A program made the translations under genes and the position numbers. Below are positions 1 to 64,000 of a stretch of 64,000 bases of DNA, one piece after another (within the stretch, counting starts at the first letter, position 1; every line of letters begins with the position of its first letter). The notes beneath the pieces were generated by a model. The model was not told where the DNA came from and did no database searches. It was given only the letters and a program-made list of their open reading frames with translations. The stretch is from an uncultured SAR86 cluster bacterium. GTDB taxonomy: Bacteria; Pseudomonadota; Gammaproteobacteria; Magnimaribacterales; D2472. Where the stretch lies: contig CABYNW010000002.1 in assembly GCA_902520495.1 (NCBI GenBank), positions 610 through 64,609 on the forward strand, given 5' to 3'.

Positions 1-378
1 AAAAATAATATCAAAAGACTTATTATGTGTTCTGGAAAAGTTTTCTATGATCTTGTTAAAAAAAGAGATAATGAAAATATAAAAGATATTGCTATAGTAA
101 GAATAGAACAATTGTATCCTTTTCCTTACGATGACCTTGAAGAAATATTAACAAAGTACGAAAATGTAAATGAATTTGTGTGGTGTCAAGAGGAACCATT
201 AAACCAAGGAGCTTGGTTTAGTCATAGACATAGAATTCAAAGAGTATTGGATAGATTAGATAAAGGAAATGAAGTGAGTTTAGTTAGTAGATCGGCAGCA
301 GCAGCTCCAGCAGTTGGACTAATGAAACTTCATCTTCAGCAACAAGAAGACTTAATTAATGAGGCTGTTTGCAAATGA
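1..378 (+). CDS. sucA: 2-oxoglutarate dehydrogenase E1 component, C-terminal fragment (5' end outside window)
   Basis: The frame is open from base 1 to TGA at 376-378. The tail contains [14 protein letters not shown], the conserved SucA C-terminal block. It is followed by sucB-lpdA-sucCD. Confidence 0.9.
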
Positions 379-1553
379 GTATAAAAATTAAAGCACCAAC
401 TTTTCCTGAATCTGTTGCAGATGGAACAGTTGCAAATTGGTTAAAAAAAGAAGGTGAAAATGTTAATCAGGACGAGGTGATTGCTGAAATTGAAACTGAT
501 AAAGTAGTTTTAGAAGTTTTAGCACAATCTGATGGAGTAATAACAAAAATCATAAAATCAGAGGGCGAGATTGTTTCAAGTGCAGAAATAATTGGAGAGT
601 TTTCAGAATCCAAAGAATCTCCTTCAAGTTCATCTGATAAAAAAGAAGTAAAAACAAAAGCTAATAAGAAGAGCGATAAATCTGCCTCTAAAAAAATCGG
701 CCCCGCAGCTAAGAAAATAATCTCTGAAGAAAATATAGATCCAAAAGATATCAAAGCATCAGGCAGAGATGAACGAATAACAAAAGCTGATGTTATTAAT
801 CATTTAGAGTCTGATAAAAAACAATCTAATAACAAAGTAATTTCAAGCTCTGAAAGACTTGAGAAAAGAGTACCAATGTCACGCTTAAGATCGACCATTG
901 CAAAAAGGCTTGTTTCCGTGAAACAAAATACGGCGATGTTAACAACTTTTAATGAAGTAGATATGCATCCAATTAAAGAGCTTAGATCAAAATATGGTGC
1001 TGAATTTGAAGAAGAGCACGAAGTTAAATTAGGTTTTATGGGTTTTTTTGTTATCGCAGCTGTCCAAGCATTAAAAAAATATCCGGTTGTTAATGCTTCA
1101 ATTGATGGTGATGATATTGTCTATCACGGCTTTCAAGATATTGGTGTTGCTGTTTCTACTGATAGAGGCTTGGTAGTTCCAATAATTAAGGATGCTGATA
1201 CAAAGTCATTACCAGAAATTGAAAAGTCTATTTTAACCTACTCTGAAAAAGCTAGGATGGGAAAACTATCAATTGAAGAAATGCAAGGTGGAACTTTTAC
1301 AATTTCTAATGGTGGTGTTTTTGGATCTTTGTTATCGACGCCTATTTTAAATGCGCCTCAAACCGCAATTTTAGGCATGCATGCTATACAAGATAGACCA
1401 GTTGCAATTAATGGAGAAATAGCTATCAGACCAATGATGTATCTTGCCATGAGTTATGATCATAGATTGTTGGATGGTAAGGAAGCAGTTACTTTTTTAG
1501 TTTCTATTAAGGAGCAGCTTGAATCACCAGAAAGACTGTTGCTAAATTTATAA
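375..1553 (+). CDS. sucB: Dihydrolipoyllysine-residue succinyltransferase (2-oxoglutarate dehydrogenase E2)
   Basis: The track ORF begins at TTG 369. ATG 375 ([19 protein letters not shown]) overlaps the sucA stop as ATGA and gives the usual lipoyl-domain N-terminus. The protein has one lipoyl domain (ETDKV), a K/S-rich linker and the catalytic DHRLLDG motif. Confidence 0.93.
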
Positions 1554-1565
1554 TAAAGGAAAAAT

Positions 1566-2984
1566 ATGTTTGATGTGGTTGTTATAGGAAGTGGTCCAGC
1601 AGGTTATGTTGCTGCCATCAAGGCATCTCAATTAGGATTAAAAACTTTGTGTATTGAAGAATCTAGTGATGCTAAAGGAAATACAAATCTTGGGGGCACA
1701 TGTTTGAATGTTGGATGCATACCGTCTAAGGCTCTTTTAGATTCATCTCATAGATACTATGAAGCTAGCAAAAATCTTAATAGACATGGGATTCAAATTG
1801 GTAATCTTGAATTAGATCTTAATTCAATGATGAAAAGAAAGAACGATATTGTAAGTAAGCTAACTGGGGGTATTAGTGGATTATTTTCAGCTAATAATGT
1901 TGAGTCAATGTTAGGCCGAGGTAGAGTTATTTCTTCAAACACAGTAGAGGTAATAAAGAATGACAATACAATAAAAAATATAGAAACAAAAAATATAATT
2001 ATTGCAACAGGATCAAAACCAATTGAAATTTCATCTGCTATTTTTGGCAAGCATATTGTTGACAGTACTGGAGCGCTTTGTTTTGATGAGGTTCCTAAAA
2101 GTCTTGGAGTTGTTGGAGCTGGAATTATTGGCTTAGAACTTGGAAGTGTATGGTCAAGATTAGGTTCTAAAGTTACTGTTATTGAGGCTCTTGATGATTT
2201 TCTTACAATGGCAGATAAAGACATATCAAAAGAATCATTAAAAGAATTTAAAAAACAAGGATTGGATATTCAATTAAGTTCAAAGGTTACAAAATCTTCA
2301 GAAAACAAGGATTCTGTTTCCGTTACTTACGAATATCAAGGTAAAGAAATTGAGAAAAAATTTGATAAATTGATAGTTGCAGTAGGAAGATCACCAAATT
2401 CTTCTGAAGTGATTGATGAAGATCTTAAAATATCATTAAACAATGGATTTATTGAAGTAAATGAATTTTGTCAAACTTCAGTTCCTAGTATATGGGCTGT
2501 TGGAGATGTCGTAAGAGGCCCTATGCTTGCTCATAAAGGAAGTGAAGAGGGCATAATGGTTGCAGAAAGAATTGCTGAGAAACATACGCAAGTTAATTAT
2601 GATCTCGTGCCTTCTGTTATTTATTCTCATCCTGAGATTGCTTGGGTTGGAGCTAATGAAGAAGAATTAAAATCAGAAAATATTGATTATAAAGTTGGAA
2701 AATTTCCCTTTGCAGCTTCAGGCAGAGCTCTTGCTGTAGACCAGTCTGTTGGTTTTGTTAAAGTATTGTCTGATAAGAAAACTGATACTATTCTAGGGGT
2801 TCATGTTTTTGGGCCTGCCGCTGCTGAAATTGTTCAACAAGCTCTTATTTCAATGGAATTTGGTGCAAGCTCAGAAGACATAGCATTGACTATGTTTAGT
2901 CACCCAACAGTTTCAGAGGCTTTTCATGAAGCTGCACTAGCTTCTAATAATCAGGCTATTCATATAGGTAATAAAAGCAAATGA
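1566..2984 (+). CDS. lpdA: Dihydrolipoyl dehydrogenase (E3)
   Basis: It has the FAD-binding motif GSGPAGY and the redox-active disulfide motif [13 protein letters not shown]. An AAGGA sequence lies upstream of the ATG, and the gene sits between sucB and sucC. Confidence 0.95.
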
Positions 2985-4141
2985 ATCTTCATGAATATCA
3001 AGGCAAATCATTATTTGCCCAATATAATCTTCCTGTATCAAAAGGAAGGGTTATTTTTAATGCAGAAGATGCTGAAAATGCATGCAATGAAATAGGTGGT
3101 TCTAAATGGGTAGTTAAGACTCAAGTTCATGCTGGAGGAAGAGGTAAGGCTGGAGGAGTTGAATTAATCGATAAAGCAGAATTGGCTGCTAAATTTGCTG
3201 AAAAATGGCTTGGTAAGAGATTGGTAACATATCAAACTGATGAGAATGGACAGCTTGTTAATTCAATTTTAATTGAAGAGTGCGTGGATATATCAACTGA
3301 ATTATATTTAAGTGCTGTTGTCGATAGAGAATCTCAAAAGATTGTATTTATTGGATCTAGTGAAGGCGGAGTAAATATTGAAGATGTTGCTAAGAATTTT
3401 CCAGAAAAAATTATTTATCAAGGTATAGATCTTGAAACTTCAAATATTGAAGAAGATGCAACCAATATTGCAAAAGTTCTTAAACTTAATGATTCTCAAA
3501 CAAAGCAATTTATTCCTATGATTGAAAATCTTTTAAGATTATTTGTTGAAAAAGATCTAAGTCTGCTTGAGATCAACCCACTTGTTATTAATAAAAACGG
3601 TGATTTGCACTGCTTAGATGCAAAGATAAATATAGACTCAAATGCACTTTTTAGACAACCTGATCTTCAAAAAATGTATGATGAGTCTCAAGAAGATCCC
3701 CAAGAAGCAGAGGCAGCAAAGAATGATTTAAGCTATGTATCCTTAGATGGAAATATTGGATGTATGGTTAATGGGGCTGGTTTAGCAATGGGTACAATGG
3801 ACACTATTAAATTTTACGGCGGAAATCCAGCTAATTTTTTAGATGTTGGAGGTACTGCAACTCAAGCGAGAGTAACTAAAGCATTTAAAATTATTTTAAA
3901 AGATCCAGAAGTAAAAGTAGTCTTAGTTAATATATTTGGCGGAATAGTTAGGTGTGATTTAATTGCTGAGGGAGTTGTCGCTGCTATTAAAGAAGTTGAT
4001 ATTAATATTCCTGTTGTTGTTAGGCTTGAGGGAAATAATGCTGATTTAGGAGCAAAAATCTTATCTGAAGCAAATATAGAAATTCATAGCATAAATAATT
4101 TAGCTGAGGCTGCAAAAAAGGCAGTAGAGTTATCAAAATGA
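2981..4141 (+). CDS. sucC: Succinyl-CoA synthetase beta subunit
   Basis: The N-terminus [19 protein letters not shown] is near-identical in pattern to enterobacterial SucC. Both the start and the stop overlap neighbouring genes as ATGA. Confidence 0.95.
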
Positions 4142-5010
4142 GTATTTTAGTCAACAAAGATACAAGGTTATTAGTTCAAGGGTTTACAGGCTCGCAAGGA
4201 ACCCTCCATTCTCTTCAGTCTATTGAATATGGAACAAATATAGTTGGAGGAGTGACTCCTGGGAAAGGAGGTAAGCAGCACCTCGAAAGACCTGTATTTA
4301 ATTCGGTGGAAGAAGCTATAAGGGAAGAAGAGCCTAATGCCTCAATAATTTTTGTTCCTGCAAAATTTTGTAAAGATTCTATATTAGAAGCTGCTGAAGC
4401 TGGTATTAAATTAATTATATGTATAACAGAAGGTGTGCCTACCTTAGATATGCTTGATATTAAAAAGCGAGTTGATTCTCTTGGGGTAAGACTTATTGGG
4501 CCAAATTGCCCTGGTGTAATTACGCCAGGAGAAGCTAAATTAGGCATAATGCCAGGCAATATACATAAACCAGGATCTATTGGAATTATCTCAAGATCAG
4601 GAACGCTTACTTATGAGGCAGTAAAACAAACTACTGACTTAGGATTTGGACAAAGTAGTTGTGTTGGTATTGGTGGAGACCCTATTCCAGGCTCATCTTT
4701 TATAGATATTTTAAAACTTTTTGAGGACGATGATCAAACTGAGGCTATCGTAATGGTGGGAGAAATTGGTGGTAATGCTGAGGAATCTGCAGCTGAATTT
4801 ATTCAAAATAATATAACAAAGCCAGTCATATCCTATATCGCAGGACAAACTGCTCCACCCGGAAAGAGGATGGGTCATGCTGGAGCTATTATTGCTGGTG
4901 GCAAAGGAACTGCTGAGGATAAAATAAAGAAACTATCAGAGTGCGGAGTTCATATAGCAGATAACTTGGTATCTATTGGGTCAAAAGTTTCTGAGATTTT
5001 AAACTCTTAA
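4138..5010 (+). CDS. sucD: Succinyl-CoA synthetase alpha subunit
   Basis: It has the N-terminus [22 protein letters not shown] and the phosphohistidine loop GHAGAII. At 290 aa it matches the expected SucD length. Confidence 0.95.
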
Positions 5011-6355
5011 ACTTTAGAGTCTTTTTTATAATCCATCTTAATCTTAAGATTGATAATATTGAAAAAATACTTAAACCAATAATCATTCCAAACCACATTC
5101 CTTTTGCGCCTAATGGATTTTCAAAACCGTAGTTTGTTAAATAATAACCAATAGGCATTGCAAAAATCCAATAAGATATTAAAAGTAAGATCATTGGTAT
5201 AAATGTATCTTTGTAACCCCTCAAACTTCCAAGCGCACCCATTTGGATACCGTCAGGTATTTGAAATATTGCTGCAAAAATAATTAAACTTAAAGCTAGT
5301 TCAAAAACAGGTAGTTCTGTTGTGTATAGATTTACAATCTTAGAGCCAAATGTAAGAATAATTAGAACATTAATCAATGCTCCAATTACACATAGATATA
5401 TTGTTGAAAAAGATGCTATTTTTGCTTGATAAGGGTTATTTTCTCCTATCAAATTTCCAACTCTAGTTGCAGCAGCTAGTCCAATTGCAAGTGGAACCAT
5501 AAAAAATAAGCTAGCAATGTTTATTGCTACACTATGGCTAGCCACAACAACTTCTCCAAGAACGCTTAATATAATTGCAGCTCCTGAGAACATGCTTAAT
5601 TCAATAAAAATTCCTATACCTATTGGCAAACCTAGTTTAAAAACTTCTTTAGTTGTCTCAATTGAAGGCGGTGTGAAAGTTAAAAAAGGATCAGTCATTT
5701 TGTAATTTTTTGATAAAGCAATATATATAAAAAGAACTACCATCATCAGTAATGAAACAATTGAGGTAGCAATTCCGCATCCCACTCCTCCAAGCTGAGG
5801 AAATCCAAACCAACCATATACAAAAATTAGATCTAGAGGAATATTTAATAACATTCCTGTAAAGGCAATAATAAATATAGGTTTTGTTAATGTCATTCCT
5901 TCGCTATAACATCTTAAACACGTAAATATAGTAATGAATGCTATCCCAGGTGCTACTGCCTTAAGATATCCAGTTGTCACACTAGTAATAGAATCTTCTA
6001 TTGGTAAAAATTTTAGCAAGAAATCAAAATTATAAATAATACAAGCTAATAAAAAACCTAGCAAACCTGCAATCCATAAAATTTCTCTTAGTTTTTGACC
6101 TATTTCCTTATATTTTTTTGCACCAAATAATTGTGCAACTATCGGAGTAACAGAAAAGATCACACCACAAGCGGCGAACCATAAAGTATTAGCAAATGCA
6201 GTGCCTACAGCTAGACCAGCTAAATCAGTAGCACTAGCTCTCCCAGCAATAATAGTATCTGTTGCACCCATGAGCATATAAGACATCTGAGAGCCAAAGA
6301 TAGGAATACCTATCTTGACTAAGTTTTTAAACTCTATAATGTATTTATTATTCAA
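4973..6355 (-). CDS. MATE-family multidrug/sodium efflux transporter (NorM-like)
   Basis: This 460-aa protein is highly hydrophobic with about 12 TM-like segments and a MATE-type N-terminus ([31 protein letters not shown]). Its 3' end overlaps the sucD 3' end by 38 nt in convergent orientation. Confidence 0.8.
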
Positions 6356-6553
6356 TTTTGATTGGAAATGTTTTTGCTACTTTAGCATAAGAAAAATATT
6401 AATTAGGAGTTTTGTATTAGAAAAGATAATAGACCATATTGGCTAAAGAAATATGTCACTAAGATAAATAAAATATATGTAAGACATTTTCTAAAACCAC
6501 AGTTTAAATATCTAGGGAAGGGAGGCGCATACTTTAAACCAAGATATATCCAA

Positions 6554-7135
6554 GTGTTTGGTAATAATATTTATGTCGATGATTTTCCAACTTTAATAGG
6601 AGCAAGCGATGCAAATATTCAATTAACATCATGGAATATTGGCGAATACAAAGGCGAAATCAGTATTGGGAAATATTCTCTAATAACCCCAGGTGTAAGA
6701 ATAATGTCTGCTGAAAAAATTGAAATAGGTGATGCCTGTATGATTGCCCATGGCGCATATATATCTGATGCAGACTGGCATGGTATATATGACAGAGCTC
6801 AACCAGTTGGAACAACAAAACCAATAAATATAAAAGACAATGTTTGGATCGGTGATAGTGCCATAGTCTGTAAAGGGGTTACTATTGGTAAAAATAGCAT
6901 CATCGGAGCAGGAGCAGTTGTAACCAAAGATGTACCAGAAAATTGCATATATGCTGGAAATCCAGCTAAATTTATCAAGAAGCTTGATGCAAAAGCATTT
7001 AATACTAGAAAAGACTTCTTTAGGGATCCCAAAAAACTTGCATATGATTTTGATATGCTTGATCGATATAATCTTAAAGATAATTCTTTTTTCAATTGGA
7101 TAAAGAGCTTAATTTATCCCGATAATACTCATTAG
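6554..7135 (+). CDS. Left-handed beta-helix (hexapeptide-repeat) acyl/acetyltransferase
   Basis: It contains hexapeptide repeats (IGDACMIAHGAYISD, VWIGDSAIVCKGVTIGKNSIIGAGAVVTKDV) and the terminal YAGNPAK block typical of maltose/galactoside-type O-acetyltransferases. The only canonical start is GTG 6554, with no Shine-Dalgarno sequence. See the finding on its 5' end. Confidence 0.7.
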   Translation: MFGNNIYVDDFPTLIGASDANIQLTSWNIGEYKGEISIGKYSLITPGVRIMSAEKIEIGDACMIAHGAYISDADWHGIYDRAQPVGTTKPINIKDNVWIGDSAIVCKGVTIGKNSIIGAGAVVTKDVPENCIYAGNPAKFIKKLDAKAFNTRKDFFRDPKKLAYDFDMLDRYNLKDNSFFNWIKSLIYPDNTH

Positions 7136-7258
7136 TTTCTTTCAATTAATATAATTTATTTGTCTATATAATTTATATATTAAATTTGTTACTAATTTGG
7201 CACATAAATTGCATATATATTATTAAATAGTATTTAAAAAACTAAATAAGAGACAATT

Positions 7259-7648
7259 ATGGAAAAAGATAACAGCACTTCAGTTTATAGAGCAAGAAGA
7301 TTAATAAAAAATATTCTTACTCAAACGATTGATAATCCAAATAATCCAGATTCTTTAAATTTCTTTCATGCAGATACCTATAGATTTTATTTTTTAATGA
7401 GCTTTATGTGGGAATACTTAGAAGGAAACGAGATATCTCAAGAGTATGCTATATCTTTAGTGCCAAAAAAATATGCATCTAGGATAAAACGCCTGCAAGT
7501 GCTTAAACAGGCAGTAAAACTTGATTACATAAGTGAAACTAGCTCTCAAGTTGATAGAAGAAGAAGGATCTATAAGCCAACCCATAGCCTTTTAAAAGAT
7601 TTCTTTATATATACAGATAATGTATTTATGGAATCAAAAGCAGTTTAA
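7259..7648 (+). CDS. Hypothetical protein, possibly winged-helix DNA-binding
   Basis: This 129-aa ORF has no competing ORF. Its C-terminal half (ISQEYAISLVP...SSQVDRRRRIYKPTHSLLKDF) loosely resembles a MarR-type wHTH. No family was confidently recognised. Confidence 0.4.
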   Translation: MEKDNSTSVYRARRLIKNILTQTIDNPNNPDSLNFFHADTYRFYFLMSFMWEYLEGNEISQEYAISLVPKKYASRIKRLQVLKQAVKLDYISETSSQVDRRRRIYKPTHSLLKDFFIYTDNVFMESKAV

Positions 7649-7690
7649 TAATATCTACCTATATAACTTCTTTTTATTTACAATTAACAC

Positions 7691-8092
7691 ATGTCAAAAA
7701 TTGTCAAAAATGATGATGAGTGGAAATCTTTGCTAGATGATGAAAGTTATAGAGTAACAAGACAATCTGGTACAGAAAAACCCTTCACAGGTAAATATTG
7801 GGACTTTGATGAAAAAGGAAGTTACAAATGTATCTGTTGTGGACAGGACTTATTCGAATCGGATACTAAATTCGATTCAGGCTGTGGCTGGCCAAGTTTT
7901 TTTATTCCAAAACAAAATAGCTCCATATCAGAGTTTGACGATTATACTTATGGCATCATAAGAACTGAAGTGAAATGCTCACAATGCAATGCGCATCTTG
8001 GGCATGTCTTTAAAGACGGTCCGGAGCCGACCGGTCTTAGATATTGTATAAACTCTGCATCATTAGATTTTGAAAAAAATAACAAGCAATAA
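7691..8092 (+). CDS. msrB: Peptide-methionine (R)-S-oxide reductase
   Basis: It has two CxxC zinc motifs ([18 protein letters not shown]) and the catalytic GLRYCINS motif. Confidence 0.92.
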
Positions 8093-9638
8093 AGAAGTAA
8101 ATTCTAGCGGATTATTTAACAACTTAAAAAAAGTAGTTTCTGGGACATTTGTTTCAAGGTTTTTTGGTTTAATAAGGGATATCTCTACAACAAATTTGCT
8201 TGGAGCTTCATTATTTCATGACATTTTTGTAATTTGTTTAAGAATACCAAATTTATTTAGAAGTTTCTTTGCTGAAGGAGCTTTTAATCAAGCCTTTGTT
8301 CCTATTTATAGTGACTATGAAAAGTTAAAAAACTATTATGAAACCAATGATTTTTTAAATGCAATATCTGGTGCTTTATTAATTTTTCTCTTTGTTTTTA
8401 CAACACTGGTTCTAATCTTTACACCTTTTTTTATTTTTTTATTTGCACCTGGTTTTTATTTTCAACCTGAGACACTTGAAATATCATCACAAGTTTTAAG
8501 AATAATGTTTCCATATCTTGCATTAATATCTTTAGTAACTTTTGCAGGTGGAATACAAAATACTCACCAGAAATTTTCTCTTCCAGCATATACACCAGTC
8601 ATTTTTAATTTATGTCTAATCATTGCAGCTATATTTATTGCTCCAAAACACAATATGCCAATATATACTCTGGCTTGGGGGGTATTGCTGGCTGGAGTTC
8701 TTCAACTCCTCATTCAGATAGCACCTTTAAAAAATATTAATAGACTTCCTGTTCCAAAATTAAATTTTAAAAACAAGGGCGTAAAAAGATTCTTTAAGAT
8801 TATTTTGCCATCTCTATTGGCTGGAGGAATAATACAGATTAATTTATTAATAGATACAATATTTGCATCATTGCTTGAGACAGGAAGTCCAACTTGGTTA
8901 TATGTATCAGATAGATTAATTCAATTCCCAATGGGTATTTTTGCAATAGCTATTGGAACTGTGCTTCTACCAGCATTATCAAAACTTGACGTAAATAAAG
9001 AAAAAGTTATTTTTATTAATTCTGTAAAAAAAGGACAAAAATTTGTTTTGTTTATTGCCATACCTTCACTTATAGGCTTAATGTTTTGTGCAGAAGATTT
9101 AATAAGTACAATTTTCTATAGAGGGGCTTTTACCGAATTAGATGTTATTAAATCTTCTTATAGTTTGATTGCATTTTCATTTGGACTTCCATTCTTTATG
9201 TTGATGAAAGTTTTGACTCCAGCTTTCTTTGCTCGAAAGGACACAAAAACACCATTATATGTAGCAATTATATCTCTTGTACTAAATGCTTCTTTAAATT
9301 ATTTATTAGCATTTACTTTTGGTCTAGGTCACATAGGGATTGCAATTGGGAGCTCAATAGCAGCATTAATTAGCGTTATGATTTTAGAGTTAATTTTGTA
9401 CAGAGATGGGTTTTTTAAAATACAAAGCATCTTTAATAGATTCAATTTGATGCTTCTAGCTGCGAGCTTAGCTCTTATTATTTTTCTATATTTTTTTACC
9501 TCTTGGACAAATTTTTTAGAACTGAATCAGCTGGAAAGACTATTCTTTTTATTCATAGAAGTAATAATTTCTATTGTTATTTATTTTTCTATTTCTAGAC
9601 TTATTTTCATGCGACCATTAAAAGATATATTTGATTAA
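8070..9638 (+). CDS. murJ: Lipid II flippase MurJ (MviN)
   Basis: This 522-aa polytopic membrane protein has the MurJ N-terminal block [13 protein letters not shown] followed by [13 protein letters not shown] at 8070 is the only available start and overlaps msrB by 23 nt. Confidence 0.85.
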
Positions 9639-9639
9639 T

Positions 9640-10602
9640 ATGTATTTGATTAGAGGACAACACAATCTCGATTTATTTAATCTTAGATATAAAGACGTAA
9701 GACTTTCTGGCACTATTGGAAATTTTGACGGCCTGCATCTAGGACACCAGGCTATCCTAAAGAAGATAAAAAAGAACTCTAAAATTTTTGATTCGAAAAC
9801 AATTGTATTTTTTACTGAACCACATGCATCAGAATATTTTGCAACTATAAAAAAAACTGATTATAAAATCCCTCCTAGAATATGTTCATGGAGGGAAAAG
9901 TTTAAACAGTTAGAAAAGAATGATATAGATTTTGCTTTTTTTCTAAAATTCAATAAGTCTCTTAGAACTATGTCTCCAGAGGACTTTATTTCTAAGATAT
10001 TAGACTCTATTAATTTAAAGAGCTTTACTGTTGGAGACGATTTCAGATTTGGGGCTAATAGAGAAGGCGACACAGATCTGCTAAGGAGTTGGGGAAAAGA
10101 AAAAAATATTCTTGTAGAAAACACAGAAACAATAATGCTTGAGGGTGAGAGGGTAAGTAGTACGCGGATAAGAGATGCCCTAACTTCTAATAATTTTAAA
10201 ATGGCAGAACAACTACTTGGGAGGCCATATACTTTCTCAGGAAAAGTTGTACACGGTCAACATTTAGGTCGTACCATCAATATACCTACAGCAAACTTAT
10301 GGCTACCTAAGCAGAAGCTTCCAATTAATGGAGTTTATGCAGTTGAATGTATTCTTGATAATAATAAGTATCAGGGTATTGCAAATATGGGTTTAAGACC
10401 TACGGTTGGTGGTACAAAACCTGTTCTAGAAATTCACTTATTTAACTTTAATCAGGATATTTATTCAAAAAGGTTAATAGTTAAATTTATTAAAAAAATA
10501 AGAGACGAAAAGAAATTTGAGAATTTAGACATGTTAAAATTGCAAATTCAAAAGGATATTTCAATTGCAAAGAATTTTTTAAATAAATCTAATGATGACT
10601 AA
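9640..10602 (+). CDS. ribF: Bifunctional riboflavin kinase / FAD synthetase
   Basis: It contains GNFDGLHLGH and the riboflavin kinase block PTANL...GVYA. I prefer ATG 9640 (MYLIRGQHNL) over the track's TTG 9631. Confidence 0.9.
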   Translation: MYLIRGQHNLDLFNLRYKDVRLSGTIGNFDGLHLGHQAILKKIKKNSKIFDSKTIVFFTEPHASEYFATIKKTDYKIPPRICSWREKFKQLEKNDIDFAFFLKFNKSLRTMSPEDFISKILDSINLKSFTVGDDFRFGANREGDTDLLRSWGKEKNILVENTETIMLEGERVSSTRIRDALTSNNFKMAEQLLGRPYTFSGKVVHGQHLGRTINIPTANLWLPKQKLPINGVYAVECILDNNKYQGIANMGLRPTVGGTKPVLEIHLFNFNQDIYSKRLIVKFIKKIRDEKKFENLDMLKLQIQKDISIAKNFLNKSNDD

Positions 10603-13363
10603 CTATAGAGATACATTAAACCTACCAGAAACAGATTTTTCCATGAAGGCTGGTTTGCCGAGGAAAGAGCCAGATATTTTAAATTTTTGGGAAAAAATAA
10701 ATCTTTATAAAAAAATTAGACAAAAATACAAAGGTAAAGAATTATTCTTGCTCCATGATGGACCTCCTTATGCTAATGGGGCCATACATTTGGGACATTC
10801 GGTAAACAAAGTTCTAAAAGATATCACAATCAAGTCAAAAACTCTTCAAGGACTAGATTCTCCATTTATACCAGGCTGGGACTGTCACGGTCTTCCAATT
10901 GAGCTTAATGTGGAAAAGAAACATGGAAAAAATAGTGAACTTGTTAAAAATAAAGAAAGTTTTCAAAAAGCATGTAAAGAATATGCTGAAAGTCAAATAA
11001 ATAATCAATTAGATGATTTTAAAAGACTAGGTGTGCTTGGTGATTGGGAAAATTCTTATAAATCATTAGATCCAAAATTTGAAGCAGACATCGTCAGATC
11101 CTTAGGCATTATTTATAACGAAGGTCATCTAGAAAAAGGTGAAAAGCCTGTTCATTGGTGTCAAGAAAGCGGATCATCCTTAGCAGAGGCGGAAGTTGAA
11201 TATATTGATAAAACATCAAAAGCAATTGATGTTGCATTCAAGGTTGATCCTTCATCTTTAAAAAAGGTAAAAGATTTATTTAATACTGAGGATTCTGATG
11301 AAATATCATTTGTTATATGGACTACAACACCATGGACCATACCGTCGAATGTAGCTGTTTGTATCAATCCTAAGTATAGATACTCGCTTATTAAAATGAA
11401 TAATAAATTTTATGTAGTTGCATTTGAGATGATTGATGAATGTTCTAAAAGATGGAAGCAAAAATTCGATGTTATATCGACAATACAAGGTAAAAAATTA
11501 AGTGATATTGATCTTATTCATCCTTTCTTGGATAGAAAATCAGTCCTTCTTCATGGAGATCATGTTACAACCGAAACAGGAACAGGTTGTGTTCATACCG
11601 CTCCAGCTCATGGCATGGACGATTACTTGATATGCAAGAAAAATAATATTGACACAATCCATTCTCTTAATAACAAAGCTTTTTTTAAAGATGAATTAGA
11701 TTTCATTGCAGGACTTCCTGCTATGAAAGCAGATCCGCTTATTGTTGAAAAATTACAAGAGCACAGTGCACTTATTAATATAGAAGATTATCATCATTCT
11801 TATCCTCACTGTTGGAGACGTAAAACTCCTCTAATTTTTACATCCACCCCCCAGTGGTTTATTTCAATGAAAAAAAATAATCTTAATAAAGATGCCCTAA
11901 GACATATTAAAAATGTTAATTGGGAACCCTCATGGGGTCTTCAAAGAATTGAATCTATGCTTACTGATAGACCGGATTGGTGTATTTCCAGACAAAGGAA
12001 TTGGGGTGTACCTATAACTTTAGTTGTTCATAAAGATACTGGAGAAATTCATCCTGATCAAAAAGACCTATTTGAAAAATTTGCGCAAATTATTGAGAAA
12101 GAAGGAATTTCAGCCTGGGATAAGTTGAATTTGAAAGATTATATCAATGATCATGAAGAGTATACAAAAACCTCTGATTCACTTGATGTTTGGTTTGATT
12201 CTGGAGTAACACACTATGCAGTTTCTTCAAAAAGATTTGGTAATAATATTGTTGCAGATCTTTATTTAGAGGGCTCAGATCAACATAGGGGATGGTTTCA
12301 ATCATCATTATTAACAAGCATAGCTATGAATAACTCTGCACCATATAAGACAGTACTGACACATGGATTTGTGGTTGATGAACAAGGAAGAAAACAATCA
12401 AAATCACTTGGAAATGTTGTCTCTCCTCAGAAGGTTTGGGACCATCTAGGAGCAGATATTTTGAGATTGTGGGTTGCATCTACTGATTTTAGAAGTGAGA
12501 TGGTTGCTTCTGATGAAATACTTAAACAAACCTCCGATCAATACAGAAGAATAAGAAATACTTTTAGATTTATTCTTGGTAATATCAATGATTTTTCTAA
12601 TAAAGATAGCATCAACTTTGAAGACCAAATTGAGCTTGATAAATGGATAATAAATGAGGGATACAAACTTCAAGAACAAGTGCTAAATTTGTATAACAAC
12701 TATGCGTATCACAAAGCTGTTCAAGCAATTCATAATTTTTGTGTAAATGAACTTGGAGGTATTTATTTAGATATAGTTAAGGATAGGTTGTATACAAGTA
12801 ATACCGATTCATTGGCAAGAAGATCGTGTCAGACTAGCTTAGAAGCACTTCTAAATATCTTAATAAGATTAATTGCACCAGTTCTTTCTTATACTGCTGA
12901 AGAAATTTGGCAATCAAGTTCAAATCTGAACAACCAAGAGGAGTCAGTATTCTTATCAAATTATTTTAATAATGAAAACAAAGGCAAATTAGAGATTAGT
13001 AGTGAGGAATGGCAAAGACTATTCGAAATAAAAGATTCTGTTAATCAATCTATTGAGCAACTTAGAAATGATAATAAGTTAAAAGGTTCACTTGATGCAG
13101 TTGTGAGTATTGAAGCAAATAATGCTGATTTTTCAATTTTAGATAAATTAGGCACTGAACTTCATTTTCTTTTTATATCTTCAGAGGCGAACATAAAAAA
13201 GGGAAACTCATTAAAAATTACTATTACAAATTCAGAGCATGAAAAATGTACCAGATGTTGGCATAGAGACATTACAGTTGGAAAAAATGATCTTCATAAA
13301 GAAATATGCCAAAGGTGTATTACTAATATCAGCGAAGAAGGTGAGCAAAGAAGTTTTGTTTAA
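10592..13363 (+). CDS. ileS: Isoleucine--tRNA ligase
   Basis: It has the HIGH motif (PYANGAIHLGH), a KMSKS variant (KQSKSLGN) and a C-terminal Zn finger (CTRCWH...CQRC). It lies in ribF-ileS-lspA synteny. Confidence 0.95.
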   Translation: MMTNYRDTLNLPETDFSMKAGLPRKEPDILNFWEKINLYKKIRQKYKGKELFLLHDGPPYANGAIHLGHSVNKVLKDITIKSKTLQGLDSPFIPGWDCHGLPIELNVEKKHGKNSELVKNKESFQKACKEYAESQINNQLDDFKRLGVLGDWENSYKSLDPKFEADIVRSLGIIYNEGHLEKGEKPVHWCQESGSSLAEAEVEYIDKTSKAIDVAFKVDPSSLKKVKDLFNTEDSDEISFVIWTTTPWTIPSNVAVCINPKYRYSLIKMNNKFYVVAFEMIDECSKRWKQKFDVISTIQGKKLSDIDLIHPFLDRKSVLLHGDHVTTETGTGCVHTAPAHGMDDYLICKKNNIDTIHSLNNKAFFKDELDFIAGLPAMKADPLIVEKLQEHSALINIEDYHHSYPHCWRRKTPLIFTSTPQWFISMKKNNLNKDALRHIKNVNWEPSWGLQRIESMLTDRPDWCISRQRNWGVPITLVVHKDTGEIHPDQKDLFEKFAQIIEKEGISAWDKLNLKDYINDHEEYTKTSDSLDVWFDSGVTHYAVSSKRFGNNIVADLYLEGSDQHRGWFQSSLLTSIAMNNSAPYKTVLTHGFVVDEQGRKQSKSLGNVVSPQKVWDHLGADILRLWVASTDFRSEMVASDEILKQTSDQYRRIRNTFRFILGNINDFSNKDSINFEDQIELDKWIINEGYKLQEQVLNLYNNYAYHKAVQAIHNFCVNELGGIYLDIVKDRLYTSNTDSLARRSCQTSLEALLNILIRLIAPVLSYTAEEIWQSSSNLNNQEESVFLSNYFNNENKGKLEISSEEWQRLFEIKDSVNQSIEQLRNDNKLKGSLDAVVSIEANNADFSILDKLGTELHFLFISSEANIKKGNSLKITITNSEHEKCTRCWHRDITVGKNDLHKEICQRCITNISEEGEQRSFV

Positions 13364-13826
13364 AATAAAAGTTGTTATATTTATTGTATTTCTTGTATTT
13401 CTAGATCTTTACTCAAAGCATATTGCACTAAATAATCTTGAATATGGAAATTTGAATGAAACATTCTTTCCATTAGTTAACTTTTTATTAATTTATAACT
13501 CAGGTATAGCTTTTGGTATCTTCGATGACAAAGGAATCTATGCATCATATTTTTTATTGGTGATAACTCTTCTTATCAGCATTTATCTAATATGGTTAAT
13601 TTATAATGAAGAAAATTTTAAGAAAAAGATAGCGCTTTCTTTTGTAACAGGAGGTGCTTTTGGAAATATCCTTGATAGATTAAATGATGGAAAAGTAACT
13701 GATTTCCTTCATCTAGAAATAATGAATTTTTCATTTTTTGTTTTTAATTTAGCTGATTTATTTATAACAATTGGCGCAATTTTAATTATATACTTTGAAA
13801 TTATTTACAAACCTAAGAATGACTAA
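13341..13826 (+). CDS. lspA: Lipoprotein signal peptidase (signal peptidase II)
   Basis: It has four TM-like segments and the conserved blocks YNSGIAFG, GGAFGNILDR and FNLAD. The track ORF starts at 13239, deep inside ileS. GTG 13341 gives a 161-aa protein of the usual length. The start position is uncertain. Confidence 0.8.
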   Translation: MSKEVLFKIKVVIFIVFLVFLDLYSKHIALNNLEYGNLNETFFPLVNFLLIYNSGIAFGIFDDKGIYASYFLLVITLLISIYLIWLIYNEENFKKKIALSFVTGGAFGNILDRLNDGKVTDFLHLEIMNFSFFVFNLADLFITIGAILIIYFEIIYKPKND

Positions 13827-14757
13827 CGAAATCAAATTAGCTAACCCCAGAGGCTTTTGCGCTGGAGTTGATAGGGCTATAGATATAGTTAATAAAGCTT
13901 TAGATATATATGGAGCTCCAGTATATGTTAAACACGAGGTTGTTCATAATAAAGTAGTTGTAAATGATCTAAAAAAAAGAGGAGCTATCTTTGTCGAAAA
14001 TATTAATGAGATTCCTGATGAATCTTTAGTAATTTTTAGCGCTCATGGCGTATCAAGTGAAGTAGAAGAAACAACAAAATCTCGAAATTTAAATTATTTC
14101 GATGCTACATGCCCACTTGTTACCAAAGTGCATATGGAAGTAATAAAACATGCAAAAGCGAATAAAGATATTATTTTAGTTGGTCATCAAGGCCATCCAG
14201 AGGTCGAGGGCACTATGGGGCGTCATATCAATTCTCAAAATAGTTCAATATATTTAGTTCAAGATGAACAAGAAGCACAGAATATAGAAATAAAAAATAA
14301 AAAAAATTTAGCCTTAGTAACACAAACTACATTGAGTGTTGATGAAACAAAATCCATAATTAAGATCCTAAAAAACAGGTTCCCAGATATTATTATCCCT
14401 AAGAAAGATGATATTTGTTATGCAACACAGAATAGACAGGATGCTGTTAAGCAATTAGCTTTAGAGTCAGATTATTTAATTGTAGTTGGCTCAAAAAACA
14501 GCTCCAATTCAAACAGATTAAAAGAATTAGCTGAAAAATGTGGCTGCAAGTCTGCTTTAATAGATGAATTCATTGACATTAATTTAAGTGATTTAAAGAA
14601 TTACAGAAAAATTTCTATCACCGCAGGCGCGTCAGCTCCAGAATCAAAGGTTATGGAAATTGCAAAATCTCTCGAAGTCTATACTAATGCCAAGATAGTA
14701 GAATATGGCGAAGACAATGAAGATATTTATTTCAAACTTCCACCAGGACTTAGGTAA
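13819..14757 (+). CDS. ispH: 4-hydroxy-3-methylbut-2-enyl diphosphate reductase
   Basis: ATG 13819 gives MTNEIKLANPRGFCAGVDRAI, the canonical IspH N-terminus. The track ORF's extra 8 codons overlap lspA. Confidence 0.9.
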   Translation: MTNEIKLANPRGFCAGVDRAIDIVNKALDIYGAPVYVKHEVVHNKVVVNDLKKRGAIFVENINEIPDESLVIFSAHGVSSEVEETTKSRNLNYFDATCPLVTKVHMEVIKHAKANKDIILVGHQGHPEVEGTMGRHINSQNSSIYLVQDEQEAQNIEIKNKKNLALVTQTTLSVDETKSIIKILKNRFPDIIIPKKDDICYATQNRQDAVKQLALESDYLIVVGSKNSSNSNRLKELAEKCGCKSALIDEFIDINLSDLKNYRKISITAGASAPESKVMEIAKSLEVYTNAKIVEYGEDNEDIYFKLPPGLR

Positions 14758-15297
14758 ATGGAAATAGAGGACCATATTTTTAAAAATATTAAATTTATTA
14801 AGTCACCTAATTTTAACGAAAGACCAGATAGCCAAAAAATTACATTAATTGTTATTCATTCTATAAGCTTGCCCCCAAAAGAATATGGTGGAAATTATGT
14901 TGAAAATTTTTTTTTAAATAATTTAAATGCTTCTGACCATAAATATTTTGAGAACTTGCAAAATCTAAAAGTATCCTCTCATCTATATATAAAACGTGAT
15001 GGTGAAATAATACAATTTGTTCCATTTGATAAAAGAGCATGGCATGCTGGAGATTCTTCTTATAATGGCGATTCAGATTGTAATAATTTTTCAATTGGGA
15101 TCGAGCTTGAAGGATCAGATTGTGATATTTTTACAAATCAACAGTACAAAGTTTTAGTTGATGCTACAAAAGAAATTTTAAAAGAATATTGTGATATAAA
15201 TAAAAATTCAATTATAGGCCATTCAGATGTATCACCTGGAAGAAAAACTGATCCTGGGATTAAATTTGAATGGGAAAGATATCTTGAACAGCTATGA
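14758..15297 (+). CDS. ampD: 1,6-anhydro-N-acetylmuramyl-L-alanine amidase AmpD
   Basis: It has amidase_2 blocks (VIHSISLPP, AWHAGDS, SIGIELEG, GHSDVSPGRKTDPG). At 179 aa it has the expected length, and it is followed by ampG. Confidence 0.85.
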   Translation: MEIEDHIFKNIKFIKSPNFNERPDSQKITLIVIHSISLPPKEYGGNYVENFFLNNLNASDHKYFENLQNLKVSSHLYIKRDGEIIQFVPFDKRAWHAGDSSYNGDSDCNNFSIGIELEGSDCDIFTNQQYKVLVDATKEILKEYCDINKNSIIGHSDVSPGRKTDPGIKFEWERYLEQL

Positions 15298-16556
15298 TTA
15301 AAGAAAATATCAAGAAAATTATTGCATTTATTGGATTTGGTTTTGCATCAGGATTGCCTTATGTTTTAATTTTCATTACTCTTACTGCTTGGTTGAGAGC
15401 AGTTGAAATAGATCTTAGCGTAATAGGGTTTTTTGGCTGGATAACGCTAACCTATTCATTAAAGTTTCTATGGGCACCTTTTGTAGATAGATTTTCCATT
15501 CCATTTTTAAGTATTTTTGGTGCCAGACGTAGTTGGATACTATTAATGCAAATAATTATATTCATATCGTTGATTCTAATCTCAAAAATTAACCCAAGTA
15601 CTAATTTATTAATATTCGCACTTGTTGCTTTGGTTATTGCATTTGCTGGATCTGTTCAAGACATAGCAATAGATGCATATAGAATTGAAAGTGCAGAGCT
15701 AGAAGATCAAGGTAATTTAGCTGCTGCGTATCAATTTGGCTACAGAATTGCTATTTTAGTAGGATCATCCTTCTCTTTGTTGATAGCTGATGCTTATTCA
15801 TGGTCTTCAGCATATCAATTAATGGCTTTTATAATAGCAATAAACATTATTTGTTCATTCTTAATCTCAAAAGAAGAAAAGAACCAAAAATTAGTCAAAC
15901 TTAATTTCAAAACAAGTTTATTTGAGCCTTTAGGTGATTTTTTTGAAAGATTTGGTATCAAGCTAGCGTCCATGCTTTTATTAATTATTGCAACATATAG
16001 ATTAACTGACATTGTAATGGGTCCAATGGCAAACCCTTTTTATATCGATACAGGTTACTCTTTATCAGAAATTGGATATGTAAAAATTGTTGCTTTAATA
16101 GCAACAATTATTGGTGTATTTATTGGAGGATTTTTTATAAAAAAAATTGGTCTATATAAATCTTTAATGACTGGAGCAGTTTTAGTTATGTTAACAAACT
16201 TGTTTTTCTCATTTGCAGCTGTTAGTGATAAAAACTTACTTTTATTATCATGGATAGTTGCATCAGATAGCATAACTGCAGGAATTGTTGGAACGGTTAA
16301 TATAACTTTCTTAACAAGTTTGGTTTCAACAAAATATACTGGTTTTCAATATGCGCTCTTAACCTCTTTGATGGCATTTTTAGGGAAAATATTTAGTGGC
16401 TTTTCTGGTATATTTGTTGAGTCTTTTCAAGAGATGCTTGGTTTTTCCTATGGATGGATGGGTTTTTATTTCTTTACTTCCTCACTTGCGCTTCCTGCTA
16501 TCTTAATGATTTATTTAAATAGGAACTTTTTTATACAAAAAGATGCATCTGATTAG
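15294..16556 (+). CDS. ampG: MFS muropeptide permease AmpG
   Basis: This 420-aa polytopic MFS-like protein has an AmpG-type N-terminus (GFASGLPYVLIF..TAWL) and the WAPFVDR block. Its start overlaps the ampD stop as ATGA. Confidence 0.75.
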   Translation: MIKENIKKIIAFIGFGFASGLPYVLIFITLTAWLRAVEIDLSVIGFFGWITLTYSLKFLWAPFVDRFSIPFLSIFGARRSWILLMQIIIFISLILISKINPSTNLLIFALVALVIAFAGSVQDIAIDAYRIESAELEDQGNLAAAYQFGYRIAILVGSSFSLLIADAYSWSSAYQLMAFIIAINIICSFLISKEEKNQKLVKLNFKTSLFEPLGDFFERFGIKLASMLLLIIATYRLTDIVMGPMANPFYIDTGYSLSEIGYVKIVALIATIIGVFIGGFFIKKIGLYKSLMTGAVLVMLTNLFFSFAAVSDKNLLLLSWIVASDSITAGIVGTVNITFLTSLVSTKYTGFQYALLTSLMAFLGKIFSGFSGIFVESFQEMLGFSYGWMGFYFFTSSLALPAILMIYLNRNFFIQKDASD

Positions 16557-16887
16557 AATAATTTTTATCTTATCATTGATAATTGTTTTTATTCTCAGTG
16601 TTGTTAATGCTAATGATATTCCAAGATTTCAAGCACTATCTTTTCTATCTGACAAGATCATGCATTCTCTAATATATTTTTATTTAGCTTATTTAGGAAT
16701 TTTATGCGCTTTTAAAATCTCAAAACTTAGACTTGCATCCTATATATTTATCTTTGGGCTTTTTATTGAAATAATTCACTTTTTTCATCCTTATAGATTT
16801 TTTGAGTATCAAGACTTACTTGCAAACCTTATTGGGGTTACAATTGCGCTTCTAATTTATAAAATAAAAAATAATATAAGCTATTGA
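16543..16887 (+). CDS. VanZ-like small membrane protein
   Basis: This 114-aa protein has 3-4 TM-like segments and a DK..H....Y / E..H / D...N..G residue pattern reminiscent of the VanZ family. It overlaps ampG by 14 nt. Confidence 0.5.
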   Translation: MHLIRIIFILSLIIVFILSVVNANDIPRFQALSFLSDKIMHSLIYFYLAYLGILCAFKISKLRLASYIFIFGLFIEIIHFFHPYRFFEYQDLLANLIGVTIALLIYKIKNNISY

Positions 16888-16910
16888 TTTATATTTTTTA
16901 GCCCATAATT
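16882..16910 (+). promoter_or_regulatory. Possible sigma-32 (heat-shock) promoter of groESL
   Basis: TTGATT at 16884-16889 and GCCCATAAT at 16901-16909 approximate the CTTGAAA / CCCCATNT consensus. The spacer is about 1 nt shorter than in E. coli groE, and the site lies 42 nt upstream of the groES ATG. No CIRCE element is present. Confidence 0.3.
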
Positions 16911-16950
16911 ATTTATAAGTTAAATTTTAGTTATTTATATGGAGAGATAA

Positions 16951-17238
16951 ATGAAATTAAGACCTTTACATGACAATGTTCTAGTCAAAAGAACAGAAGA
17001 AGAGGAAACCTCATCTGGAGGTATTATTCTTTCTGGTTCAGCCAAAGAAAAACCTTCTCAAGGAGAGGTTGTTGCTGTTGGGCCTGGAAAAGTATCAGAA
17101 TCAGGTAATTCATCATCTATGAATGTATCTGTAGGGGATACAGTTATTTTTGGCCAATATGGCGGAAATGAAATCAAAGTGAACGGCGAAGATTATCTAA
17201 TTCTTAGTGAAAAAGATATTTTTGGTGTTGTTGAATAA
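16951..17238 (+). CDS. groES: Co-chaperonin GroES
   Basis: It starts MKLRPLHDNVLVKR and contains the GGIIL mobile loop. It is 95 aa long with a GGAGA Shine-Dalgarno sequence. Confidence 0.97.
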   Translation: MKLRPLHDNVLVKRTEEEETSSGGIILSGSAKEKPSQGEVVAVGPGKVSESGNSSSMNVSVGDTVIFGQYGGNEIKVNGEDYLILSEKDIFGVVE

Positions 17239-17251
17239 TTAATTTATATAG

Positions 17252-18907
<1,656 letters not shown>

Positions 18908-18921
18908 TTAAAAATTATTTC

Positions 18922-18952
18922 AAAAAAAGGGGGTTTTTTGCCCCCTTTTTTA
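18922..18952 (+). terminator. Rho-independent terminator after groEL (A-run/T-run flanked, potentially bidirectional)
   Basis: The sequence AAAAAAAGGGGG-TTTTTTG-CCCCCTTTTTT forms a GGGGG/CCCCC stem extended by A:T pairs, followed by a T-tract. Confidence 0.85.
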
Positions 18953-19008
18953 TTTTATTAATTTAATATAGGTTAGATTATAAATTAATTTTTTTTGGAG
19001 TTAAAAAT

Positions 19009-19167
19009 ATGAGAATTATTTATTTATTACCAGTGTTTTCTGTGAGTCTGTTTTCTCATTCAAGTAATAGCATTCTTCATTATCATTATGCAGAATACTT
19101 TATCTATATGGCAGCAGGTATTATCACTTTTAATGTTTTACGAATTTTTTTAAGGAGATATGTTTAA
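19009..19167 (+). CDS. Unannotated 52-codon ORF: His-rich small membrane/secreted peptide candidate
   Basis: The ORF is below the track's length cut-off. It reads MRIIYLLPVFSVSLFSHSSNSILHYHYAEYFIYMAAGIITFNVLRIFLRRYV. A GGAG lies 8 nt upstream of the ATG. The N-terminus is signal-like and there is one C-terminal TM segment. Its stop overlaps the sodN start region. Confidence 0.3.
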   Translation: MRIIYLLPVFSVSLFSHSSNSILHYHYAEYFIYMAAGIITFNVLRIFLRRYV

Positions 19168-19168
19168 T

Positions 19169-19633
19169 ATGAAAATAAAAGAAATAAGAGCACATTGCGA
19201 TATACCATGTGCTGTATATGATCCAGGTGTTGCTCAATATGCAGCATTAAGCGTATTGAGGTTTTTAGATTTAATAGGTGAAATGCCTGAAAGCATCGAA
19301 TCAAAAAAGGATTTAGCTCATTTATCTAGATTAGTTCAACAAAAAGAAGAGCATGCTATTGAAGTAAAGGATGCGGTTAGGACTATTTGGGGTGATTATT
19401 TTAAGCAACCACATATGGAAAAGTATCCAGAAATTCATGACTTAGCTCACTCAATTATGATGATAGCCTCGAAATGTAAGCAGGACATTAATAGACAAAA
19501 CGGGGTTGATTTGGTTGATAAAGTTAACAGGTTTGCAGAAATATTCTGGGCAACAAAGGATATCAATACTGAAACTAAAAAATCACTAAATCCTCCTCAT
19601 GTTGATATGATTTTTCCTATGTTAGGTGATTAA
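19169..19633 (+). CDS. sodN: Nickel-containing superoxide dismutase precursor
   Basis: The nickel-hook HCDIPCAVYDP follows a short leader (MKIKEIRA), and WGDYFKQPHMEKYPE is conserved as in Streptomyces SodN. ATG 19169 is better spaced from AGGAG (19153-19157) than the track start at 19160. Confidence 0.9.
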   Translation: MKIKEIRAHCDIPCAVYDPGVAQYAALSVLRFLDLIGEMPESIESKKDLAHLSRLVQQKEEHAIEVKDAVRTIWGDYFKQPHMEKYPEIHDLAHSIMMIASKCKQDINRQNGVDLVDKVNRFAEIFWATKDINTETKKSLNPPHVDMIFPMLGD

Positions 19634-19907
19634 TTTTTATAGAGTTAGGGGTTCAAGTATGACCCCTAGCTATAATGATAGAGATTTAATACTATCTACT
19701 AAGTTTTTTTTTAATCTCAAGGTTGATGATGTAATTTTATTGGATACTCCGGAGTTTGGCATTGTTCTAAAAAGGATATACTTTCTAGAAAAAAATCTTA
19801 TTAAAGTTAGAGGAGATAACTTGGATTACGATTCTCCAATTTATAACATAGCTTATAAAAAAAATGCCGTTATAGGAAAAGTACTATTTAAATTTAAAAC
19901 TTCTTAA
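19626..19907 (+). CDS. sodX: S26-family signal-peptidase-like NiSOD maturation protease
   Basis: It has GSSMTPS (catalytic Ser), LKRI (Lys) and RGDN blocks of the S26 peptidase family. It is 93 aa long, starts at GTG overlapping sodN by 8 nt, and follows the canonical sodN-sodX pairing. Confidence 0.8.
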   Translation: MINFYRVRGSSMTPSYNDRDLILSTKFFFNLKVDDVILLDTPEFGIVLKRIYFLEKNLIKVRGDNLDYDSPIYNIAYKKNAVIGKVLFKFKTS

Positions 19908-21147
19908 TTTTAATCTTGGATATTAAATTTTCATCTAACTCTAATATTTCAAACCTGTATTTTTCTATTTCAAGACATAGACTTGCTTGAGGTATTTGAT
20001 CGAGATGCTCTGTTACAAGACCATTAATAGTCTTTGAACCGTATTCAGGAATTCTCCAATTAAGATAATTATTTATATCTCTTATTCTAGAGTTACCATC
20101 TGTGAGAATAGAGCCATCTTTTAATTTTATAAATTCTTTTTCTAATTCATCTTTATCAGATTCAAAATTACCGACTATCTCTTTAAAAATATCTTCTATA
20201 GATACTAATCCTTGTATCTCTCCATATTCATCTACCACAAACGCAATAGTTTGATCATTAGAAAGGAATTCTCTCAATTGTTTCATTAAAGCAGTTGACT
20301 GAGAAACGAAATAGGCTTTCTTTAAAAGCTTCTTAGTGCTTTTAAGTTTTTCAAGCCTTTCTAGAAATGCATGAGAATCTTTTAAATGAAGAATACCAAC
20401 AATATTTTCAATTGATTTATTAAAAACAGGTAATCTTGAATATTCTGTAGATTCAATTATTTCTATTGCTTTACCATGACCTTTCTCAATATCAATTCCA
20501 ATAACTTCATTCGTTGGAAGCATTACGTCTTCTACTACTAGCTCTTCCATTCCAAGCACAGAAGAAAGCATTTTTCTATATTGTTTTGGAATCAAGTCGC
20601 CTGATTCATCTAGCAAAGTTCTTAATTCTTCTGTATTTAAGTTGTCATTTGAATTTGCGTCTTTTGCATCGAGATTGAATATTTTGAGAATAAGCTTACT
20701 AATTGAGTTCGTTAAAAAGATGAGAGGCTTAAATATATATACTAATATTTTTAACAAGAAGGATGATCTAGTTGCAAAACTTTCTGGCTTAATAGCTGCC
20801 ATAGTTTTTGGAGTGATCTCAGAAAAAATTAGAATAACAATAGTTAAGATTACAGAACCAATCAAAACATTCAAACCAAAATAATCAGTCACAATTATAG
20901 TGACAATCGCAGATGCTAATATATTTGCAAAATTGTTACCTACTAAAATAGCTGACAATAGTTGATCTGGTTTTTTTAATAATTCCAGCGATCTTTTAGC
21001 GCTTTTCTTAGACTTTTTTGAAAGATTTTTAAGCTTTATTTTATTTGCAGCCATCATTCCGGTTTCAGAACCAGAAAAGAAACCACTCAAAATTAACAGG
21101 AAGACTAAAGTGGAAAATAGAAATAGTAGAGAATTTTCTTCTGGCAT
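19894..21147 (-). CDS. CNNM/CorC/TlyC-family transporter (DUF21 - CBS pair - CorC_HlyC)
   Basis: It has the DUF21 block GFFSGSETGMMA, a CBS-pair region and a C-terminal CorC/HlyC-like domain. The preferred start is ATG 21147 (MPEENSLL), which overlaps the upstream stop as TAATG. The track start at 21198 lies inside the upstream gene. Confidence 0.85.
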   Translation of the reverse strand: MPEENSLLFLFSTLVFLLILSGFFSGSETGMMAANKIKLKNLSKKSKKSAKRSLELLKKPDQLLSAILVGNNFANILASAIVTIIVTDYFGLNVLIGSVILTIVILIFSEITPKTMAAIKPESFATRSSFLLKILVYIFKPLIFLTNSISKLILKIFNLDAKDANSNDNLNTEELRTLLDESGDLIPKQYRKMLSSVLGMEELVVEDVMLPTNEVIGIDIEKGHGKAIEIIESTEYSRLPVFNKSIENIVGILHLKDSHAFLERLEKLKSTKKLLKKAYFVSQSTALMKQLREFLSNDQTIAFVVDEYGEIQGLVSIEDIFKEIVGNFESDKDELEKEFIKLKDGSILTDGNSRIRDINNYLNWRIPEYGSKTINGLVTEHLDQIPQASLCLEIEKYRFEILELDENLISKIKIKKF

Positions 21148-21713
21148 TACAAACCTATTAAATAAGAATTCATATAATAAGCTCCCAAAACAGCCCACAT
21201 AGCAACAAATAAGCTTCTTGTTGCGTACTTAGTAGGAAAATTAAAAAATTTTATTCCTATGAGCGTAATTAAATAAATCAACCATGCTATAAATGTAAAT
21301 GTTGCTTTAAATACTATATTAGCAGTAAATATTGATTGCATGCTTAAACCTGATGCTAGTGCCATAGATAAAAAAATCAAACCCAAGCCTAATAATTTAA
21401 AAACAACTTTATACCCTTTTTCGACAGGGAAATTCTCTGCATTTAATAACTCTCCTTTCTTAATCTTTCTTACTTTTCTTTCGTGAATAATAATTTCATT
21501 GTATGCAATAAACAGAAACAACAAGCTTAACCCTGTAACAATAAAATGAATCGTGGCAATAATTTCTAAAACTTCGTAAGTTATAAGATAAATTGTTACA
21601 TAAGATAATGCAGCCAGAAAAGAAGAAATATAAAGTGATTTCTCAGACTTCCAAAATAACCTAATAATGAAATAAATAACTATACTTATAGTTACTTGGG
21701 TAATGAAACTCAT
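21147..21713 (-). CDS. Polytopic inner-membrane protein, YpjD / CcsA-like (cytochrome c assembly family)
   Basis: This 188-aa protein has about 6 TM-like segments. It is translationally coupled to a CorC-like gene and lies divergent from rpsP, which mirrors the E. coli ypjD-yfjD neighbourhood. The family call rests mainly on this synteny. Confidence 0.5.
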   Translation of the reverse strand: MSFITQVTISIVIYFIIRLFWKSEKSLYISSFLAALSYVTIYLITYEVLEIIATIHFIVTGLSLLFLFIAYNEIIIHERKVRKIKKGELLNAENFPVEKGYKVVFKLLGLGLIFLSMALASGLSMQSIFTANIVFKATFTFIAWLIYLITLIGIKFFNFPTKYATRSLFVAMWAVLGAYYMNSYLIGL

Positions 21714-21814
21714 GAATAAATAAGATTAATTAAAACTTTGCATATAATACTATCAATATTAGCAAGGTTAACCTAAAATACACATCTTTTTAAACAAATT
21801 TATATATATTTAGT

Positions 21815-22408
21815 ATGGTAATTATAAGATTGGCAAGAAGTGGGGCTAAAAAGAACCCATATTATTTTATAACTGTTGCAGACGAAAGACGTCCAAGAGA
21901 TGGCGCATTCATAGAAAGATTAGGTTTTTTTAATCCCAGCGCTCAGGGTCAAGAAGAGAGGCTTAGGATAGATCTTGCTAAATTAGAGGAGTGGGTTTCT
22001 AAGGGAGCTCAAGTCAGCGAAAGGGTAAATTCATTAATTAAAGAGGCTAAATTAACTCCAGAAGAATTTGCTGCAAAGGCAGAGGCAAAAAAAGCAAAAG
22101 CAGCTGCTAAAAAAGCTTTGGTTGCTGAAAAATTAGCGAAAGAGGCCGATGAACAAGCTCTGGCTGAAGAAGCTCCTGCCGAAGAAGTACCAGCTGAAGA
22201 AGCTCCTGCTGAAGAAGAAGCACCAGCTGAAGAAGCTCCTGCTGAAGAAGAAGCACCTGCTGAAGAAGCTCCTGCTGAAGAAGAAGCTCCTGCTGAAGAA
22301 GAAGCTCCTGCTGAAGAAGCACCAGCTGAAGAAGCTCCTGCTGAAGAAGAAGCTCCTGCTGAAGAAGAGTCAATTGAAAATGATTCTTCAGAAGATGAAA
22401 AAAAATAA
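21815..22408 (+). CDS. rpsP: 30S ribosomal protein S16 with about 115-aa C-terminal extension (AKKA-rich segment, then AEE(E)AP repeats)
   Basis: The core [30 protein letters not shown]...[12 protein letters not shown] matches S16 (about 82 aa in E. coli). The ORF continues in frame to 197 aa. Confidence 0.9.
22163..22369 (+). repeat. Intragenic tandem repeat array: about 12 units of 15/18 nt (GCTGAAGAA(GAA)GCTCCT) encoding [11 protein letters not shown]
   Basis: Read directly from the sequence: 69 codons composed only of A, E, P plus one V. Confidence 0.95.
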
Positions 22409-22919
22409 ATTAATTTTAATAGCTTCAATTGGTAAGCCTAGAGGCTTAAAAGGCGAATTTTTTCTTAATTCATATTCAAGTCCACCAGATAATATTCTTA
22501 ATTATTTTAATTTACTAAAAAATCATGATGTTTTTGAAGACCTTAATATTGAATATGTAAAAAAAATTAATCTTCGTTTTTACTCTAAGATAACAAATAT
22601 AAATAATATCGATGAAATAGCAAAATATACTAATACTAAGTTATATATTAATTCAAAAGATCTTCCAAGATTATCGCAAAATGAAACTTATTGGCATGAT
22701 TTAATCGGAATGATTGTCATAGATAAAAATTTTGATGAAATACTTGGAGTTGTAGAAGGATTAAATAATTTTGGCGCAGATGATTGTATTATAGTAAAAC
22801 CAACAGAGGCTTCTATTGATAAGAAGAATAGGCTAATACCATTTATTAAAGAAAAATTTATTCAATCAATAGATAAAAAAAAGAGAGTAATAAAAGTAAA
22901 CTGGCAAAAAGATTTTTAA
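22395..22919 (+). CDS. rimM: 16S rRNA processing protein RimM
   Basis: ATG 22395 gives [22 protein letters not shown], the canonical RimM N-terminus, and a 174-aa protein. It overlaps rpsP by 14 nt. The track ORF's upstream 82 codons are an alternate-frame reading of the S16 repeats. Confidence 0.85.
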
Positions 22920-22922
22920 GTT

Positions 22923-23654
22923 ATGAATATTAATATTTTAACAATTTTTCCCGAGATATTTGATATTTTTAATGTTGGCTTAATTTCAAAATCTATAAAA
23001 AAGAATTTAATATCAATTAATACATTTGATATTAGAAAAAACTCTATAAATAAACATAATCATGTAGATTCAAAGCCATATGGTGGAGGCGAAGGAATGG
23101 TTATGATGGCTGAGCCTATTGTAAAGACCCTTTCAGGTATTCAAAAAAGAAAGGTTGGTAAAGTTATATATCTATCGCCTCAAGGAAAAAAATTAGACCA
23201 AAAAAAAGTTATTTCATTAGCGGAAAGAAAAAATTTAACTCTTATATGCGGAAGGTACGAAGGCATAGATCAACGTGTAATTGAAAAATATGTTGATGAA
23301 GAGATTTCAATAGGAGATTTTGTGTTAAGTGGAGGTGAATATGCTGCTATTTGTCTAATTGATGCAATATCTAGACACATACCGGGTGTTTTAGGTAATC
23401 AAGATTCATATTTAAAAGATACATTTTCTAATGGGTTATTAAAAGGACATGTCTTTACAAAACCAGAAATATTTGAATCTATGGAGGTTCCTTCAGAACT
23501 TTTATCTGGTAATCATAAAGAGATTGAGAAATGGAAGCTTGAGAGCTCTTTGCTCCAAACATTTCTAAAAAGACCAGATTTATTAGAGAATAAAAAATTA
23601 TCAAAAAAACAAAAAAAACTCTTGGAAGAATTAGCATCTAAGGCTATCCTATAG
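22923..23654 (+). CDS. trmD: tRNA (guanine37-N1)-methyltransferase
   Basis: It has the blocks ILTIFPEIF, YGGGEGMVM, GRYEGIDQRV and GDFVLSGGE, and sits in the expected operon position. Confidence 0.95.
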   Translation: MNINILTIFPEIFDIFNVGLISKSIKKNLISINTFDIRKNSINKHNHVDSKPYGGGEGMVMMAEPIVKTLSGIQKRKVGKVIYLSPQGKKLDQKKVISLAERKNLTLICGRYEGIDQRVIEKYVDEEISIGDFVLSGGEYAAICLIDAISRHIPGVLGNQDSYLKDTFSNGLLKGHVFTKPEIFESMEVPSELLSGNHKEIEKWKLESSLLQTFLKRPDLLENKKLSKKQKKLLEELASKAIL

Positions 23655-23673
23655 CCCTTTTTAGGCGAATATT

Positions 23674-24582
23674 ATGAGTGATAACAAAGATAAGAAGAAA
23701 AAGGGCTTTTTTGCTAGACTATTTGGCAGCTCTGATGCGCCTAAAGATAGCAACAATAAAGATACATCTTCAAAAGAAATAAACGAAACTCCTTCATTAT
23801 CTGCAGTGAAAAAAATGAAAAAAGCAGATATAGTTGATTCTGCTAAAGTAAATGGATTGGATTTAGATATTAATCTTACAAAAGCTAAATTAATCGAAGC
23901 ATGGGAGCTGCATTTTAATCCTGATTCTGTATCAAGCACCCCTCAAAAAGAAAAATTAGAAGAAGCACCAACTGAAGAAGAAACACCAGCTGAAGAAGAA
24001 GCACCAGCTGAAGAAGAAACACCACCAGCTGAAGAAGCTCCTGAAGAAGAAACAACAGCTGAAGAAGCTCCTGAAGAAGAAGCACCAACTGAAGAAGAAA
24101 CACCACCAGCTGAAGAAGCTCCTGAAGAAGAAACAACAGCTGAAGAAGAAACACCAACTGAAGAAGCTCCTGAAGAAGAAACACCAACTGAAGAAGCTCC
24201 TGAAGAAGTAAAAGTCTCATTAGATGAAAAGAACCCGTCTCAAATAATTAAAGACTTTGAAACAAAACAAATGAAAACTGATTTACCCAATTTTAGGCCA
24301 GGAGACACTGTCATTGTTTCCGTAAAAGTAAAGGAAGGGCAAAGATCAAGACTTCAAGCATTTGAAGGTGTTGTTATGGGTGTTAAAAATGCAGGATTAA
24401 ATTCATCATTTATTGTTCGCAAGATTTCGAGTGGTATTGGTGTGGAGAGAACTTTTCAAACCCACAGCCCTATGATTGATTCTATAAAAGTAAAAAGAAA
24501 AGGTGATGTTAGACAATCTAAGTTATATTATCTAAGAGAAAGATCCGGTAAATCTGCAAGAATTAAAGAACGTTTAGAATAA
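23674..24582 (+). CDS. rplS: 50S ribosomal protein L19 with 187-aa N-terminal extension
   Basis: The C-terminal 115 aa ([25 protein letters not shown]...[19 protein letters not shown]) are collinear with E. coli L19. No ATG, GTG or TTG lies near the core start, and the ORF is open back to ATG 23674. Confidence 0.85.
23959..24207 (+). repeat. Intragenic acidic repeat region (EE(E)(A/T)P(P)(A/T) units; nested 84-nt and 30-nt duplications)
   Basis: These 83 codons consist of E, A, P and T only. [19 protein letters not shown] occurs twice, 84 nt apart (from about 24011 and 24095). [10 protein letters not shown] occurs twice, 30 nt apart (about 24148 and 24178). Confidence 0.95.
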
Positions 24583-24586
24583 TATA

Positions 24587-25477
24587 ATGCATGAGTTAAT
24601 CAAAGAAGATCCTTATCTTAAGGACTTCTTTAACTATTTATATATAGAGAAGGGATTATCACAAAATACTGTTAAATCTTATAAAAGAGATTTAGATAAT
24701 TTTCTTAATTGGTCTAATAAATCTCAGAAATCAAATTATATTAATTTTAATGAAGTTCAAATTAATAAATATATTTCTTTTTTATTTAAATCAAAGCTAA
24801 AAAGCTCATCGGTTAATAGAAAAATTTCATCCCTAAAAGCCTTATATTTATATTTAGTAAAAAAAAATATAGTTAATAGTTCACCGGTTAATGAAATTGT
24901 TACACCGAAGCAAGAGAAATATCTTCCAATGTCAATGTCTGAGGATGAAGTAGATAGATTGTTGGAAAGCCCAGATCTCACTATTGAAATAGAAATAAGA
25001 GATAAGGCTATGATTGAATTGCTTTATGCAACAGGAACGAGGATATCAGAATTACTTAATCTTAAAATTATTGATATGGATACACAAAGATGCGTTATCA
25101 AGGTTATAGGAAAAGGTTCAAAAGAAAGATTAATTCCATTTGGAGAATCAGCACTTGAAGCAATAAATAATTACTTAGCAGTTAGAAAAAAATCAACATC
25201 AAAGGAAGTTTTTTTGTCAAATAGAGGAACTAAACTGAGCCGAGTAGCTTTCTGGAAAAGAATAAAAATATACCTTATACGAACAAATTTAAAAGAATCT
25301 ATTTCGCCTCACACCTTAAGACATGCATTTGCAACACATTTGTTAAATAGAGGTGCTGATTTAAGATCAGTTCAATTACTTCTTGGCCATAGTGACTTAT
25401 CTACCACTCAAATATATACTCACATTGCAAAACAAAGACTGGGCGAAGTTTTAAAAAAACATCACCCAAGAGGATAA
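24587..25477 (+). CDS. xerD: Tyrosine recombinase XerD
   Basis: It contains the catalytic blocks ATGTRISEL and LRHAFATHLLNRGADLRSVQLLLGHSDLSTTQIYTH. Synteny with dsbC favours XerD over XerC. Confidence 0.85.
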   Translation: MHELIKEDPYLKDFFNYLYIEKGLSQNTVKSYKRDLDNFLNWSNKSQKSNYINFNEVQINKYISFLFKSKLKSSSVNRKISSLKALYLYLVKKNIVNSSPVNEIVTPKQEKYLPMSMSEDEVDRLLESPDLTIEIEIRDKAMIELLYATGTRISELLNLKIIDMDTQRCVIKVIGKGSKERLIPFGESALEAINNYLAVRKKSTSKEVFLSNRGTKLSRVAFWKRIKIYLIRTNLKESISPHTLRHAFATHLLNRGADLRSVQLLLGHSDLSTTQIYTHIAKQRLGEVLKKHHPRG

Positions 25478-25478
25478 A

Positions 25479-26192
25479 ATGAAATTTAGATTGCTAATTA
25501 ATAGTTTTCTTATTCTTTCTTTATCAATTTCTTCAAATGAAGCTGAAATTAAAGAAAGAATATCTACTATTTTGCCTCCTGGAACCGAAATTGAAGCAAT
25601 AGAAGAATCAAACGTCCCTAATATTTTTAAAGTTTATTATGGCGATGTAAAACCCCTATATGTTTCAAAAGACGGGAAGTATTTTTTATATGGAGATATG
25701 TTTGAAATCAAATCATCTAAAATTATTAATTTAACTGCAAATGATGTTGCTAAAAGACGAATGAAATTAATGCAAGATATAAGCAAAGATGAATTAATAT
25801 CTTTTATATCAAAAAATGAATCTTATAGCGTTACTGTATTTACTGATGTGGATTGTGGGTATTGTAGAAAACTACATGATGAAATTGAAAATTATAATGA
25901 CCTGGGTATTTCAATTCATTATGCTGCTTTTCCAAGATCAGGCATTGGAACAGAAGCTTTTACAAAAATGGTAGGAGCTTGGTGCTCAGAAGATCCAAAA
26001 GAATCAATAACTAGTTTAAAAAAAGGAAAAAATTTAAGATTAAATTTTTGTGACTCTCAACCGGTAGCAAAACATTATGTAATTGGACAGAAATTAGGGA
26101 TTACTGGAACCCCAGCTATCATATCTAACAATGGTGAGTTATATCCTGGTTATTTTTCTCCAAAAGATTTACTTGATAAACTAAAGAGTTAA
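25479..26192 (+). CDS. dsbC: Thiol:disulfide interchange protein DsbC
   Basis: It has a signal-like N-terminus, the CGYC active site and the GTPA cis-Pro loop. It is 237 aa long. Confidence 0.85.
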   Translation: MKFRLLINSFLILSLSISSNEAEIKERISTILPPGTEIEAIEESNVPNIFKVYYGDVKPLYVSKDGKYFLYGDMFEIKSSKIINLTANDVAKRRMKLMQDISKDELISFISKNESYSVTVFTDVDCGYCRKLHDEIENYNDLGISIHYAAFPRSGIGTEAFTKMVGAWCSEDPKESITSLKKGKNLRLNFCDSQPVAKHYVIGQKLGITGTPAIISNNGELYPGYFSPKDLLDKLKS

Positions 26193-26193
26193 T

Positions 26194-27456
26194 ATGAAAA
26201 AATTAAGAGTTGGTATATGTGGTTGGGGTAATGTTGCTACAGGCTTGTTTAATACAATTGAAAATAATAATAAATTTATAAAGTCCAATGGAAATTTAGA
26301 AATTGAAATTGTTGTTATTGGAGCAAGAAGAGATAATCCAAAATGCGATCCAGGGAAAATCAAGATTGAAAGAGATATTTTTGATGTTATAGATCATGAT
26401 ATTGATGTTCTTGTGGAGTTAATAGGGGGAGTTGAGGTAGCTAGAGAATTAATATTGAAGGCTATAAAGAATAAAAAACATATCATAACTGCAAACAAGG
26501 CAGTCTTATTTCATCATGGAGATGAAATATTTAAAGAAGCAAGGTCTAATGATATTAAAGTTCTATTTGAATCTTCGGTATGCGCTGGAACGCCAATAAT
26601 AAAACTTCTTACTGAGGAATTATCTGCAAACAAAGTTACTAAAATTGCCGGAATGCTTAATGGAACATCTAATTTTATATTATCTAATATGGAAGAAGGC
26701 GCGGACTTTAAACCAACTTTAGAATTAGCTCAAAAAGAAGGATATGCAGAACCTGACCCAACATTTGATATCGAAGGAATGGATGCAGCACACAAAATTG
26801 GAATATTATCCTCGCTCGCTTATGGAACACCCTTGCCTCCAGATGATTTCTATATAGAAGGAATATCTAAAGTAGAAAAAATTGATTTTAAATATGCTAA
26901 AGATATGGGATTTACCATTAAACATCTTGCTGTTTCAAAATTAAATAATGAAAACATTGAATTAAGGGCACATCCTGTTCTTATTAAGGAAGATTCCTAT
27001 TTAGCAAATTTAAAAAGCGTTAGAAACGGAATAGAAATCGAAACAGATTTGCTTGGAACTCTCCATATTGCTGGCTCAGGTGCAGGACAAGAATCAACCG
27101 CATCAGGTGTGATATCTGATTTAGTCCATTTAGCAAATTCAAACAATAATACTAAAGAGATAAATTTAAGCAGTAAGAAGAAATTAATTGATTTCTTAAG
27201 TTTAAGTTTTCAATATTATTTCTATATTGAAGCTGAAGACATTCCTGGGGTTATGGCTTCAATAACCTCAATGTTTGCTGAAAAAAAGATTGGTATTGAG
27301 TCAATAGTTCAGAAAGAAGACTTAAAAGATAATATGGTTCCAATCGTACTTATTACAGATTTATTTCTTGAAAAAGAGCATGATGATTTACTTAAAAATA
27401 TACTAAATCTTGATTCTGTCTTTAAGGTAAGATCAATAAGAATAGAAATTGATTAG
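26194..27456 (+). CDS. hom: Homoserine dehydrogenase (with C-terminal ACT domain)
   Basis: It has the NAD-binding N-terminus VGICGWGNV, the ANK and NGTSNFIL blocks, and an ACT-like tail. It is followed by thrC. Confidence 0.9.
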   Translation: MKKLRVGICGWGNVATGLFNTIENNNKFIKSNGNLEIEIVVIGARRDNPKCDPGKIKIERDIFDVIDHDIDVLVELIGGVEVARELILKAIKNKKHIITANKAVLFHHGDEIFKEARSNDIKVLFESSVCAGTPIIKLLTEELSANKVTKIAGMLNGTSNFILSNMEEGADFKPTLELAQKEGYAEPDPTFDIEGMDAAHKIGILSSLAYGTPLPPDDFYIEGISKVEKIDFKYAKDMGFTIKHLAVSKLNNENIELRAHPVLIKEDSYLANLKSVRNGIEIETDLLGTLHIAGSGAGQESTASGVISDLVHLANSNNNTKEINLSSKKKLIDFLSLSFQYYFYIEAEDIPGVMASITSMFAEKKIGIESIVQKEDLKDNMVPIVLITDLFLEKEHDDLLKNILNLDSVFKVRSIRIEID

Positions 27457-27458
27457 AA

Positions 27459-28844
27459 ATGCTTTTTCATAGTACTAGAGGCAAAGATAGCGATAAAACA
27501 TTTGAAGAGGTCCTGATGCAAGGGCTTGCAAAAGATGGTGGTCTATTTATGCCAAATCATTGGCCAAAGATAGACATAGAAGAATTAAGACATTTTGATA
27601 ATTTTATTGATGTTGCCAAACATATCGTTCCTTTATTTACTGACTCATCTTTTAGCAAAATTGAAGTTGAAAATCTTCTTGATAAGACTTGGCATGATTT
27701 TGACAAGAAAGATCTAATTAATATCTTTGAAATTGATGAATCTATATCAATCTTAGAATTATTTCATGGACCAACATCTGCTTTTAAGGACTTTGGACTT
27801 CAACTTGCAGCTGCTTTTTTTAATAAGACTTTACAAACTCAAAATAAAACTGCTGTAGTATTTGGTGCAACCTCTGGAGATACGGGCTCAGCTGCAATAG
27901 ATGCTTGTAAAGAATTTAGTTTAATTAAAAGCTTTATATTAATACCTGAAGGAAATATGTCTGAAATTCAGAGAAAACAAATGACAACTGTTGATAAGGA
28001 AAATGTTTTTCCAATTTTAGCTAATGGAACATTTGATGATTGCCAAGATATTGTTAAAAAGGGGTTTAAAGAAAGAACTTTTTTAAAGGATAATCAGTAT
28101 TTATTAGCAGTTAATTCTATTAATTGGGTAAGAATTATAGGACAAATCTGTTATTACTTTTATGTTTCATTAAAAATAAATAAATTATCAGAACCATTAA
28201 ATTTTTCTGTACCTACTGGAAATTTTGGAAATGTCTTTGCGTGTTACGCTGCCTCTAAGATGGGCATGCCATTATCAAAGATTGTAGTAGCTGTAAATTC
28301 TAATAATATTCTTGATAGATTTTTTAAAAACAATGATTACTCAAAGATGCAAGTAAACGAAACTATATCACCAAGTATGGATATAAGCGTTGCAAGTAAT
28401 TTTGAAAGGTTGCTTTATGATTTCTATCTTAATCGCGACTCAGACTTATGTTTCAATCTGTATTCAGAATTTCCTAACAAAAGCATAAAAATTAATGATG
28501 ATTTGTGGAATAAGTCATCTAACTTATTTATGAGTTATAGCTCTGATGATATTTCTACATATAAATGCATGCAATTTTATTATGAGAATTTTAATTATAT
28601 TATGGATCCCCATACAGCAGTTGCAGCAGATGCAGTAAAAAGTCTTAGAGATAAATTAAGTGGTAAAACTGTAATATTATCAACAGCACATCCTGCAAAA
28701 TTTCCATTAGCACTTAAAAATGCTGGCATATCAATAAACAATACTCCAAAAAAACTGAGTGAGGTTTTAAATAAAAAAGAAACAGCAAAAAAATTGAGTA
28801 CAGAAGACAATTCAATATTTGAATATATAAAAGAAAAAAATTAA
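27459..28844 (+). CDS. thrC: Threonine synthase (long form)
   Basis: It starts LFHSTRG and carries the PLP-lysine motif HGPTSAFKDFG. It is 461 aa long. Confidence 0.9.
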   Translation: MLFHSTRGKDSDKTFEEVLMQGLAKDGGLFMPNHWPKIDIEELRHFDNFIDVAKHIVPLFTDSSFSKIEVENLLDKTWHDFDKKDLINIFEIDESISILELFHGPTSAFKDFGLQLAAAFFNKTLQTQNKTAVVFGATSGDTGSAAIDACKEFSLIKSFILIPEGNMSEIQRKQMTTVDKENVFPILANGTFDDCQDIVKKGFKERTFLKDNQYLLAVNSINWVRIIGQICYYFYVSLKINKLSEPLNFSVPTGNFGNVFACYAASKMGMPLSKIVVAVNSNNILDRFFKNNDYSKMQVNETISPSMDISVASNFERLLYDFYLNRDSDLCFNLYSEFPNKSIKINDDLWNKSSNLFMSYSSDDISTYKCMQFYYENFNYIMDPHTAVAADAVKSLRDKLSGKTVILSTAHPAKFPLALKNAGISINNTPKKLSEVLNKKETAKKLSTEDNSIFEYIKEKN

Positions 28845-28852
28845 TAAAAATC

Positions 28853-29950
28853 ATGGATATCCAAGAATTAAAATTAACTCTTCAAGACCTTCAAAATAGA
28901 GTAAATGATATAAAAGATAATGCACTCAATATAGAATCTAAAAAAAAACGAGTCCTTGAAATTAACAATCAGCTTGCAAAAGAGGAAGTATGGTCTGATT
29001 TAGATCTTTCTCAAAAATTAAGTAAAGAAAAAACTTCGTTGGAGAAGATAGTAGCTTCATACGAGATAGTTTTTGACAAAGTATCAGATTCACAAGTTCT
29101 TTTAGATATCTCAATAGAGGAAAATGATGATTCTTCAATTGATGAAATATCAAATGGTGTTTTTGAAATTTCCAAAATGGTCGAGGAGCTTGAATTTAGT
29201 AGAATGTTTACTAAAAAAATGGACCCTTCATCTGCTTTTATTGAAATTCAATCTGGATCAGGTGGAACAGAGGCACAAGATTGGGCAGAGATGCTTTTAA
29301 GAATGTACACAAAATGGGCTGAAAGACGAGATTTCAATTTAAATATGATTGAAATATCTCATGGAGAGGTAGCTGGGATTAAGTCAGCATCTCTTTATGT
29401 TGAAGGCCATTATGCATATGGTTGGCTAAGAACAGAAACAGGTATTCACAGACTTGTAAGGAAATCTCCTTTTGATTCTGGCAATAGAAGACATACATCT
29501 TTTGCTTCAGTTTTTATATCGCCTGAGGTTGACGACTCTATTGAAATTAACCTCAATAAAGCAGATATAAGAACAGATACCTACAGAGCTTCTGGTGCTG
29601 GGGGGCAGCATGTTAATAAAACAGATTCAGCAGTTAGGTTAACTCATATTCCAACCGGAGTTGTGGCACAATCCCAAAGCGATAGGTCGCAACATAAAAA
29701 TAAAGAAAATGCATTAAAACAATTAAAATCTAAGCTTTACGAGTTAGAATTACAAAAACAGAACGAAGAACAACAGCTTCTTGAAGATAGTAAGTCTGAT
29801 ATTGGATGGGGAAGTCAGATAAGATCTTATGTATTGGATCAATCAAGGATAAAGGACTTAAGAACGAATCATGAGACTGGAAATACTGCAGCAGTTTTGA
29901 ATGGAGATTTAGATGATTTTATGAAATCATCATTAAAAGCAGGAATATAA
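28853..29950 (+). CDS. prfB: Peptide chain release factor 2, encoded in one continuous frame
   Basis: It has the SPF tripeptide (RKSPFDS) and the GGQ motif (SGAGGQHVNKTDSAVR). It is 365 aa long with no internal in-frame stop. Confidence 0.95.
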   Translation: MDIQELKLTLQDLQNRVNDIKDNALNIESKKKRVLEINNQLAKEEVWSDLDLSQKLSKEKTSLEKIVASYEIVFDKVSDSQVLLDISIEENDDSSIDEISNGVFEISKMVEELEFSRMFTKKMDPSSAFIEIQSGSGGTEAQDWAEMLLRMYTKWAERRDFNLNMIEISHGEVAGIKSASLYVEGHYAYGWLRTETGIHRLVRKSPFDSGNRRHTSFASVFISPEVDDSIEINLNKADIRTDTYRASGAGGQHVNKTDSAVRLTHIPTGVVAQSQSDRSQHKNKENALKQLKSKLYELELQKQNEEQQLLEDSKSDIGWGSQIRSYVLDQSRIKDLRTNHETGNTAAVLNGDLDDFMKSSLKAGI

Positions 29951-31441
29951 ATGGATAATGAGAATTTAGGTGGCGAAAAAGCCATTCTTGAAGAAAGAAG
30001 AAAAAAACTAGATCAGCTTAGGGATAAGGGGTCTGCTTATGGAAATTCATTTAAGCCTGAGAATAGTTCAAAAAACTTGCATGAAAAATACGGGAAGTTT
30101 TCAAAAGAAGATTTGGCTAAAAAAGATATTAAAAATATCTCTATTGCAGGTCGTATAGTCCTTAAAAGAGTAATGGGTAAAGCTAGCTTTGCAACATTAA
30201 GAGATTCATCTGGTGATATCCAGATCTACGTAACTAAAAATAATGTAGATGATGACGTTTATGAAGATTTTAAGACATGGGATCTTGGAGATATTGTTGG
30301 TGTTTCAGGAACTTTATTTAGAACTCAAAAAGACGAGCTAACAATAGATGCTTGGGATATAGAAATGATAACTAAATCATTGAGACCAATGCCCGAGAAG
30401 TTTAAGGGATTAACTGACATAGAGGCCAGGTATAGACAAAGATATCTTGATTTAATGACAAACAGCGCAACGAAAGATGTTTTTATTAAACGAACAAAAA
30501 TTATTGATTCAATGAGAAAAAAAATGAATAAAGTTGGTTATCTTGAGGTTGAAACTCCCATGATGCATCCTTTAGCTGGCGGCGCTGTCGCAAGACCATT
30601 TGTTACCCAACACAATGCCTTAGGCCAAGATTTATATTTAAGAATAGCCCCTGAGCTTTATCTAAAAAGGCTTTTAGTCGGAGGTTTTGAAAAAGTTTTT
30701 GAGATCAATAGAAGTTTTAGAAACGAAGGCCTATCAACAAAACATAATCCAGAATTTACAATGATGGAGTGGTATCAAGCATATGCCACAATGCAAGATC
30801 AAATGGACTTAACCAGAGATATTATTTTAAATGCAGCTGAAGCAGCTGAATGCTCTTCAAAATTAAAATGGGATGATATTGAAATTAATTTAAATAACTT
30901 TAGTCAATCATCGCTGTCAAATTTAGTTTTAGAACATAATGATGATTTATCAGAAGATGATTTAACAGACTCAGATAAACTTAAAGCATTTTTAAAAAGT
31001 AAGAATATTAAAATCGAGAACAGCTGGGGTAAAGGAAGAATGCTGCTTGAAGTTTTTGAAGAAACTGTTGAATCCAAATTAATTGATCCTACATTTGTTA
31101 CAGAATATCCCGTTGAAGTATCACCACTTTCAAGAAGAAATGAAGAAAAACCTGAATTTGCAGATAGATTTGAATTATTTATTGGTGGAAAAGAGTTTGC
31201 AAATGGTTTTTGTGAATTAAATGATCCTGATGATCAGGCCTCACGATTTGAAGATCAAGTTGCAGCAAAAAACTCAGGAGATAAAGAAGCAATGGATTAT
31301 GATCACGACTATATTACCGCTCTTGAACATGGAATGCCTCCAGCTGTAGGAGTTGGTATGGGAGTGGACAGACTTGTGATGCTATTAACAAATCAATCAT
31401 CAATTAGAGATGTGCTTTTATTCCCTCAACTAAAATCATAA
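29951..31441 (+). CDS. lysS: Lysine--tRNA ligase (class II)
   Basis: It carries class II motifs (FRNEG, GGKEFANGF, GMGVDRL) and lies in prfB-lysS synteny. Confidence 0.95.
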   Translation: MDNENLGGEKAILEERRKKLDQLRDKGSAYGNSFKPENSSKNLHEKYGKFSKEDLAKKDIKNISIAGRIVLKRVMGKASFATLRDSSGDIQIYVTKNNVDDDVYEDFKTWDLGDIVGVSGTLFRTQKDELTIDAWDIEMITKSLRPMPEKFKGLTDIEARYRQRYLDLMTNSATKDVFIKRTKIIDSMRKKMNKVGYLEVETPMMHPLAGGAVARPFVTQHNALGQDLYLRIAPELYLKRLLVGGFEKVFEINRSFRNEGLSTKHNPEFTMMEWYQAYATMQDQMDLTRDIILNAAEAAECSSKLKWDDIEINLNNFSQSSLSNLVLEHNDDLSEDDLTDSDKLKAFLKSKNIKIENSWGKGRMLLEVFEETVESKLIDPTFVTEYPVEVSPLSRRNEEKPEFADRFELFIGGKEFANGFCELNDPDDQASRFEDQVAAKNSGDKEAMDYDHDYITALEHGMPPAVGVGMGVDRLVMLLTNQSSIRDVLLFPQLKS

Positions 31442-31444
31442 AAC

Positions 31445-32116
31445 ATGTACTTAACATTGTTATTAACTATAGGAGTTCCTTTAGCCATTGTTACTTATGT
31501 AGTTCAATCTGATAAATTCCCAGAGCCTACTGACTTAGTCATTAAGACTTTTTTTGTTGGAGTTTTTCTATGCTGGCCTGCTGGATTTCTAAACAACTTT
31601 ATATTTGTATTACAAGATGCCCTAGGTTTTGAAGACTTGTCTTTTTTAGCTGGTTTCACCGAAGAGCCTTTAAAATTTTTAGCATTTATGATGTTCATAA
31701 AAGCAAATATAGAATTTGATGAACCTATGGATGCAATAGTTTACGGAACTATAATTTCACTAGGCTTCGCAACTTATGAAAATATTGAATATGTTTATTT
31801 ATACAATGAGGAATTCTCATCACTTTTTATAGCAACACTTAGGGCAATTAGCGCAATACCTCTGCACGCATGTTGTGGTGTCATCATGGGCTACTATATT
31901 GGACTGTACACGTTTAAAGGATCAAAAAAATACATAATCCAGGCATTGCTAATACCTATTTTTGTTCATGCTTTGTACAACTTCCTTACAGGATTCCCTA
32001 ATATAATCTTCTTTGGCTATCTAATAGTTGTAATATACTTTGCTAACAACCTTCATAAAAAATTTGTAGCTGAACAGAAACAAAAGACATTTGAAAGCGA
32101 GCAAAGAATAAGATAA
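31445..32116 (+). CDS. PrsW-family intramembrane metalloprotease-like protein
   Basis: This polytopic 223-aa protein has EE..K (FTEEPLKF) and H..YN (VHALYNF) motifs, which I recall as PrsW signatures. Confidence 0.6.
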   Translation: MYLTLLLTIGVPLAIVTYVVQSDKFPEPTDLVIKTFFVGVFLCWPAGFLNNFIFVLQDALGFEDLSFLAGFTEEPLKFLAFMMFIKANIEFDEPMDAIVYGTIISLGFATYENIEYVYLYNEEFSSLFIATLRAISAIPLHACCGVIMGYYIGLYTFKGSKKYIIQALLIPIFVHALYNFLTGFPNIIFFGYLIVVIYFANNLHKKFVAEQKQKTFESEQRIR

Positions 32117-32137
32117 GAAAGTATATTTAATGTAAAT

Positions 32138-32599
32138 TTACCATCTAAACTTATCAAAATTTTCTGGATTTGCCCATCCTTTAGGATTATTCCAGGTTCT
32201 CTTATTATTATAATTTTTAAGGTTATAAGAGAAACATTTTAAATTATTTGTTTTATCTCTAAATTCTGTTTGAAGACCAAGCTTTAGCATTTGAGTATCT
32301 ATATTTTTATCATTATTAAAATCATTAAATATGACAATCTTTTGACTAAGAAGATTCTTGACTCTACCAATATTAGTCTCATCTACATGCACGTCATCTA
32401 AAACAACATATAAATCATAAACTTCATTGCTGTCATCAATAAACTCAGGCGAGATGGATATAGTTTTTGAATTTGTTTTTTCTATTCTTTTTATTAAGTT
32501 TGAAATATCTGAGGAGGTTAGAAGATGAATATTTTCAGGACTTTCATCATCAATAATATTGGAGATAAAGCTATAGATTATTTTTTCTTTTTTTGTCAT
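32138..32599 (-). CDS. Hypothetical protein (153 aa) translationally coupled to mdh
   Basis: Its start overlaps the mdh stop as ATGA. It has a W-rich C-terminal motif, RTWNNPKGWANPENFDKFRW. No family was recognised. Confidence 0.5.
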   Translation of the reverse strand: MTKKEKIIYSFISNIIDDESPENIHLLTSSDISNLIKRIEKTNSKTISISPEFIDDSNEVYDLYVVLDDVHVDETNIGRVKNLLSQKIVIFNDFNNDKNIDTQMLKLGLQTEFRDKTNNLKCFSYNLKNYNNKRTWNNPKGWANPENFDKFRW

Positions 32600-33600
32600 T
32601 CCATTAGATGTTTAATAGCATCTTTTTCAGAAAGTAATTCATCTATTGATATTTGAAACTTTGATTTTGCGAAATCTGAAAGAGAAATATCTCTTTTGAT
32701 TTCAATAGTTCCATCGCTTAGCGTCATCAAAGGATAACCACACATAATGCCTTCTGGGACTCCATATGAGCCATCGCTTGCAACAGCAGCACTGAATATA
32801 TAACCATCTTCGGTAGGGCTCTCACAAGCCATTACAGTATCAATGGCAGCTTTGGCAGCAGACGTTGCCGATGATGCGCCTCTAGCGTCAATCACAGCTT
32901 TACCTCTTTGTTGAACTTTTGGAATGAATTCATTCTCCATCCAACTCATATCATTGATGACAGAACTTCCAAGACTTCCATTGATTAGAACATTTTCAGC
33001 ATCAGGATACATTGTAGGGCTATGATTGCCCCATATAATCATATTTTTTATTTCAGATATATCAGTATCTGTTTTTTTTGAAATAATTGATTTTGCTCTA
33101 TTTGAGTCAAGCATTGTCATTGCCATCCAATGTTGAGAATTATTTCCTGCAGCATTCTTACCTATAAAAGCATTTGTATTTGCAGGATTTCCAACTACAA
33201 GGATTTTTGCATTATCTTTACCGTGTAAACCAATTGCCTTTCCTTGGTCAACAAAAATACCACCGTTTATACTTAATAGATCCGATCTCTCTTCTATTTT
33301 TTTGCCGTTGTAAACAATGCCTCTTGGAATACTTCCAACCAACAAGAACCAATCACCATCTTTTGATGCTTCTTCAAAATTATCTGTATCTGTAAAAGTT
33401 ACTTTACCCATATTTGGAAAATAAGAGTCTTCTAACTCCATTACCAAGCCCTCCAGTTTGCTTACAACCTGAGGAATCTCAACTAGTACTAAATCTACCT
33501 TTTTATCACCAAAGGTTCTTCCATCAACCAATCTTGGTATCAAAGAGTATGCTATTTGACCTGCTGCACCTGTTACAACTACTTTTACTGATGAGCTCAT
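32596..33600 (-). CDS. mdh: Malate dehydrogenase (type with the TGAAGQI N-terminus)
   Basis: It contains KVVVTGAAGQIAYSL, VGNPANTN and IWGNHS blocks and is 334 aa long. Confidence 0.9.
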   Translation of the reverse strand: MSSSVKVVVTGAAGQIAYSLIPRLVDGRTFGDKKVDLVLVEIPQVVSKLEGLVMELEDSYFPNMGKVTFTDTDNFEEASKDGDWFLLVGSIPRGIVYNGKKIEERSDLLSINGGIFVDQGKAIGLHGKDNAKILVVGNPANTNAFIGKNAAGNNSQHWMAMTMLDSNRAKSIISKKTDTDISEIKNMIIWGNHSPTMYPDAENVLINGSLGSSVINDMSWMENEFIPKVQQRGKAVIDARGASSATSAAKAAIDTVMACESPTEDGYIFSAAVASDGSYGVPEGIMCGYPLMTLSDGTIEIKRDISLSDFAKSKFQISIDELLSEKDAIKHLME

Positions 33601-33737
33601 ATTTTCCTTATTGAATAAATAATTAGTAATTATATTCCTAAATTAGATTCTAATCCTTAATTTTCTATCATAGTAAATAACTTTCTTTTTGATTAAAATA
33701 GTTTCAATCTAAAAGAAATACTCTCGGAGAAACAAAC

Positions 33738-34637
33738 ATGACTATAAGATTCGATGATAAGGTTGCAATCGTTACTGGTGCAGGTGGTGGTATAGGTAAA
33801 CAACATGCCCTAGAACTTGCAAAACGAGGCGCAAAGGTTGTTGTCAATGATCTAGGCGGTAGCGTTGATGGAAGTGGAACTAGTGACGCAGCAGAAGAAG
33901 TTGTTGAGCTTATTAAGGCTGATGGAGGAGAGGCTATCTCCAATGGTGCAAGCGTGACTGACATAGATGCTGTTAAGGGAATGGTTGATCAAACCATGGA
34001 TCAATGGGGAAGGGTAGATATTTTGGTAAATAATGCAGGAATCTTAAGAGATAAGAGTTTCCATAAAGTAACCATTGAAGATTTTAATATTGTTATGGAT
34101 GTTCATTTTCAAGGAAGTTTAAATTGCACACATACAGTTTTTCCAATTATGAGAGAACAAGAATATGGCCGTATTATTTTTACAAGCTCAGCAAGTGGGG
34201 TTTTTGGTAACTTTGGACAAACCAATTATGGTTCTGCAAAGATGGCAATGATTGGATTAATGAATACTTTAAAAATCGAAGGTCAAAGTAAAAATGTTTA
34301 CACCAATTCAATTACTCCTGTTGCTTATACAAGAATGACTGAGAGCTTGATACCAGAGGACTTTGGTAAAAACCTAAAGTCCGAATATATAACCCCAGCA
34401 GTTATTTATCTAGCAAGTGAAGATGCGCCTAATGGATCTATCATGGCTGCAGGAGCTGGAGTATTTTCAAGAATATTTATTCATGAAACTATGGGTGTCT
34501 CATTGGGCATGGGAGAAGATATGACTCCAGAAAACATTAAGGCAAATTGGGATAAAATTTCAGACATGAAAGATGCTAGAGCTCTTCAAAATGGTGGCGA
34601 ACAAACTCTAAAGTTTTTTGAGTTAATAAATAAATAA
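33738..34637 (+). CDS. Short-chain dehydrogenase/reductase (HSD17B4 / 3-hydroxyacyl-CoA dehydrogenase-like)
   Basis: It has the cofactor-binding motif TGAGGGIG, the NNAG motif and the catalytic Y..K (YGSAK). A GGAG Shine-Dalgarno sequence is present. Confidence 0.8.
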   Translation: MTIRFDDKVAIVTGAGGGIGKQHALELAKRGAKVVVNDLGGSVDGSGTSDAAEEVVELIKADGGEAISNGASVTDIDAVKGMVDQTMDQWGRVDILVNNAGILRDKSFHKVTIEDFNIVMDVHFQGSLNCTHTVFPIMREQEYGRIIFTSSASGVFGNFGQTNYGSAKMAMIGLMNTLKIEGQSKNVYTNSITPVAYTRMTESLIPEDFGKNLKSEYITPAVIYLASEDAPNGSIMAAGAGVFSRIFIHETMGVSLGMGEDMTPENIKANWDKISDMKDARALQNGGEQTLKFFELINK

Positions 34638-34705
34638 TTTCTGAAATAGCTATAAATGAGCTTAGAAGAAATAATTGATGATAATAACTGGAAAGGAGGA
34701 AGTTT

Positions 34706-35251
34706 TTGAAAGTTATTAGTGAAAATGCAAGAGGTTATGTTTGTTTAGATTGTAATAATTCTAATTTATTTGAGGGAATGTCTGATTTATATAGGTTATA
34801 TAAACCATCTAATCCTGGCTCAACAAATTATGATTTTGATAATGAAATTGTTTGTCCTTATGAGATGAAATGTCATGAGTGCGGTTCTCGAAATATAGGA
34901 ATTGAAATTGAAGCAGGAGAAATTATAAAAAATAATAAGATTACTGATCAACATGGAATGTGGCTTATTGGAGAAAGATGGTTATTAGATGTAGATGATA
35001 GCAATGATTTGCAAGATTTAATAAAAATAATTATTGAATCCGAAGGTGAAATGAAATCAGATGAAGCTTATTCTTACCTCATGGAATATGGATGGGATGA
35101 CTGGAATTGGGATGAAGAAATATTTTCTGAGTCCGAGTTGTTATTCTCTATTGTTCAGATTGTCTCAAGTGGAATAATTAGACAAGACGAATATGGTCTT
35201 GGTGATGAAGATTCTTCATATGATAATGCTAGATATTTTGGAATCTGCTAA
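34706..35251 (+). CDS. Hypothetical zinc-ribbon protein with acidic, Trp-rich C-terminal half
   Basis: It uses a TTG start 6 nt after a strong AGGAGG. CxxC pairs lie at C13/C16 and C56/C59. The C-terminal half contains EYGWDDWNWDEE. No family was recognised. Confidence 0.5.
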   Translation: MKVISENARGYVCLDCNNSNLFEGMSDLYRLYKPSNPGSTNYDFDNEIVCPYEMKCHECGSRNIGIEIEAGEIIKNNKITDQHGMWLIGERWLLDVDDSNDLQDLIKIIIESEGEMKSDEAYSYLMEYGWDDWNWDEEIFSESELLFSIVQIVSSGIIRQDEYGLGDEDSSYDNARYFGIC

Positions 35252-35255
35252 TTTT

Positions 35256-35867
35256 CTAGACTGAAAAACATGGTCTTTCTGCAACACTATTTACATATCT
35301 TGTAAGATTTTTATAGTCATTTAAATCAATCTTATTTAGTCTTACTAAAAATTGTAGTGAAGTTACTGATTGAATATCTGCATACGAGAATCTATTACAA
35401 GCAATAAACTGTTTATTGCCAATAACTTCTTCATAGTATCCTAGCGACTTAACAGCCAACTCTCTTTGAGCTAATCCAAATTCATTATTTTGATTTTCTA
35501 ATGCACTCATATGAGGATGTGTATGTCTAAAACCATGCATCAGTGGCAACATAAGCTCAAAAGATACTCTTGAGTACCACATTTCAATTTCTGCAATTTC
35601 CATTGGATTTTCACCAAATAAATTTGGTTTTGGATAAAGGCATTCAAGGTATCTACATATAGCTGTAGTTTCGAGTATTACCTGACCATCATCCAACACG
35701 AGAGCAGGAATTCTTGAGTTAGGCGCTATTTCTTTGTATTCGGGAGTCTTGTGCTCCATTTTGCCAATATCAAGGTTTTCAATCTCTATATTTTCTATGC
35801 TTTTTTCAGCAATAAAGATAAGAACCTTTCTTGGACTTGGAGCAACCGGGCTTGAATATAGCTTCAA
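35256..35867 (-). CDS. Glutathione S-transferase family protein
   Basis: This 203-aa protein has a thioredoxin-like N-domain (SPRKVLIF, IPALVLDDGQVILETTAICRYLE) and a helical C-domain. Confidence 0.8.
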   Translation of the reverse strand: MKLYSSPVAPSPRKVLIFIAEKSIENIEIENLDIGKMEHKTPEYKEIAPNSRIPALVLDDGQVILETTAICRYLECLYPKPNLFGENPMEIAEIEMWYSRVSFELMLPLMHGFRHTHPHMSALENQNNEFGLAQRELAVKSLGYYEEVIGNKQFIACNRFSYADIQSVTSLQFLVRLNKIDLNDYKNLTRYVNSVAERPCFSV

Positions 35868-35870
35868 GAG

Positions 35871-37139
35871 TTATTCCCAGTTTAGAGCACCACCAACCTG
35901 ATATTCAGTAACTCTTGTTTCAAAGAAATTTTTCTCTTTTCTTAAATCAATAATTTCTGACATCCAAGGGAATGGGTTGCTTACACCTGTAAACTCTTCA
36001 TCTAGACCTATTTGAGTTAATCTTCTATTAGCTATGAATTTTAAATATTCTTCCATCATTGCAGCATTCATACCTAAAACACCTCTGGGCATAGTATCTC
36101 TTGCATATTGGATTTCTAATTCAGTACCCTCTAAAATCATTTGCGCAGCTTCTGATTTCATCTGATCATCCCAAAGATTAGGATTTTCTATTTTAATCTG
36201 GTTAATTACATCAATACCAAAATTAACATGCATAGATTCATCTCTTAAAATATATTGGAATTGTTCAGCAGTTCCAGTCATTTTATTTCTTCTTCCCATT
36301 GATAGAATCTGAGTGAATCCGCAATAAAAGAAAATACCTTCTAATACACAATAGAATGCAATTAGATTCTTAAGCAGTTGCTTATCTGTTTCTTCGGTGC
36401 CGGTTTTGAAATCTGGATTAGAAATTTCTTGAGTATATTTAAGGCCCCACGAAGCTTTTCTAGCAACGCATGGAACTTCTCTATACATATTAAATATTTC
36501 ACCCTCATCCATTCCTAATGATTCAATACAGTATTGATATGCATGTGTATGAATAGCCTCTTCTAAGCTTTGTCTTAGGATGTATTGTCTGCATTCAGGA
36601 TTAGTAATCAATCTGTATAAAGCAAGAACAAGATTATTTGCAACAAGCGAGTCTGCGGTTGAGAAAAAACCAAGATTTCTTTTAACAATAACTCTTTCGT
36701 CTTCAGTTAACCCATCTTCAGATTTCCATAAGACAATATCATTTGTCATATTAATTTCTTGTGGCATCCAGTGATTAGCACTTCCATCAAGATACTTTTG
36801 CCAAGCCCAGTCATATTTGAATGGAACTAGCTGATTAAGATCTGCTTTACAATTTATCATCATTTTTTGATCAACCTGAACTCGACCAGCATTTGCCATC
36901 ATTTCATCAAGCTCCTCCATACCAGCTGTTTCATCTAGATTGTTAACAGCTTCTCTTGCTGCAGCCGCTCTAGACCCTTCGCTAATATCTGATGAGTTAG
37001 TTGGTACTGCTATCTCAGGTGATTGATGAGGTTCAGGTTGTTGTGCTTCTGCTTTTGGAGCAGGAGCTTCTTTCTTAACTTCCGGTGCTACCGGAGGAGC
37101 TGAGTTTTCTTCTTTTCCGTATTCATCCCAATTTAACAT
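35871..37139 (-). CDS. nrdB: Ribonucleotide reductase class Ia beta subunit (Pseudomonas-like, with P/A/E-rich N-terminal extension)
   Basis: It has the block [12 protein letters not shown], the di-iron ligands ([14 protein letters not shown]) and a C-terminal tail. Confidence 0.95.
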
Positions 37140-37157
37140 ATTTTTTCTCCATAAAAT

Positions 37158-40028
37158 TTATTGACATGCTTCGCAATCTGGATCATCCAGTGAGCACGCA
37201 TCCGGAATAGGTGCTGGGGCACCCAATTCCTGATTTGCATCCTGATTTGCATCAGAACTTACTGCATTTAGTTTTCCCTGTTGTACGGTTGATTTCTCTG
37301 TTGATGTTGCTGCTATTGATCTTAGGTAATAGGTTGTTTTTAAACCCGAATACCAAGCCATTCTATATGTAATGTCTAGCTTTTTGCCATCAGCATTACC
37401 AATATAAAGATTTAATGATTGGGCTTGATCAATCCATTTTTGTCTTCTGCTTGCAGACTCAACAATATATCTTGGTTCAATCTCAAAAGCTGTTGAGAAT
37501 AATTTTTTAATTTCATCAGGTATTCTTGAAATTTCAGAAAGACTACCTTCAAAATATTTAAGATCATTAATCATCACATCATCCCACAGATCCAGCTCTT
37601 TTAGTTTTTTAACTAGGTGTGGATTTACAATTGTAAATTCTCCAGATAGGTTAGATTTAACATAAAGATTCTGATAAGTTGGTTCAATTGATTGAGTAAC
37701 GCCTGTTATGTTTGATATTGTTGCAGTTGGAGCTATTGCCATTACATTGGAATTTCTCATACCATCTTTCATAACCTTCTTTCTTAAAGTTTCCCAATCC
37801 AAGGTTTCTGACCTATCAACATTTAAATAGTCCTTTCCTCTATTGTCTTCAAGGATTTGTATAGAATCTTTTGGAAGTATTCCTTTGCTCCATAATGATC
37901 CATCAAATGACTCATAGGCTCCTCTTTCTTTTGCTAACTCTGTTGACGCAAGAATTGCGTTATAACTTATAAGTTCCATACTTGTGTCAGCAAATTTAAC
38001 TGCCTCATCACTACAATATGGAATATCTTGAAGGTATAGCGCATCTTGAAAACCCATTAATCCAAGACCAATTGGCCTATGTTTAAAGTTAGAATTTTTC
38101 GCAGTATCAACTGAGTAATAGTTAATATTTATTACGTTATCTAACATTCTAATAGCTGTTGAAACAGTTTGTTTTACTTTTTCTTCATCTAGCTTTCCAT
38201 CTAGCATATGATTAGCAAGATTTACTGATCCAAGATTACAAACAGCAATTTCATTGTCTGCACTAGTATTTAAGGTAATTTCTGTACACAAGTTTGATGA
38301 GTGTATTACCCCAGCATGTTGTTGCGGAGACCTTAAGTTACAAGAATCCTTAAATGTTATCCATGGATGTCCGGTTTCGAAAAGCATTGTTAACATCTTT
38401 CTCCACAATTCTTTAGCTGGAATTGATTTAAACTGATTCATTTCTCCATTTGTTGCCTTTTTTTCATACTCTTCATATTTTTCCTCAAAAGCTTTTCCAA
38501 TTAGATCATGGAGTTCAGGCGCTTCACCTGGAGAGAAGAGGGTCCAATTTTTATCTTCTTCCACCCTTTTCATAAATAAGTCAGGTACCCAATTCGCTGT
38601 ATTCATATCATGCGTTCTTCTTCTTTCATCGCCTGTATTTTTTCTTAAATCTAAAAACTCTTCTATATCCAGGTGCCATGTTTCTAAATAACCACACATT
38701 GCTCCTTTTCTTTTTCCGCCTTGATTGACTGCGACAGCAGTATCATTAGCAACTTTTAAAAATGGAACTACGCCTTGGCTTTTTCCATTTGTTCCTTTGA
38801 TATAAGAATTCATGGCTCTAACAGGTGTCCAATCATTGCCTAGTCCTCCTGCCCATTTTGATAATAAAGCGTTATCTTTCATTGCTGAAAAAATTCCATC
38901 TAGATCATCAGGAATAGTTGTTAGATAACAGGAAGAAAGTTGTGGTCTTTTAGTTCCGGAATTAAATAAGGTTGGAGTTGAGCTCATGTAATCAAAGCTT
39001 GAAAGTAATTTATAGAATTCAATTGCTCTTTCTTCTCTATTTTCTTCTTCAAGAGCAAGCCCCATAGAAACTCTCATAAAGAAAACTTGTGGTAATTCAT
39101 ACCTTACATCTTCACAATGAATGAAATATCTATCATAGAGTGTTTGCAATCCTAAATATGTAAATTGATTATCCCTTGTATAGTCAATAGCTTTTGATAA
39201 TTTATCTAAATCATAATTTTTAAGTTCAGGATTCAATATATCCAATTCAATACCTTTATCTATATATGCTTTAAAGGCTTTAGGGTAGTTTGATTCCATC
39301 TCTTGATAAGTAGATTCTTCAGCTACGTCTAAAAAATTCAATGCCTCACTTCTAATTTGATCCATCAATATTCTTGCTGTAACAAATGAGTAATTTGGCT
39401 CTTTCTCAACTTTTGTTCTTGCAGACATAACCAAACTTGTTCTCATATCAGCAATTGAAACTCCGTCGTATAGGTTTTTTAGCGCCTCATCAAGAACCTC
39501 ATTAACTGAAACTTCTTCTAAATTTTCACACGCATCATTTATTAAACCTGCCAATTTCTGAACATCTAGTGGAACAACAGATCCATCACTTTTTGTTATA
39601 TTTATATTTGGTGTATTTGAAATATCAATTTCTGGAATATCTTTCTTTCTTTCTTGTGATCTTTCAGCTCTATATAAGATGTAGCATTTAGCTACTTCTA
39701 ATTCTTCAGACCTCATTAACTGAAGTTCAACTTGATCTTGAATTTCTTCAATGTGAAGAGTGCCTCCCGACGGCATTCTTCTTTTAAATACTTCAATAAC
39801 ATTTTCTGTTAGTTTAGAAACTTTTTTATGAATTCTTTCACTTGCTGCTGCATTGCCGGATTCAATAGCTAGAAATGCTTTTGTTATTGCAACTTTTATC
39901 TTGTCATCTTCAAAGGGTACAACTTTTCCATTTCTTTTTATAACTCTAAGTTTGCCTGGAGCAGTGTTTTCTATTTCATTAATTGTCTGATTTATTTTCT
40001 TTTTTTCTTCTTGTTGTTGTATTTCCAT
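37158..40028 (-). CDS. nrdA: Ribonucleotide reductase class Ia alpha subunit
   Basis: This 956-aa protein has an ATP-cone N-terminus (VIKRNGKVVPFEDDKI), the active-site motif SNLCTEI and a C-terminal CxxC redox tail (DCEAC). Confidence 0.97.
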   Translation of the reverse strand: MEIQQQEEKKKINQTINEIENTAPGKLRVIKRNGKVVPFEDDKIKVAITKAFLAIESGNAAASERIHKKVSKLTENVIEVFKRRMPSGGTLHIEEIQDQVELQLMRSEELEVAKCYILYRAERSQERKKDIPEIDISNTPNINITKSDGSVVPLDVQKLAGLINDACENLEEVSVNEVLDEALKNLYDGVSIADMRTSLVMSARTKVEKEPNYSFVTARILMDQIRSEALNFLDVAEESTYQEMESNYPKAFKAYIDKGIELDILNPELKNYDLDKLSKAIDYTRDNQFTYLGLQTLYDRYFIHCEDVRYELPQVFFMRVSMGLALEEENREERAIEFYKLLSSFDYMSSTPTLFNSGTKRPQLSSCYLTTIPDDLDGIFSAMKDNALLSKWAGGLGNDWTPVRAMNSYIKGTNGKSQGVVPFLKVANDTAVAVNQGGKRKGAMCGYLETWHLDIEEFLDLRKNTGDERRRTHDMNTANWVPDLFMKRVEEDKNWTLFSPGEAPELHDLIGKAFEEKYEEYEKKATNGEMNQFKSIPAKELWRKMLTMLFETGHPWITFKDSCNLRSPQQHAGVIHSSNLCTEITLNTSADNEIAVCNLGSVNLANHMLDGKLDEEKVKQTVSTAIRMLDNVININYYSVDTAKNSNFKHRPIGLGLMGFQDALYLQDIPYCSDEAVKFADTSMELISYNAILASTELAKERGAYESFDGSLWSKGILPKDSIQILEDNRGKDYLNVDRSETLDWETLRKKVMKDGMRNSNVMAIAPTATISNITGVTQSIEPTYQNLYVKSNLSGEFTIVNPHLVKKLKELDLWDDVMINDLKYFEGSLSEISRIPDEIKKLFSTAFEIEPRYIVESASRRQKWIDQAQSLNLYIGNADGKKLDITYRMAWYSGLKTTYYLRSIAATSTEKSTVQQGKLNAVSSDANQDANQELGAPAPIPDACSLDDPDCEACQ

Positions 40029-40167
40029 TTTTTCCCCAATAATCTTCTTACTTACTTGAGCCTTCCATAATATTTTTTTTGGAAAAATTTAAGTGATGTC
40101 TGCAGTATCTAAAACTTTTTCTCCTAAACACTAATATACTAATTGTGGACAAAGAATCAAGTAAAAA

Positions 40168-40214
40168 AACACAATATATTGTTACAATTTCATTTTTTTA
40201 CACAATATAGTGTA
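40168..40214 (-). promoter_or_regulatory. Tandem NrdR boxes upstream of nrdAB
   Basis: aACACAATATATTGTt (40168-40183) and tACACAATATAGTGTa (40199-40214) are 16-bp palindromes matching the NrdR-box consensus acaCwAtATaTwGtgt. Their centres are 31 bp apart, about three helical turns. Confidence 0.7.
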
Positions 40215-40254
40215 TATATGGTGTTTTTTTACTGTTGGCAATAAGTTAATAAAT

Positions 40255-40263
40255 TGTGGATAA
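40255..40263. promoter_or_regulatory. Perfect DnaA box (TGTGGATAA) in the nrdA-glpK spacer
   Basis: This is a 9/9 match to the reverse complement of TTATCCACA. A second 8/9 match, TGTGGACAA, lies at 40144-40152. Confidence 0.4.
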
Positions 40264-40282
40264 TTATTGCTGGAGAAAGATT

Positions 40283-41734
40283 ATGAAGAATTATTTATCT
40301 ATAGATCAAGGCACAACAAGCTCTCGGGCAATTATTTTTGACTCAAATTTAAAATTAGTTAGAGATTCCCAAAAAGAATACGATTTAAGTTATCCAAGAG
40401 ATGGATGGGTTGAGCTAGATCCTTTGGATATTATTGACACAGTCACTGAAACTGTTTCAAGTATTTTAAAAGAAAATGAAGAAATTGAAGCCTGTGGCAT
40501 TACCAATCAAAGAGAGACTACTATTGTTTGGTCCAAAAATACTGGCAAACCTATACATTCTGGAATTGTTTGGCAAGATCGAAGGACGCATGATTTATGT
40601 GATAAGTTAAAATCAGAAGGATACGAAGAGCTTATAACTGAAAAAACTGGGTTGCTATTAGATCCTTATTTTTCTGCTACTAAAATAAAATGGGTATTAG
40701 ATAATGTTGATGGCGCAAGAACTATGGCTGAAAAAGGCGATCTTCTTTTTGGTACTGTTGATACTTATCTTATATATATGCTTTCTAAAGAGAAGAATCA
40801 CTTTACAGATGTAACAAATGCATCTAGAACACTACTATTTAATATAAAAACTATGGATTGGGATGATGAACTGCTTGAATTATTTGATATTCCTAAATCG
40901 ATGATGCCAAATGTTTTAGCTTGCGACGATAACTTTGGAACTCTTTCTATTAAGGAACACGATATACCCATAAGAGGTGTGATTGGAGATCAGCAGGCAG
41001 CATTAGTTGGTCAAGACTGTTTTAATGAGGGAGACATGAAGTCAACTTATGGAACTGGATGTTTTTTGATGGTCAATACTGAGGAGAATCCAGTTGAAAT
41101 AAAAGAAGGGCTTTTAACGACAGTGGCTTATAAACTTGAAGGAAAAGTTCATTACGCTATTGAGGGGAGCATTTATTCATGCGGAAACATTATTAAATGG
41201 CTAAGAGATAAAATGAGATTTTTTGAATCTGCTAATGAAAGTGAAAATTTCCTTGAAAAAACAGGCAATTCTAATAATGTTTTATTTTTACCTGCATTTA
41301 ATGGTCTTGGTGCTCCTTTTTGGAATTCAGATATAAGAGGGGGCTTTTATGGCATTACTCAAGATACAACAATTAATGATATGACGACAGCATCTTTTCT
41401 AGCTATAACTTTCCAAACTAAAGAAATAACCTCTATTTTGGAAAAATATAATATTGAAATAAGCAAACTTCTTGTTGATGGCGGCATGATTCAAAATAAA
41501 ACTTTTTGCCAAGTTTTGTCAGATACACTTCAAAAAGAAATCATTAAGCCTGAAAATGTTGAATCAACTGCAGTTGGTGCGTGTAAAGTTGCTATGATTG
41601 GATCTGGAGAGGATATAATAAAACCATCAAGTTTAAACCTATCATCATTTAAGCCTAATAAAGATTTAAAAGACAAATATGCAGTAAACCATAAGGCTTG
41701 GAAAGAATATATCAGTGATTCGTTAAGAAATTAA
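40283..41734 (+). CDS. glpK: Glycerol kinase
   Basis: ATG 40283 follows GGAGAAAG and gives MKNYLSIDQGTTSSRAIIF, the canonical GlpK start. The track's GTG 40256 adds 9 unlikely codons. Confidence 0.93.
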   Translation: MKNYLSIDQGTTSSRAIIFDSNLKLVRDSQKEYDLSYPRDGWVELDPLDIIDTVTETVSSILKENEEIEACGITNQRETTIVWSKNTGKPIHSGIVWQDRRTHDLCDKLKSEGYEELITEKTGLLLDPYFSATKIKWVLDNVDGARTMAEKGDLLFGTVDTYLIYMLSKEKNHFTDVTNASRTLLFNIKTMDWDDELLELFDIPKSMMPNVLACDDNFGTLSIKEHDIPIRGVIGDQQAALVGQDCFNEGDMKSTYGTGCFLMVNTEENPVEIKEGLLTTVAYKLEGKVHYAIEGSIYSCGNIIKWLRDKMRFFESANESENFLEKTGNSNNVLFLPAFNGLGAPFWNSDIRGGFYGITQDTTINDMTTASFLAITFQTKEITSILEKYNIEISKLLVDGGMIQNKTFCQVLSDTLQKEIIKPENVESTAVGACKVAMIGSGEDIIKPSSLNLSSFKPNKDLKDKYAVNHKAWKEYISDSLRN

Positions 41735-42375
41735 TTTAGATTTATTGTTTTTGAGATTTTTAAAATTTCTAGCTGGTTTATGTCATGTGTAACTAAAACA
41801 CAAGGGATATTTAACTTTTGAATAATCTCTATTATTAATTTTTGAGAAGAAATAATGTTTTTAGAATCGAGATTTGAGAATGGCTCATCTAGTAAAAGAA
41901 GAGATGGTTTCATCAGAATAGCTCTAGCAAGGGCGACTCTCTGTTTTTGACCACCAGACAATTCATGAGGCATCTTATTAATATGATTGTGTAACCCAAG
42001 AGCGCTAACTACTTCATCATAAAGATCATTAAAATCCTTAGATATTGCATATTTTATATTTCTTTCAGAATTTATATGTGGAAATAGAGCAAAATCTTGA
42101 AAAACATAACCTATGTTTCTTTTTTCTGGCGCAACAAAGATATTTTTATCATTCAATGCAATTTCATTACATACAATAGATCCAATATCTGGTTTCATTA
42201 AGCCAGATATAATATTGAGGAGTGTTGATTTACCAATACCACTGTCCCCAGCGATAAGACCAACCTCATTTTTTTTAATCTCTAAGTTTAAATCTTTAAT
42301 TAAAAGATTATTATTAAAAGAAAAGGCTAAATTTTTTACTACTAGGCTCATATTAATATGTTTAATATATGTCAA
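41731..42375 (-). CDS. ABC transporter ATP-binding protein (importer-type NBD, no fused or adjacent permease)
   Basis: It has Walker A (GDSGIGKST), a Q-loop region (FQDFALFPH), the signature LSGGQKQR, Walker B (LLLLDEPF) and the H-loop (VTHD). An alternative start is ATG 42351 (MSLVVKNL). It overlaps the glpK 3' end by 4 nt. Confidence 0.8.
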   Translation of the reverse strand: MTYIKHINMSLVVKNLAFSFNNNLLIKDLNLEIKKNEVGLIAGDSGIGKSTLLNIISGLMKPDIGSIVCNEIALNDKNIFVAPEKRNIGYVFQDFALFPHINSERNIKYAISKDFNDLYDEVVSALGLHNHINKMPHELSGGQKQRVALARAILMKPSLLLLDEPFSNLDSKNIISSQKLIIEIIQKLNIPCVLVTHDINQLEILKISKTINLN

Positions 42376-42431
42376 TTTTATATATAATGCTTCTGTTTTT
42401 TTATCTCTCTTTAAATTAATCTATATAAAAA

Positions 42432-43607
42432 ATGTTTACCTACAAAATTTATAACAACATTGCACAAGAAGGTATAGACCAACTTGAAAGCCAAGGATTT
42501 AAAGCAGAAAAAAGTAATCCAGATGCAATATTAATAAGAAGTCATATATTAGCTGAGGGTGATTTTAACCAATCTTTGAAATGCATATGTAGAGCAGGCG
42601 CTGGAGTCAATCATATACCAATTAAAGCCGCTACAAAAAAAGGAGTAGTAGTTTTTAATACACCTGGCGGTAATGCCAATGCAGTAAAAGAGCTCGTTAT
42701 TTGCGGATTATTGCTTTCATCAAGGGGAATAATTCAAGGAAATTCATTTGCTCAAGAATTAGCAGATAAAGATTCTAAAGAATTAACTGATTTGGTAGAA
42801 ATAAACAAAAAAAACTTTAAAGGCACAGAGTTAAAAGGAAAGACGATTGGAATAATTGGGTTGGGTGCAATTGGCTCATTATTGGCACAATCAGTGGACA
42901 GTTTGGGTATGAAAATTATTGGATATGATCCAAGTATTTCCATAGATGCTGCATGGCAACTTCCCAAGGAAGTAGAAAAAGCAGAAGATTTAAAATATTT
43001 GTTATCAAATTCAGATTATATATCTGTTCATGTTCCATTAGCAGATGAAACAAAAGACCTCATCTCAAAAGATGTAATTAAATTTATTAAACCTGGCGCT
43101 AAATTAATTAATTTATCAAGAGGTGCTATTGTTAATAATCTTGATGTCTTAGATGCATTGGAAAATAATAAAATTAGCTGTTTTGTAACAGATTTTCCCA
43201 CACCTGAAATGGTAAAGAGATCTATAGAGTTTTCTGATGTGATTCTTCTTCCACATCTTGGGGCAAGTACTAAAGAAGCAGAAATTAACTGTGCAATTAT
43301 GGCCGCTGATCAAGCAAGCAGATTTCTAAAAGATGGTGAAATAATTAATTCTGTTAATTTTCCAAGAGTAAAACTAAGCAGAAAAACTGAATATAGATTA
43401 GTAATAATACACAAAGATGAGCCTGGCGTTATTGGTAGCATTACTGCAGAGATAGCATCTCATAACATAAATATTCCTGACATGATTAATAAAAGTAGGG
43501 ATGAGATTGCCATCACTGTTATAGACTTAGATCAAAAACCAAGCCAAGAAATAATTAAGAATTTAAATAATACTTCTAGCATTTTAAATGTAAGAGTATG
43601 CGAATAA
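42432..43607 (+). CDS. serA: D-3-phosphoglycerate dehydrogenase (with C-terminal ACT domain)
   Basis: It has the 2-hydroxyacid dehydrogenase fold, a GIIGLGAIGS NAD-binding site, the catalytic R/E/H pattern (LSRGAIV...PHLGAST) and an ACT-like tail. Confidence 0.9.
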   Translation: MFTYKIYNNIAQEGIDQLESQGFKAEKSNPDAILIRSHILAEGDFNQSLKCICRAGAGVNHIPIKAATKKGVVVFNTPGGNANAVKELVICGLLLSSRGIIQGNSFAQELADKDSKELTDLVEINKKNFKGTELKGKTIGIIGLGAIGSLLAQSVDSLGMKIIGYDPSISIDAAWQLPKEVEKAEDLKYLLSNSDYISVHVPLADETKDLISKDVIKFIKPGAKLINLSRGAIVNNLDVLDALENNKISCFVTDFPTPEMVKRSIEFSDVILLPHLGASTKEAEINCAIMAADQASRFLKDGEIINSVNFPRVKLSRKTEYRLVIIHKDEPGVIGSITAEIASHNINIPDMINKSRDEIAITVIDLDQKPSQEIIKNLNNTSSILNVRVCE

Positions 43608-43851
43608 TTAGTAATTTTTTATAAACAAATGTCTTAAATCAAACTTTATTTAACTTTATTTAAAAAAACACTTGTCAACAGAAAAAATAAGTGTTATTGA
43701 CGGCATGTTTATCTGTAAAGAAATTAGACATATTTTAAGCTAAAAATTATTTAAAATACTGATATGCGGTTGTTTTATATAAAATTGTATAAAATTTATA
43801 CAACTTCTATAAAAGCCTTATTTAAAGCAGATTTATGTGGTATAAAGAAAG

Positions 43852-43886
43852 TTATCCATAACTTTATCCACAGATTCTGTGGATAA
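43852..43886. promoter_or_regulatory. Cluster of three DnaA boxes
   Basis: The boxes are TTATCCATA (43852-43860, 8/9), TTATCCACA (43864-43872, 9/9) and the inverted TGTGGATAA (43878-43886, 9/9). The last box ends 14 nt before the ung ATG. Confidence 0.6.
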
Positions 43887-43900
43887 AATTTATATTAAAA

Positions 43901-44578
43901 ATGAATAAGTTGCTTAAAAATATATCAATACCAAATGATTGGCTTATTGAGCTAAAAAAACATGAGACAACTAATAATCTAGGGGAAGTAATTTCATTTT
44001 TAAATAGAGAAATTCTTGATAATAAAGAGATATCTCCTGCGGGCGAAGATATTTTTAATGCTTTTAAATATTGTAACTTTATGTCGACCAAAGTTGTAAT
44101 ATTTGGGCAAGATCCTTATTTCCAAAATGGCGTTGCTAATGGTTTGGCATTTTCTGTTAACAAAAATGAACCGATCCCTGCATCATTAAAAAATATATAC
44201 AAAGAAATAGAAAATGATATTGGCCCTACAAAAAATAAAAGCGGCTGCTTAAAGAGCTGGGCAAAACAGGGAGTCCTTTTATTAAATAGTTCTTTAACTG
44301 TAGAAATATCTAAACCAGGATCTCACTCCAAGATTGGATGGAATAAATTTATTTTAGATATTATTAAATTAATTAATAATAAATCCAATATTGTTTTTAT
44401 TTTATGGGGAAAGCACTCACAAAAGTACTCAAAATATATCAATAATAAAAATCATTTGATTTTGGTTGCACCTCACCCATCACCTCTTTCTGCCTATCGT
44501 GGATTTTTTGGCTCCAAACATTTCTCAAGATGTAATAACTATTTAAAACAAAATAACTTAAGTGAAATTGAGTGGTAA
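43901..44578 (+). CDS. ung: Uracil-DNA glycosylase (family 1)
   Basis: It has the GQDPY water-activating loop, the GVLLLN block and the HPSPLS leucine-intercalation loop. It is 225 aa long. Confidence 0.93.
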   Translation: MNKLLKNISIPNDWLIELKKHETTNNLGEVISFLNREILDNKEISPAGEDIFNAFKYCNFMSTKVVIFGQDPYFQNGVANGLAFSVNKNEPIPASLKNIYKEIENDIGPTKNKSGCLKSWAKQGVLLLNSSLTVEISKPGSHSKIGWNKFILDIIKLINNKSNIVFILWGKHSQKYSKYINNKNHLILVAPHPSPLSAYRGFFGSKHFSRCNNYLKQNNLSEIEW

Positions 44579-44580
44579 CT

Positions 44581-45372
44581 TTAGATAATTTCTATAATGT
44601 TTAAATTTTTTCGGATTTTCTCTAATTGATCTCTTTTAATTATTGCATTAAATATCTTCAAATCTTTTAGATTAATAATTTTTCCAATTATATTAATAAC
44701 TTCATCCATCTTATAATCATTATTAACAATAAAAGTACAGAATCTTCTCCTGTCAACACCAATATATTTCATTCTAGCAACAATTTCTTGCCCTCGATAA
44801 CATCCTTTATCAAACGAAACTCTCAAATTGTCATAATTAATTTCAACAGGTCTGTATTTTTTGGTATCTTCAATTTGCATAAAGAAATTACGCAACATTT
44901 TATTTGCTGCATGCCAATCATCAGAACTAATTGAATCACTAATAGAAAAATCAGAATTTTCAATAGATATTGCAGTCTCAATATCTTTATTCGAAGAATA
45001 TGGCTGTTTTAAACTGTCTTTTGAAGAAACTTTGCCAATAACTATGCTATTAGTGTTTTCTATTTCAATCTTATGAAGTTTTGCAAATGGACTTAATTCT
45101 TCTATAAGAATTTCTTTAAGTGTGCTGTTAATTACTAATCTATACTCATTATTATCTTTATTAATAATAAAATCTGCTATTACCTGCCCTTTGTGATTGC
45201 AGATGGATGATAGTTGAAATGATCCATCCACCATTTGAGTATGATCTGAGGTTACTTGTCCTTGAAGGAATCCATCCACGCTATTAATGTCGCCAATTAA
45301 TTTAACGACTTTTAGTTCTTTAATAAATAAAGCGCCATATTTTATAAAGTTATTATGTGTATCTTTTTTCAA
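44581..45372 (-). CDS. ygfZ: Folate-binding Fe-S cluster repair / tRNA-modification protein YgfZ
   Basis: It has the KGCYRGQE motif near the C-terminus and is divergently paired with sdhE, as in E. coli. Confidence 0.8.
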   Translation of the reverse strand: MKKDTHNNFIKYGALFIKELKVVKLIGDINSVDGFLQGQVTSDHTQMVDGSFQLSSICNHKGQVIADFIINKDNNEYRLVINSTLKEILIEELSPFAKLHKIEIENTNSIVIGKVSSKDSLKQPYSSNKDIETAISIENSDFSISDSISSDDWHAANKMLRNFFMQIEDTKKYRPVEINYDNLRVSFDKGCYRGQEIVARMKYIGVDRRRFCTFIVNNDYKMDEVINIIGKIINLKDLKIFNAIIKRDQLEKIRKNLNIIEII

Positions 45373-45406
45373 GTAAAATTAATGTTATAAAATTATATTT
45401 TAACCA

Positions 45407-45664
45407 ATGAACATGGAAATAAACAGAATTCTATGGAAGTGTAGAAGAGGCATGAGGGAAATCGACCTTCTTTTGAGAGAATTTTCACGAAATAAACTTT
45501 ATCAATTAAATAAAGAGGAATTATTAATACTAGAGCAGGTATTGAGTTATGATGATCAAAAGTTATATGACTTTATCTTCAAAAATACTTCTCTTGATAA
45601 CAACATTCATGAAAATTTTATAAATAAATTTTTAAAAACATTTACTAAACAAGGAAACTTTTAG
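45407..45664 (+). CDS. sdhE: FAD assembly factor SdhE (YgfY)
   Basis: It has WKCRRGMREIDLLL (the RGxxE motif) and is 85 aa long. Confidence 0.85.
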   Translation: MNMEINRILWKCRRGMREIDLLLREFSRNKLYQLNKEELLILEQVLSYDDQKLYDFIFKNTSLDNNIHENFINKFLKTFTKQGNF

Positions 45665-45681
45665 GCTTATTTATTGTCAGA
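45653..45681 (+). promoter_or_regulatory. Possible sigma-E/AlgU-type autoregulated promoter of rpoE
   Basis: The sequence GGAAACTT-N16-TCAGA compares with the GAACTT-N16/17-TCTGA consensus. The -35 element lies within the last codons of sdhE, about 20 nt upstream of the rpoE Shine-Dalgarno sequence and ATG. Confidence 0.4.
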
Positions 45682-45702
45682 AGGCATAGGAAACATAATT
45701 AA

Positions 45703-46278
45703 ATGAAACAAAATTCAAATGATATTGATTCCGCTTTAATTAAAAAAGTAAAAAAAGGTGATAAAGGAGCTTTTAATTTTCTAGTGAATAAATACTATCC
45801 AAGGGTTTACGCTTCTCTATTTTCTTTTACAAGATCAAAAGAAGATTCTGAAGATTTAGCCCAACAAACATTTTTAAAAGTTTGGCAACAAATTGAATCT
45901 TTTAGAGGTGATAGCGCTTTTTTTACTTGGGTATATAGAATCGCAATAAATCTTGCTAAAAATTATGTTGTTAGTTCAAGCTACAAAAAACAAAAAGTGA
46001 ATACTTCAATTGAATATGCTGAAATTGAAATAAGCTCGTATGAAAATATAGAGTCTGTTCTTATGCATGATCAATCAATGGAAGAAATAAGAAATTTTAT
46101 AAATTCAATGCCAGAATCACTAAAAACTGCTTTTACATTGAGAGAATCTGGTGGAAAAAGCTACGAGGAGATTAGTAATATTACTGCGACTCCAATTGGA
46201 ACAGTGCGCTCTAGGATTTTCAGAGCTAGAGAATCTATAATTGAATTTATGCAAAAGGAGCTTATTGATAATGAATGA
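45703..46278 (+). CDS. rpoE: ECF sigma factor RpoE/AlgU
   Basis: It has sigma-70 region 2 (FNFLVNKYYPRVY...DLAQQTFLKVW) and a region 4 HTH (SYEEISNITATPIGTVRSRIFRAR). It is followed by an anti-sigma gene and a protease gene. Confidence 0.85.
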   Translation: MKQNSNDIDSALIKKVKKGDKGAFNFLVNKYYPRVYASLFSFTRSKEDSEDLAQQTFLKVWQQIESFRGDSAFFTWVYRIAINLAKNYVVSSSYKKQKVNTSIEYAEIEISSYENIESVLMHDQSMEEIRNFINSMPESLKTAFTLRESGGKSYEEISNITATPIGTVRSRIFRARESIIEFMQKELIDNE

Positions 46279-46954
46279 CATAAATGAAAAGATTTCAGCA
46301 TTATATGATGATGAGCTTAATCAGGATGAAATAGATAGCTTATTAAAAATAACCAGTAATGATCCCATGCTTCAAAAGAGACTTTCCATGTATGGCATGA
46401 TTGGACACGTGTTGAATGTTGAAAAAAAGGAACTGATATCAATAAATTCTAAACAAAACTCTAAAAAAGAATTATTTTCGAATATTTGGTTAACCAATTC
46501 ATTAACCGCAGCTGCATCAATACTCTTAACATTAACATTTGTTAATAATACTGATTTATCAAGAATGAATATAAGCAATTCTTCTACAGAACAAATAACA
46601 TCAGCAATCAATAGTAAAGAGGCTAAAGAGGTGGTGGTTAAATCTGAAGAATTCCTAACCGATTACATTATGAGAGTAATAAATGACCCGAATTTTATGA
46701 ACACCAATAAACCTATGGATCTTAGAAATGTTGGCTTTATGACAAATTCTGCAAAGAGCTCTGTTTACTCAAGAGGAAAGGAGAATTTTAAGATACGTAT
46801 TGAAAAAAATAATTTTGGTCTTAAAAAAATAAGATATTGGAAACATGAAAACAAAATGATTTATCTCGTACCTATATCTAATGACAGAACTGTAACGATC
46901 TATGGAAATATTCCTTTATCAACAGCCGTTTCCATAGCAAAATCAATTACCTAA
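46271..46954 (+). CDS. Anti-sigma-E factor, RseA/MucA-like N-domain with divergent periplasmic domain
   Basis: ATG 46271 overlaps the rpoE stop. The N-terminus MNDINEKISALYDDELNQDE...MYGMIGHVL matches the RseA_N pattern. It has one TM segment (IWLTNSLTAAASILLTLTFV) and an unrecognised C-terminal domain of about 130 aa. Confidence 0.6.
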   Translation: MNDINEKISALYDDELNQDEIDSLLKITSNDPMLQKRLSMYGMIGHVLNVEKKELISINSKQNSKKELFSNIWLTNSLTAAASILLTLTFVNNTDLSRMNISNSSTEQITSAINSKEAKEVVVKSEEFLTDYIMRVINDPNFMNTNKPMDLRNVGFMTNSAKSSVYSRGKENFKIRIEKNNFGLKKIRYWKHENKMIYLVPISNDRTVTIYGNIPLSTAVSIAKSIT

Positions 46955-46961
46955 AATAAAT

Positions 46962-48359
46962 ATGTTAAAACTTAAATTAAATAAATTTTTTATATTAGTT
47001 CTTCTAGTATCATCATATGTTCATTCCGCATTACCAGAAAATATCTCTGAACTTGTTGAAGAGTCTGCACCTGCGGTAGTAAATATAACTGCTAAGAAAG
47101 AAGTCTCACAAAGATCTACATTTGGTTATGGTGGAATACCTGATGAAATGTTAGAAAGATTTGGAATACCTAGAGAGTTTAGAGAGATGCCTCAGCAAAA
47201 AAAAGAGGCAGTATCTTATGGCTCAGGATTTATTTTAAAAGATAATTTTATTATGACTAACTTCCATGTTGTAGAAGATGCGTCCGAAGTAATTGTCTCT
47301 TTATCAGATAGAAGAGAATTTATAGCAGAGGTTATAGGCGTTGATCCTCTTTCAGATCTTGCTGTTTTGGAGGTAAAAGGAAAGAACTTACCTTCAATTG
47401 AAGTTGGTGATAGTGATGAATTGAAAGTTGGAGATTGGGTGATTGCTATTGGCTCACCATTTAGTTTTGATTTTTCAGTTACAGCTGGAATTGTAAGCGC
47501 TAAAGGAAGAAGTATACAAAATAATAATATTGGTAATTATGTCCCTTTTCTTCAAACAGATGTAGCTATTAATCCTGGAAATTCTGGTGGACCATTATTT
47601 AACCTAAATGGAGAAGTTGTTGGTATTAATTCACAAATTTATTCAAGAAGTGGAGGCTATCAAGGCCTTGCATTTGCAATACCAATTAATGTAGCAGTTG
47701 ATGTTGCTGATCAAATTATATCTAGCGGAGAAGTTTCAAGAGGGTATCTTGGTGTAAGAATGAGTGAAGTGGATAGTGATCTTGCTGATGCACTTGGTAT
47801 GAAGAAACCATACGGAGCTTTAATTAATGATGTGGAGGAAGGTGAGTCTGCCGATTTGGCTGGATTGCTGCCTGGAGACGTGATAATAGAATTTGATCAA
47901 AAGCAAATCAAATTTAGTACAGATTTACCTCATGTTGTTGGTCAGATTAAACCAGATACGCAGGCCTATGCAAAAGTTATTAGAGATGGCCAGGAAATAA
48001 CCTTAGACTTTATTTTAGGTCAATTACCTGTAAACAATGAAACATTTATCCCTGCAAAAGTACAAACATCATCTGATCCAATTGGCCTAAAGGTTGCAGA
48101 TATTGATAGAGATAATCCTTCTATGGCAAATATGCCTGATGGTGTGATTGTTTCAAGAGTGAATCCAAACTCTCCTGCTTCCGGAAAAGTGAATAGGGGC
48201 GATGTAATTACAATGATTCAATTTAAAGGCAAAAAGTATCAGGTTTTTAATGTAACATCCTTCAACCAGGCAATAGAAGAATTTTCTACTGGTGACAAGG
48301 TTGCAGTTCATCTTATAAGAGGTGGTAATAGATTTATACGCTCTATAACTCTTAACTAG
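46962..48359 (+). CDS. HtrA-family periplasmic serine endoprotease (DegP/DegQ/MucD type, two PDZ domains)
   Basis: It has a signal peptide, a catalytic triad context (TNFHVV, D, GNSGGPL) and two PDZ-like regions. Confidence 0.9.
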   Translation: MLKLKLNKFFILVLLVSSYVHSALPENISELVEESAPAVVNITAKKEVSQRSTFGYGGIPDEMLERFGIPREFREMPQQKKEAVSYGSGFILKDNFIMTNFHVVEDASEVIVSLSDRREFIAEVIGVDPLSDLAVLEVKGKNLPSIEVGDSDELKVGDWVIAIGSPFSFDFSVTAGIVSAKGRSIQNNNIGNYVPFLQTDVAINPGNSGGPLFNLNGEVVGINSQIYSRSGGYQGLAFAIPINVAVDVADQIISSGEVSRGYLGVRMSEVDSDLADALGMKKPYGALINDVEEGESADLAGLLPGDVIIEFDQKQIKFSTDLPHVVGQIKPDTQAYAKVIRDGQEITLDFILGQLPVNNETFIPAKVQTSSDPIGLKVADIDRDNPSMANMPDGVIVSRVNPNSPASGKVNRGDVITMIQFKGKKYQVFNVTSFNQAIEEFSTGDKVAVHLIRGGNRFIRSITLN

Positions 48360-48413
48360 AACTTGTCATAGGATACTTATTTCTTTAGTTTGCTTGTAAA
48401 ATAGCAGCAAATT

Positions 48414-50201
48414 ATGAAGAATATTAGAAATTTCTCAGTTATAGCTCATATCGATCATGGTAAATCTACTTTATCTGATAGATTGATTGAGTTTTGCGGG
48501 GGGCTATCTTCACGAGAGATGGCTAACCAAATACTTGATTCAATGGATATTGAAAGAGAAAGAGGAATTACCATTAAGGCTCAGGCCGTATCATTAAATT
48601 ATAAAAAAGATGGTGAAGAGTACCTTTTAAATTTTATTGATACACCAGGACATGTTGATTTTTCATATGAAGTCTCTAGATCATTATCGGCATGTGAGGG
48701 AGCCTTATTAGTGGTTGATGGATCTCAAGGGGTTGAAGCACAGACCTTAGCAAATTGTTATACAGCAGTTGAGGAGGGTCTTGAGGTACTACCTGTTATC
48801 AATAAAATTGACTTACCCCAATCCGAACCAGATAGAGTTAAATTAGAAATAGAAGAAATGGTTGGCATCAATGCAACAGAAGCTCCTCTTGTAAGCGCAA
48901 AAACAGGAGAAGGTGTTGAAAATTTGCTAGATCAATTAGTTTTGAACATACCTAGCCCAACAGGTGATCCAAATTCAAGCCTTCAAGCTTTAATTATAGA
49001 TTCATGGTTTGATTCTTATTTAGGAGTGGTCTCTCTTATAAGAATAAAAAATGGAACTATTAAATCAGGGCAAAAGTTTCAAATACATTCCACTGGCCAA
49101 ACTCATACAGTTGATGATATTGGCATATTTTCACCAAAAAAGATTTCTAAAGATAAATTATCTGCGGGTGAAGTTGGTTATTTAGTTGCTGGTATTAAAG
49201 ATATAAAAGGAGCTCCAGTTGGCGATACTGTTATCGAATCAAATGATCAGAATACACAAGCATTAGATGGTTTTAAAAAAGTAAATCCTAAGGTGTTTGC
49301 TTCAATATTTACACTTAATTCTGATGACTATGAAAAATTTAGAGATGCGCTATCAAAACTTGTACTTAACGATTCATCATTAATTTATGAACCAGAAGTA
49401 TCAGATGCCCTAGGATTTGGTTTTAGGTGCGGATTTTTAGGAACACTGCATATGGAAGTTGTAAGGGAAAGATTAGAGAGAGAGTATGACCTAGATTTAA
49501 TTTCTACCGCGCCATCAGTGGAATATGAGATTCTAAAGACTGATGGAACAGTTATAAAATGTGACAATCCATCACAACTACCATCACCAAATGAAATTGA
49601 AGAGATGCGCGAACCTGTTGTTAATACAACAATAATTTCTCCAAATGAATATATCGGTAACATTATCACTTTATGTACCTCTAAAAGAGGGGTTCAAAAA
49701 GATATGAAATACTTTGGCAATCAAGTTTCAATAATTTTTCAGATGCCTCTATCCTCAGTAATTATTGATTTCTTTGATCAAATCAAATCATCAACAAAAG
49801 GTTTTGCTTCAATAGAATATTCCTTGATAGGTTTTGAAAAATCAGATCTAACAAAAATAGATGTTCTTATTAATAACAATAAGATTGATGCTCTTTCTAT
49901 GATCGTGCACAAATCGTTTTCAACATCAAAAGCTAGAGAAATTGCAAAAAATTTACAAAAACTAATTCCAAGGCAAATGTTTGATGTACCAATACAGGTA
50001 GCTCTTGGTGCTAAAATTATTTCCAGAGAGACTGTAAAAGCTTATAGAAAAAATGTTACAGCAAAACTTTACGGTGGTGACGTAACTAGAAAAATGAAAT
50101 TATTAGAAAAACAAAAACAAGGCAAAAAGAAAATGAAACAATTGGGCAAAGTTTCTATACCGCAAGATGCTTTTTTAAATTACTTTAGCTCAAAGGAATA
50201 A
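48414..50201 (+). CDS. lepA: Elongation factor 4 (LepA)
   Basis: It has the GTPase motifs ([20 protein letters not shown]) and a LepA-specific C-terminal domain. It is followed by lepB. Confidence 0.97.
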
Positions 50202-50202
50202 T

Positions 50203-51147
50203 ATGATAACCGACCCATTATTTTTAATTGGATTTATTGGAATGGCTTTATGCCTGTTTGCCTGGATTAAATTCAATATAGTAAAGCCAACAGAGGCTTT
50301 TATAATTAAGTACATATCAACAATTAGTTTTATATCTGGTATAGCAATACTATTAAGTATTTTTAATAACTCAGGAGACTTGGGTATAGTTTTGTTAGCA
50401 GGGTCTATTGTTGCTTTTATAGTCATGATCTCAGGCTATCTTTTTAAAAACACCGAAATAATATCAACATCAAGAGGGTACCTAATCCCAATTTTTTTAA
50501 TATTTGTATTAAGAACTTTTTTATATGAACCATACCAAATACCGTCAGGCTCTATGGAACCTCAATTGAAAAAAGGGGATTTTCTTTTAGTCAATAAATT
50601 TGCATATGGTATTAAGGTAAAGAGGATTGGAATACCTAAATTGTATAGAACTGATCCACAATATGGGGATCCTGTTGTAATAATTCCACCTCATAATCCC
50701 GTTCCTTATATCAAGCGTTTAATAGGTAAACCTGGAGATGTTGTAAGAATTATAAATAAACAAGTATATATAAATGGGAAACTATTAAAGAGATCCTTTA
50801 TAGAAACTGAAGAAGTGGTTTTAAAGAAAAGATATGTCTACAGCTCAGGAAAAAGTGTTGTTACAGAAATTGATGCAATAGGTGATTTATATTCTGAGCA
50901 ACATGACAAATCAGAGTATGTAATAAGATATACTAGAGAAGAAAATGAACAGTTTCCTCAAGAATGGACTGTTCCTGAAGGTCATTATTTTGTAATGGGT
51001 GATAATCGAGATAATTCTAATGACAGCACAAAAGATGTTGGCTTTGTTCCAAGAGAAAACTTTTTTGGAAGAGCAGATTATTTATGGATGACTTGGGAGT
51101 GCTGGACTTGTATTCCAACATTTAAAAAAGTTGGAAAAATTAAGTGA
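50203..51147 (+). CDS. lepB: Signal peptidase I
   Basis: It has N-terminal TM segments, the catalytic Ser block (PSGSMEP), the Lys block (YIKRLIG) and the GDNRDNSNDS block. Confidence 0.9.
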   Translation: MITDPLFLIGFIGMALCLFAWIKFNIVKPTEAFIIKYISTISFISGIAILLSIFNNSGDLGIVLLAGSIVAFIVMISGYLFKNTEIISTSRGYLIPIFLIFVLRTFLYEPYQIPSGSMEPQLKKGDFLLVNKFAYGIKVKRIGIPKLYRTDPQYGDPVVIIPPHNPVPYIKRLIGKPGDVVRIINKQVYINGKLLKRSFIETEEVVLKKRYVYSSGKSVVTEIDAIGDLYSEQHDKSEYVIRYTREENEQFPQEWTVPEGHYFVMGDNRDNSNDSTKDVGFVPRENFFGRADYLWMTWECWTCIPTFKKVGKIK

Positions 51148-51806
51148 TGCATATTAAGGAACTTGAAGAAAAACTTGGATATGATTTTGAGAACCTAGAT
51201 TTATTAGAGTTAGCATTAATACATAAAAGTTCAAACAATACCTTAAATAATGAAAGACTTGAGTTCTTAGGTGATGCAGTTTTGAATTCAATTATCTCTC
51301 AATATCTTTTTTTAAAATTTCCAAATGAAAAAGAAGGACTATTAACTCGAATGCGATCGCATCTAGTAAAAGGGGAAACATTAACAAAAAAAGCTATTGA
51401 AATAGGCATTATTGAATTTATCAAGCTTTCAAAAGGTACAGCAAAACTTTCAGAAAACAGAAAACATTCAATTTTAGAGGGATCGATAGAATCCATCATT
51501 GGAGCTGTATTTCTCGATAGCAATTGGAAGCGAGCAGAAGCTTTTATCTTAAATCTTTTTAAACAAGAGTTATCTTCAATAGGCATTGATCAAGAATTCA
51601 GAGATGCAAAAACTGAATTACAAGAATTGCTTCAATCAAAAAAGCTAGAGCTACCTAAATACGATACTAGTGAATCAAAAGCCGGTTTTGATTGTGAGAT
51701 ATTCATTGATGGCAAAAGATTTATAGGATCTGGTAATTCCAAAAGATATTCAGAGATTGCTGTTGCACAAGAAGCCTTAAACTATCTTAAGGATAAAAAT
51801 GCATAA
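51147..51806 (+). CDS. rnc: Ribonuclease III
   Basis: It has the ERLEFLGDAV signature and a dsRBD tail. I prefer ATG 51147 over the track's GTG 51144. Confidence 0.93.
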   Translation: MHIKELEEKLGYDFENLDLLELALIHKSSNNTLNNERLEFLGDAVLNSIISQYLFLKFPNEKEGLLTRMRSHLVKGETLTKKAIEIGIIEFIKLSKGTAKLSENRKHSILEGSIESIIGAVFLDSNWKRAEAFILNLFKQELSSIGIDQEFRDAKTELQELLQSKKLELPKYDTSESKAGFDCEIFIDGKRFIGSGNSKRYSEIAVAQEALNYLKDKNA

Positions 51807-52707
51807 GCAATATTGTGGCTATGTTTCAATAATAGGGAAACCTAATGTTGGTAAGTCCACTCTAATCAATACAATGCTTGATAAAAAAATATCAATAACC
51901 TCAAGAAAATCGCAAACGACTAGAAATAATATTCTTGGTATTAGAACAATTAAAAATAAACAGATTATTTTTATAGACACACCTGGCATGCATATCAAAT
52001 CTCAGAAAACCATGAATAAAGTTTTAAATAAATCTGCTCAAGGAATAATCGATGATTCAGATATTATCTTATTTGTTTTACAAAGATTAACTTTAGGTGA
52101 TGAAGATAAGCTGATTTTAGAAAAATTAACTGAAGTCAATCCAAAAACTATTTGCGTAATAAACAAAATTGATCAGGTTGAAGATAAAAATAAGCTACTT
52201 CCTTTTATTGAAAAACTCAATGAAGAATATACATTTGAGGAAATCCATATGATTTCTGCAAAAAATAATGATGGCGTTGGCAATTTAATTACCGCTATTG
52301 AAAAGTATCTTCCTGAAAATAATCATATATATGATGACAATTTTAAACTTTATGCCAAAAACGATTCTTTCATGTTTTCAGAATTAATTAGAGAAAAAAT
52401 TATAAGAAAACTTGGAGATGAGTTGCCTCATGACACTTTTGTTGAAATTGATTTAATTAAAGAAAAAAAAGATATTATAGAAATACATGCAATTATTTAT
52501 GTAACCAGGCAGTCTCAAAAACAAATTGTCATTGGTTCTGGAGGAGAAGTTCTCAAACAAATTGGAAAACAGGCACGATTAGAGATCGAAAAATATCTAA
52601 ATAAGAAAGTTTTTTTAAAAACATGGGTAAAAGTCAAAAAAAACTGGAATACAGACTCAAGCTTTATACAAAGCTTGGGTGTTGGTGGGAATTATGAGTC
52701 AAAGTAA
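51799..52707 (+). CDS. era: GTPase Era
   Basis: It has the G1 motif GKPNVGKST, the DTPG and NKID motifs, and a C-terminal KH domain (IVIGSGGEVLKQIG). Confidence 0.95.
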   Translation: MHKQYCGYVSIIGKPNVGKSTLINTMLDKKISITSRKSQTTRNNILGIRTIKNKQIIFIDTPGMHIKSQKTMNKVLNKSAQGIIDDSDIILFVLQRLTLGDEDKLILEKLTEVNPKTICVINKIDQVEDKNKLLPFIEKLNEEYTFEEIHMISAKNNDGVGNLITAIEKYLPENNHIYDDNFKLYAKNDSFMFSELIREKIIRKLGDELPHDTFVEIDLIKEKKDIIEIHAIIYVTRQSQKQIVIGSGGEVLKQIGKQARLEIEKYLNKKVFLKTWVKVKKNWNTDSSFIQSLGVGGNYESK

Positions 52708-53389
52708 ATCAGATGAGTGTTTTCTTCTTCATCAAAGATCATATGGAGAAACAAGCTTAATCGCAGATGTATTCACTAAGAATAATGGCAAAATGTCTTT
52801 AATTGCAAAAGGTGCAAAAAAACCTAAATCAAAGTTCTTTGGTTACTTAGTCCCATTTAATAAATTAAATATATCCTATTCAGGCAGATCTGAGTTAAAG
52901 ACTTTAACAAGTATAGATAGGAATCTTGCAAAATCTGGAAACACTTTGACAAAAACTACTTATAGCTTACTTTACATAAACGAACTTCTGATAAAACTTC
53001 TTCCAAAAGACGCAAAGCAAGAAGACTTATTTGATCTATACGAAATTTTTATTAATAAAGTTAGTTCAAATGCAGATCTTGAAATCACCTTAAGACACTT
53101 TGAATTAGATCTTCTCGATATGCTTGGTTATGGTTTTGATTATAATGCAGATATAGACAAAAACGATTCAATAGAACCCAACCAAGGCTATTCATTTGTT
53201 GCAGAAAAAGGTTTTAGAAAATCAGATCGTTCTGATTTTTTAGGAAAAGATATTATTAATATCAAAAATAGAGAACTCGACAAAGTATCAAAAAAATATC
53301 TTAAACAAATAACTACAAAAGCAATAAGTATTTGTATGGATGGAAAAGATCTAACAAGTAGAAAGATTTTTAAAACAATTAAGCAATGA
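52694..53389 (+). CDS. recO: DNA repair protein RecO
   Basis: ATG 52694 (MSQSKSDECFLLHQRSYGETS) matches the usual RecO N-terminal OB-fold start. It sits in the rnc-era-recO position. Confidence 0.8.
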   Translation: MSQSKSDECFLLHQRSYGETSLIADVFTKNNGKMSLIAKGAKKPKSKFFGYLVPFNKLNISYSGRSELKTLTSIDRNLAKSGNTLTKTTYSLLYINELLIKLLPKDAKQEDLFDLYEIFINKVSSNADLEITLRHFELDLLDMLGYGFDYNADIDKNDSIEPNQGYSFVAEKGFRKSDRSDFLGKDIINIKNRELDKVSKKYLKQITTKAISICMDGKDLTSRKIFKTIKQ

Positions 53390-53766
53390 TATTTGGAATT
53401 GGCACAGACATAGTAGATGTTAATCGAATTAAGAATTTAGATTCATTAGATGATTTTGTAAAAAAAATACTATCAAGTAATGAAAAAAAATATTTCGAAA
53501 ATCTAAAAGATATTCATAAAGTTAGTTATGTTGCAAAGCAATTTGCTGGAAAAGAATCTGTTGCAAAAGCATTTGGAACTGGCATTACCGGAGATATTAA
53601 ATTTAGTGAAATTCAAATTTTAAGAAATAAGATTGGAAAACCATACCTAGAGCCTATTGGCAGTTTTAAAGATCACATAGATGATTTGGGTATTATCAAA
53701 ACACATGTTAGTCTTTCAGACGAAAAAGAATATGCAATTGGTTTTGCTATATTAGAAAAAAAATGA
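53386..53766 (+). CDS. acpS: Holo-[acyl-carrier-protein] synthase
   Basis: It has the GIGTDIV start and the KESVAKAFGTG block, and is 126 aa long. Confidence 0.9.
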   Translation: MIFGIGTDIVDVNRIKNLDSLDDFVKKILSSNEKKYFENLKDIHKVSYVAKQFAGKESVAKAFGTGITGDIKFSEIQILRNKIGKPYLEPIGSFKDHIDDLGIIKTHVSLSDEKEYAIGFAILEKK

Positions 53767-54407
53767 AGAATATAATTTTATTAGGGCCACCAGGAGCAGG
53801 AAAAGGTACTCAAGCTGACCTTATATGTAAACTCTGCACAATACCAAAAATTAGTACAGGAGATATGCTGAGAGAGGCAGTTGCCTCTAAGAGCGGTTTA
53901 GGATTAAAGGTATCAAACATTCTTGATAGTGGTGGCTTGGTGTCAGATGATATCATCGGGTCTTTAATAAAAGATAGACTCACCAAACCTGACTGTCAAA
54001 ATGGATCTTTATTCGACGGAGTCCCTAGAACTCTTGGTCAGGCAGAACAATTAGCTGAAATGAAAATAGATTTTACCCATGTAATTGAAATCCACGTTGA
54101 AGATCAAATTATTGTTGATAGAATGTCTGGAAGAAGAGTACATCCGAGTTCAGGAAGAAATTATCATATTGAATTTAATCCTCCAGAGAAAGAAGGTTTT
54201 GATAACGAGACAGGCGATCCACTTATTCAAAGAGAAGATGATAGACCCGAAACGGTTTTAAAAAGATTAAATGTATACCATGAACAGACTAAACCATTAA
54301 CAGACTTTTATAAAAATCTTTCAAATATTGGAACTTTAAAATTTTTTAAAGTTGATGGTTCAAAGTCTGTTGATAAGGTTTTTGAACAAATCTCAAATCA
54401 AATATAA
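53763..54407 (+). CDS. adk: Adenylate kinase
   Basis: It has the P-loop GPPGAGKGTQ and the blocks ISTGDMLR and GRRVHPSSGRNYH (a Gram-negative, non-zinc lid). Confidence 0.95.
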   Translation: MKNIILLGPPGAGKGTQADLICKLCTIPKISTGDMLREAVASKSGLGLKVSNILDSGGLVSDDIIGSLIKDRLTKPDCQNGSLFDGVPRTLGQAEQLAEMKIDFTHVIEIHVEDQIIVDRMSGRRVHPSSGRNYHIEFNPPEKEGFDNETGDPLIQREDDRPETVLKRLNVYHEQTKPLTDFYKNLSNIGTLKFFKVDGSKSVDKVFEQISNQI

Positions 54408-54410
54408 ATC

Positions 54411-54836
54411 ATGAACATCCTAGCTATCAAAAGTTCAGGAGACCATACATCTATAAGCGTAATATTTAATGAAGAAATAAATACATTTTCAATAAGTCAT
54501 GAAAGAAAGGAGAGACCAGACTGGAACTTATTTTTATCAAATATTGGTCATAAAAAAACTTTTAATCTTAAAGATATAGATTTATTTGCCTTTGCAAATT
54601 CTCAGCATTCTTATACAGCTACTAGAACTGTAGCTTCTTACATAAAAGGAATAGCTGTAGCCTTGAATAAGCCATTAATTGTAATCAATGATAAGGAGGG
54701 CGTCTTTGAGGCAGATCAGGTAGCTAAAGAAGCTAAAGAAAATTTTGTTGCTTCGCGTTCAGATCATAAAAAATTTGATCCAAATCTTGCTAACCCAACA
54801 TACGATGAAACCAACTTTAAGAAATTAGATGAATGA
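54411..54836 (+). CDS. TsaB (YeaZ)-like protein, apparently internally shortened (141 aa)
   Basis: The N-terminal roughly 95 aa are collinear with TsaB (MNILAIKSSGDHTSISV...LFAFANSQHSYTATRTVASYIKGIAVALNKPLIVI). The C-terminal tail NPTYDETNFKKL resembles the TsaB end. The middle subdomain is absent. Confidence 0.5.
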   Translation: MNILAIKSSGDHTSISVIFNEEINTFSISHERKERPDWNLFLSNIGHKKTFNLKDIDLFAFANSQHSYTATRTVASYIKGIAVALNKPLIVINDKEGVFEADQVAKEAKENFVASRSDHKKFDPNLANPTYDETNFKKLDE

Positions 54837-55620
54837 TCTAATTTTAAGCATGCTTCTTGGCTTGCTTCAGGGCCTTACAGAATTTTTACCAATCTCAAGC
54901 TCTGCCCATTTACTTTTTCCAAATTTAATTTTTGGCTCTAATGATTTAGGACTTTCATTTGACATAGCAGTTCATGCTGGAACTCTTGTAGCAGTAATAT
55001 ATTTCTTTAGATCAGAAATTATACTTATGATGAGATCTTTTTTTATCAATGAAAGTAGTTTATCTAAACATAAGCAATTAGCCTTATATTTATTTATAGC
55101 AACTCTTCCAGTAGTATTTGCCGGATTTACATTTTCAGATTTGTTAGAGCAAAGAATTTTTAGCATCTCACATATAGCAATCGCAAATTTATTCTTTGCA
55201 TTCATACTTTTGGTTGCCTTTGTTAAAAGAAAAGCAAATAAAAATCTATTTCAAATCACTATCTTTGGAGCTTTAATAATTGGTTTATTTCAATCTTTTG
55301 CTTTAATACCAGGAGCATCTCGTTCAGGCACTGCAATAACAGCAGCATTATTAATCGGTATGAATATTAAAGATGCATCAAAATTTTCTTTTATGTTGAG
55401 CATACCTACAATAATAGGTGCTCTGGCACTGCTTCTCATAGAGATTCAAACTATAAATATTGATTACAACCTTATTCAATTAATAATTGGCTTTGTTGTT
55501 TCAATGATTTTTGCATTTTTTACAATTAAACTATTTTTGGAATTTGTTGAAAGAATAGGAATGGTTCCATTTGTTATTTATAGAATAATTTTAGGTTTAT
55601 TCTTACTATTAATAGTATAA
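54829..55620 (+). CDS. uppP: Undecaprenyl-diphosphate phosphatase
   Basis: It has the GLTEFLPISSSAHL and PGASRSG motifs and is a polytopic 263-aa protein. Confidence 0.9.
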   Translation: MNDLILSMLLGLLQGLTEFLPISSSAHLLFPNLIFGSNDLGLSFDIAVHAGTLVAVIYFFRSEIILMMRSFFINESSLSKHKQLALYLFIATLPVVFAGFTFSDLLEQRIFSISHIAIANLFFAFILLVAFVKRKANKNLFQITIFGALIIGLFQSFALIPGASRSGTAITAALLIGMNIKDASKFSFMLSIPTIIGALALLLIEIQTINIDYNLIQLIIGFVVSMIFAFFTIKLFLEFVERIGMVPFVIYRIILGLFLLLIV

Positions 55621-56352
55621 ATGCGGGCATATGTTGAGAAGGCTTTTTTAGATAACAATATTGAAAGAATTTCTAATAAATATGGTTTAGAAATAGTCGA
55701 TATGGCCCCAACCTCTAAATATTATTTCACCTACGATAAAAATGGCCTTTCATTCATTAAAGATTCTCAAAATCCAAAAGAGGTATTAAATGTAAATTTT
55801 TTAAAAGGTAAGTTAGGCTGGAGACTCAAAAGAACAAATCATGAAAGCAATTTAAAAAAAGCATTAGGAAAATCGAAGGAACCTCTATACATATTTGATG
55901 CAACAGCAGGACTTCTTTCTGATTCAATGATTTTTGTGTCGCTAGGCCATAAGGTTTATGCTGTTGAACAAAGCAGAATAATTTATCTACTTGTTAAAGA
56001 TGGTATTAGAAGAGCTGAAGCCACAATTCCTTCTTTAAATAATTTAAAACTAATAAACGCAAATTCTATTAATGCATATAAAGAAGCAGATACCTCGTTT
56101 GATGTAATTTATTTAGATCCTATGTACCCAATATTAAAAAAAAATATAAAAAAATCTGGAGAGATTAGTGCAGTAGGATCAATATTAGAAATTGAGAATT
56201 TGATTGATGATCAGGATTTTTTAATAAAGAGTTTTATGAACGAAAGTTTTAAAAAATTAATCTTAAAAAGACCTTTAAAATCTAAAAAAATTTATAGTAA
56301 TATTAACTATCAGGTTAAAGGAAGCACAACAAGATTTGATATTTATATATGA
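55621..56352 (+). CDS. rsmJ: 16S rRNA (guanine1516-N2)-methyltransferase RsmJ
   Basis: It has a SAM-binding site (IFDATAGLLSDS), the YLDPMYP block and the C-terminal RFDIY, as in E. coli RsmJ/YhiQ. Confidence 0.8.
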   Translation: MRAYVEKAFLDNNIERISNKYGLEIVDMAPTSKYYFTYDKNGLSFIKDSQNPKEVLNVNFLKGKLGWRLKRTNHESNLKKALGKSKEPLYIFDATAGLLSDSMIFVSLGHKVYAVEQSRIIYLLVKDGIRRAEATIPSLNNLKLINANSINAYKEADTSFDVIYLDPMYPILKKNIKKSGEISAVGSILEIENLIDDQDFLIKSFMNESFKKLILKRPLKSKKIYSNINYQVKGSTTRFDIYI

Positions 56353-56389
56353 TAATGCTGCAAATAATATAGGTTTATTATCTAGTTAA

Positions 56390-56641
56390 ATGAATTTATC
56401 AGAAAGCGATATTTCAAGAATAATTGAAATGGCATGGGAAGACAGAACTCCTTTCGATGCTATTGAGGCTCAATTTAATTTATCTCATGATGATGTAGTT
56501 AATTTAATGAGAAAAAATCTTAAAAAGAAAAGCTTTAATTCATGGAGAGAAAGGGTAAGAGGAAGAAAAACCAAGCATTCTGAGTTAAGAAGTTTTAAAG
56601 TTGGCAGACATCACTCATATGACCAAAACAAGCATAAATAA
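56390..56641 (+). CDS. TIGR03643/DUF2805-like small protein
   Basis: This 83-aa protein contains IIEMAWEDRTPFDAIEAQF...VVNLMRKNLKKKSFNSWRERVRGRKTKH, which matches my recollection of that family's signature. Confidence 0.6.
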   Translation: MNLSESDISRIIEMAWEDRTPFDAIEAQFNLSHDDVVNLMRKNLKKKSFNSWRERVRGRKTKHSELRSFKVGRHHSYDQNKHK

Positions 56642-56921
56642 AGATAAAATAAAATTTCACAATCTTTATAAATCTTTTTTTTCTGAATTAAAAAACACTT
56701 CATGTGATATTTCCGATGATCAGGTAATAATCTATAAAGATTCCAACAAGGATTCAGATCCAGCCAGTGTTGAGTTAAAAATAAAAAATGATTTATATGA
56801 AGTTTATTTCTGGGATGGCTACTCCTTAGCAGATAAATTTACTTCAGCAAATTATGATAAGGCATTACTTCAGTTTAAAAAGTTTTCAAAGAAATTAGCT
56901 AAAAGCTTAAAAAGATTCTAA
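56619..56921 (+). CDS. Hypothetical protein (100 aa from ATG 56619)
   Basis: The ORF overlaps the preceding gene by 23 nt and is followed by a hairpin. No family was recognised. The start is uncertain; the track uses an upstream alternative start at 56601. Confidence 0.4.
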   Translation: MTKTSINKDKIKFHNLYKSFFSELKNTSCDISDDQVIIYKDSNKDSDPASVELKIKNDLYEVYFWDGYSLADKFTSANYDKALLQFKKFSKKLAKSLKRF

Positions 56922-56947
56922 AAATGCGGCCTTTTTAGACCGCATTT
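56922..56947 (+). terminator. Hairpin, terminator-like
   Basis: AAATGCGG (56922-56929) pairs with CCGCATTT (56940-56947) across a 10-nt loop, immediately after the stop at 56919-56921. The T-tract is weak. Confidence 0.45.
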
Positions 56948-57097
56948 ATATACTTTAAATAAGTGCGCAGTTATTTAATATGAGTCGTTTCCTCCACTAT
57001 CTTTAGCATAATGAGATTTTGGTTTGAACTTCATGTCATCAGTTGCATTTTCAGCACCATGATATCCTTGTGATCCTGGCATATAATCAGAATTCAT

Positions 57098-58942
57098 ATG
57101 CAAAAGTCATTTTCTAATACAAAAACTCTCAAATATATTTTTTTATTATTATTTATATTATCTTGTGGCGGTGGCGGATCTTCAGAAATTAACTCATCAG
57201 AAGATATCGTTCTAAATATAAATTTAAATGGTTTGAAAACACCAAGTAATAGTTACGAGAATCAAGTTATAGAAATTACATCCAATATTACGCAATGCTC
57301 TTTTAATATCTCATTAAACAATCAAGATACATACAAAATTCATCATGTGAAAACTAACGATAATAAAAATTTTGTTTTTAGAAACCCTCTTATATATAAA
57401 GAATCTGAAAATTTTCAATTGAATATTTCTAGCATCACAAATTTAAATTGCCCCGAAGCAAATAAAAATTTTGATTTACAGATAAACAGGTATCCAACTC
57501 AATATAATCTTATCCCAACAAATACTAATGACTTAAAAACTAATATATATGAAATTGGAGATATTGGTTTTGGTGGAATTGTTATAAATGATACTTTTTC
57601 AGCCACAATTTGTTACCCAACACCCAATGACTGTGAATCTTATGAAAACTCTTTATTTGGTCAAGATGCTCATAATATGGTTAGTGGAGATTTTAATGGG
57701 GATGGCTATGAAGATTTTGCCGTTGCTTGGGCGCTGTTTCCGCACACAATTGAACCTGATCAAAAAGTAAATGCTCCACTTAATATATATCTTAATAATC
57801 GAGAGGGTAGGTTTGAGGAAGACTTAGATATATATTTTGGTGGCTCTCCTCCAGAACATCCTTTTGCCTATAGAATGGTAGTAGCAGATTTTAATAATGA
57901 TGGGATGGATGATATTTTTTCTGGATCTATGGGAATTCAATATAGATCAGAAGATTACAGTGAAAATTTTATTAATCCCCATCCGCACTTACTCCTTCTT
58001 TCCAATAAAGATGGAAAACTTGAGGATAGATCTCATCAAATAGAAGATCAAAATCAAGGCGATGGTCAGCTTTGTAGTTTTGCTCATGATGCCAGCATAG
58101 GTGATCCTGATTCTGATGGAGATATTGATATTTATGCATGCAACATTTTAAATATTAATGATGGAGAAGGTAATTTTTCAATTCATGAATATATTAATTT
58201 AGATTGGCAAAGAGAAAATCAATATGGAAATCCTATGTCATCACTTTTAACTGATTTAAATAATGATTCATATGATGACATTATTTTTTGGAATTTTGAT
58301 AATAGAAGTAATTGGTCAGGCGCAGATGAGGGCTATATTCTTCTGAGCAACAATTCTTCAAATATTGAAAACTGGTCAAAGATATCATTACCAGTTGGCC
58401 CATTTGGTTTTGATAGAAATAAATACAATCATGCCGCTGCAGGAGATCTTAATAATGATGGATATATAGATGTGGTTGTTGCAATAACTAGAGATCTTCC
58501 TTATTACGAAGGTGCATATATTCAAATTCTACTTAATAATGGTTCTGGAGAGTTAATGGATGTAACGGAATCTAATTTTTCTAATCAACCAAGATCCGCT
58601 TCTCATCATGGAGAGGGAAATATATACTTAAGAGATATGAATCTTGATGGAAATCTTGATATTGTTCATTCAACTAGAGATTATGATAGTGGCTATCACG
58701 GCTCACATATTGCCATTAATGATGGAATGGGCAAATTTGAATCTATTGAAAATTCAAAATTACCAAATAAGCCAGATCCTGGATACAACAATTATGATTT
58801 TTTAATGAAGGCCTTACCTATCAATGCCGATAACGAAGCTTGCTTGGACTTTATTTCAGTTACTGATGCCGGCTGGGAAAATAATCAAAACGAAACTAGT
58901 AATTATTTCTTCACGGTAATCAATACAAATTGTGATTTTTAA
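57098..58942 (+). CDS. Lipoprotein with FG-GAP/VCBS-type (integrin-alpha-like) calcium-binding repeats
   Basis: It has a lipobox (LLFILSC followed by GGGGSS). Six DxNxDGxxD-type repeats are present: GDFNGDGYEDFAV, ADFNNDGMDDIF, GDPDSDGDIDIYA, TDLNNDSYDDIIF, GDLNNDGYIDVVV and RDMNLDGNLDIVH. Confidence 0.75.
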   Translation: MQKSFSNTKTLKYIFLLLFILSCGGGGSSEINSSEDIVLNINLNGLKTPSNSYENQVIEITSNITQCSFNISLNNQDTYKIHHVKTNDNKNFVFRNPLIYKESENFQLNISSITNLNCPEANKNFDLQINRYPTQYNLIPTNTNDLKTNIYEIGDIGFGGIVINDTFSATICYPTPNDCESYENSLFGQDAHNMVSGDFNGDGYEDFAVAWALFPHTIEPDQKVNAPLNIYLNNREGRFEEDLDIYFGGSPPEHPFAYRMVVADFNNDGMDDIFSGSMGIQYRSEDYSENFINPHPHLLLLSNKDGKLEDRSHQIEDQNQGDGQLCSFAHDASIGDPDSDGDIDIYACNILNINDGEGNFSIHEYINLDWQRENQYGNPMSSLLTDLNNDSYDDIIFWNFDNRSNWSGADEGYILLSNNSSNIENWSKISLPVGPFGFDRNKYNHAAAGDLNNDGYIDVVVAITRDLPYYEGAYIQILLNNGSGELMDVTESNFSNQPRSASHHGEGNIYLRDMNLDGNLDIVHSTRDYDSGYHGSHIAINDGMGKFESIENSKLPNKPDPGYNNYDFLMKALPINADNEACLDFISVTDAGWENNQNETSNYFFTVINTNCDF

Positions 58943-58953
58943 TTTTTTTTAAA

Positions 58954-59583
58954 ATGGATATTTCATCATATAACCTAGATTTTCATAAACACATCCTTTC
59001 TAAATGGGCTGCCTCAAGAGCTGCATCTCAAAGCAAAGGTTTTAAGTTTTCAGTTGAATTAGGTTCTAAGCTTTTATTGTTTGGTAAAAAAGGAAGTCAA
59101 GCTAGTGATCAAGAGTTTATAGATTACATCAAGCAAATAGAAAATTTTAATTCCCAAGATGATTATGATTCTTGGCATCATCAAACCATTGTAAATATGA
59201 CTTCATACACTGATGAGCTTAAGCAGCTATTAGATAAACATAATAAATCTTTTAACAACTATACATACGGAATTGCAGCAAAAATTTTAAATTGCTATCT
59301 CAAAGTTTTTTTTCTTGAATCGTTTGGCAATCAAAAGTTTGCAGATTTTATACATCCTCCTGTTGATGCAATTTTATTGAAAGCGCTAAGGAAAGAAGAT
59401 AAAAAATTATTTAACTTTAAAAATTCAGTCTTTACTAACATAGGTGTTCTAAAAATTCCTACTTGGACTAGAATCAATGAAAATGAATATAAAGAAATTA
59501 TTAAGCTAATGAAAGAATTTTTATCTATAAAAGGTCAAAATGGACTATGGAAGATTGAATTTTTCTGGATTGGACATCAATAA
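58954..59583 (+). CDS. Hypothetical protein (209 aa, apparently all-helical; weak HhH-GPD-like signature)
   Basis: The ORF starts 11 nt after the lipoprotein gene. The motifs YGIAAKILNCYL and HPPVDAILLKAL are discussed in the findings. No family was confidently recognised. Confidence 0.5.
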   Translation: MDISSYNLDFHKHILSKWAASRAASQSKGFKFSVELGSKLLLFGKKGSQASDQEFIDYIKQIENFNSQDDYDSWHHQTIVNMTSYTDELKQLLDKHNKSFNNYTYGIAAKILNCYLKVFFLESFGNQKFADFIHPPVDAILLKALRKEDKKLFNFKNSVFTNIGVLKIPTWTRINENEYKEIIKLMKEFLSIKGQNGLWKIEFFWIGHQ

Positions 59584-59624
59584 AACTTTTAATATAATAT
59601 TGAAAAGATATAATATTTAAAAAA

Positions 59625-60092
59625 ATGTCAACAAAAAAATACGAAGTCAAAATTATAGAGTTTAACAAGGTAAAGGTTGTGCCTGATAATGGTGATTATG
59701 CTGGGGATGATGATTACCATATGAGTGAATTCGTCACAGAATGGAAACTTGAGATTGATGGCAATCCACACAGAGTAAGATATGTCTTTGAAGAATATTG
59801 GATTGGTGAATCTCCAGATGAAGACGCGATGAAAATCGAAGATTTAGATAATGAAATTACTTTGGTGGATTACTTAAAAGGAGATTACTGGATGGACAGA
59901 ACAGATGAACGTCCTTACAATTATTTCGCATATCAAGATGATAAATACGATGATTCTCAGAAAAAAGATTTTTCTTTACTTTCTTACCAACTAAGTGAGT
60001 CATACCAGGGACTTTTGGACTGTGACTTAAATTGGGATACTGAATCTATTGAGGATCTAGATAATACCGAGTTTGAAATAGAAGTAGATTAA
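59625..60092 (+). CDS. Hypothetical highly acidic protein (155 aa)
   Basis: By hand count it has about 43 Asp+Glu against about 15 Lys+Arg. It has no signal peptide or TM segment. No family was recognised. Confidence 0.5.
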   Translation: MSTKKYEVKIIEFNKVKVVPDNGDYAGDDDYHMSEFVTEWKLEIDGNPHRVRYVFEEYWIGESPDEDAMKIEDLDNEITLVDYLKGDYWMDRTDERPYNYFAYQDDKYDDSQKKDFSLLSYQLSESYQGLLDCDLNWDTESIEDLDNTEFEIEVD

Positions 60093-60128
60093 CTCCTATA
60101 AAAAAATGCCGGTAAAACAAAATACTTT

Positions 60129-61115
60129 ATGATAAATTTTTTTAAAAAAAAGTGGGTACAAGTATTTTTATATTTCTGTGTTCTGGTCTATATTTTTCCT
60201 GACGTAAATAATTTTTTTCTATTTCTTTTCTTTTTAGGTGCTGCATTAATTTATTTACCATCTTTGAGGTCTTTCTCGCTTAAAAATAGATTTCAATTCC
60301 TCAAGAAAACATGGATCCAAGTACTTTTATTCTTTTTCGTTCTAGTTTTCATCTTTCCTGAACCAAACAACCTCTTTCTTTTAATTTTCTTTGCTGGAGC
60401 TGTTTTAATTTTCTTTAGAGGAAGAAAATACAAGGAAGCGAAAATTTATGAAAATGATATGTTATCTGATGACTTTTTTGAACGAGCAGCCAGCCTGAGC
60501 AATTACCAGTTTAAGGGAACATTTGAGAGTGCTGTATTGGTGGATGAGTTAGCCTTATCTCATGTAACAAAAGAAATGATTTCAAAAGGTCAATTTTTTA
60601 AGATATACAGAAAAGTAGAGTATAAATTTAAAGGTGATATTTACGAAGATAATAAGTGTGTAAAGAAAAATGTAAAATATCATGCACAAGTTAATGCTGA
60701 AAAGTGTTTTAATTTAATTGGAAACATAGAAGGATTAGGTAAAAGCTATAATCTAGATGAATTAGAAGAAATTGAAGTAGATCTAGGAAAAAAACCATCT
60801 AAAGATCAACTGAATGATCTTTCTTCAGATACTTATCTAATTGATAGAGGGACATATTTAGATTACATAGATAAAAAGAAAAACTCCGTTGTTTACGCAG
60901 AAATAGATTCCAATACCGTAAGAGCTGGCAAAAAGCCAAAAATCAAAGGAAGCGGCACTTTATTTATATCTGCTTTATTTATGAGAATTGCCCAAAATTT
61001 AAAAATGTGGCCTGAAAAGGAACCGCTTAGTGATGAGGAAAAGAATAATGCTCATTATGAAGATTTTGTAGATGGAATTGAAGTAGAACTATATATGATT
61101 GAAAAACCAAAATGA
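60129..61115 (+). CDS. Hypothetical membrane protein: duplicated 2-TM hairpin plus soluble domain of about 225 aa
   Basis: The N-terminal 100 aa form four hydrophobic segments arranged as two homologous 53-aa units. The remainder is hydrophilic. No family was recognised. Confidence 0.55.
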   Translation: MINFFKKKWVQVFLYFCVLVYIFPDVNNFFLFLFFLGAALIYLPSLRSFSLKNRFQFLKKTWIQVLLFFFVLVFIFPEPNNLFLLIFFAGAVLIFFRGRKYKEAKIYENDMLSDDFFERAASLSNYQFKGTFESAVLVDELALSHVTKEMISKGQFFKIYRKVEYKFKGDIYEDNKCVKKNVKYHAQVNAEKCFNLIGNIEGLGKSYNLDELEEIEVDLGKKPSKDQLNDLSSDTYLIDRGTYLDYIDKKKNSVVYAEIDSNTVRAGKKPKIKGSGTLFISALFMRIAQNLKMWPEKEPLSDEEKNNAHYEDFVDGIEVELYMIEKPK

Positions 61116-61189
61116 AACTATTGGTACCAAATAATTGATGTAATTATGGGTTAGCGTGATTCTTTTGAATTTTAACAACTTATCAAAAT

Positions 61190-61274
61190 TGGTGCCCCAT
61201 ATCTGAGTCGAACAGATACTCCCGAGGGAACGCGATTTTGAATCGCGCGCGTCTACCAATTCCGCCAATGGGGC
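61190..61274 (-). tRNA. tRNA-Leu (anticodon CAA), CCA encoded
   Basis: The reverse complement folds by hand into a cloverleaf. The acceptor stem is GCCCCAT/ATGGGGC. The anticodon stem is CGCGA/TCGCG with loop TTCAAAA (anticodon CAA). It has a long variable arm (type II tRNA), a T-arm ATCTG-TTCGACT-CAGAT, and a discriminator A followed by CCA. Confidence 0.9.
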
Positions 61275-61326
61275 AAGTGCTTAATTGTAGCTAACAATCG
61301 ACTCTTTTAGAATTAGTAAATATATT

Positions 61327-62346
61327 ATGAAAACTTCAGATTTTGACTACCACCTTCCCAAAGAGCTCATAGCAAACTATCCATTAGATAGAAGAACTTC
61401 GAGCAGATTACTGGTTCATTTGAATCAAATAGAACATAAAACTTTTAAAGACATTCTTAATTATTTTGAAGAAGGAGATCTTTTGGTGGTTAATAATACT
61501 TCAGTAATTCCAGCTAGAATATATGGGGAAAAGGAGTCTGGTGGTTCTGTCGAGGTGATGCTTGAAAGAGTTATGGAGGACAATAAAGCTTTAGTGCAAA
61601 TAGGCTCTGGAAGAAGTCCAAAAAAAGGAACCATTATTGTTTTAGGTTCATATAAAGCTGAATGCATCGATAGAGAAGATAGTTTTTTTATTCTTCAATT
61701 TGATGCACCACCATTAGAAGTTTTTAATGCGATAGGGCATGTTCCACTTCCACCTTATATAAAACGACCAGATGAAGATTTAGATAAAGACAGATATGCC
61801 ACTGTTTACGAAGATAAAAGATTACAGGAATCTGTTGCAGCACCAACAGCAGGCTTACACTTTGATGATGAATTGTTAAGTGCTATCAAAAAGATAGGCG
61901 TCAATATAGCAACTATAAATTTGAGTGTTGGAGCAGGAACCTTTCAACCTGTTAAAGTTGATAATATTGAGGAACATGATATTCATTCTGAGTATCTAGA
62001 AGTTAGCCCTATGGTTGTTGATATGGTTAAAAATACAAAAGCATTAGGCAAAAAGGTTTTTGCAGTTGGCACAACTGCTACAAGAGCTCTTGAAACAGCG
62101 TTTATAGATCAAGATAATAAGGGTTTTAGTGGCTACACCAAACTTTTTATATACCCTGGATATAAATTTAAAGTGGTAGATAGATTAATTACTAACTTTC
62201 ATTTGCCTAAGTCATCTTTATTAATGCTTGTGTCTGCATTCATTGGCTATGACAATATGAAACATATATATAAAACAGCAGTTGATAAGAAATATAGATT
62301 CTTATCATATGGTGATGCAATGTTGCTTAAAAAACATGAAATTTAA
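61327..62346 (+). CDS. queA: S-adenosylmethionine:tRNA ribosyltransferase-isomerase
   Basis: It starts [16 protein letters not shown] and has the PLPPYI and TAGLHF blocks. It lies in queA-tgt-yajC-secD synteny. Confidence 0.95.
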
Positions 62347-63451
62347 ATTACATAATCAATCTGAATTTGCTAGAAAAGGAGAATTAGAATTTCAAAGAGG
62401 CAATATTCAAACCCCAGCTTTTATGCCTGTTGGAACGAATGGAACCGTTAAAGGACTTACAGTTAGCGATCTAGATGAGACCAACTCAGAGGTCATACTA
62501 GGCAATACTTTTCACTTAATGTTAAGGCCTGGAGATAAATTAATAAAAGAATTAGGCGGACTTCATAAATTTATTAACTGGAAAAAACCTATTCTTACCG
62601 ATTCAGGAGGATTTCAGGTTTGGAGCTTGGGCGAACTGGCTAAAATTTCTGAAGAAGGAGTTAAGTTTAATTCTCCTTATGATGGAAAAAAAATATTTAT
62701 GACCCCAGAGGACTCAATAACGATTCAAGAAAATCTTGGTTCAGACATCATTATGACATTTGATGAATGTACAGATTATCCATCAACTCATGATGAGGCA
62801 AAAAAATCTATGGAGCTTTCAATGAGGTGGGCTAAAAGATGTAAAGATGCTCATAAATCAGAATCTGCATTATTTGGAATTGTTCAAGGAGGAATGTATA
62901 AAGATTTAAGAGAAGAGTCTCTTAATAAATTAATTGAAATTGATTTTGATGGTATTGCGCTTGGTGGTTTGAGTGTTGGTGAGTCAAAACAAGAAAAAAC
63001 TGAAATATTAGAATTTATGTCTAATAAGTTACCAGAAGACAAACCAAGGTATCTTATGGGTGTTGGAACACCTGAAGATATTGTTGAGGCTGTCAGGTAT
63101 GGAATTGATATGTTTGATTGTGTTCTTCCGACCAGAAATGCTAGAAATGGACAATTATTCACATCAGAAGGCGTAATTAATATTAGAAATGCAGAATATA
63201 AAAATAGTGATGTGCCTATAGATAAAAATTGTGACTCCAAAGTTTCTCAAAATTATAGTAGGGCATACCTTAATCATCTTCAAAGAACCAACGAAATGCT
63301 GGGCTCAATGTTAGCCACTTACCACAATATTTATTACTATCAATCTTTAATGAGAGATATTAGAAATGCAATAAAAGATAATTTATTCGCGAAGTTCTTA
63401 AAAGACTTTTATAATAAACGGAATTTAGATATGCCCGATGGGCCAATATAG
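62336..63451 (+). CDS. tgt: Queuine tRNA-ribosyltransferase
   Basis: ATG 62336 gives [34 protein letters not shown], the canonical Tgt N-terminus. It also has the DSGGFQ and LGGLSVGE blocks. The track's TTG 62282 start lies well inside queA. Confidence 0.95.
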
Positions 63452-63459
63452 GAATAATT

Positions 63460-63747
63460 ATGGAAGGATCGCTATTTTCACCCTTGCTTTTTTTAGGTTT
63501 CTTACTATTGTTTATGTACATAGTAATTATCAGACCTCAGAATAAAAGAAATAAAGAAATTAATGAAATGTTATCCAATTTAGATGTAGGCGCAGAAGTA
63601 ATTGCAGCAAGCGGAATCATTGGTAAAGTAAAAGCTATAAAAGGTGAGTACATCTCAATAGAAGTAAGTGAGAATGTGGTTTTTAAACTTCAAAAATCTG
63701 CAATTGCTAATATTCTGCCCAAAGGAACGATTGATTCAATTAATTAA
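63460..63747 (+). CDS. yajC: Preprotein translocase subunit YajC
   Basis: This 95-aa protein has a single TM segment followed by the IIRPQNKRNKE block. Confidence 0.9.
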   Translation: MEGSLFSPLLFLGFLLLFMYIVIIRPQNKRNKEINEMLSNLDVGAEVIAASGIIGKVKAIKGEYISIEVSENVVFKLQKSAIANILPKGTIDSIN

Positions 63748-63753
63748 TTTAAA

Positions 63754-64000
63754 GTGAATAAATTCTCAATATACCAATATTTAGTCATACTAATGGTATT
63801 AGTTATTGGTTCAATTTATGCACTACCCAATCTTTATCCAACCCAGCCATCAATTCAGGTTGCATATACTGATTCTGCAAAATCTGCAGATCAATCACTT
63901 TTAAATGAGCTCGAAGATATACTTGAAAAAGAAAAAGCTAATTATGAAGAAATCTTTTTACGTGAAAATAAAATCGTTATCAAATTTAATGATGTAGACA
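63754..64000 (+). CDS. secD: Protein translocase subunit SecD, N-terminal fragment (continues beyond window)
   Basis: GTG 63754 opens a frame that stays stop-free to the window end. The translation VNKFSIYQYLVILMVLVIGSIYALPNLYPTQPSIQV is collinear with the E. coli SecD N-terminus. The ORF is absent from the track because it has no stop inside the window. Confidence 0.85.
   Translation, partial: MNKFSIYQYLVILMVLVIGSIYALPNLYPTQPSIQVAYTDSAKSADQSLLNELEDILEKEKANYEEIFLRENKIVIKFNDVD

Follow-up and report, generated by a model that had tools for sequence, protein, structure and literature searches.

The rplS gene, encoding ribosomal protein bL19, is the last gene of an operon with the order rpsP-rimM-trmD-rplS, an order seen in its relatives as well as in the window, by which we mean the whole 64-kb stretch of SAR86 DNA that was analysed. 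The genes of the operon are:

21815-22408, + strand: rpsP (bS16), the operon's first gene, with Pfam S16 at residues 8-68, a K/A-rich C-terminal segment and an acidic (AEEAP)n tail
22395-22919, + strand: rimM, 174 aa, start inferred, overlapping the end of rpsP; recognised in translation by Pfam RimM and PRC_RimM
22923-23654, + strand: trmD, directly 5' of rplS; Pfam tRNA_m1G_MT, E 2e-57
23674-24582, + strand: rplS, a 302-aa bL19 in a single ORF, with a 187-aa N-terminal extension in frame with the core

Gene calls for rimM in the relatives are of 173-174 aa. The ATG of rplS is 20 nt past the trmD stop codon, the conserved sequence 5' of it is ctatagccctttttaggcgaatattATG, and among NCBI records a 142-kb contig has a gene call for an identical 302-aa protein. 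The ORF belongs to the bL19 family by full-length matches above curated cut-offs: Pfam Ribosomal_L19 (PF01245) aligns over 111/111 model positions with E 4e-47 and 159 bits (cut-off 22), and NCBIfam TIGR01024 (rplS_bact) matches with E 5e-46 and 155.6 bits (cut-off 90.7). Since the L19 models cover residues 190-300, the first ~187 residues are an in-frame N-terminal extension. Within the ORF we distinguish:

23686-23733, + strand: a cationic amphipathic motif and putative membrane-targeting sequence, residues 5-20 of L19; SAR86 consensus KKKGFFSRLFGG
23734-23790, + strand: variable linker 1, residues 21-39, of varying length and predicted to be disordered
23791-23919, + strand: a predicted SAP/Rho_N-like helix-extended-helix (HeH) domain, residues 40-82, with evidence from AlphaFold2, Foldseek, profile search and a dN/dS of 0.11
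23959-24213, + strand: a polyacidic E/P/A/T tandem-repeat spacer, L19 residues 96-180; Tandem Repeats Finder arrays at 23958-24208
24241-24573, + strand: the canonical bL19 core, PF01245 at residues 190-300 (full model, 1-111), dN/dS 0.05

Such an extension could be an artefact, arising from a chimeric assembly, a wrongly called start or a distinct gene upstream, with the real L19 beginning near residue 185. Public protein sets do hold stand-alone versions of the N-terminal part, of 77-163 aa; our first search, made with residues 1-97, brought back only such proteins, all without L19. In a close relative, too, the L19 that NCBI calls is of 122 aa (P0113), and in one long-read MAG (L011) a stop follows after 143 codons. 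However, the stand-alone proteins prove to be assembly loops, on contigs that run rimM-trmD-[N-extension + S16 tail]-rimM-trmD and with small ORFs ending in the S16 tail, so that we rejected a stand-alone small protein; the contigs loop because a 28-nt exact word is common to the rplS and rpsP repeat arrays. The 122-aa call is made on an ORF that stays open for about 190 further codons upstream (L053), and the L011 sequence has two frameshifts within the repeat, with the frame regained before the core. On a 1.1-kb Logan contig, part of the extension is joined to L31 in a further protein, P0061, which was treated as a probable chimera.

A translation start near the L19 core, which the earlier note had set against its own start at the upstream ATG, is contradicted by the lack of any stop before the core in 33 species and of any conserved internal start. 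In the window there is no ATG, GTG or TTG at the core boundary, the only candidate being an ATG within the core, 7 codons ahead of FRPGD; across the species no canonical start near the core is conserved, 8 of them having none within 45 codons, and with no conserved ATG, GTG or TTG we ruled such a start out. One ORF is kept in 33 independent genomes, and the dN/dS values given below indicate selection at the protein level. The artefact reading is thus already contradicted by the data, and we give it next to no chance of being right.

Conservation among relatives, on which the proposal of the earlier note depended, was borne out by our survey: the extension follows trmD in 45 SAR86 species genomes, in 33 of which, all independent and mostly single-cell assemblies, it is a complete in-frame fusion, while in 11 of the 45 loci the contig runs out within the repeat or shortly ahead of it. 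Its length ranges from 136 to 247 aa across species, always with the frame kept. Its parts evolve at very different rates, the pooled dN/dS being 0.10 over codons 1-20 and 0.11 over the HeH domain, as against 0.82 in the linker between them, which is drifting. Residues 1-20 have a mean majority-residue fraction of 0.83 among 34 full-length orthologues; that of linker 1 is 0.35, and the linker has an AlphaFold2 pLDDT below 50 over residues 24-32 and, in deeper SAR86 lineages, carries inserts that reach about 50 residues. Both the motif and the HeH domain are retained across lineages with TrmD only 56-60% identical. The N-terminal motif and the HeH domain are therefore under strong purifying selection, and our data show that SAR86 L19 has a lineage-specific appendage of three functional parts, which is translated with bL19 and maintained by selection. 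In one abundant SAR86 lineage, L19 is a variant of 181-195 aa (variant B) that has the acidic arm only, without motif or HeH domain. In a TrmD+XerD tree this variant branches from among the carriers of the full module, so that the module is not essential.

The N-terminal peptide had been likened in the earlier note to the lipid-binding peptides of E. coli MinD and FtsY. These peptides were given correctly there, as read from NC_000913.3: the C-terminal end of MinD is EEEKKGFLKRLFGG, the N-terminus of FtsY is MAKEKKRGFFSWLGFGQ and its A/N junction is KEGFFARLKRSL. The likeness holds, the SAR86 consensus KKGFFSRLFGG being identical to MinD KKGFLKRLFGG at 9/11 positions and having the KKxGFF core of the FtsY N-terminus. 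Searched with the pattern KKG[FLIM][FLIM]x[RK][LIFM][FLIM], the six-frame translation of the 64-kb window gave this motif as its sole match. The motif occupies residues 7-19 of 302, at the chain terminus, where residues 1-20 have a net charge of +4, and K9, K10, F12, F13, L16 and F17 are invariant in an alignment of 11 sequences. The MinD peptide KGFLKRLFGG is a portable membrane tag (PMC5471200), and from the sequence likeness we infer that the L19 peptide may bind lipid.

An amphipathic helix, as foreseen in the earlier note, stands in one respect and gains no backing in another. On a helical wheel the invariant F12, F13, L16 and F17 fall at 140-280 degrees, within one 140-degree arc, with G11, A14, R15 and G18 opposite, at 340-80 degrees; the hydrophobics are spaced i, i+1, i+4, i+5 as in MinD, with flanking lysines. 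The hydrophobic moment of 0.34-0.36 is, however, within background, 34% of the 11-mers from window ORFs of at least 200 aa and 42% of shuffles reaching 0.34. The verified peptides of MinD (0.41) and the FtsY N-terminus (0.25) score no better, so the moment does not discriminate for such short peptides and we dropped it as a test. AlphaFold2 predicts a short helix only at residues 12-17, at low confidence (pLDDT about 55-63), and then disorder, which we read as what would be expected of a peptide that folds only on lipid.

The HeH domain was absent from the earlier note's account of the extension. AlphaFold2 predicts its helices at residues 42-46, 50-59 and 70-81 with pLDDT 88-90, and the best Foldseek matches of this model are SAP domains (FAN1, Ku70, Tho1) and the Rho N-terminus, at an rmsd of 1.7-2.7 A and with E of 0.9 or higher. 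A profile built from SAR86 only (A1) matched, among 1.8 billion proteins, P0084 (E 8.8e-6) and P0088 (E 4.7e-5), in which Pfam finds Rho_N (E 9e-12, 45.2 bits, cut-off 24.9) and SAP (E 5e-27, 93.4 bits, cut-off 23.9), respectively. Searched as a sequence profile against the PDB, the HeH alignment gave only a marginal match to the Ku70 SAP domain (E 0.011). The SAP and Rho_N models (PF02037, PF07498) have no direct match to residues 1-99 or 1-187 at E up to 10, and residues 1-187 have no meaningful match in Pfam (E up to 10) or NCBIfam (E up to 1), for which reason we rejected a direct family assignment of the extension. Residues 40-82 thus look like a HeH domain of the SAP/Rho_N kind, as judged from the predicted fold and the profile-level link. 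Domains of this kind bind nucleic acid. Two distant relatives of the HeH domain (P0097 and P0099) have a true transmembrane helix at the position of the L19 motif.

That a long acidic E/P/A/T-rich region follows the motif, as first described in the earlier note, is confirmed: L19 residues 96-180 consist of E (48%), P (18%), A (16%) and T (15%) and have a net charge of -40. In SAR86 L19 this repeat spans about 85-150 residues and connects the peptide and the HeH domain with the core. Within the same operon the bS16 protein ends in an acidic repeat like that of L19 (residues 119-197, 22169-22405 on the + strand, net charge -34; Tandem Repeats Finder arrays at 22150-22399) without a MinD/FtsY-like peptide, and the repeats thus have some role that is independent of membrane binding. 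Separately, the repeat-motif protein P0101 adjoins Mla lipid-transport genes, an observation too uninformative to use.

The arrangement of a KKxGFF peptide at the N-terminus, then about 100-180 acidic residues, is that of E. coli FtsY, and it could be thought that the FtsY A domain has been moved onto L19 as an SRP-receptor-like shortcut, making up for altered or missing SRP components. The order of motif and acidic region was rightly noted at the outset, but beyond the motif the likeness is only compositional, and a predicted HeH domain, which the E. coli FtsY A domain does not show, lies inside the extension. Aligned by BLASTP with the E. coli FtsY A domain, the extension gave only the 8-residue motif match (E 0.006, in a single comparison) and compositional or low-complexity matches, and we rejected homology on this ground; the lack of any Pfam or NCBIfam match to the extension also speaks against such a transplant. 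The C-terminal partner of the extension is bL19 and not an SRP-type NG GTPase, without which L19 cannot act as an SRP receptor. It is correct that ffh is absent next to rpsP, as had been pointed out in the earlier note, and this could be taken to favour the shortcut: about 100 bp separate a ypjD-like gene from rpsP, the same holds in the SAR86 relatives examined, and the 64-kb window has no SRP-GTPase motif (ffh/ftsY) anywhere. However, a gene located elsewhere is not evidence of loss, and the absence of ffh at rpsP says nothing about SRP. The SRP-receptor shortcut finds no support, and we regard an A-domain transplant as very improbable. In FtsY itself the N-terminal lipid-binding helix, which in proteobacteria adds to membrane binding, precedes an acidic, non-essential A domain that is absent in many bacteria (PMC4602035).

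A more serious alternative is that peptide and HeH domain bind the ribosome or its partners and not lipid: the peptide might bind rRNA, a ribosomal protein, or a translocon or chaperone factor, and the HeH domain rRNA or mRNA, the whole being an expansion that alters subunit joining, hibernation or mRNA recruitment near the uL14/bL19 interface. bL19 is beside uL14 and H95, at the place where subunits are kept from joining by the silencing factor RsfS (PMC7125091), and a basic peptide on an RNA-rich particle could bind RNA. The unremarkable hydrophobic moment fits this proposal, as do the nucleic-acid binders among the fold matches of the HeH domain (Rho, and the SAP domains of Ku70 and FAN1) and its Pfam Rho_N and SAP relatives. 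Against this, the peptide is far closer to proven lipid binders, at 9/11 identity to MinD, than to any RNA-binding motif found; more than 100 disordered acidic residues between peptide and core would be odd for docking back onto the ribosome; and among its relatives the HeH domain occurs together with transmembrane anchors. We hold ribosome or partner binding to be possible, if somewhat unlikely. It may instead be the polyacidic, disordered arm that is the functional element, a charged bristle that keeps ribosomes apart or soluble, buffers cations or tunes diffusion in a very small cell, with peptide and HeH domain as minor add-ons. The acidic repeat is the only part common to the window L19, the variant-B L19 and the bS16 tail, and the nested position of variant B means that loss of the module is tolerated, which counts in favour of the arm. 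Nonetheless, purifying selection on peptide and HeH domain is nearly as strong as on the core (dN/dS 0.05), and this, with their retention across lineages, argues for a function of their own; we consider this alternative the less likely of the two and doubtful.

Tethering of ribosomes to the membrane is to us the best-supported reading of the sequence evidence, although such tethering would probably be weak and rely on the joint binding of many ribosomes. The identity to MinD and the FtsY-like N-terminal position with KKxGFF suggest a membrane peptide, and the transmembrane helix that takes the motif's place in P0097 and P0099 points the same way. We propose that the appendage biases translation to the membrane periphery, by means of peptide anchor, HeH domain and acidic spacer, and put the probability of this explanation as a whole at roughly 0.45. 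The N-terminal peptide would form a two-turn amphipathic helix on anionic phospholipid, by which each large subunit would bind the inner membrane weakly and reversibly. Binding of a single MinD-type peptide is too weak to detect, while two copies bind strongly (PMC6158289), so that stable association would need avidity: polysomes, with one peptide per ribosome, would be held at the membrane, and free subunits would not. The acidic repeat would be a long spacer, which may stay extended through repulsion from rRNA and membrane alike, and by which the tip would be able to span the distance to the membrane from the subunit interface, where bL19 adjoins uL14 and H95 (PMC7125091). The HeH domain would be a second ligand-binding module, its putative ligand being most likely nucleic acid (DNA or mRNA). 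The net effect would be a built-in bias of translation to the membrane periphery, not a replacement of SRP/FtsY.

Several considerations speak against tethering. One peptide per ribosome would, by analogy with MinD, be expected to bind weakly; the chain that carries the peptide has a net charge of about -40 and should be repelled by anionic membranes; and the hydrophobic moment of the peptide is at background level. As bL19 is at the subunit interface and not at the tunnel exit, the geometry would also differ from that of a classical translocon-docked ribosome. Constitutive membrane tethering of ribosomes, as first hypothesised in the earlier note, is a plausible hypothesis. The fuller picture is one that we offer only tentatively, since we think it rather unlikely: in most SAR86, L19 would be fitted, on a long acidic leash, with a peripheral anchor of its own for the membrane and with a HeH domain that binds nucleic acid, and polysomes held by avidity, possibly bridged to DNA or mRNA, would be at the membrane independently of nascent-chain signals. 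If true, SAR86 would have arrived, via extension of bL19, at a bacterial equivalent of the mitoribosome, which is permanently attached to the membrane.

Bacterial ribosomes are thought to reach the membrane via the nascent chain (SRP/FtsY, SecA) or via trans-acting factors, and a membrane-targeting peptide built into a core ribosomal protein would, if confirmed, be a different route. SAR86 is a very abundant clade of the surface ocean, only recently cultured and with small, streamlined genomes, and the SAR86 lineage without the module is a natural control. Our full-text literature searches for SAR86 together with L19 and an extension or membrane-targeting peptide found no description. The feature has probably gone unnoticed because rplS is systematically misrepresented in public data: the rplS and rpsP repeats cause loops in short-read assemblies, from which fake small proteins arise, and the NCBI pipeline truncates SAR86 rplS to canonical L19 length. 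The same misrepresentation affects marker-gene work with SAR86 L19 or S16.

Considering known systems, the SAR86 peptide shares with that of E. coli MinD the F/L-F/L-x-x-L-F pattern, the lysine flank, the GG cap and the position at a chain terminus, with no homology between the proteins outside the peptide. In MinD, however, the peptide is C-terminal and is borne by a dimerising ATPase, through which avidity can be switched on and off, whereas in L19 it is N-terminal, is present once per ribosome and sits at the end of a long acidic chain. The E. coli FtsY A domain (helix MAKEKKRGFFSWLGFG) likewise begins with an N-terminal KKxGFF peptide, directly followed by an acidic, probably disordered E/P/A/V/T-rich region, and its non-essential nature and absence from many bacteria (PMC4602035) are paralleled in the one SAR86 lineage that has lost the module. 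In contrast to FtsY, L19 has the central HeH domain and the tandem repeats, and lacks the NG GTPase domain, the second lipid-binding helix and any known SecY-binding segment. For the HeH domain itself, the SAP/Rho_N domains (the Rho N-terminal subdomain and the SAP domains of Ku70 and FAN1) are the best fold matches, having the helix-extended loop-helix of about 40 residues that is predicted in L19, and the SAR86 profile reaches Pfam Rho_N and SAP members.

The outcome that we propose, ribosomes at the inner membrane via a protein element and not via the nascent chain, is the same as that of mitoribosomal mL45/Mba1 and of bacterial YqjD/ElaB/YgaM, none of which has a sequence relationship to the L19 extension. 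Of these, mL45 is an integral large-subunit protein at the tunnel exit that binds the Oxa1L insertase (PMC8998825), and proteins of the YqjD family bind ribosomes and are themselves C-tail-anchored (bioRxiv 10.1101/2024.08.16.608256). YqjD, with its transmembrane anchor, is a trans-acting protein by which ribosomes are inactivated, whereas the L19 anchor would be a peripheral amphipathic peptide within a core ribosomal protein at the subunit interface.

The rplS gene closes a classically ordered rpsP-rimM-trmD-rplS operon and is followed by xerD, dsbC and hom, in a window of 31.6% G+C. It opens, as the earlier note stated, with a basic amphipathic motif and continues as one ORF into a complete L19 core: Pfam Ribosomal_L19 covers residues 190-300 with its whole model (E 4e-47) and NCBIfam rplS_bact matches the product at E 5e-46. 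Since the bL19 match is complete, the first ~187 residues form an in-frame N-terminal extension.

Features of rplS, its product and the operon's first gene
23674-24582, + strand: rplS, a single ORF of 302 codons
23686-23733, + strand: the motif noted earlier, residues 5-20 of the product
Residues 1-20: basic amphipathic motif, net charge +4
Residues 21-39: drifting linker (conservation 0.35; pLDDT < 50)
Residues 40-82: probable helix-extended-helix (HeH) domain, conserved, missed in the earlier note
Residues 96-180: tandem E/P/A/T repeats (E 48%, P 18%, A 16%, T 15%), net charge -40
Residues ~188-302: bL19 core
21815-22408: rpsP (bS16), first gene of the operon; the product has a C-terminal K/A-rich segment and an (AEEAP)n acidic tail (22169-22405)

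No stop interrupts the extension-core junction in 33 species, and no canonical start is conserved at the core boundary. Only one in-frame start recurs, a Met that lies 7 codons ahead of FRPGD, within the conserved core, where many species have Leu; in 8 species there is no ATG, GTG or TTG within 45 codons, and the window's codons at the Val positions are GTA and GTC. The stretch immediately 5′ of the rplS ATG is conserved, and initiation is placed at 23674, as previously claimed, not near the core. Pooled Nei-Gojobori estimates from 11 species pairs give a dN/dS of 0.10 for the motif (codons 1-20) and 0.11 for the HeH domain (codons 40-82), against 0.05 for the L19 core (codons 184-302), so purifying selection at the protein level on these two parts of the extension comes close to that on the ribosomal core; the linker (codons 21-39) stands at 0.82. 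We conclude that bL19 carries a conserved, translated, three-part appendage, the structure of which is firm and the function of which we offer as a hypothesis.

A profile of the first 85 residues, used to survey one genome per bacterial species, found 45 loci, most titled SAR86 cluster and the rest bearing generic Gammaproteobacteria or Pseudomonadota titles. The match adjoins trmD in all 36 loci with enough upstream sequence to compare, and two more divergent fragments (P0049 and P0091) also lie directly after trmD. An uninterrupted ORF runs from a MSDxKDNKKKGFFSRLFGG start into the L19 core at 33 of the 45 (proteins of 255-366 aa); at 11 the contig ends inside or just before the repeat, and at the last (L044) it begins part-way through the linker, within the extension, with the ORF in frame into the core. 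The extension spans 136-247 residues across species, the frame always being kept. The rplS of one long-read MAG (LRMED-367; L011 4001-5100) has two frameshifts in the acidic repeat, with the L19 frame regained; these are probably sequencing errors in the GAA-rich repeat and not the mark of a pseudogene.

Public data hide this gene. With residues 1-97 as an initial query, the only matches were free-standing proteins of 77-163 aa with no L19 domain (P0001-P0027), from contigs that read rpsP-rimM-trmD-small ORF-rimM-trmD-small ORF. The small ORFs are the 5′ part of rplS fused to the tail of rpsP, and end with the bS16 C-terminus …DSSEDEKK. The repeat arrays of rpsP (22150-22399) and rplS (23958-24208) have an exact 28-nt word in common, because of which de Bruijn assemblers loop between them, as in the short-read metagenome contigs L001 (9034 bp) and L002 (2245 bp); we rule out the stand-alone proteins, which are chimeric products of such loops. 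On a contig of a long-read SAR86 MAG (GCA_045563795.1, JBJLIK010000037.1; L053 1406-2348) the NCBI pipeline calls an L19 of 122 aa (P0113) whose start, at the core boundary, is not a Met codon. The frame stays open for another ~190 codons upstream, a stretch that starts with MSDNKDNTKKGFFSRLFGG; the pipeline trims this rplS to canonical L19 length. The window's own 302-aa product has one database record, without a name. Assembly loops do yield chimeras here; that the appendage is itself an artefact, its junction being open in species after species, is scarcely credible. A 1139-bp Logan contig (L048 285-1079) encodes L31 fused to part of an L19 linker, HeH domain and acidic tail (P0061), nearly identical in that part to the L19 extension of locus L046; this is probably an assembly chimera, or L31 could carry a similar arm in some SAR86.

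Within the motif, K9, K10, F12, F13, L16 and F17 are invariant in an 11-sequence alignment, and the mean majority-residue fraction over residues 1-20 is 0.83 among 34 full-length proteins; the linker takes large insertions in deeper lineages. AlphaFold2 places helices at 42-46, 50-59 and 70-81 (pLDDT 88-90). A SAR86-only profile, run over 1.8 billion proteins, picks up P0084 (E 9e-6) and P0088 (E 5e-5); by Pfam the former is Rho_N (45 bits against a cut-off of 24.9) and the latter SAP (93 bits against 23.9). Pfam finds no direct match in the window's extension sequence. On this profile link, a stronger line than the AlphaFold2 model, residues 40-82 are probably a divergent SAP/Rho_N-like HeH domain. 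Many SAR86 species (L006-L034 and others) have a further conserved short motif, PSAVDDAA(T/D)xMAE, at extension residues ~85-100, past the HeH domain and ahead of the acidic repeats; the window's protein does not have it.

The earlier note had proposed a survey of relatives for the same extension, and the module, found at 45 loci, is missing from one abundant SAR86-like lineage. Searching with the L19 core alone gave abundant L19 proteins of 181-195 aa, some on dozens of contigs of up to 188 kb, with cores 84-86% identical to the window's and a purely acidic N-terminal arm (MTESDKETITNEE…; MTESDKE… or MNESDKE…) having neither motif nor HeH domain (L051 and L052 4001-4546; P0174, P0177, P0229, P0148, P0152, P0164). 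Their synteny is that of the window, and the mere 22 nt from trmD to the start of rplS leave nothing hidden upstream. A neighbour-joining tree of TrmD+XerD puts this acid-only lineage (identity to the window 65% for TrmD, 61% for XerD) as sister to the window's major clade, and deeper branches (L031, L034, L037, L035-L046; 56-60% and 49-57%) carry the full module. The simplest reading of this two-gene, midpoint-rooted tree, on which the inference of loss rests, is an ancestral SAR86 module with a single loss; the module is therefore useful but dispensable, the acidic arm being more persistent. The (AEEAP)n tail of bS16 spans 79 residues with a net charge of -34; its end, DSSEDEKK in the window, is conserved as DSS[ED]DEKK, and the tail is longer in relatives L001 and L051 (proteins of 276-305 aa). 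Two ribosomal proteins of one operon thus bear like polyacidic repeats, and any explanation must grant the repeats a role independent of the N-terminal peptide.

The MinD and FtsY peptides given in the earlier note are correct against E. coli NC_000913.3: the MinD C-terminus is EEEKKGFLKRLFGG, the FtsY N-terminus MAKEKKRGFFSWLGFGQ and its A/N junction KEGFFARLKRSL. The MinD membrane-targeting sequence KKGFLKRLFGG equals the SAR86 consensus KKGFFSRLFGG at 9 of 11 positions and has the same i, i+1, i+4, i+5 hydrophobic pattern; the first lipid-binding helix of FtsY has KKxGFF and the N-terminal position in common with the L19 peptide. KGFLKRLFGG is in use as a portable membrane tag (PMC5471200), and of FtsY's two lipid-binding helices one lies, in proteobacteria, at the N-terminus of a non-essential acidic A domain (PMC4602035). 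On a helical wheel the four invariant hydrophobic residues lie in one 140-degree arc, with G11, A14, R15 and G18 opposite. The hydrophobic moment is ordinary (0.34-0.36, reached by 34% of window 11-mers), and the AlphaFold2 model has no more than a short helix of low confidence at 12-17. The moment does not discriminate, because it is no higher for the genuine peptides of MinD and FtsY. We weigh the moment, the AlphaFold2 helix, the undetectable binding of a lone MinD peptide and the attachment of the L19 peptide to a chain of ~40 net negative charges as neutral to, or against, membrane binding. Two small proteins, one of 130 aa (P0097) and one of 94 aa (P0099), have a genuine N-terminal transmembrane helix in the motif's place and a C-terminal HeH domain distantly related to that of the extension (whole-library E ~3e-4), so "membrane anchor + HeH" may be a recurrent arrangement. 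Tandem arrays of this type of peptide, with acidic linkers between the copies, also occur in unrelated proteins, with 14 copies in P0035 (1395 aa; KKxFWSRLFGKR) and 3 in P0101 (283 aa; L054 4001-4852; xFFxRLFGG), the gene of which adjoins MlaFED lipid-transport genes; this suggests that peptide and acidic spacer together make a multivalent module that can be reused.

We propose, with a probability of roughly 0.45, a membrane-tethering mechanism in which the N-terminal peptide would be a weak, reversible binder of anionic lipid. One MinD peptide shows no detectable membrane binding and two copies bind strongly (PMC6158289); by analogy, ribosomes with one peptide each would reside appreciably at the membrane only when many of them share an mRNA. 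The acidic repeat would be a long spacer, repelled by RNA and by membrane, that lets the tip extend to the membrane from where bL19 sits, beside uL14 and H95 at the subunit interface (PMC7125091), and the HeH domain would add a second, probably nucleic-acid, contact. It is possible, though doubtful, that peptide and HeH domain instead bind the ribosome, or a protein or RNA partner, and influence how subunits join or mRNA is handled. We think it unlikely that the real function lies in the acidic bristle, with everything else accessory, even though the acidic arm outlasts the module in the acid-only lineage.

An SRP shortcut derived from FtsY is very improbable, and nothing supports the SRP-receptor-like shortcut that the earlier note suggested. 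When residues 1-187 are compared by BLASTP with the A domain and junction of E. coli FtsY, KKGFFARL pairs with KEGFFARL and all remaining matches are compositional; the L19 extension protein has no NG domain such as FtsY has. A ypjD-like gene and a CNNM/CorC gene lie divergently upstream of the operon, and the ~100-bp gap between them and rpsP holds no ffh, nor is there an SRP-GTPase motif anywhere in the 64-kb window. The absence of ffh beside rpsP, rightly noted before, extends to the SAR86 relatives examined and shows only that ffh is elsewhere.

Full-text literature searches found no account of this bL19 extension. In peptide it comes closest to the membrane-targeting sequences of MinD and FtsY, in domain to SAP/Rho_N domains and in proposed outcome to mitoribosomal mL45/Mba1 (PMC8998825) and to YqjD/ElaB/YgaM, bacterial ribosome binders with a C-tail anchor (bioRxiv 10.1101/2024.08.16.608256). 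The appendage as a whole has no homologue among these, and none is a core bacterial ribosomal protein with its own anchor; we rate the appendage as known kinds combined anew, a ribosomal-protein extension with a putative terminal amphipathic anchor and a probable HeH domain.
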